From the IMG/VR virus record IMGVR_UViG_3300045988_102028, positions 1 through 46,473 of that record: 46,473 nt of DNA; one strand, given 5' to 3'. The notes beneath the pieces were generated by a model, which saw only the letters and a list, made by a program, of their open reading frames with translations, did no database searches and was not told the DNA's origin. A program made the position numbers and the translations under genes. This document shows positions 1 to 46,473 of the stretch, one piece after another. The DNA comes from a virus. Within the stretch, counting starts at the first letter, position 1, and each line of letters starts with the position of its first letter.

Positions 1-95
1 ATTTTTTTTGTGTCTATTTTTATAGATGGGAGCAAATTGTGTGAGCGACGTCAAAAAATTAGGAGTTACAGTAGTTTGCAACTCCTTGATTTTCA
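1..95. repeat. Terminal direct repeat; identical copy at 46379-46473, so the window is one circularly closed unit of 46,378 bp
   Basis: Direct reading: both copies run attttttttgtgtctattttta...actccttgattttca with no mismatch. Confidence 0.95.
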
Positions 96-99
96 ATAG

Positions 100-143
100 T
101 GGAGAATACGAGAGTCGAACTCGTGACCTCTTGCATGCCATGC
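100..143 (-). other. attP core candidate: 3' part of a tRNA-Ala(GGC)-like gene (anticodon loop, variable loop, T arm, acceptor 3' strand); the 5' half is absent
   Basis: Reverse complement reads GC-ATGGCAT-GCAAG-AGGTC-ACGAG-TTCGACT-CTCGT-ATTCTCC-A. T loop is TTCGAnT; U70 and A73 fit tRNA-Ala. Pairing is lost upstream of tRNA position 30. Lies about 130 nt from the integrase start. Confidence 0.65.
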
Positions 144-155
144 GTATTTTGTTGT

Positions 156-185
156 TTTTCATAGCTTTTCATAGCTTTTCATTTC
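156..185. repeat. Three tandem 10-bp repeats (ttttcatagc, ttttcatagc, ttttcatttc); candidate integrase arm-type sites
   Basis: Read directly between the tRNA fragment and the integrase gene. Confidence 0.45.
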
Positions 186-222
186 GTTTCCGGCGGCGCT
201 TGTCGGGGAATTTTCTTTTTCA

Positions 223-240
223 TATCTTTGCATAGCTTTG
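223..240 (+). promoter_or_regulatory. Candidate integrase promoter: two tandem -7 boxes TATCTTTG and TAGCTTTG
   Basis: Both match the Bacteroidota -7 consensus TAnnTTTG and lie 36-53 nt upstream of ATG 276; no clear -33 TTTG. Confidence 0.4.
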
Positions 241-275
241 CACGCAATAACCAAGCTGTGTGCAAATTTGGTGCA

Positions 276-1505
276 ATGAATAACCACTACTACGCAAAGG
301 ACGGTGTGACAGTCGCCACTATCCTCGATGCTCGACGAGCATTGACAAACGGCCAATACCCCGTGCGCATTCGGGTATCGTATCGTCGGGTACGCTCGTA
401 TTACCCCACTGGGAAGAGCATGACGCCCGAGGATTGGGAGCGGCTCAATGCAACACGTCTCCACTCGCTTGTATCCGTTCGCAAAGATATAGAAAATAGT
501 TTTGAGTTGGTCCGACAGGCTGTCGAGGATTTAACATCGAAAGGTTGTTTTACGCTTGAGTTGTTGAGCGCCCGCTTAAAAGGAGCCGGCGCTACTTCGG
601 TAAATGCGGCCATTCAAATTAAGGAGCAGGAATTGCGGAAAACATCCCACATAGGCACAGCGGATATTCTGCGTGCGTTGTTGCTATCAATAAATGCTTT
701 TTCAAAGCGGGATGTGCAATATATTGACGTTTCTATTTCATGGCTACGCCGATTCGAAGAGTTTATGCGCGCCTCGGGTAAGGGTCAAACGACTATTGCG
801 ATATATATGCGCGCCTTGCGGTCGATATTTAACCAAGCCCGGGCTATTGGCATTGTAAAGGAGGCGCAATATCCATTCGGTAGGGGTAAATACGAAATAC
901 AGGAGGGTGAGGGGCGCAAACTGGCCCTTACGTTGGAGCAAATAGGGATAATAGCCCGTTATGACGACGGATATGAAGCAACGGCAAAATACCGCGATTA
1001 TTGGCTGTTCATGTACCTATGCAATGGGATTAATGTCGCCGACTTCGTAAGACTTCGATATAGCGATATTGAAGATGGAGAAATAAGCTATGTGCGTAAA
1101 AAGACAGAGCATCGCACAAAGTCCCGGAAAGCTGTGCGAGCGGTAATTGTGCCTCAAATGCGGGATATTATATCACGATGGGGCAACAAAGAAAGCCCTG
1201 ATAGTTTTATATTTCCTATTCTTACGGGCAAAGAATCTATTGAGGAGCAGCGGCAAAAGGCAAAAGACCTAACAAGCTGCATAAATCGTAAATTTAGGTC
1301 TATTTCCAAAGCATTAGGGTTGCCTCCGGTTTCAACATATACGGCCCGCCATTCATTCGCTACCGTATTGAAGAGGTCCGGAGCAAGTATTGCTTATATT
1401 TCGGAAAGCCTCGGCCACACGGATTTGAAGACAACAGAAAATTATCTCGCCTCTTTTGAACGAGAAGAACGCGAGAAAAATGCCGCATTGCTGACGCGGT
1501 TTTGA
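276..1505 (+). CDS. int: Tyrosine recombinase / phage integrase
   Basis: ORF track 228..1505. Start moved to ATG 276 (MNNHYYAKDG) because 223-240 looks like the promoter. C-terminal catalytic signature ARHSFATVL...GHTDLKTTENYL; adjacent to the tRNA-fragment attP. Confidence 0.9.
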   Translation: MNNHYYAKDGVTVATILDARRALTNGQYPVRIRVSYRRVRSYYPTGKSMTPEDWERLNATRLHSLVSVRKDIENSFELVRQAVEDLTSKGCFTLELLSARLKGAGATSVNAAIQIKEQELRKTSHIGTADILRALLLSINAFSKRDVQYIDVSISWLRRFEEFMRASGKGQTTIAIYMRALRSIFNQARAIGIVKEAQYPFGRGKYEIQEGEGRKLALTLEQIGIIARYDDGYEATAKYRDYWLFMYLCNGINVADFVRLRYSDIEDGEISYVRKKTEHRTKSRKAVRAVIVPQMRDIISRWGNKESPDSFIFPILTGKESIEEQRQKAKDLTSCINRKFRSISKALGLPPVSTYTARHSFATVLKRSGASIAYISESLGHTDLKTTENYLASFEREEREKNAALLTRF

Positions 1506-1617
1506 TTACATTGCCTCCATCAGCCGCGCGATCACCAATGCGAACAGCGGCGCCGAACACTCGTTTATTTCGAGCTGCGACATCCAGTATGTCATTTCTT
1601 CATTCATAATAAAGTAG

Positions 1618-1647
1618 CGTCCCCGCAATTAATGCGAGGACGTTTTT
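1618..1647. terminator. Bidirectional hairpin terminator between convergent int and the 1648..2196 gene
   Basis: CGTCC-C-CGCA-ATTAA-TGCG-A-GGACG followed by TTTTT. Confidence 0.6.
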
Positions 1648-2196
1648 CTACGTCAGTTCATCTTCGAAATACTCTCGGATAAAGTGCTTCCGGTCCTTGT
1701 CGCATAGTTTCTCCACGGCTTTCCGGTAGCAGGATAGCGCCATTTTTTCGGACGGAATATCAGCCGGCGAAGCGTGCCCCATATCCTCGGCGATGCTCTT
1801 GGCGTGATCGCTGTATATCATTACAGCCGTAACCCATAGGGCATTGTCGTTGTAATACGGCTCCTTCTCGACCTCCCCGCCCAGCTTTTCCACGGTTTGC
1901 AGGAATGCGTCCTTGCTCCATTTTGCTCCGGTGCTCCCGTCTTGGTTTACGAGCTTTGCGGCGATCATCTTAGCCTCGGCGTCTGACAGATAATTATACC
2001 AGCATATCGCCTCTATCTTCCCAAGCCACATTTCGGCGATAGTCGGCGACGTTTCCGCGATTTTCCCGAATGCCCACATCTGGGCTCCCGCGAACACCTT
2101 TTCTGCGTGTTCATCGTCCATGCTGACCATCTTGTCATGTAGCCGCTCGTATCGTTCTTTCATTTCACTTGATGTCATATCTAACAGTTTTTGCAC
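1648..2196 (-). CDS. Hypothetical protein (182 aa; start may be the internal Met at 2178)
   Basis: Long ORF, last gene of the minus-strand operon, ends at the terminator; no recognisable motif. Confidence 0.6.
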   Translation of the reverse strand: MQKLLDMTSSEMKERYERLHDKMVSMDDEHAEKVFAGAQMWAFGKIAETSPTIAEMWLGKIEAICWYNYLSDAEAKMIAAKLVNQDGSTGAKWSKDAFLQTVEKLGGEVEKEPYYNDNALWVTAVMIYSDHAKSIAEDMGHASPADIPSEKMALSCYRKAVEKLCDKDRKHFIREYFEDELT

Positions 2197-2251
2197 GCCC
2201 TCACCCGCGGCAGCGGTTTATATACTCCCACGATATTTGGCGTATGGATTA

Positions 2252-2569
2252 TTACTGCCGGTTCGACCTTTTCTTTTGAGGACGTTGATCCGGGTTTCTT
2301 GTTGTTCTTTGCCATAATATTTCGTATAATTTCTCCGCACCATAATATGCGAATCCGACCCAATTAGCAATGTATGCCATAAATAGGGATAGCCCTACCG
2401 CACATAGTATGTTACATCCATTTATGAGCAGCACGAAGAGTGTGGCCCAGAACGAGAGGCATTTCGGGCATGCCATAACTTGGCTGCCGATCTGCGCGAT
2501 CTTCTCGGCCAGCCCGAGGTGCTGCGCAATGGTGGCGCATACCATAGTGAGCAGGGCTATCCACAGCAT
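2252..2569 (-). CDS. Small membrane protein (about 3 hydrophobic helices)
   Basis: 105-aa ORF with hydrophobic runs LWIALLTMVCATIA, FWATLFVLLINGC, VGLSLFMAYIANWVGF; 5-nt gap to the upstream gene. Confidence 0.55.
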   Translation of the reverse strand: MLWIALLTMVCATIAQHLGLAEKIAQIGSQVMACPKCLSFWATLFVLLINGCNILCAVGLSLFMAYIANWVGFAYYGAEKLYEILWQRTTRNPDQRPQKKRSNRQ

Positions 2570-2573
2570 ACCG

Positions 2574-3017
2574 CTACGCTGTTGGGGTTGCGGCCGTTGC
2601 CACCGTTACGGTGATCGGCGTCTCCGATACGAATGTCCGGCTGCACGGCTGGCATGCCGATGCCGCCACAGCATTCATTGCGGCCCCCTGCTCGATAGTT
2701 ACGGTGGGTGCCGACGCCGACTGAATGGGAATCGAGAAGTCCTGCGAAAGGGGCTGCTGCTTGGTGCATCCGCAACCGCCGTTACACGGGACGTAGGAGA
2801 TGATCCCCTCGACGTGGATGGTGGCCACATATCGCCCTGTTCCAACTTGGGACAACGATTTGAGCGAGAATTGCGGATTGAACACCGGAGTGTTGTCTGC
2901 GCACGTCGGATAGCAAAGACGTTGGGTGATGTTCACCTCATAAAAGTACGGCGAAGCCACCGATCCGGCTGCCAGAACGGGTGTAATAACAGCCGCTTGA
3001 ATTTTGTTACAGCTCAT
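2574..3017 (-). CDS. Cys-rich hypothetical protein (147 aa)
   Basis: ORF packed in the operon; motifs CNGGCGC and CQPC; no family recognised. Confidence 0.55.
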   Translation of the reverse strand: MSCNKIQAAVITPVLAAGSVASPYFYEVNITQRLCYPTCADNTPVFNPQFSLKSLSQVGTGRYVATIHVEGIISYVPCNGGCGCTKQQPLSQDFSIPIQSASAPTVTIEQGAAMNAVAASACQPCSRTFVSETPITVTVATAATPTA

Positions 3018-3028
3018 AAAATGAGTAA

Positions 3029-3256
3029 TTATTTAGTTTTGCCTCCTACTGTCTCTATTTTTTGATCCGCGCCGGAGGCATTAGGCTCGGAGGTAGGGTA
3101 TAGTGCATCGTATATCGCGTTTATTTTCGCCTCGAAGGCGTCTACGCGTCCGTGCAGCGTCACGATATTGTCGTTGGTTACCTGCACGCCAAACAGAATC
3201 TGTTCGAAAAGGTTCCGCGGTTGACGCGGTTCCTGGGGATTGGTGTTCTCGCTCAT
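3029..3256 (-). CDS. Hypothetical protein (75 aa)
   Basis: ORF in operon; 4-nt overlap with the upstream gene. Confidence 0.5.
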   Translation of the reverse strand: MSENTNPQEPRQPRNLFEQILFGVQVTNDNIVTLHGRVDAFEAKINAIYDALYPTSEPNASGADQKIETVGGKTK

Positions 3257-3444
3257 CGTTTCAGGAAGTTTTGGACGAAAAAGTTGTTCTTGTATTTTAA
3301 GAGCAGGTCTTTAAGTTTGGATGCCGTGACGAGTCCTCCGCGCTGGTAGTTCTCGTTTACGAAATCATAGGCCGCCTGCTGTACTTCCCGGGCTTCCTGC
3401 TCGGATTCGGCGTATATGTATACTTCGATCTTATAGGGTTGCAT
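3253..3444 (-). CDS. Hypothetical protein (63 aa)
   Basis: ORF in operon, tight spacing. Confidence 0.5.
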   Translation of the reverse strand: MQPYKIEVYIYAESEQEAREVQQAAYDFVNENYQRGGLVTASKLKDLLLKYKNNFFVQNFLKR

Positions 3445-3447
3445 GGC

Positions 3448-3801
3448 TTATAATTTCGGTAGTGGTGGAACATCTGCGACGGGAGCGGCAGCGCCCACGG
3501 CGCTTATTGGCTCTCCGCCTTTCATCGCTCTGAAAAGGTTGTAAGCGCCGATCAACTTGTCTTGGTTCGTGTCTGCCCATCCGAATAACTCTCCGATGGT
3601 TGATTTGGCCTGCTGGAGCATCGATGGTGGTACTGGGTCGAAATCGGGGACCTTCTCCATGTCTTTCATGTAGAAATCATACATCCGTTCCATCGTAGCT
3701 ATGTCGCCCTGATACATTTGCATTAGGGATCGTTTCAGGGCATCTTTGGAGGACGTGCGGATCATGTCCATGTTGTGATATTCTTTTCTGTTGAATAACA
3801 T
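3448..3801 (-). CDS. Hypothetical protein (117 aa)
   Basis: ORF in operon. Confidence 0.55.
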   Translation of the reverse strand: MLFNRKEYHNMDMIRTSSKDALKRSLMQMYQGDIATMERMYDFYMKDMEKVPDFDPVPPSMLQQAKSTIGELFGWADTNQDKLIGAYNLFRAMKGGEPISAVGAAAPVADVPPLPKL

Positions 3802-3857
3802 ATCGTAGCGGTTTTAAGGGTAAGGGTGGGACAGTTTCCCATCCCACCCCGCGGGCA

Positions 3858-4391
3858 TTAACCCTGGCACGTGTCGCACCCGCACGGCTGGGGAGCCGAA
3901 TAGCGGGCCACACGGAGGAAATTGCAACCTCCGATAGCCGAGTTAAGGCCGTTGCTGTTGTTGTTGATTGCATTGGCAAGTGCCATCGCTTCAGCAGCAG
4001 CCAGGGCGTTTGCACCTGCACCCGCGCCTGCACCCGCGCCTGCCCGGACATCGACGTACTGGCTGATCGTCGGTGCGTGGTTGTTCTGCCACGTTTCGCG
4101 CGACAGGCGATCCTGAAGCTGCGTCTGTGTGAGGATGTCGATGGACTTGGCATTGCCTGCGGCTGCATTTTCAGCAGCTTTGTACCGGGCCTTCGAAGCC
4201 TGATTCGCACCCCAGATACCGGCCAACGCCAACAGCAGGGCACCCCCGCCCAAACCTGCGGCCAGGCCGATGCCCGTTGCACCCATGCCGTCACGCCGAC
4301 GGACACAGCCATACTCGTCATAGCCACGACGGCCGTCTTTAGCATCGGCCCAAAGAGCGGCGTCTCCCTTGGTTAAATAATCACCTTCCAT
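3858..4391 (-). CDS. Membrane protein with a Gly/Ala repeat and a Cys-rich C-terminus (177 aa)
   Basis: Hydrophobic GIGLAAGLGGGALLLALAGIWG, (AG)x5 repeat, C-terminal PCGCDTCQG; first gene after promoter-like element C. Confidence 0.6.
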   Translation of the reverse strand: MEGDYLTKGDAALWADAKDGRRGYDEYGCVRRRDGMGATGIGLAAGLGGGALLLALAGIWGANQASKARYKAAENAAAGNAKSIDILTQTQLQDRLSRETWQNNHAPTISQYVDVRAGAGAGAGAGANALAAAEAMALANAINNNSNGLNSAIGGCNFLRVARYSAPQPCGCDTCQG

Positions 4392-4439
4392 GTATATACA
4401 TGTTTTCTTCGCCTCTTACCTCTTCGGCGATTGAGGTAG

Positions 4440-4490
4440 CCTTTGTATCATAGCTACAATGCAAAGGTGATCCGGTTCGGCATGATATTC
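4440..4490 (-). promoter_or_regulatory. Promoter-like element, copy C (ATTG-N20-CACCTTTG plus downstream hairpin)
   Basis: Minus strand reads ATTG AATATCATGCCGAACCGGAT CACCTTTG CAT TGTA-GCTATGA-TACA; same architecture as copies at about 11368-11430 and 24662-24724. Confidence 0.45.
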
Positions 4491-4806
4491 AATGCGATAG
4501 TTCGGAGTATATGCGCAGTTTGTTCGCAATCCGTTTTAACGTTATTTCGAATAAAGGTCCGCTTTGAGTGAGGCGATTATCGAATTGAGACAACATCTTT
4601 TCGACGCCCCGGCGGGAAAACTTCATCATGCGGGCGATCTCTCTGATATAGATGCCTTCGCGCTTTAGCAAATAGACGAGAATGTAACGGGCATCAACCG
4701 TTTCGGCCGTGCGACAACACGAAAGGATTTGCTCGGATGTCAATTCCGTTTCATTTGCAACAGTATTGAGTATTTTTGCAAAAATCTCTGTTTTACGTAT
4801 CTCCAT
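4489..4806 (-). CDS. DnaA C-terminal-domain-like helix-turn-helix protein
   Basis: SCCRTAETVDARYILVYLLKREGIYIREIARMMKFSRRGVEKM resembles the DnaA domain IV pattern (R..VDAR.I.MYL....S...IG..F.RDHSTV). Confidence 0.55.
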   Translation of the reverse strand: MEIRKTEIFAKILNTVANETELTSEQILSCCRTAETVDARYILVYLLKREGIYIREIARMMKFSRRGVEKMLSQFDNRLTQSGPLFEITLKRIANKLRIYSELSH

Positions 4807-4831
4807 ATCAAATATTTAGTTTAAATTTGAC

Positions 4832-4913
4832 ATACCACTAATGTAAAAAGCCATACGCCCGAATTAAGGAATAGTCCTCAATGCTCGGTGCGTATGGCAC
4901 ACATTAGTGGTAT
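4832..4913. other. Long imperfect hairpin (about 25 bp of pairing) downstream of the lysis cassette
   Basis: ATACCACTAATGT (4832-4844) pairs with ACATTAGTGGTAT (4901-4913). GCCATACGC (4850-4858) pairs with GCGTATGGC (4890-4898). On the minus strand the inner stem is followed by TTTTT. Confidence 0.6.
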
Positions 4914-5001
4914 AATGGAGAGGAGCGTTGGGGGCTTTTTTATGCTTACCCCCGAACAGCAAAAGCTAACATTGTTACATAGGCGACTTTTATTTATATG
5001 T

Positions 5002-5502
5002 TTACCAACTCCACAATATGACTCCTACTTGTACGCCTATCACTGGCTGTAATCCTTGGGGCGTGTATCCAGCACCTACCCCAGCTGTCACGGCGAACCG
5101 GCTGCGGGCATGCGTGATCTGAGTAATGGTCCGATTGTAGGTCTCGATCCAGTCCAGCCGGGGCGCAAGCGTTCCGACAACCGGGCCGACCACGCGGGCG
5201 TAGTAAGTCGAATCGTGGTATTCCAGTGTCCGAACCGGGACCTCTATCTGTACGCTGTCCGGACCATTGCCGACCGCAACAGTTTGCACGACCGTATCCG
5301 CCGGAGCAAATAGTATCCGCGGGACATTGATAGACACCAACCTGTCGGAATGTATGACTGGTTGCGGCCGTTCATAGAAGACCGTATCGATGCGTACCTC
5401 GGTGCGTATCTCCACCGAGGCTGCTCCCCGGCGGTATCCCCAGCGGAAAAGCAGCGCCCCGGCGACAAGCATAGCAAGCAGGTATAAGGTCAGGCGTTTC
5501 AT
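5002..5502 (-). CDS. Membrane-anchored protein at the end of the lysis cassette (spanin candidate)
   Basis: Start moved to MKRLTLYLLAMLVAGALLF (ATG 5502), giving an ATGA overlap with the endolysin stop; N-terminal TM helix. The 5' extension in the ORF track overlaps the endolysin. Confidence 0.5.
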   Translation of the reverse strand: MKRLTLYLLAMLVAGALLFRWGYRRGAASVEIRTEVRIDTVFYERPQPVIHSDRLVSINVPRILFAPADTVVQTVAVGNGPDSVQIEVPVRTLEYHDSTYYARVVGPVVGTLAPRLDWIETYNRTITQITHARSRFAVTAGVGAGYTPQGLQPVIGVQVGVILWSW

Positions 5503-6032
5503 AGGCCGTTCGCCTTTACGATACGCTCCACGGTGTCGATGATGGCTGCCATCACCTCGGCGTAGTCGGGAGCCGTGGCATACTTTGCCCCGGTGTTGTT
5601 CACCAACCGCCGGGCGAACTCCTTCGGATCGTCGCGGTAGGGCCATGCGTCGGCATAGCCCGGTTTTCGAAGGAGCGCGAGGTGGTTGTCGAGGCATTCA
5701 TCCAGCGACGCGAAATTCCGAAAAAGCCGATAGACACGATACCGGTACTTATTCGGCGCCACCCATTCGACCGACACGATCCGCTCCGGGGCTTTGAATT
5801 TCACATCCGGGGTCTTGAAATACTCCGTCGTCAGCTCCAGCGACACCGCTCCGGACCATCCGCTGCCCTTCGTGATGCCGAAGATGTTGTTGCCGATGCC
5901 TTTGATTTTCCACCCGGTTTCGAGTGCGGCCTGCGCCGTCACGAACAGCGGGTGCACCCCGCCGGACCGATACAGCCGGGCCGCCGCGGGGTAAATCGTC
6001 TTTACGAATTCGATCTGTTCTTTTCTTGCCAT
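5499..6032 (-). CDS. Endolysin, GH73 glucosaminidase (FlgJ-like) domain
   Basis: FVTAQAALETGWKIKGIGNNIFGITKG matches the AQAALESGWG...NNLFGIK glucosaminidase signature; lies beside holin-like genes. Confidence 0.8.
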   Translation of the reverse strand: MARKEQIEFVKTIYPAAARLYRSGGVHPLFVTAQAALETGWKIKGIGNNIFGITKGSGWSGAVSLELTTEYFKTPDVKFKAPERIVSVEWVAPNKYRYRVYRLFRNFASLDECLDNHLALLRKPGYADAWPYRDDPKEFARRLVNNTGAKYATAPDYAEVMAAIIDTVERIVKANGL

Positions 6033-6034
6033 GC

Positions 6035-6559
6035 TTAAATGTGTTTTTTAATTCCGCCGTCCAAATACTTCTTGGCCTCCTCGACCGTGACCTGCATCTT
6101 GCGGGCAACCTCTCCGGCCAGCACCTCACGGAAGATTCGCAGGAATCGCATCTTGGGGTTTACGATCAGCGCCGAGCCGCCCATGGACCACAGTTCCACC
6201 AGGCAGATCAGCGTACATATGGCGATCACCGCGAGCTGCGATTCCAGGTTGGCCATACGTTCGAGCAGCACGAATCCGACGATCACCGAAGCATACAGCG
6301 CCAGTTTCGAAAGCATGCCGTGCCGTCCCAACTCCGAGAGCGCGAAATGCCCGCGTTTGATCTGTGCGGCGATCCCCCAAACGGTATCGAGGGCCACGCA
6401 AATCACGACGGCGTTGATGGCCGTCTCGTATCCTACGAAGAAGTTCATGATAAAAATGCCTGCCGCAGCGGCCCAGCCGTAAACTGTTTGGAATATCTCA
6501 CCCAGTTTACAGCCGAGGTTGACGATTATTTCAGTCAGGCGGCTCATACTATTGGGCAA
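6035..6559 (-). CDS. Holin-like membrane protein (Phage_holin_4-like)
   Basis: 174 aa with 3-4 hydrophobic helices and a charged C-terminus, immediately upstream of the endolysin. Confidence 0.6.
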   Translation of the reverse strand: MPNSMSRLTEIIVNLGCKLGEIFQTVYGWAAAAGIFIMNFFVGYETAINAVVICVALDTVWGIAAQIKRGHFALSELGRHGMLSKLALYASVIVGFVLLERMANLESQLAVIAICTLICLVELWSMGGSALIVNPKMRFLRIFREVLAGEVARKMQVTVEEAKKYLDGGIKKHI

Positions 6560-6878
6560 TTAGGGCAATCACGACGAACTCCGCCCATATGACGGCCCCA
6601 CCCGCGAGTGTTGCGAGGATGTCCTGCATGTCGGCTTTCGGATCGATCCTGCGCTCCTTGAGAACGGCCGCTGTCATGACGGCGATCATCGATGCCAGCA
6701 AAGGCAGCCACCGCCCCCAACTGCCCAGGGGCATGGTCACGATCAGCACCGCCAAGGCAATGACCGCCCCGACTGCGAAGTGCTGGTACTTGTCCTTGGC
6801 AATGGCGTTGAGCCATCCGAAGGTATTCACGGCGGCGTCCTTCGCCCATCCGACGAGTTTATCGATAAGTCTTTTCAT
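6549..6878 (-). CDS. Small membrane protein (second holin or antiholin candidate)
   Basis: 109 aa, three hydrophobic segments, overlaps the holin start by 11 nt. Confidence 0.5.
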   Translation of the reverse strand: MKRLIDKLVGWAKDAAVNTFGWLNAIAKDKYQHFAVGAVIALAVLIVTMPLGSWGRWLPLLASMIAVMTAAVLKERRIDPKADMQDILATLAGGAVIWAEFVVIALIAQ

Positions 6879-6913
6879 AAATTTGCGGTATTTTGAGAGT
6901 TCGGCCCTGCTGG

Positions 6914-7327
6914 TTACTTATCCGGGAATCGCTCCCTGATCTCGGCCTTTTTAGCCAGGTATAACGCCTTCTGTTCGTCGGCTTCGAGTATCTTGCCCTC
7001 GGCCAGGTAGCCTTCGTAGGCCATCAGATACTGGTCCGCCTCGGCACGGTAGGCCTCCTCGCGGAGTTGTTTGGGGGTCAGCGTCGCCTCCGGTTCCGGG
7101 GCGTATTCCTCCCAGCCGACACGGATGCGGTCCGCCTCCTCGGTGTAGACCTCCCGGTAATGCCGAGTAGGGTCGGAGGGTTCCGGCTGCTCGTCGCAGA
7201 CAACCTCCTTGTAGCCCAGGAGGATCAGTTTGTCCGGCCGCGGGTTGCAGACCAGCCCTTCGGCGGTCCGGATTGCATTGGGGGCGTACTTCAGACGCCC
7301 GCCGATCAGTTTTGCGTAGTTATTCAT
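6914..7327 (-). CDS. Hypothetical protein (137 aa), possibly a tail-fibre accessory or assembly protein
   Basis: Lies directly after the fibre gene; acidic, coiled C-terminus; function inferred from position only. Confidence 0.5.
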   Translation of the reverse strand: MNNYAKLIGGRLKYAPNAIRTAEGLVCNPRPDKLILLGYKEVVCDEQPEPSDPTRHYREVYTEEADRIRVGWEEYAPEPEATLTPKQLREEAYRAEADQYLMAYEGYLAEGKILEADEQKALYLAKKAEIRERFPDK

Positions 7328-7335
7328 GTCTTCGG

Positions 7336-8865
7336 TTATTTGATGATTATTTCCGGCATGCCGCCCGCAGCCAGGTTATATCCTCCGTCACTTTGCAACA
7401 GCGGCGGCAGGTATTCGTCGTTCAGAGGAAGCTGTTTGGCGCTGTCGAGCCAAGAGAGGGCGATGTCGGGAATCGGCTCGACGCTATCGACGGTAATCCT
7501 CATACGACGGTCCGTGCCGAGTTGTCCGGCATAAAGATATACCGCCCTGTAAGGAGAGCCTTTAGCTTGAGCATATGTTTCGTAAACACCGTCGCCCTTA
7601 AAATCGGGCAGATAATACGAGCCAGATGTGGCTATTTTTAAAAACGGAGAATCCCCGGCTTCATAGTTCGACACCGTAATGCGGATTTTATACCAGTTAT
7701 CAATGGTAAAATATTCCGAAACTCTTACGTTATAGGCGTAATTAGGATCGTCGACACCCGTCCAGGTAAATGAGTTATCTCCCGTGATCTCTATCGGTTT
7801 ATCATCCCGTTGTCCTACAAGGTTCTGCGGCAGGTACTCGGCTATGCAGCCAACAGGAGTAACACGAATAGACCGGACACGAACTGTAGTTGGGGATGAT
7901 AAAATAAAGTAGCAATACAGATTATTCGAAAACAAATATCTATCTGATGGAATATAAACACCTTTAAATATCGTTATATCATCGTTATCCTCAGCAATAA
8001 GGCTAATGGATTCGTTTGACACGTAAGGGAAAAACTGGCATCTCGATACGGCGGTATTCTTGTCGATAATAACCTCGATATTATAAACATGCCCCTTTCT
8101 TGTATCGTAGGTAACCGGGGAATACATATTAGCGTTACTATTATTTCCTGAATTCAGCTCGACAACATGATTTATTTCATCATAAGTCAATACCGCATCA
8201 CCACGTGGAGCCCACCGTTCGGATGAAGTGCTGAAATTACTCTCATAACTGTTCCCCTCTCCTTTGTATGTACCCGGTAGCACATACCCCGCAGGATCGC
8301 CGTCGTTGTCGAGCGCCGCAACTTCTTCCGCGGAAAGGGCATAGTTGTAGATGCGGGACATAATCATATCGGAGCTGTTGGCCATACCCAATTGAAAATC
8401 CCCTAAATCTTTAACTGCCGACTGTTCTTTGGTCGCTTTCAGCTCACCGTTGATATATACCTTCACGGTTGTGCCCTTACGGGTAAGCACAATGTGAAGA
8501 ATATCTTCTTGAACTCCCTCGTTCAACTCAATGGAGTCAAGAAGCTGACCGCCTGACATCGGACTCTCAAATATTATCCATTGAACGGCAAATTCAGATG
8601 TTCCGTATATTAAAAGACACCCCTTCGAGAACGCATAAGGGCTCTTGGCATTGAATATGAGAGGTGAGGTTGCCTTTATCGCCCCATATAAATTGCCGAA
8701 ATACTCCAGCGTAAAGTCGTTAGTGCCAATAGGCATGGATGGGCTTTTAAACGATGTAAGAGGGGTTTTATCAATGTGTTGGTCATACCCCATCTTGACC
8801 CCCTGCTGATGTTCGCGCTCGGTACGCAACGCGGCGATCTTCAATAAACTTCGTCTGCGGTCCAT
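7336..8865 (-). CDS. Tail fibre / receptor-binding protein with a LamG (concanavalin-like) domain
   Basis: Start moved to ATG 8865 (1 nt after the upstream stop). LamG-like segment IVLTRKGTTVKVYINGELKATKEQSAV. AT-rich C-terminal half. Confidence 0.6.
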   Translation of the reverse strand: MDRRRSLLKIAALRTEREHQQGVKMGYDQHIDKTPLTSFKSPSMPIGTNDFTLEYFGNLYGAIKATSPLIFNAKSPYAFSKGCLLIYGTSEFAVQWIIFESPMSGGQLLDSIELNEGVQEDILHIVLTRKGTTVKVYINGELKATKEQSAVKDLGDFQLGMANSSDMIMSRIYNYALSAEEVAALDNDGDPAGYVLPGTYKGEGNSYESNFSTSSERWAPRGDAVLTYDEINHVVELNSGNNSNANMYSPVTYDTRKGHVYNIEVIIDKNTAVSRCQFFPYVSNESISLIAEDNDDITIFKGVYIPSDRYLFSNNLYCYFILSSPTTVRVRSIRVTPVGCIAEYLPQNLVGQRDDKPIEITGDNSFTWTGVDDPNYAYNVRVSEYFTIDNWYKIRITVSNYEAGDSPFLKIATSGSYYLPDFKGDGVYETYAQAKGSPYRAVYLYAGQLGTDRRMRITVDSVEPIPDIALSWLDSAKQLPLNDEYLPPLLQSDGGYNLAAGGMPEIIIK

Positions 8866-8866
8866 G

Positions 8867-9391
8867 CTACTCGATGATTGCGCGAAGTTCCTCGATGTTG
8901 ATCTCGTAGGCCTTGTTCGGCGCCGGGGTCTTGTAGCCCACGATCTCCACGAGGTCATCCGACCAGGTGAGTTCCGTGGCCACAGCTCCCGACGAGAAGA
9001 AGATCGCCGAGGTCCGGGCCGACTTCTCCACCGTGCCGATCTTCAGCGAAACAAGTTCCCCGCAGATGTATTTGTGATTGCCTTCGACGTTGATCGTAAC
9101 TTCCGTACCTTCCACGTTGACCACAACGGGGGCGGCCGCTGCGGCGGCTTCGAGGGCTGCGGTGGCCGCTTGTCTGGCGGCTTCGGTGGCCTCGGCGTTC
9201 TGCGAGCCGTCAATCGAGAGCATCCACCATTCCGTGTCTGTCACGGGATGGCCTGTGTTGTTGTCTTTCTTGGAGACATACGCCGACGGGGCCGCGTAGA
9301 CCATATTCAGAAATCCGTATGTCTTTTCCGGAGAATAATCACCGGCAGGAATAAGCCCCGTTCTGCCTAATGATTCAGTTACTTCTACCAT
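8867..9391 (-). CDS. Tail fibre-associated protein (174 aa)
   Basis: N-terminus GDYSPEKTYGFLNMVYAAPSAYVSKKDNNTGHPVTDTEWW resembles the common fibre N-terminal pattern; Ala-rich linker. Confidence 0.5.
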   Translation of the reverse strand: MVEVTESLGRTGLIPAGDYSPEKTYGFLNMVYAAPSAYVSKKDNNTGHPVTDTEWWMLSIDGSQNAEATEAARQAATAALEAAAAAAPVVVNVEGTEVTINVEGNHKYICGELVSLKIGTVEKSARTSAIFFSSGAVATELTWSDDLVEIVGYKTPAPNKAYEINIEELRAIIE

Positions 9392-10304
9392 CTTCGATTG
9401 TTTTTACAGAGTAAAGAATTCCGTTTTCGAGTTTGAATTTGGCCCCTTCGTAGCCGTTCTGATAAGTCACATACAACATCAGCGTCTCCGGATCGACCCA
9501 GAACAGGGGCATGATGGCGCCGCCTTCGGCGCGGTATTCAGAGGTCACGTAGTCCTTGGCCGTCTCGTCCCAGAAAGCCCAGTATTTGAGGCCCTCCACA
9601 TCCACGATCTTCGGAGGATGGTCCGCCAGAGCCTTGGCACGAGAGGACTGTTCGGCAGCATTCTTGGCGGAGGTGTCGGCTTTGTCGGCAGCCTTCGCTA
9701 CAACATCCGTTACCAATTCTTCGTCGGAGTAGATATTTCCTTCCTCGTCGGCCGTGATCTTCGGGGTCTCGCCTTTGAGGCCCGAGAATTCGAGCGCAAT
9801 GGTCCGCTTCTCGGGGGGCCCCCCTAAATCTACTTTTACACTTGGGATACCAGTTGCGCCATCGACAGAAGCAGTCACGCTTTCTATTTGCCCGGCGTCT
9901 CCGGGATCGCCTTTGAGCGTTGCGATGATTGTATTGATCTGCTCAATGGATAATTCTTCCGATGGTCCGTCCCATAACTCGATACTGGTACACCCCGGTG
10001 TAGTGATATTCATTTCGCCATCGGGAAACAAGCTATCGGGGACATCTCGTTTCATCTGATAGCACAAAATGCCGGGCGCAAGATGGTGATGATCCACAAG
10101 CACCAGAATGGAATTGTCTACAAGTGGTACACACCGCGTGTAAACGGAACCATCGAACGACGCCACATAAGTATTATATGCCGGGGTGTTCGGCGTTTTC
10201 AGTTCAATGTGCCAAGGATAATCCGGGAGTTTGTTGTCGGGGAAAGCAAACACCACCCGGAAATCACTGGCGTAGTTAATGTGGCGGATATTGTCATCTG
10301 CCAT
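9375..10304 (-). CDS. Tail or baseplate structural protein (309 aa)
   Basis: Long ORF in the tail module; no motif recognised. Confidence 0.55.
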   Translation of the reverse strand: MADDNIRHINYASDFRVVFAFPDNKLPDYPWHIELKTPNTPAYNTYVASFDGSVYTRCVPLVDNSILVLVDHHHLAPGILCYQMKRDVPDSLFPDGEMNITTPGCTSIELWDGPSEELSIEQINTIIATLKGDPGDAGQIESVTASVDGATGIPSVKVDLGGPPEKRTIALEFSGLKGETPKITADEEGNIYSDEELVTDVVAKAADKADTSAKNAAEQSSRAKALADHPPKIVDVEGLKYWAFWDETAKDYVTSEYRAEGGAIMPLFWVDPETLMLYVTYQNGYEGAKFKLENGILYSVKTIEDGRSN

Positions 10305-10306
10305 AT

Positions 10307-10687
10307 TTATTCCTCTTTGTGTTTCGGAGATACCGTTTCGTACTCGTCGTAATCCTTTGCGAGGACTTCGAAATCGTCACGGTGTTTCAGGTCTTGCGCG
10401 ATATACCATTCAGCCGCCGGAGCTGTGATATTGTCGGCGGTATATACTTTGCCTTTGTGTCTGAAAGCGATACCCCTTTTAAGGATGTATCCGCCATTTT
10501 CCTGTTTGTTCATAGTTCGTAAAATTAGTATTGCCGCATCGTGATGACAGTTCGGGCACCTGGCGTTGAATGATGCGGTGAAATCCTTACCCGTGATCTC
10601 TTCCCAGTCTGCTCTGATAACAGCTTTGTCGGCATCGGATAGAGAGGGGGCCGAAACCCTCTCTCTATACCACTCCTGTGTCTGCAT
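10307..10687 (-). CDS. Hypothetical protein (126 aa) with a CPNCHH motif
   Basis: ORF tightly packed in the tail module. Confidence 0.5.
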   Translation of the reverse strand: MQTQEWYRERVSAPSLSDADKAVIRADWEEITGKDFTASFNARCPNCHHDAAILILRTMNKQENGGYILKRGIAFRHKGKVYTADNITAPAAEWYIAQDLKHRDDFEVLAKDYDEYETVSPKHKEE

Positions 10688-10690
10688 GGA

Positions 10691-11269
10691 TTAGACCGAT
10701 GCCGAACACAGCGATTCGAGCGCCGCCTTCGTCGTTGCGTAATCCGTCTTGTAGAAGAACAGATTCGGAGTCGGGGCCCCGGTTTCGGTGATATTCCCGG
10801 TCCATCCGCCAACGTCTCCGCTCTTGTCCATGTTCAGGTCTACGCCGGTTGCGCCCTGCTCCCAGCCGATGACACCGAACGCCTGTTTGCCTGCGTCGCC
10901 TTTCTCCATGTTTTCGTAGATGCAGACATATTTGTCTTGCTTCAATCCGAGAACTGCGGCGGCATTTTCCGGGCTGTCGGCCAAAAGGGTAACGGGGAGC
11001 ACCTTGTCCCACGCAGCGTCGATGCTCGGGTTTTGGTCTGTGATGGTGATCGCCGGGGTTTCATTCGACGGGTTCCGGACCTTGTAGCCCCGCTTTCCGG
11101 TCAGAGCCACCAAGTTGGTAATCATGAAGTCCTCGCGCGTGGATTTGTCCCAGTCGATAGCATCCCGGGAGATGAAGTAAAACCATTTTTCCACGCCTTT
11201 TGCGTGGGGCTCGTTGCAATCATTGAGAATGTCTCGCCCGAGCGTAGTGGTACATGCCTGTACTGCCAT
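10691..11269 (-). CDS. Virion structural protein (192 aa; tail tube or distal tail candidate)
   Basis: First gene after promoter-like element B and downstream of the tape measure gene; function inferred from position only. Confidence 0.5.
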   Translation of the reverse strand: MAVQACTTTLGRDILNDCNEPHAKGVEKWFYFISRDAIDWDKSTREDFMITNLVALTGKRGYKVRNPSNETPAITITDQNPSIDAAWDKVLPVTLLADSPENAAAVLGLKQDKYVCIYENMEKGDAGKQAFGVIGWEQGATGVDLNMDKSGDVGGWTGNITETGAPTPNLFFYKTDYATTKAALESLCSASV

Positions 11270-11367
11270 TAGTTTGATGTGTTAAGTTGAACAAAGCACT
11301 CGCGCTTATGGCAGATGCGGCCACGATAGGGTGGTGAGATGTATGTGTTATTCCGTACATTGATTCC

Positions 11368-11430
11368 GCGGCTTATATCTTCATAAGCGTTCGTGACAAA
11401 GGTGTTAACCTTCGGCACATTGTGCAAGAA
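11368..11430 (-). promoter_or_regulatory. Promoter-like element, copy B (CTTG-N20-CACCTTTG plus hairpin GCTTAT/ATAAGC)
   Basis: Minus strand reads TCTTG CACAATGTGCCGAAGGTTAA CACCTTTG TCACGAAC GCTTAT-GAAGAT-ATAAGC. The 18-mer TCTTGCACAATGTGCCGA is identical to copy A. Coordinates are +/-1. Confidence 0.5.
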
Positions 11431-13803
11431 TTACTGATATTTTTTTCGTCCTAATTTTCCGAGACTATTTTGGACCTTAACCCGGCTTTGTCCCTTGTTG
11501 ATGTCAACTACCGAAACGATGGGTGCCGGCATATTCATCAGGGCCCGTTCCATCATGCGCTCCATCCCCTTCATTCCGTCGTTGCGCTGGGGAAGATTCG
11601 AAACACTGATGGCGTTTCCGCCGCTCGCCACGTTCATGGCCGAGAGCATTGCGCCCCAGTCGTTGACGGCCTGGGCGGTCATCACGGCCTCGCCGTTGGA
11701 TAACATTGCGGGGATGCTGTCCGAAGTGCCGGTGCCCGGGCCCGTGACAAGGCCGCCGGAGGCGTATTTCGGTGTTTCGGCAGAATCGGTGATTCTCGTG
11801 GCCTGCGCAATGGCGGCGATTACAGCGGCAATACTTGATGCAATGGTAATAGGCAACATGAACCACGGGGCTTTAGACCCTGCGGCTACGGCGTTTGCAA
11901 TAGCTTCGGCCTGTGCCAACATAACCTGAAATACTGCCAATGCTTTCGAAAATTCGGCGTAGCGTTCGCCCTCGCCGCCCAGCGCCTCGAACATTGCTGA
12001 AAAGCTACCGGTTATACCCGATAATGCGCCGAGAGTTTGCGCTGTCTGACGTGCTGATTCTTGTGCCGTGCGGTCCTGCTCCCGGGCGATGCTTTGTTCG
12101 GCATTTGCGATTTGCATACGGAGGTCTAATCGTTGCCGCTGCAATTCTACATCGTCCCAGCCCAACCGATTGACAAGCTCTTCATTGCTGGCGATATTGT
12201 CCAATTGCGACAACTGTTCTTTAGCTATTGCAACCGTTTCTTTGGCCGCTCCCAAACTTCCACCCGATAATGTGGCCTCGGTAAGCCTATTTTGGTATCT
12301 TCGGGCTTGTTCTTTTAGCTGATTTTCGAAGCCTTTAGTAATGTCATTGTTCCCTTCCTTGAAATTGGCAGCCAGTTCTTTATCCAAAGCATTTCCGATT
12401 GCCGTAATGTCTTTTACGATGGAATCCCGGGCGGCTTTTACCGCTCGTGCCCGTTGTTCTTCAAGCGTAATGCCTTTCTTTATTTTCTCATTTACTTTAT
12501 CATTGGCTGCCTCCTCAATGCCTGCACTTTTGAGCGTCTCCGATGCTGTTTTTTGGCTTTCAGCAGATACGTTTAGATATGCTTCGGCTTGAGCTTCCAA
12601 GGCGCGGACCGGGGCCATTAATTCCTCTTTTTCCGTGTCCGTATAAGGCCGTTTTATAGTCGTTAATTCCTCGTTGACAAATACTTTAACATAACCTTTT
12701 TTGATTTCCTCCTCGACCTTTTGCTGCTCAATAAGTGCTTTTTCATAGGCTTCGGCGGCCAGCTTCATCCCCGCAGCCGCCCGCGCTCGCGCATTTAGTG
12801 CATTTGTAAAATCATCCGTATGTGTTACGAGCAGGTTCTCTGCATCATTAACATTCGTTATCTTTACCCCGAGATCGTCGAATGCGTCTTTATTGTCGAC
12901 GATAAACTGCTTTCGCGCTTTTAGATCATCCCCTAAAGCCTTCCATTGAATTTGCAATTCTTTCACTTTGGCGATTTGTTCGCCGATGCCATATCCATCC
13001 TTTCCCAAGGCGTCGTTTACTCTTTGTTGGGCCTCTGCCATTGAAATCGCGGTCTCCTCGGCGGAAAACATACTTTTTACCCACGTCCCGATCTCTTTCC
13101 CGTAGGCCGTAAGCAATGTGATGCCAACAACCAACGCCGTCTGCCAAGAGACAATCGCCGAAAGCACTTGTTTGAATACCGAAACCGTCGGTTTACCTTC
13201 TGCCCGTAATGCTTTATTGGCCATCCTTGCCCGGGTCAATTCATCGGCGAACATCGGGAGGTTGTTCGAGATAGCCAAGAAAAACTGTTGCAGCGACATT
13301 GTGAGCGACGGCATTTCTCGGGCGAGTTGCTGTATTTGGAATGTAAGAGGAGTAAACCCTTTTGCCGCGCTTGCATAGTTGCCGACATTGTCCCGGAAAT
13401 TCAGCAATGATGTGTTTGCCTCGTTCAATTCAGTCTGCATCTCACGAATTTGGGCGCTCAACTTACCGCCTACATCCGCATTGTTTCGCTCCTCACGGCT
13501 CAATCGGTTGTATTGGGCCGTGAGTTTCTGTATTCCCGCCCGCAAGCCATCGACGCTGCCTTCCAGCTTGACCTCTTCACGAATGTTGGCCTGAATCTCC
13601 CGGGTGTAGGCCGACATCTCGGTCCGCAACGCCTTAATGAGCTGGGTTTGCTTGGCGACACCTTCGGCATTCCCCTCCTTTTTGAATTCTCGTAGTTTGA
13701 CTTTTGCATCATCAATAGCTGTTGAAGCAGCTTCCCATCCTTTGATTAAATCCGAGTATCTGAACTGGATATTAATAATTTTGTCGATAGTGTCCTGTGC
13801 CAT
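11431..13803 (-). CDS. Tail tape measure protein
   Basis: 790 aa; long coiled-coil N-half, hydrophobic segments, C-terminal GGLVTGPGTGTSDSIPAMLSNGEAVM motif typical of tape measure proteins. Confidence 0.8.
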   Translation of the reverse strand: MAQDTIDKIINIQFRYSDLIKGWEAASTAIDDAKVKLREFKKEGNAEGVAKQTQLIKALRTEMSAYTREIQANIREEVKLEGSVDGLRAGIQKLTAQYNRLSREERNNADVGGKLSAQIREMQTELNEANTSLLNFRDNVGNYASAAKGFTPLTFQIQQLAREMPSLTMSLQQFFLAISNNLPMFADELTRARMANKALRAEGKPTVSVFKQVLSAIVSWQTALVVGITLLTAYGKEIGTWVKSMFSAEETAISMAEAQQRVNDALGKDGYGIGEQIAKVKELQIQWKALGDDLKARKQFIVDNKDAFDDLGVKITNVNDAENLLVTHTDDFTNALNARARAAAGMKLAAEAYEKALIEQQKVEEEIKKGYVKVFVNEELTTIKRPYTDTEKEELMAPVRALEAQAEAYLNVSAESQKTASETLKSAGIEEAANDKVNEKIKKGITLEEQRARAVKAARDSIVKDITAIGNALDKELAANFKEGNNDITKGFENQLKEQARRYQNRLTEATLSGGSLGAAKETVAIAKEQLSQLDNIASNEELVNRLGWDDVELQRQRLDLRMQIANAEQSIAREQDRTAQESARQTAQTLGALSGITGSFSAMFEALGGEGERYAEFSKALAVFQVMLAQAEAIANAVAAGSKAPWFMLPITIASSIAAVIAAIAQATRITDSAETPKYASGGLVTGPGTGTSDSIPAMLSNGEAVMTAQAVNDWGAMLSAMNVASGGNAISVSNLPQRNDGMKGMERMMERALMNMPAPIVSVVDINKGQSRVKVQNSLGKLGRKKYQ

Positions 13804-13833
13804 ATATCATCATACGGTTAAATTGGTTGATAA

Positions 13834-16323
13834 TTAAGCTGTAAATATGTTTATTGGGCCTTGCTCGGGTATTACTGCTTCGCCGGTTTGCGACTCAACG
13901 GTTACGGATAATGTCTGCCCAGCATAAGCCGACAAAAATCCGGTTATGCCCAAACCATTTTTTACGTCTTCAACCGGAATATCGGCAGACCACGAATCAT
14001 CATATATCGCACTGAAATAGGATAATAATCCGGATTCGGGAATGCTTAACATGGCAGTTGCCATATAACGGTCGATAGGCTGACTTATAATGGTTATCTT
14101 CGTTATGCCTTCGGATACTGGAATATCAGACTTTGCTTTCTGGGATACTGCCACCTGCCGGCGCACGGCGTCGTTCTCCTGAATTCCCAGAATGACAGGG
14201 TTGTAATTAATTTCCTCGGTTCCGGTGTTTTCGGGGGCGGAGATCGACAGATACAGATCGCCATCCTCCTCGTACAGATCGACATAAAGACGGGAATCGT
14301 AATCGACGAGATAGGGCGTTCCGTTCGATGTTACGGTATACGCTGTGCCGTTCTCTCCGTCCGCCTCTGCGACCCATTGGCTGTTTTCATTCTTGCCGTC
14401 CAAGCGCAGGTAATAGTCTACCGTGACAACGCCGTCCGCTTTCAGTTTCAGCAGCTGGCACTCGCAAATGCCATCCTCGCCTGTTTCTACCGAATATATG
14501 GCGAATATCTGCCCGAATTGGGCTATATACACCGGCTTCGTGTAGTCGAGGTTGTAGAGATCGAGAGCCGTGAGTTTTGCCCGAATGGTGATGATCCGCA
14601 GACGGTCCACGATTTTCTGGTAGGAGGCGTATCGGGTCTTTACGATACCTTCCTCGCCGCCGAACTTCATCCACGGATCGAATACGCCAATACATCGGGC
14701 AATGCCCGACATAAACGCTCCCCGCCCCGATAATATCCGTGGCGAACACTCCGAATAAGTGATATTCTCCTTGTCTTCTGTACTGTGATCCTCGTAGATC
14801 GGCACCAATGCACAATTCACCTCGTTTGTAGTTGCGTTCTCCGACGCCGAGAAAGGCAGCGACACAAGTTCCGTTTCTTTCTCGATGTTCTCGTTTCGGA
14901 TCGTGATGGCGCCGTGCGTGTCCGCCTTTACATCATCATCATTGTCGTAGTCGAGGATGTTGCTTTGGGCGAGGTCGTCGATGGTGAAAATCGATGCGTC
15001 GGGCATATCCACCCGGTGAAAGTCGTTCAGTATTACCCGGTCGCTCCAGTCGATGATGTCGTTATTCTGAACATTGGCGATTATGTCGTCGATGCTTATC
15101 AGCTTGATCGTGTTAGGGCTGTCCTTGTCCGCATAGGCGAATAACCCGTTCATAGACATCAGGGCGAGGATAAAATCGCCCTGGGAAATGTCGGGGAGAT
15201 TGGGGGCGACGGGAAATTTATCGGGGAATATTACCGGATTATCACCGTCGCTGTCTTGCCAAACGTTAACGATTCCAGATATAACTATGCTTTCGCTGGT
15301 GGTGTAATAATATGGGGTAACCTCGATTTGTAAGAATTCACTAATATCGTAGGTCGTGGAAACATCTTCAAAATAATAGTTGTAGCCGCTTTTTCGGCTA
15401 CTAACCATTATTTGCTTTGTTTCATATTCAGATATGCCTCCAGTACTATTAAAGTTCCCGTATTTTATGGATATTGTTAAATTGGCGGAAGTTTGCCCCG
15501 GCATATAGATGGAAAAATTCCTAAATGATATATGCAGTCTTCCTTTACCGTCATTATTTATTGTGCGAGCGAATATGCCAAGGCTCCCAGCCCAATTATT
15601 AGGGTCATTCTTTATTTGGCCAGGCATAATATAGCCTGAACCTCCGTCAATAACATACGTTTCCAACCCCTTATATATCCCATTTTTCGATACAAGCGGA
15701 ATAATAGGTCCGAGGTTCTTGCTGTACGCCAGCCGCTCCTTGCCGTCGATAGTGATCCCGTTATACTTTTCGATAGCCGAAAGAATTGTTTTCACCTGCA
15801 CGGACGGGTGCAAATACTTGGGGTTCGACAACCCCATTCCGAAATTCACGCCCCAAAACGCTACACCGGGGTATTCATTGGTCGTATTTCCTTCTAAAAT
15901 GGTCGTGTTTTCGTTCCAATCGATGTGCTCCGCTTCGAGTTCTTCCAGTTGCGGCCCCAAATCCCGCAGGCCGTTATCAAACAGAGGCTGAAAGTTATCC
16001 ACGTTGCCCCACGTAAGCGTTACATTGATCGTATCCGCAATATCCGTTACCACGGCGAACCCCTGCGTGAACAGTGACACCCCGTCCTGGTACAATGCCG
16101 CCGGGAGGCGCACATACGGAGCGTCGGCATCCATATCCGGACGGGCTGCCTGACCGATAGCCTGCATATTCGTAGGCGTAGGCGGCAGCGCAACATTGTA
16201 GGACCGGTTCGACTGGATGCTGTCGAGGCTCGAAAATATTGGGCTTTGATAGAGCAGGGTTACGACTTCGTCACTCGACAGGTCGCACAGAATATCATTG
16301 ATATAAAGTTCGTAGGTCGTCAT
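13834..16323 (-). CDS. Large virion (tail or host-interaction) protein, 829 aa
   Basis: Longest ORF; sits in the structural module between head-tail genes and the tape measure; AT-rich central segment about 15200-15720. Confidence 0.65.
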   Translation of the reverse strand: MTTYELYINDILCDLSSDEVVTLLYQSPIFSSLDSIQSNRSYNVALPPTPTNMQAIGQAARPDMDADAPYVRLPAALYQDGVSLFTQGFAVVTDIADTINVTLTWGNVDNFQPLFDNGLRDLGPQLEELEAEHIDWNENTTILEGNTTNEYPGVAFWGVNFGMGLSNPKYLHPSVQVKTILSAIEKYNGITIDGKERLAYSKNLGPIIPLVSKNGIYKGLETYVIDGGSGYIMPGQIKNDPNNWAGSLGIFARTINNDGKGRLHISFRNFSIYMPGQTSANLTISIKYGNFNSTGGISEYETKQIMVSSRKSGYNYYFEDVSTTYDISEFLQIEVTPYYYTTSESIVISGIVNVWQDSDGDNPVIFPDKFPVAPNLPDISQGDFILALMSMNGLFAYADKDSPNTIKLISIDDIIANVQNNDIIDWSDRVILNDFHRVDMPDASIFTIDDLAQSNILDYDNDDDVKADTHGAITIRNENIEKETELVSLPFSASENATTNEVNCALVPIYEDHSTEDKENITYSECSPRILSGRGAFMSGIARCIGVFDPWMKFGGEEGIVKTRYASYQKIVDRLRIITIRAKLTALDLYNLDYTKPVYIAQFGQIFAIYSVETGEDGICECQLLKLKADGVVTVDYYLRLDGKNENSQWVAEADGENGTAYTVTSNGTPYLVDYDSRLYVDLYEEDGDLYLSISAPENTGTEEINYNPVILGIQENDAVRRQVAVSQKAKSDIPVSEGITKITIISQPIDRYMATAMLSIPESGLLSYFSAIYDDSWSADIPVEDVKNGLGITGFLSAYAGQTLSVTVESQTGEAVIPEQGPINIFTA

Positions 16324-17327
16324 AGATATTCGTATCTTACTATTTCAATAACAAGGTCTTGCATCGGCGTTCCTGCGTCTTCGGATTCCGAGTCTTCAAC
16401 TACAAAACGCACCCAATTGCTCGCCTTTGGGTCGTACATAAACAAATCCTGACACCCGAGGATCGTGCGGCATAAGTTGAAAATATCCCTTTCGACAATG
16501 CGGCTGTGCAGGGTATAGCGCTTGGCCAGTTTCTTGGTTTGCACGTCGCGAAGTGTCAGCGTATCGTCGAGTTGCTGGTAGGTAGAACCCACGGACATTT
16601 CGTCGGTTTGGGACTCCAGCGTCCATCGGTATAAATATGGAACTCCGGCGGCGTCCGTCCATTTCAGAAATATTCCTTTGGCGCAATAATCGTAGTAGGT
16701 TTTTATTTCAGCATTGTAATCTGTCGGAGTGGTTCCAACGGCAAGCGGTTTGCCGAGGTCTTCGGGCGGAATTTTAGTCGGGTCGAATGGAATGACGGGA
16801 GAAAATTTCGAATAGCCGATGTACTCCTCTGTTGTTGTAGAGGATGGCGTAAGCACGAAAAGCTCACTTGTTAATTTCGGGAAAAATAGTGATTGCTCGA
16901 ATCCTGCGTTCGGATATACCACAATGCAGGAAGCAGCCGGATAGAATTGCGGGAGATTTTCTCCATCACCCCAACCGGGAAAAATCTCTCGGTAGGAGAA
17001 CCCTGGGACTGCATAAAGAGCTGCGCCAACATAGGAGACTTCGGAGGCAGTAATTACATAGTTTATTGAATTGGCGTCAGTTCCCCGGATCAGACTTTCG
17101 CATACCTGCCCAATAGGAAAGACTACGACACCCACGGCATTAGTTTTGCGTGTCAAAGTGATAGATCGCGTGAAGGTCCAATCAGAGCCTCCTATCAATT
17201 TAAGAGACACGTCTATATTTTCTTTTGGGGAGAGCAGTTCAAGCCGAATATAGGCAAAACTACCCCTGGTCTCGAAAATATCCTCCGGGTAAGTAACCTT
17301 GAATACATCATTTGTGTATGATTTCAT
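16320..17327 (-). CDS. Virion structural protein (335 aa)
   Basis: Start moved to MKSYTNDVFKV (ATG 17327, ATGA overlap with the upstream stop); 4-nt overlap with the downstream gene. Confidence 0.6.
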   Translation of the reverse strand: MKSYTNDVFKVTYPEDIFETRGSFAYIRLELLSPKENIDVSLKLIGGSDWTFTRSITLTRKTNAVGVVVFPIGQVCESLIRGTDANSINYVITASEVSYVGAALYAVPGFSYREIFPGWGDGENLPQFYPAASCIVVYPNAGFEQSLFFPKLTSELFVLTPSSTTTEEYIGYSKFSPVIPFDPTKIPPEDLGKPLAVGTTPTDYNAEIKTYYDYCAKGIFLKWTDAAGVPYLYRWTLESQTDEMSVGSTYQQLDDTLTLRDVQTKKLAKRYTLHSRIVERDIFNLCRTILGCQDLFMYDPKASNWVRFVVEDSESEDAGTPMQDLVIEIVRYEYL

Positions 17328-17887
17328 AGTTCTATCGTAGCATCTAACAGTTGATAAATGGAGGTGTCCAGTTCCTCCGTGATTTTTTCGTTGATCCTCT
17401 CGACAACTTCGGGCAGCAGGTCTTTCATTATCTCCGTTCCGCCGCCCTCCTGATGAAGCACACTTCCGTGGTCCCATACGCTCGAAGCGACCCCATACGC
17501 ATTGATCGACCTCGGCTCAAGGTTCCAGCGCGCCTCTTTGGCTCGTGCCCATTTCTCAATGGCATTCTTAAACGCTTCGAAACTGCCGAATTCCTCCTGT
17601 ACGTCCTGCGGGGAACTTCCCTCGTCGATATTCTTGATGCCTTTGCGTCCGACAAATGAAACCGTAAGGCCGCCATTCGTAGTTTCATGGATGGTTTTGA
17701 GGCTTTCACCTGTTGCCCCGGTCGTTTCCTCTGGAACCCCCAACGAGTTGACATCGGCGCCGCTGTTCGTCCGCTTGGTCATTATGTTGAACGTGATCTG
17801 CTCGGCCAGCGGGCCGAACTCGTCCTCGCAGATGGTGATGATCCGCTCGGGGCTGAAAACCTCCTCTATTTGTCGGATGGTGGGCAT
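17324..17887 (-). CDS. Structural-module protein (187 aa)
   Basis: ORF packed in the head-tail region. Confidence 0.6.
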   Translation of the reverse strand: MPTIRQIEEVFSPERIITICEDEFGPLAEQITFNIMTKRTNSGADVNSLGVPEETTGATGESLKTIHETTNGGLTVSFVGRKGIKNIDEGSSPQDVQEEFGSFEAFKNAIEKWARAKEARWNLEPRSINAYGVASSVWDHGSVLHQEGGGTEIMKDLLPEVVERINEKITEELDTSIYQLLDATIEL

Positions 17888-17888
17888 A

Positions 17889-18302
17889 TCAGCAGATGTT
17901 ATAGGTCATAGTTGCGCGTAAGGTTACACCCGCGACCAACACATCAAATCTATTGTCGTACAATGGTGTTGCGTCAGATATAAGTTTGACCTCTATTCCC
18001 ATTGATCGTAGTCGGTCGATGAATGCGAATGCTCGTTCTTCCATCTTTTCGACAACCGGCAGCACCTCAGTTTCCGTATTCGGTTCTGCTTTCCCGAGGG
18101 CATCGCAGAAATAGAGCGTTGTCGTCCGGCGCCGCGTGTCTGACATCCGTGTCTCGGAAATCGCCTCGTTGAACTGGCGAAGCAATACGGGGTATTTCTT
18201 GACATCATCCATCAGATAATTAGCTTCGGAAATTCGGGCGTACATATAGGTCAGTCCCTCCGCCTCGGCGCATTCCCGGAATATCTTATTCAGACTCTTC
18301 AT
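17889..18302 (-). CDS. Head-tail connector-region protein (137 aa)
   Basis: ORF packed in the module; position only. Confidence 0.55.
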   Translation of the reverse strand: MKSLNKIFRECAEAEGLTYMYARISEANYLMDDVKKYPVLLRQFNEAISETRMSDTRRRTTTLYFCDALGKAEPNTETEVLPVVEKMEERAFAFIDRLRSMGIEVKLISDATPLYDNRFDVLVAGVTLRATMTYNIC

Positions 18303-18955
18303 CGTCCCCGCTTTTTAGGTTTGTTGGCTTCGTAGATGGCCCGCTGTTCCAGATTGTCGCACTTGCAGGCCTCGAATGCTTCGTACACTGTCGCCCAAGG
18401 CGTATTCCACGCCTTATTCATATCTACGGCGCCGTTCATAATCTGGCAGTATTTGCGACATACAGCGACAAGTCCGCGATCGGGCCGCTTGACACGCGCT
18501 TTCATCTCGGCAGCAGTAAAGGGCATTTCCAGTTTCTTCCACGACTTGCCGATACCTTCCAATCCTTGCTGTATGGCAATAAAATAGCGCTGGGCCCGGA
18601 TAAACCGGAGGCGGCCGATCTGTTCTTCATCCACGCTGAACCCCGCGTTCCAATCCGGATTGCCGTCAACGCCTATGCGGTTGAACTTCACGAGTCCGAG
18701 CATCACGCCGAGCACGATGCAGAAGTATTCGTATGACGGCTTCCTGGCTTCTATGGCGTTCAGTTCACCCATCGTGATCCCGGCAATGTCCCGAACAGGC
18801 AGGCGCTTATCGAGCCACATCCGGCGTTTCATGGGCACAAATTCGGGCTCCGGAAGCTCTTGGATAGCTTTTGTGATGCGTACGGTCCCCATACTGAACA
18901 ATGCCTGATTGCGCATTACAACATCGCTAACCGTATTTTTGGGGGTTATCTTCAT
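18299..18955 (-). CDS. Head-tail connector-region protein (218 aa)
   Basis: ORF with 4-nt overlaps on both sides. Confidence 0.55.
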   Translation of the reverse strand: MKITPKNTVSDVVMRNQALFSMGTVRITKAIQELPEPEFVPMKRRMWLDKRLPVRDIAGITMGELNAIEARKPSYEYFCIVLGVMLGLVKFNRIGVDGNPDWNAGFSVDEEQIGRLRFIRAQRYFIAIQQGLEGIGKSWKKLEMPFTAAEMKARVKRPDRGLVAVCRKYCQIMNGAVDMNKAWNTPWATVYEAFEACKCDNLEQRAIYEANKPKKRGR

Positions 18956-19431
18956 AGGTTATAAATATTGATCGGTTCGAATATTTCAGCGTCAAAGTCC
19001 GGGCACAATTCCACATCGCCAATACTGTGAATGATCTGCCAACATTCGTCTGCCATATCGTTCCACACGCGAACCAGACGATGTGTCGGGGATGTCCGGG
19101 TGCTACTTTCGGTATTCTTCAACTTTTCCCCGGCAACAGTGTTGAATGTCATATGGTCGCGCGAATAGTAGAAATAGACATATTTGGCAATTACGGATGT
19201 TCCCTTGTCCGGTTGAGTCAACAGCGCCACAATAGCCGGGTAATCCTTGATATTGTCGGCAACATCCTTTCCCAAAAGCATCCGCAGGAATCGCGGTTCG
19301 TACTTGGCGATATACGCCTGAATGTCGCTAATGATTTTAGGGGCGTTTCCGGCGGGCTTGCCGTCGCTCTTGGTCTCTATCCCTGCAACATATGTTTCGG
19401 GATATGTAAAGTATCGTTCGTCTATCAACAT
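18952..19431 (-). CDS. Head-tail connector-region protein (159 aa)
   Basis: ORF after the capsid genes. Confidence 0.55.
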   Translation of the reverse strand: MLIDERYFTYPETYVAGIETKSDGKPAGNAPKIISDIQAYIAKYEPRFLRMLLGKDVADNIKDYPAIVALLTQPDKGTSVIAKYVYFYYSRDHMTFNTVAGEKLKNTESSTRTSPTHRLVRVWNDMADECWQIIHSIGDVELCPDFDAEIFEPINIYNL

Positions 19432-19442
19432 AGTAGTAATAA

Positions 19443-19468
19443 CAGAGGGGCGCTAATGACGCCCCTCT
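19443..19468 (-). terminator. Hairpin (attenuator candidate) after the capsid genes
   Basis: AGAGGGGCG-CTAATGA-CGCCCCTCT, a 9-11 bp GC-rich stem; only a weak T-rich tail on the minus strand. Confidence 0.45.
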
Positions 19469-19477
19469 GTCCTGCGT

Positions 19478-19651
19478 CTATTTGTCGAACTTGGGAAGAC
19501 CTCCGGGGCACGTTGCTTTACCCGCATCTACGAGCTTACGTGCATGTCTGGGATGCACCTCATAGGTGGCCCCTTTAGGCATGAATCTGCTTGCTCCTGT
19601 GCCTACTATCTTTACTCTTTCGTTCAGCTTGATCTTTTCTCCTTTTTCCAT
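19478..19651 (-). CDS. Small protein (57 aa) downstream of the major capsid gene
   Basis: Below the ORF-track cutoff. ATG 19651 to TAG 19478 translates MEKGEKIKLNERVKIVGTGASRFMPKGATYEVHPRHARKLVDAGKATCPGGLPKFDK. Confidence 0.5.
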   Translation of the reverse strand: MEKGEKIKLNERVKIVGTGASRFMPKGATYEVHPRHARKLVDAGKATCPGGLPKFDK

Positions 19652-19678
19652 GATATATAATGTTTTGAAAGTTTATGA

Positions 19679-20881
19679 TTAGGCAGCCGCAGATGCAGGC
19701 TTTTCGATGGCGGCCAGCACGGTTGCGAAGTCTGCATACACCATCGATCCGGCATCTATGGAGTTTTGATAGGAGTGCAGGCGCATTTCGGCGATAACCG
19801 TCACGAGGTTCTTGCGGAAGTCGTCGTTTTCGAATCCGTATTCGAGACGCAGATTCTCGTACGGACGGAGCATCCAGCGCGACGTATCCATCAGCAAGAA
19901 CTTCCCTTTTGTGATGTTGGCGGTTTCAACGATGGTGATGCCTGAAATCAGGGATTTCATCTCGGTTGTGAGATAGTGCCCTGTGGTGTCTTTCGTCAGA
20001 TCGATCATAGCGTTATCCACGGGGTTGATGAATAGCGTATTCGGTCGGAAATTCAGTGTCCGAAGTTGCAGGGCTGCGGCTCGAATGGCATCGGCGTAGT
20101 TAGGCATCTCGACCTTATCGTCGAGGTCCGTAATAGTATATCCTGCGGCACCGACGGTTACGCCCTTGATCTCGGCGCCAGAGCCTGTTCCAGTAAGAAC
20201 CTTTTCGTTAACGACAGACATCAGGTCTTGACGAAGAAGGCGGTCGATTTCGCTACGCATGAAGGGCGCATCGGCCAGCATTTCGGTAGAAACTTTGCAC
20301 GCAACGGCGATTTTCTTGGCCGTCGACGTCTCGGTCTCATATTCCCAATCTTTCAACGGTTTGAGAGCTCCCTCGGCGATGAATGCTGCGCCGCCTTCAC
20401 CGTCTACGCGGTTAACCCATACGATATTGGGCGAAGATGTAGAGCCTTTCACGAGGCGTGAGTAGATCGCGTCGGGTTCGGTGGGCGCCGCATGGATGGT
20501 ACGATCAATTTCGATATCCCAGATGTCGATAGCCGGTTTGGCGTTGGTTGTCGTCATCAGCGAGGCGTCTTTAAGTTTGAGTTCGGCGCCTGCCGACTGC
20601 CCTTTTTTCACAGCGTCGATATGGTCTTTATTCTCAATGAATGCCTTTATTTGGGCATCCAACGATTCGCCGGACTTACCTCCTGCGTTTTTGATAATGG
20701 AAATGGCTTCTCCTTGCGCTTTCATGGCATCCCGAAGCTCTTGGACGCTTTTGGCGTCGGGAAGTGTGTCGATCTTTTCGTTGAGAGCTTTATATTTTGC
20801 TTCGAAGACATCCGCGGAAACCATCCCGCCCTTGACATCGTTAGCGAACTGCTCCAACTCTTTTTTCAGTTCTTCGTTCAT
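19679..20881 (-). CDS. Major capsid protein (HK97-like)
   Basis: 400 aa; N-terminal coiled-coil (delta-like) region MNEELKKELEQFANDVKG...; directly follows the prohead protease. Confidence 0.75.
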   Translation of the reverse strand: MNEELKKELEQFANDVKGGMVSADVFEAKYKALNEKIDTLPDAKSVQELRDAMKAQGEAISIIKNAGGKSGESLDAQIKAFIENKDHIDAVKKGQSAGAELKLKDASLMTTTNAKPAIDIWDIEIDRTIHAAPTEPDAIYSRLVKGSTSSPNIVWVNRVDGEGGAAFIAEGALKPLKDWEYETETSTAKKIAVACKVSTEMLADAPFMRSEIDRLLRQDLMSVVNEKVLTGTGSGAEIKGVTVGAAGYTITDLDDKVEMPNYADAIRAAALQLRTLNFRPNTLFINPVDNAMIDLTKDTTGHYLTTEMKSLISGITIVETANITKGKFLLMDTSRWMLRPYENLRLEYGFENDDFRKNLVTVIAEMRLHSYQNSIDAGSMVYADFATVLAAIEKPASAAA

Positions 20882-20893
20882 AATTTAGTTTTT

Positions 20894-21586
20894 TTAATGG
20901 TTTGTAAATGAGTGACGTAGAATTTCAATGATTCCTTCAACGGAAGTACTATCATTCGGAACCTGTTTGCGAGCCTCCGCAAGACCTTCCTCGATTTTCT
21001 TTATTAGATGTTCGATTTTGCGACCGCCGCCGTCCGAGAAGTCGCATTTACGAAGAAGATTGTTAAGCTGTTCCTGATAAGCAATGACATCGTCAATAGT
21101 ATGTAACCCTTTGACATCAAGAGCTGGGGTAAACGGGTTACAGCCAGCGAATACGGTGCTATACTCGTATTTTAATTGTAACTCCGCAATGTCATCTCCG
21201 GCAATAGTTTCGTTATGATTTTTTCGGAGGACTCGATAGCAATATGAGTGCTCCACCTGACGCCCCTCGTCGGCGCAATGCTTGTAATATTCGAATGCGT
21301 CATGCCCCGCGGTCTTTCCGAGGATAAGTTTACTTTCAACGAGGGCGTACTCGTCCGACTCCCATGCTTTGCGGGGCGTTCCTACCACGTGATCAAGGTC
21401 CTGCTTATGGTCAATGCAGTGTTTGATTCGGGACATATCTTCGAATGACTTCTCAAAAGCGCCTTTACGCACGATGTCTTCGGCTCGGTCTTCTTGGTCA
21501 AACTTGGATATAGCAATGGTTACAACGCCCTGGTCGCGTTTGATGTCATCTATATTTCCTTTGAATGATTTTATCTTATCTTCCAT
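20894..21586 (-). CDS. Prohead protease (HK97 family, S78/U35-like)
   Basis: 230 aa between portal and capsid; FDQEDRAEDIVRKGAFEKS resembles the GD.I..GAF signature. Confidence 0.7.
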   Translation of the reverse strand: MEDKIKSFKGNIDDIKRDQGVVTIAISKFDQEDRAEDIVRKGAFEKSFEDMSRIKHCIDHKQDLDHVVGTPRKAWESDEYALVESKLILGKTAGHDAFEYYKHCADEGRQVEHSYCYRVLRKNHNETIAGDDIAELQLKYEYSTVFAGCNPFTPALDVKGLHTIDDVIAYQEQLNNLLRKCDFSDGGGRKIEHLIKKIEEGLAEARKQVPNDSTSVEGIIEILRHSFTNH

Positions 21587-22815
21587 TAGATCATGTATTT
21601 TTGAAGTTCATTTTGAGCATCCGGTAAAGACATTAATCCGGTCTGTACAGCTTGATTGAGAGCCGACACAAGAGAAACCATGCCTGCTGCCTGCTGTCGT
21701 TTGGCATCTTGGAATAACTCCAAGTGGTCGAAGAAAGGTTTGATGGCAAAACCTTCATTTCCGTATATACTGTTTAGTACGGACATAATATTTCGCGCGG
21801 AAGGAATAATGTCATTCGTATAAAATTCGAGTTTTGCCTCTCCAAAATTTGAATAAGTGCTACCTTCTACATCTAATAGGATGCTGGGTACTTGATAGGT
21901 ATAGGCAATATCCTTTTTGCAGTTGCGCTGGATGTCCGTTAATCCGAGGTCGGCGATAGTGGATGATATGGGAATATACGAGGCCTTGAAAGCTGTTATA
22001 GCATATTTTAGTCGTCCTTTGAGTACGCCGTATTTATTCAATCCTTCTTCAAGTTCTTGTTTATCCTTTTTTGTAAACGGCGAGGACAATGTAGTCGTTG
22101 GATCATCGGACATCAGCGAAATGATACCCAGCATTCCTCTGTTTACCAACAACTCATTTACGGCGTCGTATGAAGATATGAAGGTGTTAATAGGGTATTG
22201 AAGTGATTCCATACGGGATGTGGAGCCTCCCATATGATTGAGCGAATAGGTCACGTCGTTGACAGCAAACATGTTGTCTTTATCAATAGTGATCTGGTAA
22301 CCACTTCCGAGCGTTATGGTGTAGTCTTTGATGTCGGCATAAGGTGCGAATGTCGCCTCAATAATGGCTTGTTCGTTTTCTGTTACCATTAGATTGGGGA
22401 CGACGTATAACTCAAAATCGGACTCGAATCCTATAGGCGCTATCTTGACAATGTAGGCTTTGCCGAATATTTGCGAGAAGAATTCGATCATACAGACGAA
22501 TTCAGAAAGGGTTTGGTACTTGTTAGGCCTCTGCATCTTATTAAGCGCTTCGGGTCTTTGAATGTCATTCCCTTCATCGTCCTGTGCCCAATAGCGAGCG
22601 TCGGCAATTGCCGAAACCTTTTTAGTTATAATGGATGCAAGAATGGAACACGAGGCGAAAGCCGCCGCTTGTCCGTCAGGGGTCGAAGTATCAATGCCGC
22701 CGGAGCGAGTGCCGAACAATCTCAATACATCCCGGACATTAAGATTCAATGACTGGAACGAATTTTTATCGTTGCCACACTTGGCTATTCTCACGTTATA
22801 TCCAAAGAACTTCAT
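21586..22815 (-). CDS. Portal protein
   Basis: Start moved to MKFFGYNVRIAK (ATG 22815, ATGA overlap with the terL stop); 409 aa between terL and the protease. Confidence 0.65.
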   Translation of the reverse strand: MKFFGYNVRIAKCGNDKNSFQSLNLNVRDVLRLFGTRSGGIDTSTPDGQAAAFASCSILASIITKKVSAIADARYWAQDDEGNDIQRPEALNKMQRPNKYQTLSEFVCMIEFFSQIFGKAYIVKIAPIGFESDFELYVVPNLMVTENEQAIIEATFAPYADIKDYTITLGSGYQITIDKDNMFAVNDVTYSLNHMGGSTSRMESLQYPINTFISSYDAVNELLVNRGMLGIISLMSDDPTTTLSSPFTKKDKQELEEGLNKYGVLKGRLKYAITAFKASYIPISSTIADLGLTDIQRNCKKDIAYTYQVPSILLDVEGSTYSNFGEAKLEFYTNDIIPSARNIMSVLNSIYGNEGFAIKPFFDHLELFQDAKRQQAAGMVSLVSALNQAVQTGLMSLPDAQNELQKYMI

Positions 22816-24035
22816 GCTGCGATATAATTTCGGAACACTGTAGTTGTTACGTATCGTGCGGCGTCCCAAAGGTGATTATTCTTGTCTACGGGTTTATTGA
22901 TCGTAATGCCGTTTACTGCATCCCATACATAGGTATTGGCTTCATTACGCATATTTTTGGTTTTGACGCAATGGATGCGGAAATTCTTCATGTAGGAAAT
23001 ACCCGTAGTAATACTGTCTTGGAGTTTTTTGGCCTTGATGACATTAAGGCCTCGCATCTGGAGAGATCGAACCATGCCTTCGGGGTTTTTGGCATATTTG
23101 TCTGCGCTATCAGCAATAGCATATCCTTCAGAACCAAGAATTGGAGCTACTATTTGATAAAGCAAGTCAGGGTCGTCCACCGGAGAATAGAACAGCTCAT
23201 GCAGGAACAAGTCTCTGCCTCGAACTCCTACATGAATAATGGCCGTCGGATCATTCGTAAATCCAAAGTCAATACCGTAAGCGGTATATTCCAAATCGTC
23301 CGGGAACTCGTCTATCCAAGTTATATTGGGATAAACCAAGCCTTCTTGTGCCGCGCGTTCGCCAAGTCCGTAAACCTTCCATCGGAAGTCGTCTGCGGTT
23401 CCAGCTGCAATATTTTCGGGTGTCGGTTCATAGCTTTCAATAGTTTGCCTGACGCTGGGAGGACAGAAGGGGTTATCCTTGTAAGTGGTCTTGGTGAAGA
23501 TCGTGTCGGGCTGACCTTCCATCTCGAAAACCCAATGCTCCGTGTATTTGGGATTCCAGTCGCCGATGATCATTGTAGTGCAGCGCATCGTGATATTGTT
23601 GAACTGCGCTTTAGAAATGTCGTCCAGCATCTCGTTGAAGTAGATGATGTCGCAGTCGTGGCCCTCTTTCACGTCCATCTTGTCAAGGCCACGGAAACGA
23701 ATAATGCTGTCTCCGATATGATACTCGGGAAGTATCTTTTCGCTGTGCATACTGTCGGGGTCATAAATACCCCGTGCCATAAGCTTCTTTTTGAAATCGT
23801 CGAGGGCCTTCTCCTTGCAATCTTGCAACGTGGCGCGGTAAACATATATTTTATAGGCTCGGTCTCCGATAGCGCAAATGTCATAAAGGAAATCGAATGT
23901 ATCGAATGTCTTACCCGAACGAGAGCTGCCTTCGTTGAAAACACGCAGAACGACACCGGTGTTGCGGTACTTATGAAAGAAGTACCACATAATCTTATAC
24001 ACCTTGCCTCTATATGTCCGAGCATCAATTTCCAT
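22812..24035 (-). CDS. terL: Terminase large subunit
   Basis: Start moved to MEIDARTYRGKVYK (ATG 24035, overlaps the terS end); Walker-A-like NEGSSRSGKT; conserved position. Confidence 0.8.
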   Translation of the reverse strand: MEIDARTYRGKVYKIMWYFFHKYRNTGVVLRVFNEGSSRSGKTFDTFDFLYDICAIGDRAYKIYVYRATLQDCKEKALDDFKKKLMARGIYDPDSMHSEKILPEYHIGDSIIRFRGLDKMDVKEGHDCDIIYFNEMLDDISKAQFNNITMRCTTMIIGDWNPKYTEHWVFEMEGQPDTIFTKTTYKDNPFCPPSVRQTIESYEPTPENIAAGTADDFRWKVYGLGERAAQEGLVYPNITWIDEFPDDLEYTAYGIDFGFTNDPTAIIHVGVRGRDLFLHELFYSPVDDPDLLYQIVAPILGSEGYAIADSADKYAKNPEGMVRSLQMRGLNVIKAKKLQDSITTGISYMKNFRIHCVKTKNMRNEANTYVWDAVNGITINKPVDKNNHLWDAARYVTTTVFRNYIAA

Positions 24036-24546
24036 CCTTATTCGTTGAATTGATGGTTTGCTTACCGATAGACTGGATGATGGATGCCGCTGCCTCATCT
24101 ACCGTAAAGGTGACAGCAGGGACCTGTGCGATCTCCTTGCCGTTGGTGGTCACATCCTGACGGTCGGCAAGTCCTTGAAGGCGGGCAACTATATTCGGAT
24201 TATAGGCACCAATAAGAGCGCCTTCGATCTGGGAATTAGCGAAAGCTGTTCGCGCGCGCGTTGTGACGCTCAAAAACTCCTCTTGTCTCTCGTATTCTCG
24301 GAATGTATTTTCGACAATATCTGCAAATACACAGAAGCCAACCAGCGTAAGCGGCCTTTCGGTTGGAACGGGGATAATTTCCCCTGCCGACACTTTGTTA
24401 ATGGACAAAGGATGCTCCTTGGCCCATTCGACGTATTCCTCAAACTTGGCTTCAAGGGCTTCGGGGGTATATGCACGAGGGCGGCCCACTTTGCGGGTGG
24501 GCTTGCTGTCGGTTGTCGTCTTGGTTCCTTCCGTTCTCTTTGCCAT
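24025..24546 (-). CDS. terS: Terminase small subunit
   Basis: Start moved to MAKRTEGTK (ATG 24546). GRPRAYTPEALEAKFEEYVEW...PLTLVGFCVF matches the common TerS N-terminal pattern. Confidence 0.7.
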   Translation of the reverse strand: MAKRTEGTKTTTDSKPTRKVGRPRAYTPEALEAKFEEYVEWAKEHPLSINKVSAGEIIPVPTERPLTLVGFCVFADIVENTFREYERQEEFLSVTTRARTAFANSQIEGALIGAYNPNIVARLQGLADRQDVTTNGKEIAQVPAVTFTVDEAAASIIQSIGKQTINSTNKDGN

Positions 24547-24547
24547 A

Positions 24548-24585
24548 GAAAAAGGGTCTGCGGCCGGATGAATAGCCACAGACCC
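24548..24585 (-). terminator. Leader hairpin plus T-run immediately upstream of the terS ATG
   Basis: Minus strand reads GGGTCTG-(18 nt)-CAGACCC-TTTTTC-T-ATG. Confidence 0.5.
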
Positions 24586-24661
24586 CGTTTCCAGGAAACC
24601 TACTACCAACAACGTGTCGTTTCGTCGTTAAGGCTTACGGATATTTCCGCTTGTCTTGTCC

Positions 24662-24724
24662 GTGGCCTGCTTCATCACAGGCTTACGATGCAAAGGAGCG
24701 AACTCTCGGCACATTGTGCAAGAG
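24662..24724 (-). promoter_or_regulatory. Promoter-like element, copy A (CTTG-N20-CTCCTTTG plus hairpin GCCTG/CAGGC), about 115 nt upstream of terS
   Basis: Minus strand reads TCTTG CACAATGTGCCGAGAGTTCG CTCCTTTG CATCGTAA GCCTG-TGATGAAG-CAGGC. Confidence 0.5.
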
Positions 24725-24846
24725 TTTTTGCAAAAATTTTCAGATTTTTTTGTGCCCCGGGCTTTGATAAGGTAAATTGTTCGAAAGGTTTGTGTTTTCC
24801 CGGGAGATGGGAGTTACTTTCGAGTTGTATATTGTTCAATAGGTAC

Positions 24847-24874
24847 AAAAAATCCCCGACCTTTTGGCCGGGGA
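24847..24874 (-). terminator. Rho-independent terminator after hicA
   Basis: Minus strand reads TCCCCGGCC-AAAA-GGTCGGGGA followed by TTTTTT. Confidence 0.7.
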
Positions 24875-24897
24875 TCGATGGGTGTTGGGTGTTATCG

Positions 24898-25137
24898 CTA
24901 TTTTTTCATGTAATCAATCAAATCTTGCGCAGTACATCCCATTGTTCGTAAATTGTTTTTGATGATACTTATTGGGATTGGATTTATGTGTGTCTGAAAT
25001 ATAACGGGACGGAGCATTCCTTTCTTGCACCATTTTTCATGCCCACCTTTAGTACCAGCATATTCCCACTTTTGGAATTTCAGGAACCGGCGAAAATCCG
25101 CGATGTCAATATTGGATAGAGTACCCATTATGCGCAA
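24898..25137 (-). CDS. hicA: HicA-family toxin
   Basis: 79 aa. GTKGGHEKWCKKGMLRPVIFQTHINPIPISIIKNNLRTMG parallels the HicA pattern GSHHIF...ITVPHP.KDLP.GTLKSILKQAG. Confidence 0.65.
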   Translation of the reverse strand: MRIMGTLSNIDIADFRRFLKFQKWEYAGTKGGHEKWCKKGMLRPVIFQTHINPIPISIIKNNLRTMGCTAQDLIDYMKK

Positions 25138-25493
25138 GGAAGCGTTATGTCCTCTCGAATAGTCCTATATGCTTTATTATCGACAATATCGGCCAATTCA
25201 CTGCTTCGGGCGATAAGGTCGCTTGTCTTGGGTGGTTGCCTTTTCTCCCAACCATAGGATTCGAGCAGGGCACTCAATGTTCCTTCTGATATGGCGTATT
25301 TTAAAGTCTCTTCGAGCATAACCTCAAAAGATCGCCTTGCCTCTGCCTCGTCGTTCCCATATCCGAGGATGTCAAGAGCTGCACAATAGGCATAATGGAT
25401 GCCGTCCTCCTCGTAGAGAATGACGGATAAACTAACGCTTATGCCCGTGCCTTTCTTCATTGGATAACGTCTGTTAAACTGTTGTGCTTTCAT
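25128..25493 (-). CDS. hicB: HicB-family antitoxin
   Basis: ILYEEDGIHYAYCAALDILGYGNDEAEARRSFEVMLEETL matches the HicB N-terminal fold pattern; overlaps hicA by 10 nt. Confidence 0.6.
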   Translation of the reverse strand: MKAQQFNRRYPMKKGTGISVSLSVILYEEDGIHYAYCAALDILGYGNDEAEARRSFEVMLEETLKYAISEGTLSALLESYGWEKRQPPKTSDLIARSSELADIVDNKAYRTIREDITLPCA

Positions 25494-25515
25494 TGTTGGA
25501 TCGGTAGGTTTCTAT

Positions 25516-25554
25516 GCAAATATAACAATTTCCATACAAATAACGCGCAAAGGT
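25516..25554 (-). promoter_or_regulatory. Candidate hicBA promoter: -7 boxes TATATTTG (25516-25523) and TACCTTTG (25547-25554)
   Basis: Both are exact TAnnTTTG matches on the minus strand, 23-60 nt upstream of the hicB ATG. Confidence 0.45.
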
Positions 25555-25578
25555 AGTGAATTATTCTACACTTTGGGT

Positions 25579-25604
25579 AAAAACGCCCCGGCAAAAGTCG
25601 GGGC
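25579..25604 (-). terminator. Rho-independent terminator after the 25622..26302 gene
   Basis: Minus strand reads GCCCCGAC-TTTT-GCCGGGGC followed by GTTTTT. Confidence 0.7.
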
Positions 25605-25621
25605 GGGGTTGGGAGGGTGGG

Positions 25622-26302
25622 TTAGAACTTCTTTGTCAGACTAATTCCTGCCCCGTAGTCCGAAATTGTCAAATTGTGTGCAAGTTTTACCCCTTCGGCG
25701 TATTCCTTATGCAACCCGGTTAGTACGACGATTACACCGGCGGCCGATACGCCTGTGCAGATAAAGCCTACGGCACGTCTGGTTTTGGAAAGAGATTTTA
25801 TTTTATCAACATCCGTTTCATTCATTAATTTACTCTCAATAATCGAATTTGTAAGCATATAAGCCGTGGCGGATACTCCGATTAAAGATGCGCCAATCGT
25901 AACGTGTCGCGGGTCCATTTTATAGGTGAATTGGCCGATCCCATCTTTTCCTTGCCCTCTGGGAAGCCGTGGTTTAATTCCCTTGGGTTTCGGAGCTTCT
26001 GTCAGTGATTCTTCGTATAGTTGAGATTTGAGCCACAATTTGTCGAGAGCCTTTACGGTTGCCGTCCCGTATTTTCGTGCGAAGTCCTTCTCCAACAGGT
26101 ATTGGTGGCCTCGGTAATCATAATAAACCCGGCGGCCCTTGTACGAGGAGATAATGCCCGGTGCGCCGTCCTGCTTGGCCCATTTCGTGGCGTGGTCGAT
26201 ATTATACACTTTGTACCCATTTACATTTACGGAATCCTGATCTTGCGCAAAAGCACTTCCGGATATTAGGGTGATGATGAATGTAAGTAAAAGTTTCTTC
26301 AT
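25622..26302 (-). CDS. Signal-peptide membrane protein (226 aa), partner of the HNH gene
   Basis: MKKLLLTFIITLISGSAFAQ signal peptide and two C-terminal hydrophobic helices; 3-nt gap to the upstream HNH gene. Confidence 0.65.
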   Translation of the reverse strand: MKKLLLTFIITLISGSAFAQDQDSVNVNGYKVYNIDHATKWAKQDGAPGIISSYKGRRVYYDYRGHQYLLEKDFARKYGTATVKALDKLWLKSQLYEESLTEAPKPKGIKPRLPRGQGKDGIGQFTYKMDPRHVTIGASLIGVSATAYMLTNSIIESKLMNETDVDKIKSLSKTRRAVGFICTGVSAAGVIVVLTGLHKEYAEGVKLAHNLTISDYGAGISLTKKF

Positions 26303-26305
26303 GGT

Positions 26306-27235
26306 TTATCCAATCTTATTTGATTTTTCAATATTGCATTTTTGGCAAAGTAATTGTAAATTCTCCAAAGTTGTCGCCCCTCCTTTTGAAAATGGGATAA
26401 TATGATCCAGTTGGAGATTTTGTGCAGAGCCGCAGTATACGCACCGACCGCCGTCACGCTTATATACTGCATCAACTATTTCGCGGGGGATAGGTGGTCG
26501 TTTGGGTTGTTCTCCAAATAGTTCTCCGCTGTCAATTAATTCTTGTCTTACAATTTTTTCGAGTTGGCGTTTGCGGTATTTTTCTTTGATATGTTGTGCT
26601 ATTTCGGATTTTTCCTGCTGCTCTCGTTCTTCCCGCTCTTTTTTTATGATCTCTTCTTTATGCTCGTTATAATATCTTTTCCTTTCCAAACACTCTTGCC
26701 TATATCCCATATTGCGGTTGATGGAGCCTTGCAGTATAAAATACGAGTCTCGATCTCCGCCAGTATAAGCCATACTCCATGACTTTAATTCGATCGCAAT
26801 TTTTTTCGCAAGATCAGCATTAATGTTGTATGTCGCCGCTATATCCTCTATTGTGAAATCTATTGCCTTATTAACTTTGCCGAGATCTTTCCCTATGGTT
26901 TGAAAAACGTCTTCAAACTGTAGTCCAGAAAGGTCTTTTGGCGTTACACACTCTTGGAGTTTGGCATAGGATGTTTTTTCAAAATTAGAACTTTCGTTTC
27001 TTCTTTTTAACCGTTGCATTCTGCGTATACGATCATTAAGTTCAATGTCCCTATGCGTCCGTTCAATGGCTTGTTCCATTTGCTCGCCAAATTTAATACA
27101 GGCGTTCTTCAAATTATTAGAATGTTCTAGTTCTTGTGCTTTCCCTGCGTCTTGATTACTCCTCTTGCCAACATTGTATATAATAATAAACAAGATGTAA
27201 ATCCCGAACAAAACAAACGCTATTCCCGCACTCAT
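26306..27235 (-). CDS. Membrane-anchored HNH endonuclease (309 aa)
   Basis: N-terminal TM helix GIAFVLFGIYILFIIIYNV, charged coiled-coil middle, C-terminal HNH motif RCVYCGS...LQLDHIIPFSKGGATTLENLQLLCQKCNIEKSNK. Confidence 0.8.
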   Translation of the reverse strand: MSAGIAFVLFGIYILFIIIYNVGKRSNQDAGKAQELEHSNNLKNACIKFGEQMEQAIERTHRDIELNDRIRRMQRLKRRNESSNFEKTSYAKLQECVTPKDLSGLQFEDVFQTIGKDLGKVNKAIDFTIEDIAATYNINADLAKKIAIELKSWSMAYTGGDRDSYFILQGSINRNMGYRQECLERKRYYNEHKEEIIKKEREEREQQEKSEIAQHIKEKYRKRQLEKIVRQELIDSGELFGEQPKRPPIPREIVDAVYKRDGGRCVYCGSAQNLQLDHIIPFSKGGATTLENLQLLCQKCNIEKSNKIG

Positions 27236-27333
27236 TTGTAATAATATTTTACCCCTCCCCGAATACTCGGAGAGGGGCGTTATTTCTTTGTTCTATGGGG
27301 AAAGCCCGTATTCGTTATTTTTACCTCAAAAAT

Positions 27334-27343
27334 CCCCCCCCCC
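27334..27343. repeat. C10 homopolymer (G10 on the coding strand), about 100 nt upstream of the HNH gene
   Basis: Read directly: aaaaatcccccccccctcgg. Confidence 0.9.
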
Positions 27344-27483
27344 TCGGCTTTCTGCGCTACAATTATTTGTAGCACAATGTATTAATATATCTGAAAAGAA
27401 CATTTTTTGGCCCAGTGCAAAATTGCCCATTTTGAAAGGAGGGTGTTCGCCTCCTTTCGGGTGCAATCTGCACGATGAGCGCG

Positions 27484-27936
27484 TCACGGTTTATTCGTCA
27501 GTTCATCTTGCTTTTCTTTGACTGCACCCAACCGTCGAGAGAGGACTTCATCATCTCCCTGTTGAGTTAACTTCCGGATCAGGGCGTCTTTTTCTTTCAG
27601 TTGCTCCTTCATCGTGGCAAGCTGCTCTTTCAGGGTGTTGATGTAGTCCATTGTAAGTGGGTCCATCGTAGCCTGTGTGTTTGTTGGGTTAATAATAGTA
27701 TTATCTGTTTGGGTTGCCCCGGTATTATCTTTTAGCATGGACCCTTCGCCGGTCAGTAGCCACCCGATATTTAAATCGGGAAATGATTTTGCTATTTTAG
27801 ATTGGGCATCTATGCGTAGCGATTGGGTAGTGGGCTTAAATGTTGCATTCGGCAACCCTGATTCTCGCTCAATAGCTGCTTTGGTTGTTTTCTTGTGTTT
27901 TGCATAGATATTTATGCGCTCTACGATTGTACTCAT
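27484..27936 (-). CDS. CI-like repressor (HTH plus coiled coil)
   Basis: N-terminus IVERINIYAKHKKTTKAAIERESGLPNATF...NIGWLLTGEGSM (phage CI-type HTH hallmark WLLTGEG); divergent from the early operon. Confidence 0.75.
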   Translation of the reverse strand: MSTIVERINIYAKHKKTTKAAIERESGLPNATFKPTTQSLRIDAQSKIAKSFPDLNIGWLLTGEGSMLKDNTGATQTDNTIINPTNTQATMDPLTMDYINTLKEQLATMKEQLKEKDALIRKLTQQGDDEVLSRRLGAVKEKQDELTNKP

Positions 27937-28036
27937 AATATACTGAATGTTAAGTATTTTATAGTTTCTGCAAATTGCATAAATATTTATTATTATATTT
28001 TATGTCTATTTTACGCGGTATATTAGATTTTTAATC

Positions 28037-28044
28037 TATATTTG
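28037..28044 (+). promoter_or_regulatory. Early rightward promoter candidate (-7 box TATATTTG)
   Basis: Exact TAnnTTTG 43 nt upstream of ATG 28087 in the AT-rich divergent region; no clean -33 box. Confidence 0.45.
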
Positions 28045-28086
28045 CAATACCAAACAACGGGTAACGCACAAATATAGCAAAATAAA

Positions 28087-28326
28087 ATGAAAACCACCTA
28101 CAACCGCTCGAAAATCATGAAGAACGCATGGTATCTGAAAAAGGTGCAGCCGTCGATGACTTTCTCGGCCTGCCTCAAGAAAGCATGGCGCAACGAGAAA
28201 ATGCGCATGGTGAACTGCCTGATCGAGGGGCGCCCGATGGAGGAGCCGAAGGTTGCAGAGTGGCATCCGCTGGCAACTATCCCGGCTGACTACTACGGCA
28301 ACAGCAGAATGTACTACGGTGACTAA
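28087..28326 (+). CDS. Hypothetical early protein (79 aa)
   Basis: First ORF of the rightward operon. Confidence 0.55.
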   Translation: MKTTYNRSKIMKNAWYLKKVQPSMTFSACLKKAWRNEKMRMVNCLIEGRPMEEPKVAEWHPLATIPADYYGNSRMYYGD

Positions 28327-28343
28327 TCAAATACGATACGAAT

Positions 28344-28439
28344 ATGAACGAGATCACCCAATCGGCCGACCGCCTGACGGCCTTACTCGAAGAGCAGGCG
28401 GAATGTATCAAACGGATTCTTGAAATTTTAGACAAATAG
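28344..28439 (+). CDS. Possible small protein (31 aa)
   Basis: ATG 28344 to TAG 28437-28439 translates MNEITQSADRLTALLEEQAECIKRILEILDK; below the ORF-track cutoff. Confidence 0.3.
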   Translation: MNEITQSADRLTALLEEQAECIKRILEILDK

Positions 28440-28597
28440 CAGGATAAAAACGAAAAGGGGCCACATTCGGCCGATGAATACTGTTTCTATTCATGGCATA
28501 AAGGGTTAAAATGTTGGCGGCGCCAGTTTAACACCCCGGTCAGGGTGACCGCCAGCCCCGAGGGGCAAGATAAAAGTAGTTATTTATCCTGCTTTTT
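28439..28597 (+). ncRNA. Structured RNA element or compound terminator (five internal hairpins closed by a 10-bp stem plus U-run)
   Basis: GCAGGATAAA (28439-28448) pairs with TTTATCCTGC (28583-28592), then TTTTT. Internal helices: GGCC/GGCC, ATGAATA/TATTCAT, GGGTTAAA/TTTAAC(A)CC, GGTCA/TGACC, GCCC/GGGC. Confidence 0.45.
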
Positions 28598-28627
28598 AAA
28601 ATAAACACTTAACTAAATAGTCAAGCA

Positions 28628-28837
28628 ATGAAACTGAACAGGCCCATAAAGAAAATCGGATATGCGGATACGCTGCGTGCTATGCAAGTAGGCGATGAAC
28701 TTAAGGTAAAAATAAATGCACAAAATGCAACATCTTTTCGCCGGGCTCGGTTGTGGCTGAAGCGCAAAGGCGAGGGCGAATGGATGCAGGAAAGCAGTTC
28801 GAAGTTCGGATATGTAAAAATCGTACGGATCGCATAA
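28628..28837 (+). CDS. Hypothetical protein (69 aa)
   Basis: ORF with a plausible basic composition. Confidence 0.5.
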   Translation: MKLNRPIKKIGYADTLRAMQVGDELKVKINAQNATSFRRARLWLKRKGEGEWMQESSSKFGYVKIVRIA

Positions 28838-28898
28838 GCCGGGGCCGGGAGTTCCGGGTTGAAGAACTGATAGAGAATTAAACCAACAACACAACAAT

Positions 28899-29624
28899 AT
28901 GGAAACAAATTACAAAGAGGTAAAAGACAGCCTTCTGTCTTTCGGGAAAAGCCATTCGGCCTGCCAACATGAATACAAACGCCTTTATGCGGCGGAAAGC
29001 GTAGAGAGTGTTATGGAGGTTGTCAAAGACAATTTTTCTTGGTGCTGTCAGTATAAAGACTTTGCGGATGTTTTGATGGCGCATCGGGATCAGTTTGCCG
29101 AACACAAAATTTGGATCAATACCTCCGTAGAAATCAATGAAGGCATCGGATACCTGCTGACGACAGAGGGCGAATTTAACGCCACGAGCCTGGAAACCTC
29201 GACGATCAACGCCCGGAGCTGGGGAACCTCGACGATCAACGCCCGGAGCTGGGGAACCTCGACGATCAACGCCGAGAGCAGGGAAACCTCGACGATCAAC
29301 GCCGAGAGCTGGGGAACCTCGACGATCAACGCCACGAGCCGGGGACCCTCGACGATCAACGCCCGGAGCCGGGAAACCTCGACGATCAACGCCCGGAGCC
29401 GGGAAACCTCGACGATCAACGCCGAGAGCTGGGAAACCTCGACGATCAACGCCCGGAGCTGGGAAACCTCGACGATCAACGCCGAGAGCTGGGGAACCTC
29501 GACGATGATTCTACTCACATCCACTATTGAGTGCCAAGTAAATAATAGCAGTATTGCTCGATACATCGCCGAAAATAGGGTTGTATTCGCAGACGGTTCA
29601 ATGAAGTTTGAGAGGCGAAAGTGA
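28899..29624 (+). CDS. Tandem-decapeptide repeat protein (TSTINA-x-S-x-x, about 11 copies)
   Basis: 241-aa ORF with a unique N-terminal domain followed by ARSWGTSTIN-type repeats. Confidence 0.7.
   Translation: METNYKEVKDSLLSFGKSHSACQHEYKRLYAAESVESVMEVVKDNFSWCCQYKDFADVLMAHRDQFAEHKIWINTSVEINEGIGYLLTTEGEFNATSLETSTINARSWGTSTINARSWGTSTINAESRETSTINAESWGTSTINATSRGPSTINARSRETSTINARSRETSTINAESWETSTINARSWETSTINAESWGTSTMILLTSTIECQVNNSSIARYIAENRVVFADGSMKFERRK
29179..29506 (+). repeat. About 11 head-to-tail copies of a 30-bp unit (g[ga]aacctcgacgatcaacgccNNgagcNgg)
   Basis: Read directly; the differences fall at the same three codon positions in each unit. Confidence 0.9.
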
Positions 29625-29632
29625 TAAAATAG

Positions 29633-29829
29633 GAGTGTGTGGCGGAATGGTAGACGCTATTAAGCAGTAGCCCTCTGCTCTTACCTCAGACCCGTAGGAA
29701 ATGACGGGTGTCGGCTCAGGCGAATCAGAGCAAACAAACGCATAACAGGAGGTACTGGTGCAATTCCAGTGTTAAAAGGAGCGAATGAGCAGCACAATGG
29801 GTATGCAGGTTCGAATCCTGCCACACTCC
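29633..29829 (+). ncRNA. tRNA-Leu-like gene with a branched insert of about 110 nt in place of the anticodon arm
   Basis: 5' GAGTGTG-TG-GCGGAATGGTAGACGC; 3' GCAGG-TTCGAAT-CCTGC-CACACTC-C; 147 nt in between. Confidence 0.6.
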
Positions 29830-30140
29830 CAAAATAGCAGCCCGCAAGGGTTAGGGGTTTGATCGCTGGCAATAACCCCAACCGCAAGGCAGAAAGCGAT
29901 CCGGCAGTCGGAGCCACACCATTCCGACCGACGCTTGCAACGTAATTGCACTATGTGCCGCCATTGAGAAGATGCGGCCGCGAGTAAGCAAATAGCCGAA
30001 AAGCGCGAAAGACTGGCATAGGCTCCGAAGCTGCGATGACATGAGCGGCGAGGACCACCGGGATAAATAACGCATTATTATGCCCGGTGTGGTTTGAATG
30101 CACCTATCCGGGCTCCAATGCGGGCCGAGTGCACACGTTC
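29830..30140 (+). ncRNA. ORF-free, GNRA-rich, pseudoknotted structured RNA candidate
   Basis: GCAA, GAAA and GAAG loops on GC stems. GGGGTT/AACCCC hairpin whose loop GATCGCT pairs with AGCGATC 28 nt downstream. 7-bp CACCGGG/CCCGGTG helix. Confidence 0.4.
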
Positions 30141-30323
30141 TTTCAATCTATTGCATCTCTGTAATTTAAGTTTAGTGGTTATCACATTCCGCGCAAAGCC
30201 CGCTTTTATGCCCTGATGGCGTCCGTATGGATAACCAGTATCATCTGGCGTATACCACTATTCATTCGGTGAGCCTTGCCTTCGATGGCGTCAGGGCACA
30301 AAGAACCTTAAAATATCAAGACT

Positions 30324-30572
30324 ATGGAGAAAGATTTGAGAAAGCCACAGGCCTGCATCCTGGCCTACTTCATCAGAGGCGGTACGCTTACAGTCCAGAA
30401 AACGTTTCGGATGTTTCGCACAACAGAGCTGCGGAAGATCGTCACACGCCTCCGGCGCAAAGGCTATATCATCGTCGGCGACTGGTGTTACAGCCACGAC
30501 GCCGACAGAGGGCGGGTTGTCCGCTACAAAGAGTATCGTATGATTGTTCACCCTGAAATTGCACAAGTATGA
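30324..30572 (+). CDS. Small winged-helix-type DNA-binding protein (82 aa)
   Basis: CILAYFIRGGTLTVQKTFRMFRTTELRKIVTRLRRKGYII fits the small wHTH pattern (IL..L..G.LT...A...F....L..RI..LR..GY.I). Confidence 0.55.
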   Translation: MEKDLRKPQACILAYFIRGGTLTVQKTFRMFRTTELRKIVTRLRRKGYIIVGDWCYSHDADRGRVVRYKEYRMIVHPEIAQV

Positions 30573-30826
30573 AAAACAAGACATTCAGACCCCGGAAATT
30601 TCTGGGCATCGACTTCACGTCGAGGAAACGGTATCGCGCCGAGATCACGAGGCTGGAGCGTATGAATGCTGACCTTCAGCGAAGCTTCGCCGCGGGAGAA
30701 AAGGACCGATGTGACCTTCTGAAGAAGTGCGCAGCGGAACGCAACCTGCGTCTGGCCGCCGAGAACGAGCTGGCGAAATTCCGACGTAAGAGAGGTGCAA
30801 AGGGCCGGTTCGTCAAAATTGGATAG
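30569..30826 (+). CDS. Coiled-coil basic protein (85 aa)
   Basis: ATGA overlap with the upstream gene. Confidence 0.5.
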   Translation: MKNKTFRPRKFLGIDFTSRKRYRAEITRLERMNADLQRSFAAGEKDRCDLLKKCAAERNLRLAAENELAKFRRKRGAKGRFVKIG

Positions 30827-30886
30827 AAAACAGGTCGCGGACGCCTCAAAGTTCGCACGTTTGCATTTGGAGATAGTAGTTTGCGT

Positions 30887-30920
30887 CGCCCGTCATCCGT
30901 GAGGCCCGCGGGCGATATTT
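30887..30920 (+). terminator. Hairpin plus T-run after 30569..30826
   Basis: TCGCCCG-(14 nt)-CGGGCGA followed by TATTTT. Confidence 0.5.
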
Positions 30921-30921
30921 T

Positions 30922-31035
30922 GGAGGGTTAGCCCAGCGGATAGAGCGGTGCAGGAATGCGAAACAGAAACAATCGGGGGTTGCGAGACCCCGCATTTCCG
31001 GGCGCAGGACGGGAGTTCGAATCTCTCACCCTCCG
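30922..31035 (+). ncRNA. tRNA-shaped gene with the anticodon arm extended into a rod, an A-rich internal loop and an apical hairpin
   Basis: GGAGGGT-TA-GCCC-AGCGGATA-GAGC ... GGGAG-TTCGAAT-CTCTC-ACCCTCC-G, with 64 nt between the D and T arms. Confidence 0.6.
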
Positions 31036-31181
31036 CAACCCCTTTGTTGATGATGCAAGTAGAGCGACGATAGCGCAAGGGATTATTGCCGATTGCGCGG
31101 CAATGGCAAAGCGGAACAGACGCTTGACTCTATCGGACAGATTATACGAAAGCATCTGACGGCCGGGAAAGACCGGCACTT

Positions 31182-31252
31182 TGAGCTATAGTGTAACGGC
31201 AACACACCGCCCTTTGGAGGCGGTACTCCCGGTTCGAATCCGGGTGGCTCAA
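31182..31252 (+). tRNA. tRNA-Gln (anticodon UUG)
   Basis: TGAGCTA-TA-GTGT-AACGGCA-ACAC-A-CCGCC-CTTTGGA-GGCGG-TACT-CCCGG-TTCGAAT-CCGGG-TGGCTCA-A. Canonical 71-nt cloverleaf with the U1:A72 pair typical of bacterial tRNA-Gln. Confidence 0.85.
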
Positions 31253-31431
31253 CAGGGTACAATCCCTACGTTGTTAGTTTGATCGAGAGACCATCCAATC
31301 AACGGAAGCGAAAGAGAAGGTGTGACCTTCGAATATCCGACGCCGCGTGAAGCATAGTAGCAAGGCCGAGGCGGACGCCCACGAAACGGGCAAAGAACGC
31401 AAACCGGCGGTGCGGAATCCGTGTCGCCACC

Positions 31432-31464
31432 GCGGGGGATCGTCAGAAGTCCCCCGCATCTTTT
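31432..31464 (+). terminator. Rho-independent terminator closing the tRNA/RNA island transcript
   Basis: GCGGGGGA-TCGTCAGAAG-TCCCCCGC followed by ATCTTTT. Confidence 0.7.
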
Positions 31465-31485
31465 GAAATCAACAATCATCGATAT

Positions 31486-31650
31486 ATGCAGAACTATATC
31501 AAGGAACTCAAGGATAAGGGGCTCGTTCCCCTGCGCATAGACCGCAATACGGTGCTGTTCGTCCCTCCGGATAAAGCCAACGACAAGTACAGGGCCGAAT
31601 ACCTCAAAAACGCCGAGAGGTCTCGGAGGATGGCATTGAATTTGGGGTAA
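31486..31650 (+). CDS. Small protein (54 aa)
   Basis: Below the ORF-track cutoff; translates MQNYIKELKDKGLVPLRIDRNTVLFVPPDKANDKYRAEYLKNAERSRRMALNLG. Confidence 0.4.
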   Translation: MQNYIKELKDKGLVPLRIDRNTVLFVPPDKANDKYRAEYLKNAERSRRMALNLG

Positions 31651-31663
31651 ACGATAAGAGCTC

Positions 31664-31693
31664 AAAAAAAAGTGGAGTGTCCTACCACTCCAC
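31664..31693 (-). terminator. Terminator for the small minus-strand gene
   Basis: Minus strand reads GTGGAGTGG-TAGGA-CACTCCAC followed by TTTTTTTT. Confidence 0.6.
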
Positions 31694-31706
31694 GGGCGGC
31701 ATCTGT

Positions 31707-31844
31707 TTACGCTACGCTATCAACAGGTACCCATATACAAAAGGCCTTGGCCTTTTTGGGATATATTACTTTCCCATTTTTACGGATGTACTTGCAAAAT
31801 ACGAGCTTGCACAACTTGCCGTTTACGAATTTAGACGATTCCAT
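31707..31844 (-). CDS. Small basic protein (45 aa)
   Basis: AAGGAGG lies 8 nt upstream of ATG 31844; translates MESSKFVNGKLCKLVFCKYIRKNGKVIYPKKAKAFCIWVPVDSVA; followed by a terminator. Confidence 0.45.
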   Translation of the reverse strand: MESSKFVNGKLCKLVFCKYIRKNGKVIYPKKAKAFCIWVPVDSVA

Positions 31845-32110
31845 TAAAAACACCTCCTTTCTTTGTGGCCTTTCGGCCTAAAATCTTGCGTCCTACCGCA
31901 AGAGAAAACCCGGTAGTAGGATACCGGGTCTTTTGAAACATTGGAGCAAAGTAATAAAGCGAAAGGGGTTTGTTACTATGTCCTCGTCTAAATTCGTTGC
32001 AAATATAAGTGTATTGAACTACACATGCAACAAGTATAAAAAATTAGATACTTTGGCTTTACTTGATATAGGTAAAATCTATTTTACAATTACTCTAAAA
32101 TATTAATGTC

Positions 32111-32527
32111 ATGAAATTATTCACACACAAAGGGCCTTGGGACAACAATGGCACTACTTATTATGCTACCGGCTGGATTGCAATCGTCGCAGTTACCTGC
32201 TCCATCATCGCCATTTGTATGGTGGGATGCCCTTCGTACAATGTATGGCAGCAAGAAATGAGCGGCAAAGCGGAATTTGCCAAAGCTGAACAAAACCGCC
32301 GGATCAAGATCGAGGAGGCGAAAGCCAATCTGGAAGCCGAAAAACTCAATGCACAAGCCGAGATTGAACGGGCGAAAGGTGCGGCCGAGGCTATCCGCAT
32401 TGAGAACGGATCGATCACTCCGACCTACATTCAGTATTTATGGGTGCGCCAACAGAACAACGTCCCTAACAAGGTGGTCTATATTCCTACAGAAACTAAT
32501 CTGCCTATCTTGGAGGCAAAGAAATAG
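32111..32527 (+). CDS. Membrane protein with an SPFH/flotillin-like coiled region (138 aa)
   Basis: TM helix WIAIVAVTCSIIAICMVG, then AEQNRRIKIEEAKANLEAEKLNAQAEIERAKGAAEA. Confidence 0.6.
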   Translation: MKLFTHKGPWDNNGTTYYATGWIAIVAVTCSIIAICMVGCPSYNVWQQEMSGKAEFAKAEQNRRIKIEEAKANLEAEKLNAQAEIERAKGAAEAIRIENGSITPTYIQYLWVRQQNNVPNKVVYIPTETNLPILEAKK

Positions 32528-32535
32528 CAAAGGTT

Positions 32536-46473: not shown

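Follow-up and report, generated by a model that had tools for sequence, protein, structure and literature searches.

The window analysed here is the whole of a 46,473-nucleotide stretch of viral DNA (IMG/VR record IMGVR_UViG_3300045988_102028, positions 1 to 46,473), which comes from a lineage of temperate human-gut phages that probably infects Bacteroidota. Within what is probably the early rightward operon, 8 nt past a stop codon, lies a tRNA-shaped gene that we refer to as e1; it is followed by a structured non-coding RNA (RNA X), a second tRNA-shaped gene (e2), a canonical tRNA-Gln and a third tRNA-shaped gene (e3), which likewise begins 8 nt past a stop codon (Table 1). e1 is a non-decoding gene that consists of a conserved tRNA chassis and an insert of 145 nt, and it has no anticodon. 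The chassis comprises a 7-bp acceptor stem, U8, a leucine-type D arm, N26, U48 and a T arm, and thus provides a tRNA elbow together with an acceptor/T minihelix. A first-pass annotation, made from the letters alone, had read e1 as a tRNA-Leu-like gene without an anticodon arm and had placed two more of the kind in the same island; both readings hold, and the letters that it gave for the acceptor stem, the D arm, the T arm and the 147-nt gap between the two halves are exactly those of the sequence.

Table 1. Parts of e1 and neighbouring RNA genes, in positions of the window
Feature	Coordinates	Strand	Remarks
e1 acceptor stem, 5' strand	29633..29639	+	GAGTGTG; pairs 7/7 with 29822-29828
e1 D arm, leucine type	29642..29657	+	GCGGAATGGTAGACGC; U8 and G9 lie just 5'
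e1 insert ('cargo')	29658..29804	+	U26, 145 lineage-specific nt and U48; replaces anticodon arm and variable arm
e1 T arm	29805..29821	+	GCAGG TTCGAAT CCTGC; canonical T loop
e1 acceptor stem, 3' strand	29822..29828	+	CACACTC; 7/7 complement of 29633-29639
e1 discriminator C73 and CAA trailer	29829..29832	+	read from the sequence
RNA X, structured non-coding RNA	29833..30144	+	about 310 nt, starts just after e1; invariant core GACTGGCATAGGYTCCGAAGCTGCGATGACATGAGCGGCGAGGACCACCGGG
e2, class-I tRNA chassis	30922..31035	+	50-nt block in place of the anticodon arm's 9 central nt; Rfam tRNA model 37.2 bits
tRNA-Gln(TTG), canonical	31182..31253	+	ARAGORN; Rfam 62.4 bits; the island's only decoding tRNA
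e3, class-I tRNA chassis	32536..32632	+	anticodon arm is an imperfect hairpin of about 16-18 bp with a 6-nt loop; Rfam tRNA model 50.3 bits

The region replaced in e1 corresponds to tRNA positions 26-48 and measures 147 nt, not the approximately 110 nt that had been assigned to the insert, and the element as a whole is 197 nt long. It is bounded by a T at 29658 and a T at 29804, in keeping with the U or A at position 26 and the U at position 48 that mark the family described below, and no anticodon hairpin (5-bp stem, 7-nt loop, U33, R37) is found in register at positions 27-43. The D arm has G18 G19 and A14 A15, and its sequence is that of canonical tRNA-Leu genes as well as of at least 106 insert-bearing viral elements; by its D arm, its T arm and its fully paired acceptor stem, e1 belongs with these elements. 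The third base pair is G3-C70. In relatives with other inserts the acceptor stem is either the same or has co-varied to GAGTGCG/CGCACTC, while the T arm and the 3' acceptor strand form the invariant part of the slot in nearly all of them (L135 and L137 differ in both). The C73 of e1 is shared with other alleles on the GAGTGYG chassis, and the A73 of the family is absent from e1.

A generic tRNA-shape scan requiring a T arm, a 7/7 acceptor stem, U8, the D-loop GG and a D stem returned 747 matches in 2.47 Mb of real loci versus 0 in shuffled copies, and exactly four in the window, namely e1 (196 nt), e2 (113 nt), tRNA-Gln (70 nt) and e3 (96 nt). ARAGORN at default settings called only the tRNA-Gln in the window and passed over e1. 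The Rfam tRNA model (RF00005) did not match e1 even at E<=10; e2 and e3 reach the Rfam gathering threshold only through local insertions of 50 and 34 nt, respectively, where 9 nt are expected. For e1, its insert and RNA X, Rfam gave no match, whether at gathering threshold across the window and 13 loci or in E-value mode across 29300-33000 and a further two inserts. We also considered and rejected an attP remnant of a tRNA-integrating phage, given that e1 has both tRNA halves and that some 28 kb separate it from the integrase gene (228-1505).

e1 belongs to a large and unannotated family of phage RNAs, which apparently has not been described so far. Leucine-type members were defined by a D arm of the form TGGYGRAAY(T)GGTAGACGC, 46-162 nt without an anticodon arm, a T arm, and a 3' strand pairing at 6-7 of 7 positions; they were gathered with sequence-pattern seeds, which partly impose the conservation of the chassis, leaving acceptor pairing, U48 and A73 unimposed. 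A total of at least 106 distinct elements was obtained from viral and MAG contigs, with inserts of 46-162 nt, and 111 elements fall into 84 insert clusters. The earlier suggestion of a family rather than one decayed tRNA is thereby borne out. When the 7 nt after the first T arm downstream of an unbiased set of non-canonical leucine-type D arms were compared with the 5' strand, pairing was complete in 99 of 118 cases and reached 6/7 in another 11, over 33 different acceptor stem sequences and against 9.6% at 7/7 under a permutation null. Of 79 insert clusters, 76 have U48, though T accounts for just 26% of the bases in inserts, and 73 have U or A as N26; the consensus of the D loop and T loop is intact across the family. 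Together, these features indicate a genuine chassis that is under selection. The discriminator is A73 in 84 of 99 members and is then followed by CAA in 55 of 99; C74 is almost always encoded, CCA almost never (5/139). In the collected loci, a CAA trailer follows 56% of expanded versus 22% of normal-sized tRNA-shaped genes, so that the N-CAA shared by e1, e2 and e3, to which the annotation had drawn attention, is real but does not mark the design.

Anticodon-like features are not enriched in this family. Hairpins of the 5-7-5 type with U33 and R37 occur anywhere in 11 of 79 inserts, versus 8.4% of shuffles, and in the canonical register their frequency across family inserts does not exceed that of shuffles. 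The latter result rules out a giant variable arm with the anticodon arm retained, and the former makes a decoy against anticodon nucleases, one of the roles considered at the outset, unlikely. Single-sequence folds reveal no common mode of attachment to the chassis; just 26 of 106 elements have a closing helix that takes in 70% or more of the insert. Canonical tRNA-Leu genes in the same loci start with GCC or GCG, and none carries the AGTCAGG stem; judged by their sequences, the leucine-type elements are a distinct lineage and not broken tRNA-Leu genes.

Chassis and insert have been combined in many ways. The AGTCAGG acceptor, nearly invariant over many phages, bears at least 48 different inserts, and the GAGTGTG chassis of e1 at least three. 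Conversely, the L111 insert is also found on a GGGGAGG chassis (L120), and the inserts shared by L006/L029 and by L037/L065/L098 each sit on differing acceptors. As far as sequence comparison can tell, the chassis is strongly conserved, the insert is lineage-specific, and the modules re-assort both ways. Inserts can also be selected structures, as suggested by the L001 subfamily, in which compensatory double changes affect 8 of 47 pairs and the loops are invariant. Even the commonest protein cluster in the neighbourhood was present at just 11 of 62 loci; a dedicated partner protein was discarded as a candidate on these grounds, and the lack of a frequent neighbour points to host factors. In other phages the leucine-type elements lie within tRNA arrays and RNA X is absent. 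A blastn search of cultured phages returned no related region; of two leads from cultured phages, S-H35 carries a normal, unannotated tRNA-Leu, and SonariX carries odd, unannotated tRNA-shaped genes.

Close relatives of the window allow the exchange of inserts to be followed at a single slot. L326, L327 and L329 encode an identical neighbouring protein of 82 aa and are 95.5-97.8% identical to the window in the flanks of e1, and their inserts cannot be aligned to that of e1; the insert has thus been replaced like a cassette within a phage background of 96-98% identity. The counterparts of the e1 insert in relatives with the same chassis are unrelated sequences of 95 nt and 158-161 nt, and the alleles on the identical GAGTGTG chassis (window, L111 type and L329 type) have nothing in common beside the D arm or the T arm. 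L326 and L329 have replaced not only the insert but also the 5' third of RNA X. In L166-L169, the slot has shrunk to an acceptor/T-arm minihelix just 5' of RNA X, and in L151/L162 it holds a chimera that is joined at the T arm and has a broken acceptor stem, which indicates that the insert is dispensable for the phage. This cassette-like turnover suggests a role in host interaction or counter-defence.

The insert of e1, folded alone, has a minimum free energy (MFE) of -37.8 kcal/mol (z = -0.53), and 58 of 200 shuffles fold equally well. The branched fold proposed in the annotation comprised several short helices closed by TTAA 29660-29663 with TTAA 29772-29775. All of these strings are present and the MFE structure retains ACCCGT/ACGGGT, ACCTC/GAGGT and ACTGG/CCAGT, but it uses neither the TTAA/TTAA helix nor the local AGCAG/CTGCT hairpin; the closing helix is unsupported, and the specific branched fold finds no backing in thermodynamics or, with clonal copies only, in covariation. 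Homologues other than clonal copies were absent from the 330 fetched loci, from searches of IMG/VR, 31 metagenome loci, 80 protein-anchored loci and GTDB genomes, and from exact-protein look-ups. Given that the e1 insert is known from clonal copies alone, neither covariation nor purifying selection is demonstrable for it. An antisense role was rejected, as complementarity to the phage genome is limited to chance matches of 11-13 nt, and the comparison of inserts with the 5' domain of the cognate RNA X revealed no cognate-specific complementarity.

RNA X is about 75% identical to its relatives, with compensatory changes in 12 of 60 predicted pairs; its core has no match in GTDB species genomes. 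About 40 loci show the e1 slot linked to RNA X, with nothing but CAA to separate the two. In the lineage of the window RNA X invariably comes after the slot, and a tRNA-like element precedes RNA X in nearly all metagenome and viral loci for which upstream sequence is available. In some lineages, tRNA-Gln follows RNA X directly. RNA X is found without any tRNA-like element in L138 and L146. The proposal that e1 might be a module of a larger RNA is therefore right in that e1 abuts a conserved structured RNA of about 310 nt, and wrong in that each of the two occurs alone. e2 is 97.8% conserved in L326, and its insert recurs at 81% identity in L151/L162, while L164-L166 have a class-II tRNA, 'Ser(ACU)', on the acceptor and T arm of e2. 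e3 folds better than expected (z = -3.43) and is 94-97% conserved in L164-L170 and L326, where substitutions from GGTGGAGA to GGCAGACA opposite TGTCTGCC improve the helix; a more diverged copy is present in L149.

Several known RNAs share parts of this design. One is RNA C of phage T4 ('species 1', rnaC), a stable RNA of about 139 nt encoded beside tRNA genes; like e1, it is phage-encoded and has a T arm (CCGGG TTCGAAT CCCGG), an acceptor-like 3' strand, an A and a CAA trailer. Unlike in e1, neither a 7-bp acceptor stem nor a D arm is clear in its MFE fold, the two RNAs are not similar in sequence, and insert swapping is not evidenced for T4 RNA C, which has no anticodon function and whose role is still unknown (PMC3014915). 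YrlA-type Y RNAs, the partners of Rsr/Ro60, are likewise non-coding and combine modules resembling D arm, T arm and acceptor stem without decoding. In Mycobacterium smegmatis, a YrlA with a 7-bp acceptor stem is cleaved by RNase P and has CCA added to it in vivo (PMC4201824). The topology of YrlA is the opposite, however: its two ends make up the Ro-binding stem, which lies on the 'anticodon' side, and a loop closes its acceptor, whereas the ends of e1 form the acceptor stem; no Rfam match to YrlA or Y RNA was obtained in the window, and no Ro60/TROVE protein among the 30 window ORFs that were scanned, including all of at least 400 aa. As in tmRNA, the two ends of e1 come together as a tRNA-like acceptor/T domain that encloses a long interior, but e1 has a full leucine-type D arm and a length of only 197 nt. 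A tmRNA assignment was rejected, with 0 genes called by ARAGORN -m, no match to the Rfam tmRNA clan, and G3-C70 in place of G3.U70. We note that tmRNA genes are present in the same large-phage loci as family elements.

tRNA-shaped units also serve as processing signals: in MALAT1-mascRNA, in the TMERs of MHV68 and in mitochondrial tRNA punctuation, they recruit RNase P and RNase Z and thereby free neighbouring RNAs. e1 resembles such signals by its position between an ORF and RNA X; it differs in that these systems are eukaryotic or organellar and their tRNA-like units have no large insert. The Rfam mascRNA model reached 18 bits versus a gathering threshold of 42.5 bits, and did so on e3 rather than on e1. 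In architecture, e1 is identical to the tRNA scaffold of Ponchon and Dardel, in which recombinant RNA cargo is reportedly grafted in place of the anticodon arm for correct processing and nuclease resistance; the acceptor, D and T arms are kept in both, one being a laboratory design and the other natural. We found no description of a natural, recombining counterpart in the literature, just generic tRNA-like candidates from viral metagenomes.

We suggest that e1 is a carrier, that is, a host-processed tRNA chassis that displays an exchangeable insert and punctuates an early transcript, a reading that we credit about as much as we doubt it. RNase P would cleave at G1 of a chassis recognised by the tRNA-maturation enzymes of the host, RNase Z or 3' exonucleases would trim past position 73/74, and the CCA-adding enzyme would finish the end; we infer this processing from an acceptor/T minihelix and an elbow that are both intact, from the placement of e1 after an ORF and before RNA X, and from the YrlA precedent (PMC4201824). 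Cleavage of the chassis would punctuate the polycistronic transcript by setting free the mRNA upstream of it and, on the other side, the 5' end of RNA X. The mature chassis would then act as a nuclease-resistant, L-shaped carrier presenting the insert where the anticodon arm would point, and the insert would be the exchangeable working part, binding a partner protein or RNA.

Other explanations differ in which part of the element they hold responsible for function. An intron-containing tRNA-Leu(UAA), with a self-splicing or protein-dependent intron of 110 nt, is extremely improbable. The group I intron-bearing tRNA-Leu(UAA) genes of cyanobacteria and plastids have conserved exons that include an anticodon stem-loop, a fixed insertion site at U34/A35 and a catalytic core of at least 200 nt. 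Similar to e1, they have a leucine-type D arm and a T arm kept apart by a long insertion around the anticodon, and ARAGORN -i does call e1 as Leu(taa), with an anticodon loop UUUAAAA that fits the leucine-type D arm. The model behind this call, however, breaks the D stem, has a weak anticodon stem (A.G, U.G) and leaves a variable region of 22 nt unpaired. While ARAGORN -i, the intron-permissive check proposed with the annotation, gives neat calls for e1-e3, it is inconsistent over 57 relatives, of which 21 were uncalled and 36 were spread over 15 amino-acid identities, with intron sites that shift between relatives even inside one insert subfamily; its 'Ser' call on e3 comes without the class-II arm that bacterial tRNA-Ser requires. 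Alleles on an identical chassis have no common exon sequence, be it anticodon or variable arm, and we found neither a fixed site nor a catalytic core, all of which argues against the spliced phage tRNA that had been listed as an option. There was no match to Intron_gpI or another ribozyme at E<=10 (29300-33000), Rfam ribozyme families were absent from two other family inserts at E<=5, and all group I introns known to us are longer than 110-147 nt. It is also very unlikely that e1 and RNA X form a single RNA of about 510 nt with a tRNA-like 5' domain, as might be read from their direct adjacency and linkage and from L326/L329, where the 5' third of RNA X has been replaced along with the insert. 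Loci with RNA X but no tRNA-like element (L138, L146), tRNA arrays of other phages that hold leucine-type elements and lack RNA X, and the missing cognate-specific complementarity speak against such a molecule, and a complete acceptor stem with a discriminator constitutes a substrate for 3' cleavage.

The two remaining alternatives assign no function to the insert. If the interior had been scrambled by ectopic recombination among tRNA-like genes, the minihelix would be the RNase P/Z signal for RNA X and the insert would be filler. The minihelix-only (L166-L169) and broken-acceptor (L151/L162) variants fit this account, as do the near-invariance of T arm, 3' acceptor and RNA X in the lineage and a window insert that is thermodynamically ordinary and without relatives. 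Yet filler would not be expected to preserve a perfect 5' acceptor strand, the D arm and U48 over 84 unrelated inserts; whole inserts are exchanged for other long sequences with no erosion, the same insert is retained on different chassis, and one insert family has compensatory changes and invariant loops. We consider recombination debris fairly unlikely. Function might instead reside in the chassis as an acceptor/elbow mimic, either charged with leucine outside decoding or titrating or decoying LeuRS, modification enzymes or acceptor-targeting toxins, with the insert as a tolerated expansion, and this we find distinctly unlikely. The conserved parts do constitute the LeuRS recognition set (A73 in 84/99, U8-A14, A15-U48, and G18 G19 with U55 C56), the nearly invariant AGTCAGG acceptor and the encoded C74 without CCA fit as well, and for LeuRS the anticodon arm is dispensable while A73 and the U8-A14, G18-U55 and G19-C56 core are needed (PMC2377443). 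However, e1 has C73, a poor LeuRS determinant, and an A73C change cut leucylation 48-fold in Aquifex aeolicus (PMC2377443); leucylation is therefore possible for most members of the family, which have A73, but would be unlikely for e1. In addition, the chassis of e2 and e3 are not of the leucine type, so that leucine identity does not hold for the design as a whole, an insert of 50-160 nt would be superfluous for a pure decoy, and covariation together with invariant loops in one insert family speaks for an insert that matters.

Extending the carrier reading to the family, we tentatively propose, with rather more doubt than confidence, a natural recombining system of chassis and cassettes, in which a conserved tRNA top half recruits host maturation and protection and carries fast-turning structured RNA modules that are exchanged like alleles of counter-defence or host takeover. 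The window, under the same tentative proposal, would hold three such carriers and a structured RNA of about 310 nt within one early operon.

Given that tRNA finders and Rfam miss such genes, a widespread class of phage RNA genes has gone unannotated; a handful of pattern scans yielded at least 106 leucine-type members, in addition to other chassis types. The 50-year-old puzzle of the 'stable RNAs' in the tRNA cluster of T4 may find an explanation here, and the LeuRS identity set of most members raises the question of whether non-decoding RNAs are aminoacylated in infection. Cassette replacement in near-identical phages offers a direct experimental handle on host range or escape from defence. 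If our proposal is true, the 'tRNA scaffold' would be an invention of phages that long predates the one made in biotechnology, and the at least 84 unrelated inserts would represent a library of small structured trans-acting RNAs in bacteria, including gut Bacteroidota, for which knowledge of RNA-based regulation and of phage counter-defence is poor.

The e1 gene, a tRNA-Leu-like element in which an insert replaces the anticodon and variable arms, retains a complete chassis of acceptor stem, D arm and T arm, and re-reading its sequence gave exact agreement with the first-pass annotation. Its D-arm string is that of bacterial and phage tRNA-Leu genes. Default ARAGORN called only tRNA-Gln(TTG) in the window and left e1, e2 and e3 uncalled. 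The Rfam tRNA model matches e3 (50.3 bits) and e2 (37.2 bits), two class-I chassis with expanded anticodon regions, in which 34 and 50 nt, respectively, replace the nine central anticodon-arm nucleotides; e1 is unmatched even at E<=10. A custom tRNA-shape scan requiring a T arm, a 7/7 acceptor, U8, GG in the D loop and a D stem recovered exactly four genes in the window (e1, e2, tRNA-Gln and e3). Across the fetched loci (2.47 Mb) the same scan produced 747 matches, against 0 in shuffled copies; the chassis is therefore not a chance arrangement.

Features of the window, with the parts of the e1 chassis
Feature	Position	Remark
Tyrosine integrase	228-1505	Bacteroidota type
Major capsid protein	19679-20881	among leftward structural genes
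Large terminase	22812-24098	among leftward structural genes
Portal and tape measure		leftward structural genes
Early region	from ~28.9 kb	rightward; RecT, YqaJ-like exonuclease, replication initiator
e1	29633-29829 (+)	tRNA-Leu-like, with insert
e1 acceptor stem	29633-29639 : 29822-29828	GAGTGTG : CACACTC, 7/7 paired
e1 D arm	29642-29657	GCGGAATGGTAGACGC, preceded by U8 G9
e1 D arm-to-T arm span	29658-29804	147 nt
e1 T arm	29805-29821	GCAGG-TTCGAAT-CCTGC
e1 discriminator	29829	C (C73), CAA next
RNA X	29833-30144 (+)	~310 nt, non-coding, immediately 3' of e1
e2	30922-31035 (+)	class-I chassis
tRNA-Gln(TTG)	31182-31253	
Terminator-like hairpin	31432-31457	
e3	32536-32632 (+)	class-I chassis

The window is essentially the complete genome of a temperate siphovirus-like phage. 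A human gut metagenome assembly (L321) is 100% identical to it over the 5.2 kb compared, and human gut samples are the source of all close relatives. The nearest cultured terminases belong mostly to Bacteroidota phages (30-36% identity), the top single match being a Rhodobacteraceae phage (39.5%), and we infer a gut Bacteroidota host. Both e1 and e3 start 8 nt past the stop codon of an ORF (28899-29624 and 32111-32527, respectively). An attP remnant was rejected as the identity of e1 because the integrase lies ~28 kb away. The ORF upstream of e1 contains ~30-nt tandem repeats (GGGAAACCTCGACGATCAACGCCSRGAGCT; 29150-29510, +) coding a repeated GNLDDQRxE-like peptide, and this region is the sole difference among otherwise identical assemblies of the phage. 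From tRNA-Gln to the terminator-like hairpin runs a ~78% conserved non-coding stretch (31254-31457, +), possibly a further structured RNA or else a 3' trailer that is processed. Downstream of e3, heading the recombination-gene block (RecT, YqaJ), GCCAAACT(T/C)(T/C)CC motifs occur at 32650-32850 as direct and inverted repeats forming long hairpins; they were detected only as weak miRNA-model matches, and the stretch, ~70% conserved in relatives, may be an operator or origin-like region.

Elements of the e1 design are widespread. Pattern scans of IMG/VR for a leucine-type D arm linked to a T arm over 95-170 nt retrieved many such loci, and a scan of GTDB genomes added further ones on MAG contigs of Pedobacter, Mucilaginibacter, Rikenellaceae, Melioribacter, Peregrinibacteria and Clostridia, as well as in a Rhodocytophaga isolate genome. 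With canonical tRNA-Leu genes excluded, there are 106 distinct elements with D arm-T arm gaps of 46-162 nt. Since the scans fixed the D and T arms only, the remaining features serve as independent tests. When the 7 nt past the first downstream T arm were compared with the 5' strand, the acceptor paired at 7/7 in 99 of 118 distinct non-canonical D-arm occurrences and at 6/7 in a further 11, compared to 9.6% at 7/7 in a permutation null; these stems represent 33 different sequences. In 84/99 the discriminator is A, and position 74 is nearly always C. Position 48, directly before the T stem, is U in 76 of 79 insert clusters, with T making up 26% of insert bases, and position 26, directly after the D stem, is U or A in 73/79. 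Thus, the tRNA core (U8-A14, A15-U48, and G18 G19 with the T loop) is kept, while the interior between positions 26 and 48 is replaced. The anticodon arm is not retained in the family: inserts have a 5-7-5 anticodon hairpin in the canonical register as seldom as shuffles do, and any 5-7-5 hairpin with U33 and a purine at 37 occurs in 11/79 inserts versus 8.4% of shuffles. Because anticodon-like loops are not enriched, a decoy for anticodon nucleases, as raised in the first-pass annotation, is unlikely.

The commonest chassis, AGTCAGG/CCTGACT, was never found with a normal anticodon arm, and the canonical tRNA-Leu genes of the same loci start with GCC or GCG; the family is therefore a separate lineage rather than a set of randomly broken tRNA-Leu genes. 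Many members reside in tRNA arrays of large phages, adjoining tRNAs and tmRNA genes, and these arrays contain other long 'tRNA' matches (94-122 nt) on non-leucine chassis. Short AGTCAGG versions with aberrant anticodon regions (33-43 nt from D arm to T arm) occur in IMG/VR loci L009/L021 and L026; for one of them ARAGORN gives the 4-nt anticodon 'atgg', for the other Glu(ctc), on a chassis of leucine type. These short versions may represent a stage between the decoding and non-decoding forms. The cultured jumbo phage SonariX of Enterobacter (PQ898399) has two unannotated tRNA-shaped genes adjoining annotated tRNAs (1456-1535 and 1541-1650), one with a 9-nt 'anticodon' loop and the other with a long aberrant middle and an ACCA end.

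ARAGORN -i reads e1, e2 and e3 as Leu(taa), Gly(tcc) and Ser(gga) with introns of 110, 43 and 23 nt, respectively. Its e1 model loses the D stem and pairs the anticodon stem only weakly, and an intron-bearing tRNA was rejected; its 'Ser' call lacks the long variable arm required in bacterial tRNA-Ser. Among 57 relatives, 21 received no call, the remainder spread over 15 amino-acid identities, and intron sites shift even inside one insert subfamily. Next to the D and T arms, three alleles with an identical chassis have no sequence in common, and they therefore lack anticodon or variable-arm exons; group I and other ribozyme models of Rfam were unmatched. This lack of common exons and ribozyme matches, together with the inconsistent calls, argues against the spliced phage tRNA considered at first pass. 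A tmRNA was rejected (no ARAGORN -m or Rfam match; third pair G3-C70), as was a YrlA-type Y RNA, which has the opposite topology (PMC4201824) and no Rfam match here; the 30 ORFs scanned included no Ro60 gene.

The inserts are diverse and exchangeable. From 111 elements, 84 insert clusters were obtained; the AGTCAGG chassis bears at least 48 inserts and the GAGTGTG chassis of the window at least three, and the same insert can sit on different chassis (L111 and L120; L006 and L029; L037, L065 and L098). An alignment of seven distinct sequences from the largest subfamily shows compensatory double changes at 8 of 47 predicted pairs, mostly in insert helices, and three invariant loops (AGACGUAAGCGGAC, UUGCAA and AAAUGGAAGAGAAAA). 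It follows that some inserts, at least, are structured RNAs under selection. Tested inserts gave zero Rfam family matches, and single-sequence folds displayed no uniform insert-to-chassis junction. Of the helices previously proposed for the e1 insert, ACCCGT/ACGGGT, ACCTC/GAGGT and ACTGG/CCAGT persist in minimum-energy folds with and without tRNA constraints; the TTAA/TTAA closing helix and the local AGCAG/CTGCT hairpin are absent from them. Two loci, L085 (~6971-7122) and L276 (~707-866), carry a nested tRNA-like unit inside a leucine-type chassis, with its own D-arm-like and T-arm-like hairpins.

Exchange is also evident between nearly identical phages, compared here as contigs encoding the identical 82-aa protein of ORF 30324-30572. 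Window e1 is unchanged in six independent assemblies. In L326, L327 and L329 the identical chassis carries a 95-nt insert unrelated to that of the window, and RNA X, the conserved RNA directly 3' of e1, differs in its 5' third. The L326 flanks match the window at 95.5-97.8% identity, with 97-98% conservation of e2 and e3. The change is a cassette-like allelic replacement rather than gradual divergence. In close relatives (L164, 2411-2494; L165, 1078-1161; L166), the e2 slot holds a class-II tRNA, labelled Ser(ACU) by ARAGORN with a C.U mismatch at 31-39. Its acceptor stem and T arm are those of window e2, so the e2 interior is also swapped between relatives.

RNA X is ~75% identical to its relatives, with a long invariant core (GACTGGCATAGGYTCCGAAGCTGCGATGACATGAGCGGCGAGGACCACCGGG). 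Of its 60 predicted pairs, 12 vary on both sides, with compensatory changes in several helices (for example, GATCGCT/AGCGATC versus GGTACTCT/AGAGTATC); it has no Rfam match. The RNA is modular: L326/L329 have another 5' third, and a long additional block is present in L140/L146. In one sub-lineage (L133, L140, L202), tRNA-Gln(TTG) lies directly 3' of RNA X. Using the core as a metagenome probe, we found the slot before RNA X to be extremely plastic. Besides the window insert (147 nt), it contains the identical chassis with an insert of 158-161 nt (L111 type, at least 20 contigs); inserts of 70 and 53 nt whose chassis is GGTGTAG with A73; a different D arm with a different insert (L159, L164/L170); the acceptor/T-arm minihelix alone (L166-L169); a chimera with a broken acceptor stem that joins an e2-like 5' half to the e1 3' half (L151/L162); or no tRNA-like unit at all (L138/L146).

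The conserved part is precisely the tRNA half read by RNase P, RNase Z and the CCA-adding enzyme, and in most members by LeuRS too. A bacterial tRNA-like domain with a 7-bp acceptor stem is cleaved by RNase P and acquires CCA in vivo (PMC4201824), and LeuRS requires A73 and the U8-A14, G18-U55 and G19-C56 core, the anticodon arm being dispensable (PMC2377443). Given these precedents, we propose excision by tRNA-maturation enzymes: e1 would be cut out of the early transcript, parting the upstream mRNA from RNA X. Such punctuation would fit the minihelix-only variants and the tRNA-Gln closing RNA X in some lineages. Excised e1 would then be a stable L-shaped carrier displaying the insert as its working, exchangeable part. 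Charging of e1 is not expected, since it has C73 and A73C reduced leucylation 48-fold in Aquifex aeolicus (PMC2377443). The replacement of inserts in nearly identical phages is the pattern one would expect of a host-interaction or counter-defence locus. No dedicated partner protein was found near family loci (the most frequent neighbouring cluster occurs in 11/62), which points to host factors.

Under the main rival to this carrier, the minihelix would be the only part that counts in the window lineage, serving as a processing signal, with an interior of recombination filler. The e1 insert itself is compatible with filler: it exists only as clonal copies among the loci compared, has no unusual stability (-37.8 kcal/mol alone, z = -0.53; 58 of 200 shuffles equally stable) and no detectable complementarity to the phage genome or RNA X, and variants without it exist. 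However, the 5' strand, D arm and U48 are kept family-wide around unrelated inserts, the inserts are replaced as whole cassettes, and one insert family shows covariation, all of which speak against filler.

Functionally, the closest analogues are processing signals of tRNA-like form (mascRNA, MHV68 TMERs and mitochondrial punctuation), along with the engineered tRNA scaffold. Among natural RNAs the closest precedent is T4 RNA C, a stable RNA encoded in the T4 tRNA cluster to which no role has been assigned (PMC3014915). The 3' end of its gene (rnaC; NC_000866, 70908-71046) reads CCGGG-TTCGAAT-CCCGG, followed by the acceptor-like strand CGTTTCGT, A and a CAA trailer, the same architecture and trailer as in the leucine-type family. 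A 2023 survey reported 'tRNA or tRNA-like' candidates in IMG/VR and did not describe the chassis-plus-insert design (PMC10690425); Rfam 15 holds no family for such RNAs, and our literature search found no description of them. We rate the e1 family as a kind of tRNA-mimicking non-coding RNA which, if confirmed, would represent an unusual natural chassis-plus-cassette organisation.

Follow-up and report, generated by a model that had tools for sequence, protein, structure and literature searches.

A conserved, modular RNA candidate behind a tRNA-like element in the early region of temperate Alistipes phages

Introduction

Between a tRNA-like element and the gene of a small winged-helix protein, the viral DNA analysed here (IMG/VR record IMGVR_UViG_3300045988_102028; the whole stretch of 46,473 nt is referred to as the window) contains a region that raises three questions: whether it encodes a structured RNA, how far this RNA extends, and what it may do. 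A first-pass annotation had proposed a structured non-coding RNA that lies beside a tRNA-like gene and fits no known family. Homologs, covariation, the lack of a conserved ORF and the lack of an Rfam match bear out this core proposal. The assigned span of 29830-30140 was too short, as the conserved element reaches ~30323. Taken together, the evidence supports a conserved and modular plus-strand RNA of ~490 nt.

Bacteroidota mostly do without Shine-Dalgarno-led initiation, and RNA-based control in these bacteria and their phages is poorly charted. To our knowledge, they lack Hfq and ProQ, and we know of no put-, nut- or EAR-like element described for them. A covariation-supported RNA of this size, located in the early operon of Alistipes prophages that are common in the human gut, would offer a testable handle on the timing of early gene expression and adds an RNA family that current Rfam models miss. 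Surveys on a large scale predict thousands of unnamed structured RNAs for gut phages (PMC10690425).

Genomic setting

The gene content identifies the window as a temperate tailed phage or prophage (Table 1). All genes from 28087 onward are located on the plus strand, among them those for RecT, a YqaJ exonuclease, a replisome organiser and an antirepressor, and the base skews likewise point to the plus strand. The plus strand of 27900-31300 contains a single perfect Bacteroidota -7 box (TAnnTTTG), at 28037. This sole box, the uniform orientation of the genes and the gap of only 8 nt between the upstream stop codon and the tRNA-like element favour co-transcription, and the region would most simply be part of an early polycistronic transcript. 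A spacer in locus L133 that matches 30117-30146 was considered as a strand indicator, as would apply to RNA-targeting Cas13b. The array neighbours a Cas9 fragment and Cas1, which points to type II, and the spacer thus says nothing on transcription.

The genes on both sides of the element vary among relatives. Several different genes occur upstream. Downstream, the winged-helix gene comes immediately after the RNA in most relatives, follows an extra 98-aa coiled-coil ORF in L056, L104, L131, L159 and L161, and is replaced in this position by an unrelated 160-aa ORF in L110. The A/U-rich segment CCUUAAAA ahead of the ATG is kept before these different genes.

Table 1. Coordinates of the features discussed in the text (positions in the window)
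Feature	Position	Strand	Remarks
Tyrosine integrase	228-1505		Bacteroidota-type
Large terminase	22812-24098		structural and packaging genes on the minus strand up to ~27.9 kb
Upstream gene	28899-29624	+	241-aa repeat protein
tRNA-like element	29632-29830	+	acceptor stem 29632-38 with 29823-29; D arm 29641-57; T arm 29806-22
H1	29839-29852	+	5-bp hairpin AGCCC-GCAA-GGGUU; covaries
H-type pseudoknot candidate	29854-29901	+	S1 29854-59 with 29874-79; S2 29861-67 with 29895-29901
GCAA mini-hairpin	29882-29889	+	2 bp; within the pseudoknot candidate
H3	29907-29928	+	hairpin GUCGG/CCGAC; invariant in the window type
H4	29936-29950	+	short hairpin UGCA/UGCA; four pairs invariant, fifth mostly unpaired
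H5	29950-29985	+	GCCGC/GCGGC (29957-61 with 29974-78), loop CAUUGAGAAGAU; closed by ACU/AGU (29950-52 with 29983-85)
H7	30013-30061	+	composite hairpin; CUGG/CCGG (30013-16/30058-61), CC/GG (30025-26/30052-53), GCUGC/GCGGC (30030-34/30045-49)
H8	30082-30113	+	GCCCGG/CCGGGC, inner GGU/ACC, apical loop UUGAAUG; three outer pairs changed on both sides
H9	30120-30203	+	long-range; GCGGGC..GUGC (30120-32) with GCGC..GCCCGC (30191-30203)
H10	30210-30297	+	terminal long helix GCCCUGAUG/CGUCAGGGC (30210-18 with 30289-97); nine stacked pairs, three with double-sided change
Minus-strand ORF	29851-30075	-	74 aa
Winged-helix gene	30324-30572	+	82 aa; weak Pfam HTH_39 (E=0.0037, below the curated cut-off); phrog_4973

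The tRNA-like element

The tRNA-like element carries a non-conserved insert of ~130 nt between its D arm and T arm. By comparison with E. coli tRNA-Leu, the D arm is of the tRNA-Leu type. The element does not form a canonical tRNA with a cloverleaf and a 7-nt anticodon loop that tRNA finders would recognise: neither ARAGORN in default mode nor Rfam calls it in the window, and among 16 related loci L005 alone scores as a tRNA at this place with Rfam (42 bits, 111 nt). In intron mode, ARAGORN assigns Leu, Gly, Phe, Pyl, Ser and Ala to elements with one common acceptor stem, so that the Leu call for the window is unreliable.

In most relatives only the acceptor stem and the T arm are conserved, with 0 to ~130 nt between them. 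The 35-nt minihelix form of L007, L008, L012 and L017 is a deletion between two GCAGGTT repeats, and L163 has a different yet complementary acceptor (GGGTGAT/ATCACCC) and T stem (CCGGG/CCCGG). Five haplotypes show a plain GC hairpin in place of the element. RNase P, RNase Z and the CCA-adding enzyme need no more of a tRNA than a minihelix of acceptor stem and T arm. The tolerance of this minihelix for any insert may reveal a natural punctuation of phage transcripts by tRNA-processing enzymes.

Two other identities were considered and rejected. A one- or two-piece tmRNA is not supported by ARAGORN or Rfam, and neither a CCA nor a second acceptor strand downstream is present. An attP core at a tRNA 3' half disagrees with the distance of 28 kb to the integrase and with the presence of the 5' acceptor strand; moreover, a search of 185,579 species genomes turned up the 25-nt T-arm/acceptor pattern in just one, within a relative of this phage.

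Relatives and mosaic structure

Protein-anchored and pattern-anchored scans gathered ~170 loci with ~60 distinct haplotypes of the intergenic region, so the homologs that the proposal depended on do exist. They stem from human-gut phage and metagenome contigs and one Alistipes MAG, and are limited to one lineage of Alistipes phages. The sole match of the 3' half of the tRNA-like element in a genome collection was a related element in the Alistipes sp. MAG, the other relatives coming from human-gut viromes and metagenomes; a blastn search of the cultured phages in INPHARED gave no match.

Within the T arm, at 29802, homology to the window sets in. From there to 29900 all relatives are 93-96% identical, and over 30079-30330 identity is 75-88%, with the stretch 29900-30078 found in some relatives only. 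Relatives combine one of two 5' modules, A1 as in the window or A2 as in L031, L056, L063, L105, L131 and L153, with one of three middles (B1, B2 and B3) and a 3' part common to all. In the commonest haplotypes, of the B2 type, 170 nt in the middle are swapped for unrelated sequence, and much of the span first flagged is hence dispensable. L163 is a full-length but more diverged relative.

The conserved noncoding element, from ~29833 up to the start of the winged-helix gene, thus consists of a near-invariant 5' hairpin with a pseudoknot candidate, a replaceable middle and a conserved 3' part that ends in a long helix. Since the haplotypes are closely related and mosaic, the covariation counts given below represent non-independent events.

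Helices of the predicted RNA

The RNA would fold in a modular manner with at least nine helices (Table 1), and at least six helices keep their pairing through compensatory changes. In H1, an A-U pair changes to C-G and a G.U pair to A-U in the L104, L110, L127 and L163 types. Its loop is not kept as GNRA (AAU, GAAU and CGACGA were seen), and the L031, L056 and L063 types have a different hairpin, GCCGCC-AUUU-AGGCGG, in this position.

H1 is also what remains of an initial description of the region as rich in GC stems capped by GNRA loops. The stem-loop GCCC-GCAA-GGGT at 29840-29851 (loop at 29844) is the sole GNRA tetramer to cap a stem of at least 3 bp; CC-GCAA-GG is present at 29882-29889, but its stem has just 2 bp; and the sides of the proposed 'GCC-GAAAA-GC', 'GCGC-GAAA-GAC' and 'CTCC-GAAG-CTG' stems are not complementary. 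The region contains 17 GNRA tetramers, versus 14.3 +/- 2.9 in dinucleotide shuffles (217 of 1000 shuffles reach 17). GNRA motifs are not enriched here, and GNRA loops are not kept among relatives.

The pseudoknot complementarity of GGGGTT with AACCCC and of GATCGCT with AGCGATC was correctly recognised and is uncommon by chance: 22 of 1000 dinucleotide shuffles contained a 6-bp Watson-Crick stem with a loop that could pair over 7 nt, by Watson-Crick pairs alone, with sequence downstream. The candidate sits in the best-conserved block, 29802-29900, and is nearly invariant in A1-type relatives, with S1 and S2 paired in 97-99% and 11 of the 13 pairs never varying. One terminal pair occurs as G-C, G.U and A-U, but also as mismatches. 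As a result of this invariance, covariation neither supports nor refutes the pseudoknot. The module is missing or replaced in the A2-type relatives L031, L056, L063, L105, L131 and L153. Their GCCUGA/UCAGGC module might suggest independent covariation of the pseudoknot; since its alignment with H3 is just as good, it was not counted.

H3, a helix already placed correctly by the first-pass annotation, occupies a position before CGACGC at which other relatives have other hairpins, GCCUGA/UCAGGC in the A2 type and GCCGAU/AUCGGC in the L022 and L104 types. Support for H4 is weak; in L163 an inner A-U pair is replaced by G-C.

The proposed GCCGC/GCGGC helix, H5, proved to be the best supported of all. 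It is 100% paired, and three of its five pairs have changed on both sides. Four different stems occur, GCCGC/GCGGC, GAGCC/GGCUC (L031, L056, L105), GAGAC/GUCUC (L131) and GCGGA/UCCGC (L163), all of them topped by a loop with the motif GAGAAGA, or UGAAGA in L163. H7 is 98.7-100% paired with the one-sided changes U.G to C-G and U.G to U-A, and a 9-nt insertion in L056 and L153 is restricted to its apical loop. A further 7-bp helix that had been proposed, CACCGGG/CCCGGTG (30056-62 with 30083-89), competes with both H7 and H8, which are better supported; only 84.6% of its cells are paired, compensation is absent, and it is probably wrong.

In H8, the stem reads GCCCGUG/CACGGGC in L002 and GCCUGUG/CACAGGC in L104, and L163 carries a wholly different 10-bp stem, CAUGGCGGGG/CCCCGUCAUG, under the same UUGAAUG loop. 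H9 encloses an A/U-rich variable stretch that opens with the conserved ACACGUUCUUUC. Its outer part is 94% paired, and in 10 of 31 haplotypes the pair 30122/30201 has changed from G-C to A-U. The same change, C to U and G to A, is found in H8 and H9 together, so that the alternative pairings of 30082-86 with 30121-25 and of 30109-12 with 30199-202 are also kept. Four GC-rich segments (30082-86, 30109-13, 30120-25 and 30198-203) change in concert, and two mutually exclusive pairing schemes remain possible. This could reflect gene conversion between repeats instead of a functional switch.

The variable pairs of H10 are UGA/UCA in the window, GUG/CAC in L163 and GCG/CGC in L104 and L159. An alignment of the terminal helix of L163 to H9 was discarded, H10 being the better match. 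H10 ends ~27 nt (about 25-30 nt) ahead of the next ATG. A U8 tract follows it in the L104 and L159 types and in L163; in the window no U tract is present, position 30297 being followed by ACAAAGAACC, and a scan of the plus strand from 29830 to 30323 found no terminator. Any terminator function is thus not universal. For a terminator, the 40-70 nt enclosed by H10 would be an unusually long stretch. Where the U8 tract is present, the ATG is too close for a promoter to fit between it and the helix. The T8G run of the L104 type could itself be a Bacteroidota -7 promoter element instead, with TTTG 20 nt upstream.

Covariation and strand

The helices are maintained through compensatory substitutions in H1, in three of five pairs in H5, in six pairs in the 3' half and in three double-sided pairs in H10. 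In a MAFFT alignment of 15 sequences, the 30 pairs of H7-H9 were 96.4% paired, versus 35-46% when the partners were slid. Their six pairs with double-sided change were reached by 1 of 500 shuffles. An exhaustive scan for helices was noisy because of the repeated GC motifs.

The helices of the 3' half tolerate G.U (94 cells) far more than A.C (7 cells), which indicates that the folded molecule is the plus-strand RNA and neither the DNA nor the minus-strand RNA. RNAalifold consensus energies slightly favour the plus strand as well. Folding of the single sequence (MFE z = -0.59 on the plus strand, no better than shuffles, and -2.25 on the minus strand) is misleading as a strand indicator, and the G.U and A.C counts were used in its place.

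Searches against known RNA families

At the gathering score, Rfam 15 models matched the window only at two tRNAs (31182 and 32536), with no match to ROOL, GOLLD, HDV-type, twister, pistol, hatchet, hammerhead, tmRNA, YrlA, C4 or riboswitch models. With the threshold relaxed to E<=10, the stretch 29300-30500 returned one chance match, in the T arm but on the minus strand. The 16 related loci returned tRNAs only. The first-pass annotation had refrained from assigning the RNA to a known family, and the cmscan searches agree with this restraint. The links to ROOL, GOLLD and HDV-like or theta ribozymes that it had suggested found no support, the Rfam searches being negative and the HDV-like fold failing as described below.

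Possible role in cis

We tentatively favour the reading that the element is a structured RNA of the early operon that acts in cis, as a leader or between cistrons, and may be released by processing of the tRNA type. The interval ~29833-30323 would be transcribed on the plus strand within the rightward early operon, and the RNA would act in cis by setting the level of transcription or translation of the winged-helix gene and of the tRNA, recombination and replication genes that follow. The last helix, which together with U8 looks in some relatives like an intrinsic terminator ~25-30 nt before the start codon, would make the element an attenuator or an antitermination-type switch. The position of the element, its terminator-like end in some relatives and the concerted change of the GC-rich segments would fit a leader, attenuator or antitermination element. 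The minihelix of acceptor stem and T arm is probably a cleavage signal of the RNase P/RNase Z type that splits the RNA from the upstream message. The five haplotypes without the tRNA-like element imply that such processing is not obligatory. It also speaks against the cis reading that scans of the window's ORFs against Pfam, PHROGs and NCBIfam found no antiterminator-like protein.

Alternative explanations

Nearly as plausible as a cis-acting leader, though doubtful when taken by itself, is a stand-alone, stable RNA of ~450-500 nt that acts in trans, its 5' end produced by cleavage at the tRNA-like element and its 3' end lying at the terminal helix. It would be the counterpart in Bacteroidota phages of ROOL and GOLLD, or of the TMERs of murine gammaherpesvirus 68. 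The module keeps its identity while its neighbours change (several upstream genes and three kinds of downstream gene), it is bounded by the tRNA-like minihelix at the 5' side and by a hairpin with U8 at the 3' side in the L104 and L163 types, and its near-invariant 5' block is what a binding surface or seed would look like. One survey reports a 76-nt candidate structured RNA from Alistipes Caudovirales as highly expressed in stool small-RNA-seq, and this candidate may overlap the present locus (PMC10690425). However, in the window type neither a terminator tail nor a promoter precedes the next gene, which means that the downstream gene must be transcribed through the RNA. The free exchange of the middle third and the lack of an Rfam family match also speak against a stand-alone RNA.

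A control region acting at the level of DNA is improbable. Such a region would consist of operators, a promoter or a recombination 'linker', its repeats binding proteins such as the adjacent winged-helix protein; in another form, conserved junction sequences would promote the exchange of modules between phages. The region does contain direct repeats TTATGCCC at 30078 and 30205, an 8-nt palindrome TGTGCACA at 30129 and inverted GCGGGC/GCCCGC repeats, the gene immediately downstream is of a DNA-binding type, and mosaic breakpoints fall at the edges of conserved blocks, as at 29802 inside the T arm. Against this stand the excess of G.U over A.C, sensible only for a plus-strand RNA, the confinement of length changes to loops, and the pattern in H5 and H8, in which stems are rewritten while loops stay constant, the reverse of what protein-binding repeats would show.

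A self-cleaving HDV-like (theta) ribozyme, trimming the 3' trailer of the tRNA-like gene, is very improbable. It would be supplied by the pseudoknot, with P1 as GGGGUU/AACCCC, P2 as GAUCGCU/AGCGAUC, P4 as CCGCAAGG and J4/2 as CAGAA. The order S1-5', S2-5', S1-3', mini-hairpin, C-purine linker, S2-3' fits the nested HDV-like topology, and the D arm of the tRNA-like element is of the tRNA-Leu type, the agreeing Leu call of the ARAGORN intron mode being unreliable. Theta ribozymes lie next to phage tRNAs, often tRNA-Leu, and ~90% of them occur in Bacteroidota phages (PMC10879173). Three defining features of the fold nevertheless fail, and it is rejected. Only GGCAAU (6 nt, 29868-73) is available where a 3-bp P3 and L3 must fit. 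The first position of J4/2 is the catalytic C, at which a change to U inactivates theta ribozymes (PMC10879173), yet this base is U in the group of L104, L110, L127 and L161 (UAUAA, versus CAGAA in the window). The putative cleavage site at the start of P1 (29854) lies 24 nt from the end of the tRNA-like element at ~29830, with H1 in between, instead of the expected +/-5 nt. In addition, Rfam models of HDV-type, pistol, twister, hatchet and hammerhead ribozymes gave nothing at E<=10, and the pseudoknot module is absent from A2-type relatives.

Small protein-coding genes, such as the minus-strand ORF of the window or the longer ones of its relatives, are hardly credible, as these ORFs differ in frame, start and extent, lose their predicted amino-acid sequence where the DNA diverges, and run against the plus-strand direction of the neighbouring genes and base skews. 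Minus-strand ORFs of 74-119 aa do occur in the window, L007, L017 and L063. A frameshift disrupts the longest (97-119 aa in L007, L017 and L063) in the window, and it is also broken in L002, L031 and L056; this includes the 97-aa version of L017 and L063. Across nine representative haplotypes no ORF is common in frame and extent on either strand, and ORFs of at least 30 aa vary in frame, extent and start between haplotypes, in line with the first-pass annotation, which had seen no credible ORF and had named a conserved coding signal as one finding that would count against an RNA. A codon-position test was without power, since its positive control, the winged-helix CDS itself, was not significant.

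Comparison with known systems

By analogy, the nearest systems would be put/EAR, ROOL/GOLLD and the TMERs, none of which has the same sequence or architecture. The locus resembles theta ribozymes (PMC10879173) in following a tRNA-like gene, in belonging to a gut phage of Bacteroidota and in a strand order like the nested HDV-like fold, but differs in the features set out above: it has no space for P3/L3, no conserved catalytic C and no Rfam HDV-type match, and its cleavage site would be 24 nt off.

The TMERs, mascRNA/MALAT1 and the tRNA punctuation of mitochondrial transcripts likewise place a tRNA-like element directly 5' of a structured RNA. In contrast to these, the present case concerns a bacterial virus, its processing is putative, and five haplotypes carry a plain hairpin.

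ROOL (RF03087) and GOLLD (RF01998) are, like the present RNA, phage-borne, several hundred nucleotides long, rich in helices and found beside tRNA or tRNA-like genes. Unlike these families, which have one large conserved architecture, the RNA described here is modular with a replaceable middle third; it is confined to one lineage of Alistipes phages, abuts the start codon of the next gene and gives no cmscan match to either model at the gathering score or at E<=10.

Like the put elements of HK022, the EAR element of Bacillus and lambda nut/tR1, the present element has its place within a long early operon or at its start. A multi-helix RNA that is conserved and possibly pseudoknotted here precedes a hairpin with a U tract in some relatives and keeps its place whichever gene comes next. 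Elements of the put and EAR types need no dedicated protein partner. The differences lie in size (~490 nt, versus ~70 nt for put and ~120 nt for EAR), in the absence of sequence or model similarity (Rfam, E<=10, 29300-30500), in the terminal helix of the window, which has no U tract, and in the Bacteroidota host. It is possible, if on the whole unlikely, that the element represents an undescribed class of large (~450-500 nt), modular, tRNA-linked RNAs of temperate Alistipes phages, which would serve in RNA-only processive antitermination or attenuation, or as a trans-acting RNA released by tRNA enzymes, with the tRNA-like scaffold and its hypervariable insert as part of the same system.

tRNA genes and the tRNA-like element

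The tRNA-like element (window 29632-29830), which directly precedes the conserved gene-free RNA region, retained only the acceptor stem and the T arm as conserved parts. Its middle was hypervariable across the window and the related loci L002, L005, L007, L031, L056, L104 and L163. In some phages the element took the form of a 35-nt minihelix, and in others it carried differing inserts of ~60, 75 or 130 nt; in L005 the same tRNA-like 3' half was fused to a different tRNA 5' half. The element looks like either a tRNA scaffold that accepts any cargo or a tRNA-Leu gene in decay. The 5' half was partly or wholly deleted in some contigs (L014, L007/L008/L012/L017), and these deletions upstream of the T arm ran between short direct repeats (GCAGGTT). 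Either the tRNA-like element is dispensable, or the deletions are assembly or recombination artefacts.

Further downstream, the second unusual tRNA was missed by ARAGORN in default mode and was assigned in intron mode as a tRNA-Ser(GGA) in which position 38 carries an insert of 23 nt. It was retained in relatives (L022, L031). Most relatives (L001-L038) carried tRNA-Ser(ACU) at ~3569-3654, about 230 nt upstream of tRNA-Gln(UUG), whereas in the window the interval 30569-31180 lacked it and tRNA-Gln stood alone.

Features outside the RNA region
Feature	Sequence	Position	Remark
79-aa ORF	window	28087-28326	first of the early operon; weak NCBIfam match to AcrIIA3
Tandem 30-nt (10-aa) repeats, GGGAAACCTCGACGATCAACGCCGAGAGCT	window	29178-29510	within ORF 28899-29624
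85-aa ORF	window	30569-30826	lies in the interval where most relatives have tRNA-Ser(ACU)
tRNA-Gln(UUG)	window	31182-31253	
Second unusual tRNA	window	32536-32632	Rfam, 50 bits over 97 nt
Host CRISPR array	L133 (OIEG01001471.1)	2763-5293	~39 repeats of 36 nt, GTTGTATCTTATCGAAATTCTACATCAAACCACAAC

Variation in the RNA region and the upstream protein

Four GC-rich segments of the RNA region (30082-86, 30109-13, 30120-25 and 30198-203) co-varied: C/G/G/C is replaced by U/A/A/U in the L104 group, one haplotype type of the region. Because they change together, two mutually exclusive pairing schemes are both kept intact. A conformational switch could account for this pattern, and so could gene conversion among the repeats. 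The repeat-bearing ORF upstream encodes a 241-aa protein; repeat copy number differed among relatives, with matched gene lengths of ~400 to ~1030 nt.

CRISPR targeting

The host array in L133 adjoins Cas1 and a Cas9 RuvC-III fragment, and one of its spacers matched the conserved block CAATGCGGGTTTTGTGCACACGTTCTTTC of the RNA region (window 30117-30146). This spacer match shows that these phages are targeted in nature by a type II system. The similarity of the 79-aa ORF to the anti-CRISPR AcrIIA3 (E=4e-5) reached 23.6 bits, well short of the cut-off of 70. The phage that carries this ORF is itself the target of type II CRISPR arrays in its hosts.

Follow-up and report, generated by a model that had tools for sequence, protein, structure and literature searches.

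A family of tRNA-shaped phage RNAs with a conserved long arm at the anticodon-arm position: a candidate natural tRNA scaffold

Relation to described tRNAs and tRNA mimics

tRNAs are a central battleground between phages and bacteria: many defences cut tRNAs, and phages answer with resistant replacements. Defences of this type are evaded by phage tRNAs in which the anticodon arm is altered or shortened (PMC10264068, PMC11555353, PMC12445682). A conserved phage RNA that has a tRNA body but does not decode would add a second strategy to this conflict, namely tRNA mimicry. We analyzed a phage DNA of 46,473 nucleotides (IMG/VR virus record IMGVR_UViG_3300045988_102028), hereafter referred to as the window, in which a tRNA-shaped gene, E2, occupies positions 30922-31035. 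E2 has in common with the cleavage-resistant phage tRNAs that it is carried by a phage, lies in a variable locus and has a modified anticodon arm. The cleavage-resistant tRNAs still decode, however, and replace the depleted host tRNA, whereas E2 has no usable anticodon.

The comparison with the canonical tRNA (RF00005) showed that E2 is alike in the 7-bp acceptor stem, the D arm and the T arm and that it scores above the gathering threshold of the model. The canonical tRNA has a 17-nt anticodon stem-loop, whereas E2 has a 58-nt arm with no assigned anticodon.

The tRNA-like domain of tmRNA together with P2, and the YrlA/Y-RNA-like mimics, also imitate the tRNA top half on a long helix and are non-decoding. 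The missing D stem, G3·U70, the pseudoknots and the tag ORF are tmRNA features that are absent in E2. YrlA is circularly permuted and ends in a Ro-binding helix, and E2 has neither of these properties. A tmRNA assignment of E2 was rejected, as ARAGORN was negative, the D stem is present, and no tag frame or stop is conserved.

Among stable phage RNAs, we compared E2 with the species 1 RNA (rnaC) of T4, which is encoded in the T4 tRNA gene cluster and is of unknown function. It resembles E2 in its T arm, which is of the tRNA type (CCGGG-TTCGAAT-CCCGG), and in its acceptor-like helix, but it has a 5' extension, no recognisable D arm and no extended anticodon arm of the E2 kind. Our covariance model of the E2-type family (R1) did not match rnaC, and there was no sequence similarity between rnaC and E2 either.

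The closest parallel in design is a laboratory construct. In 2007, Ponchon and Dardel reportedly engineered a 'tRNA scaffold', in which a payload RNA replaces the anticodon arm for recombinant RNA expression. The design is the same as that of E2, and the payload of the construct is processed and protected by cellular tRNA enzymes. Unlike the construct, E2 is natural, conserved and found with several top halves, and its processing is putative. An E2-type RNA would thus be the natural counterpart of the engineered scaffold.

A catalogue of structured-RNA candidates from IMG/VR mentions 'tRNA or tRNA-like' candidates in general terms (PMC10690425), but the E2-type architecture was described neither there nor in the full-text literature that was searched. 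The E2-type elements are a previously undescribed family of phage RNAs, tRNA-shaped and judged non-decoding, and they belong to a known kind of RNA ('tRNA mimic / tRNA-like ncRNA'). tRNA finders miss these genes, which thus go unannotated.

Architecture of the element and the question of an anticodon

The element has the layout GGAGGGT-TA-GCCC-AGCGGATA-GAGC-G-[58-nt arm]-AGGAC-GGGAG-TTCGAAT-CTCTC-ACCCTCC-G. Its tRNA-type features are the 7-bp acceptor stem, U8, the GG of the D arm, the T loop TTCGAAT, the 5-nt variable loop and the lack of an encoded CCA. By analogy with general tRNA architecture, the C48-like base of the variable loop could form a Levitt pair with G15. The arm of the window copy reads GTGC/A/GGAATGC(G)/AAACAGAAACAATC/(G)GGGG-TTGCGAGA-CCCC/GCAT(T)TCC/GG/GCGC and consists of a 4-bp outer stem, a 7-8-bp rod and a 4-bp hairpin.

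Table 1. Features of the tRNA-shaped gene E2 and of its immediate 5' flank (window positions)
Feature	Position	Strand	Basis or remark
Terminator-like hairpin TCGCCCG...CGGGCGA, then TATTTT	30886..30921	+	Abuts the 5' end of the gene
Complete gene (114 nt; E2-type family)	30922..31035	+	Rfam tRNA model; R1
Acceptor stem, 5' strand GGAGGGT	30922..30928	+	7 Watson-Crick pairs with 31028-31034
D arm GCCC-AGCGGATA-GAGC	30931..30946	+	G18/G19-type GG; C·A mismatch (12-23)
Outer stem, 5' strand GTGC, where a tRNA has its anticodon stem	30948..30951	+	Pairs with 31002-31005
Unpaired A facing G-R (31000-31001)	30952	+	1x2 internal loop between C-G and G-C pairs
Rod, 5' strand GGAATGCG	30953..30960	+	Pairs with 30991-30999, C-GCAT(T)TCC, one bulged T
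One-sided A-rich bulge AAACAGAAACAATC	30961..30974	+	14 nt in the window copy
Apical hairpin, stem (G)GGGG / CCCC, loop TTGCGAGA	30975..30991	+	4-bp hairpin
Rod, 3' strand GCATTTCC	30992..30999	+	Same helix as the rod 5' strand
Outer stem, 3' strand GCGC	31002..31005	+	Pairs with GTGC 30948-30951
Variable loop AGGAC	31006..31010	+	AGG invariant in the E2-type family
T arm GGGAG-TTCGAAT-CTCTC	31011..31027	+	Rfam tRNA model alignment
Acceptor 3' strand ACCCTCC and discriminator G31035	31028..31035	+	CCA not encoded

The first-pass annotation of this DNA had described most of this architecture. The acceptor stem, the D arm and the T arm, the GTGC/GCGC helix at the position of the anticodon stem and the GGGG-loop-CCCC hairpin were all found where it had put them, but the D arm, which it regarded as normal, contains one C·A mismatch (12-23). 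The rod was likewise recognised as a continuation of the outer stem, although its last G had been counted twice. The A-rich unpaired stretch was present, but the term 'internal loop' did not hold: since the 3' strand of the arm passes from the apical stem into the rod without interruption, the stretch is a one-sided bulge.

When the window was searched with ARAGORN, there was no call for 30922-31035, and the sole call was tRNA-Gln(UUG) at 31182-31253. The Rfam tRNA model gave the element 37.2 bits (gathering score 29), with 50 nt standing for 9 model positions at the anticodon loop; the run of Rfam on the whole window with default filters did not report this match. Thus, neither of the tRNA callers used (ARAGORN and the Rfam tRNA model) assigned an anticodon. 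Despite the score above the Rfam threshold, the element was not filed as a tRNA, since it fails the anticodon-arm feature.

No 5-bp stem with a 7-nt loop containing U33 and R37 at the standard distance from the core was conserved among the 24 variants of the family that is described below. The first-pass annotation had also denied that any anticodon loop can be placed. This was correct as far as a usable anticodon is concerned, but a loop can be drawn: the 7-mer UUGCGAG in the apical loop of the window copy has a U33-like base, the triplet GCG and an A37-like base and resembles an Arg anticodon loop. Its distance from the tRNA core is approximately 13 bp too large, a G·A pair closes it, and it is not retained as such in the homologues, which have apical stems of 3-4 bp, loops of 8-9 nt and, in one lineage, a C at the 'U33' position. 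The possibility of a real but displaced anticodon was therefore rejected: the apical and D loops look Arg-like in the window copy, but the stems and loops of the homologues disagree with it, and their acceptor identity is unrelated. Since the arm extends approximately 13 stacked bp past the anticodon position, the RNA should not be able to reach the decoding centre and the peptidyl-transferase centre at the same time. With this arm in place of the codon-reading part, the element is almost certainly unable to decode.

The E2-type family and the conservation of its fold

The family was first met when the constant ends of a neighbouring slot were scanned, in the form of a 112-nt gene with the same arm and another acceptor stem. 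It was then extended by arm-anchored pattern scans, followed by R1, which was built from nine variants, on the collected loci. The results showed 24 distinct variants in 78 locus instances, all of them on human-gut phage contigs, with about 75 uncultivated contigs carrying the family. Some phages had two E2-type copies approximately 2.6 kb apart, and the canonical tRNA was absent from these. The window copy scored 112.4 bits with R1. Its identical 114-nt sequence was found in at least five independently assembled gut-metagenome places in ENA/Logan (12 contigs), which also encode the same upstream 85-aa protein as the window, and exact-pattern scans for it in IMG/VR and in JGI metagenomes gave no match. 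The family was not found in GenBank phage records. There was no E2-type match in the pattern search of GTDB genomes or in the R1 search of 80 prophage loci from such genomes. The abundance of the family in human-gut viromes is sufficient for testing in metatranscriptomes and in Alistipes lysogens.

All members follow a common plan. A 7-bp acceptor stem is followed by UA, the D arm, G26, a 4-bp outer stem, a 1x2 internal loop and a 7-8-bp rod; after a bulge on the 5' strand come an apical stem of 3-4 bp with a loop of 8-9 nt and, beyond the returning strand of the arm, AGGNN, the T arm and the acceptor 3' strand. In the 1x2 loop, A31 and G79, numbered as in the first sequence, do not vary, and the partner position is G or A. 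The length of the bulge ranges from 13 to 16 nt; its first bases are AAA[C/G/U]A[G/A] in every variant, and the rest of it is variable. The apical loop keeps the frame U-Y-[RNN]-A-N-N, in which the triplet is GCG, GGA, GAA, GCA or AGA. The D stem is invariant across the family except for the C·A mismatch, which is specific to the window copy. As a whole, the arm and the D arm are nearly invariant whereas the acceptor and T stems vary, but the family searches were anchored on the arm sequence, and the conservation seen in the arm is to some extent a product of this ascertainment.

By their acceptor 5' strands, the members have six different 'top halves'. On the same arm, any of the four bases (G, C, U or A) can be the discriminator, and neither the discriminator nor the acceptor stem is related to the apical triplet. 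Thus, with six acceptor stems on the same arm, no single aminoacylation identity (discriminator and acceptor pairs) is kept. This bears on the proposal that E2 is a chargeable tRNA-like RNA that is used off the ribosome, or in the manner of the tmRNA tRNA-like domain with P2, which binds SmpB/EF-Tu. In its favour, the acceptor/T minihelix and the elbow are intact, and P2 leaves the tRNA-like domain of tmRNA at the place where the long helix of E2 leaves the core. The unconserved discriminator and acceptor sequence, however, leave no single synthetase identity. G3·U70 is not conserved, the arm contains no conserved reading frame or stop, and ARAGORN gave no tmRNA. It is therefore extremely improbable that E2 is such a molecule.

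The variable acceptor stems also weigh on the idea that E2 is the precursor of a decoding tRNA, from which the arm would be spliced out by an unknown route so that the apical loop or the rejoined flanks serve as the anticodon loop. Extended anticodon helices are typical of intron-bearing pre-tRNAs, and the window copy has the apical loop U-U-GCG-A-G and a tRNA-Arg-like D loop, GGAUAGAGC. However, neither a helix-bulge-helix motif nor a group I match was present, and whichever segment is excised, the family as a whole is not left with a 5-bp stem and a 7-nt U33/R37 loop. When all possible joins between the two sides of the arm were tried for a 7-nt loop, a passable one (A-U-UCC-G-G) was obtained in the window copy only; since the divergent lineage and the element at 32536-32632 gave no passable loop, and neither a bulge-helix-bulge nor a group I intron was seen, this solution was rejected. 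Searches of the insert against Rfam, including an isolated 66-nt stretch and at E <= 10, matched no family, intron or ribozyme, and the larger inserts of related slots gave no match to Rfam either. RNA ligases and RNA endonucleases were not found among the phage ORFs. The discriminator and the acceptor stem vary freely for the same arm, and in these arm-anchored searches the 'intron' was more conserved than the 'exons'. A conserved arm with differing acceptor and T stems is the opposite of the pattern expected for an intron in a tRNA, and the precursor explanation is highly improbable.

To determine whether the arm is a conserved RNA structure, one sequence did not suffice: the fold of the window copy has a minimum free energy of -39.6 kcal/mol, which corresponds to z = -0.68 in relation to shuffled sequences, so the rod could not be established from this copy alone. 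In the first MAFFT alignment, which comprised nine variants, 97.8% of the pair cells were paired and nine pairs showed changes on both sides, a result that none of 500 shuffles reached. When 15 distinct variants were aligned to the model, 96.6% of the pair cells were paired. In this model-fitted alignment, 16 of the 31 pairs had changed on both sides, compared with 5.3 ± 1.8 in the shuffled controls (0/500 reaching the observed count) and 1-3 in the slid controls. By helix, such double changes affected six of seven acceptor pairs, four of five T-stem pairs, five of the 11 pairs of the outer stem and rod, and one of the four apical pairs. The five outer-stem and rod pairs concerned (27-85, 35-76, 36-74, 37-73 and 38-72) all changed in one lineage. 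The unfitted MAFFT alignment gave a similar fold, as RNAalifold recovered from it the acceptor, D, outer and T stems, the first 4 bp of the rod and an apical hairpin. RNAfold predicted the outer stem and the rod in 14 of 15 variants when the middle of each was folded separately.

The individual pairs showed how the helices are kept. In the outer stem, pair 27-85 is G-C in 12 variants and A-U in three, and pair 30-82 is C-G in 14 variants and U-G in one. The apical-stem pair 57-70 is A-U in seven variants, G-C in six and G-U in two. The rod occurs in three types: GGAAUGCG/GCAUUUCC; GGGAUGCG/GCAUUUCC, in which A-U has become G-U (pair 34-77, six variants); and GGGUACGG/GCGUAUCC. There is also a full swap of the rod from GGAAUGC/GCAUUUCC to GGGUACG/CGUAUCC in one lineage, where the outer stem is AUGC/GCGU, compared with GUGC/GCGC in combination with GGAAUGC/GCAU(U)UCC. 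As the one-sided changes are G·U-compatible on the + strand only, the constraint acts on RNA and not on a DNA palindrome. For the same reason, and as the anticodon loop is absent rather than split, a DNA palindrome or mobile insertion was rejected as the nature of the element.

With regard to the first-pass annotation, a canonical tRNA call with a defined anticodon and the loss of the rod in homologous phages had been named there as the observations that would speak against it. No canonical tRNA was called, and the homologues keep the rod through compensatory or G·U-compatible changes. The covarying acceptor and T stems, together with the invariant D arm and core, indicate at the sequence level that the tRNA top half and the elbow are kept by selection. 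The compensatory and wobble changes in the outer stem, the rod and the apical stem likewise indicate that the payload arm itself is under structural selection.

The same data speak to the suggestion that the element is a dead gene, that is, a recombination scar or a decaying tRNA pseudogene without function. The window copy itself could be taken in this way: it has the D-stem mismatch and an unremarkable fold energy, and it is chimeric, with the top half and flanks of a tRNA-Ser and the middle of another family. It is, however, identical in at least five independent assemblies, and the family comprises 24 variants on several phage backbones and with six top halves, the helices of which are kept by compensatory change. 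We consider it decidedly improbable that the element is functionless. Like the spliced tRNA and the chargeable non-ribosomal tRNA, the pseudogene is less likely than a base-pairing regulatory RNA, which is considered below.

Genomic setting and possible role

The window represents a temperate siphovirus-like phage with an integrase, a tape measure protein, an HK97-type capsid protein, a portal and a terminase. Its prophage relatives are found mostly in Alistipes/Rikenellaceae and in other Bacteroidales MAGs, and the Bacteroidota-type promoter motif TTTG...TAnnTTTG is enriched in the window (six occurrences vs 0.92 expected). The element lies in the early/accessory region, with small HTH-like ORFs on one side (including one of 82 aa) and, on the other side, a module for recombination and replication that includes a YqaJ exonuclease and a replication initiator. 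There was no promoter motif of the Bacteroidota type directly upstream of E2. Since a terminator-like hairpin abuts the gene and no promoter motif is adjacent, expression of E2 would need read-through and processing.

Four tRNA-shaped genes lie within 3 kb on the + strand: E1 (29633-29829, 197 nt), E2, the tRNA-Gln gene and E3 (32536-32632, 97 nt). E1, E2 and E3 share the same design, as the first-pass annotation had pointed out, and their inserts are not homologous among themselves. E3 belongs to a second family, of which all six variants fold as a rod of 16-17 bp at the same position. In the neighbouring slot 1, a constant top half is combined with at least seven middles, 95-221 nt in length and unrelated to each other.

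In the sister phages, which are the closest relatives in IMG/VR, the slot of E2 is occupied by a type II tRNA of 85 nt, which is Ser(ACU) according to ARAGORN. This tRNA has a 4-bp anticodon stem and a 9-nt loop, CUUACUAAU, and resembles in this respect the phage tRNAs with an altered or shortened anticodon arm. It shares with E2 the upstream hairpin, the downstream flank, the T arm and the acceptor stem, of which the 5' strand is the same GGAGGGT. From this comparison, the window copy is a chimera: a foreign middle sits within the tRNA-Ser-like gene resident in this slot, whose top half and flanks are kept, with breakpoints exactly at positions 7/8 and 48/49. The sister phages also hold a 95-nt type II tRNA-like gene with the loop CAUAACUAA and a 'four-base anticodon' tRNA. 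It is an unusual evolutionary pattern for genes to swap 'top halves' and 'bottom halves' so cleanly, like cassettes and within a fixed slot. To us, this modular exchange of top halves and arms, together with the presence of several such families within one phage group, is the most interesting aspect of the locus.

The acceptor/T/elbow half of a tRNA is the part recognised by RNase P, by the enzymes of 3' processing and by the CCA-adding enzyme. In our preferred reading, to which we assign a probability of about 0.45, the gene at 30922-31035 encodes a non-decoding tRNA mimic, a natural 'tRNA scaffold' that works through its conserved arm. Its top half, comprising the acceptor stem, the D and T arms and the elbow, is an intact tRNA module. 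The RNA would be transcribed together with the early/accessory region of the phage and would then be excised and finished by the tRNA enzymes of the host, i.e. RNase P, 3' trimming and CCA addition. From the conserved features of the L-shaped body (U8, A14, the D-loop GG, the T loop, AGG and the paired stems), we infer that excision and stabilisation would proceed as for a tRNA, and the product would be a stable L-shaped RNA. The overlong arm (approximately 13 bp) would keep this RNA out of translation. The business end, which presumably binds a specific partner, would be the arm, chiefly its outer stem, A/GR loop and rod together with the GAAA with which the bulge begins.

We favour, as a best guess, that the tRNA mimic acts in the conflict between phage and host over tRNAs. 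It may be a decoy or an adaptor for a tRNA-directed factor, such as a defence nuclease that acts on anticodon arms, and these Bacteroidales phages would carry it as part of an exchangeable collection of unusual tRNA-like genes. The suggestion is based on four points: tRNAs with abnormal anticodon arms occupy the same and neighbouring slots in sister phages; the slots turn over like accessory or anti-defence loci; other accessory genes are present in some of the neighbourhoods; and both defences that cut the anticodon loop or arm and resistant phage tRNAs have been documented (PMC10264068, PMC11555353, PMC12445682). Several points count against this reading. The published phage counter-measures are cleavage-resistant replacement tRNAs and not decoys, and competitive protection was explicitly not found in one of these studies (PMC12445682). 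The logic of a decoy would predict a top half that matches host tRNAs. The window copy, moreover, is a single invariant sequence that has a mismatch in the D stem and a fold no stabler than those of shuffled sequences.

The main rival of the tRNA-mimic reading is that E2 is a base-pairing regulatory RNA on a tRNA scaffold, whose bulge and/or apical loop would pair with an mRNA or tRNA of the phage or host in the manner of the C4/CI immunity RNAs of P1, P7 and P4, which are an established precedent for phage antisense RNAs processed by RNase P. The variable loops would then set the specificity. It agrees with this explanation that variation is found in exposed parts, namely the bulge and the triplet of the apical loop, within a conserved frame, and that an antirepressor is encoded in the window. 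However, the most conserved part of the arm is the double-stranded rod and not the loops, and a search of the window for sites complementary to the bulge or the apical loop gave none beyond the chance level. On balance, we regard base pairing as unlikely to be the function of the element.

The tRNA-mimic reading may be extended to the other genes of this kind. It is conceivable, if doubtful, that temperate phages of gut Bacteroidales (Alistipes-type hosts) possess a toolkit of tRNA-scaffolded RNAs for counter-defence or host manipulation, which would constitute a new class of effector RNAs. Interchangeable top halves would be combined in this toolkit with unrelated conserved payloads, such as the E2-type arm, the 16-17-bp rod of E3 and the inserts of 95-221 nt in the third slot. 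The products might serve, for example, as decoys or shields against immunity that attacks the anticodon arms of tRNAs.

When genes co-occurring with the family were examined, no partner gene specific to the E2-type element was obtained, a further point against the tRNA-mimic reading; the sole ORF cluster common to all subtypes appears to be a backbone gene, which is also present in element-free phages. Triplets in the bulge that look like codons (CAG/CAA in the window vs UAG elsewhere, beside tRNA-Gln) were also considered, and the idea was dropped, as this feature drifts between the variants and is not robust. Other accessory genes, encoding pentapeptide-repeat proteins and methyltransferases, were seen in some of the neighbourhoods. 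A TnpB gene lies 1.1 kb from one E2-type copy, an arrangement that is not general in the family.

Exchange of halves between tRNA-shaped genes

When the E2 and E1 slots (syntenic gene positions filled by different tRNA-shaped genes) were compared across loci of other phage contigs, for example window 30922-31035, which holds E2, the gene with a 58-nt extended arm in place of the anticodon arm, against L001:4411-4495, and L117, L158, L168, and L083, we observed that the halves of these genes had been exchanged. One bottom half, consisting of the D arm, extended arm, and variable loop, was paired with six different top halves (acceptor stem and T arm) and, conversely, one top half was found with unrelated bottom halves. 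The exchange was clean: in tRNA numbering the breakpoints were 7/8 and 48/49, and there the homology common to the partners amounted to a few bases only.

In L001, L117, L131, L133, L135, and L136, the slot of E1, a tRNA-shaped neighbour of E2, had the acceptor stem and T arm of E1 itself, with the pattern GAGTG[C/T]G...C[G/A]CACTC. Between these constant ends, related phages carried middles of no fewer than seven kinds, unrelated to one another, with lengths of 95, 112, 120, 154, 197/201, 208, and 221 nt. In Rfam, no middle of the E1 slot matched any family besides tRNA.

Features of the window and of related loci
Feature	Position	Strand	Details
Tandem repeat	window 29178-29506	+	unit of 30 nt, present eleven times (90% matches)
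E1	window 29633-29829	+	197-nt tRNA-Leu-like body, D arm GGCGGAATGGTAGACGC, ~120-nt insert
Terminator-like hairpin	window 30886-30921	+	TCGCCCG...CGGGCGA, then TATTTT
E3	window 32536-32632	+	97-nt tRNA-shaped gene; Rfam tRNA 50.3 bits, 34-nt insertion
Bacteroidota-type promoter motif	window 32653-32683	+	TTTG-N-TAnnTTTG, directly 3' of E3
Repeated motifs and long inverted repeat	window 32686-32847		GCCAAACT-type motifs and GGGGAGTTTGGC/GCCAAACTCCCC; next after the promoter motif
tRNA-Ser-like (ACU) gene	L001:4411-4496, L002:3078-3163, ~40 further loci		syntenic to window 30922-31035
tRNA with 'four-base anticodon' (taca)	L008:863-937		in other relatives
TnpB gene (IS605 OrfB / Cas12f-like)	L158:2178-3308		1.1 kb upstream of one E2-type copy
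Pentapeptide-repeat protein	L158:5154-5495		between both E2-type copies

The E2 slot in relatives and the reading frame through E2

In the sister phages (the closest IMG/VR relatives), the tRNA-Ser-like gene in the E2 slot had ACU as its anticodon. Its anticodon stem was 4 bp long, and the loop of 9 nt, CUUACUAAU, included both UUA and CUA. This gene and the taca tRNA may be of a cleavage-resistant or suppressor type (compare PMC12445682 and PMC13092985). The L158 phage group carried two E2-type genes (homologues of E2) without a canonical tRNA; its arrangement with TnpB and the pentapeptide-repeat protein was not general across the E2-type family.

Inspection by eye showed a stop-free frame (window 30955-31160, + strand) running from an ATG in the E2 rod through the rest of the gene and into the spacer. 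Among the ENA/Logan contigs with an identical E2, none had a gene called at this frame; the frame was not conserved among the members of the E2-type family, and it is regarded as accidental.

E3 and the DNA around the tRNA-shaped genes

The anticodon arm of E3, the other tRNA-shaped neighbour of E2, was a rod of 16-17 bp capped by a loop of 4-6 nt, and had no sequence kinship to the E2 arm. The rod was kept in all six variants from related phages, although more than 10 positions vary, and the T stem of one variant displayed a compensatory change from G-C to U-A. For the inverted repeat downstream of E3, the Rfam match was a sub-threshold microRNA-like hairpin only (28 bits, where the gathering score is 53).

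Just upstream of E1, the tandem repeat sits within ORF 28899-29624, and since its unit is 30 nt long, the product is a protein with a 10-residue repeat. The single hint from Pfam for this ORF was a weak DUF2807 match under the cut-off. The last base of the terminator-like hairpin lies one before the first base of E2, and the same hairpin was also kept ahead of the tRNA-Ser(ACU) of the sister phages.
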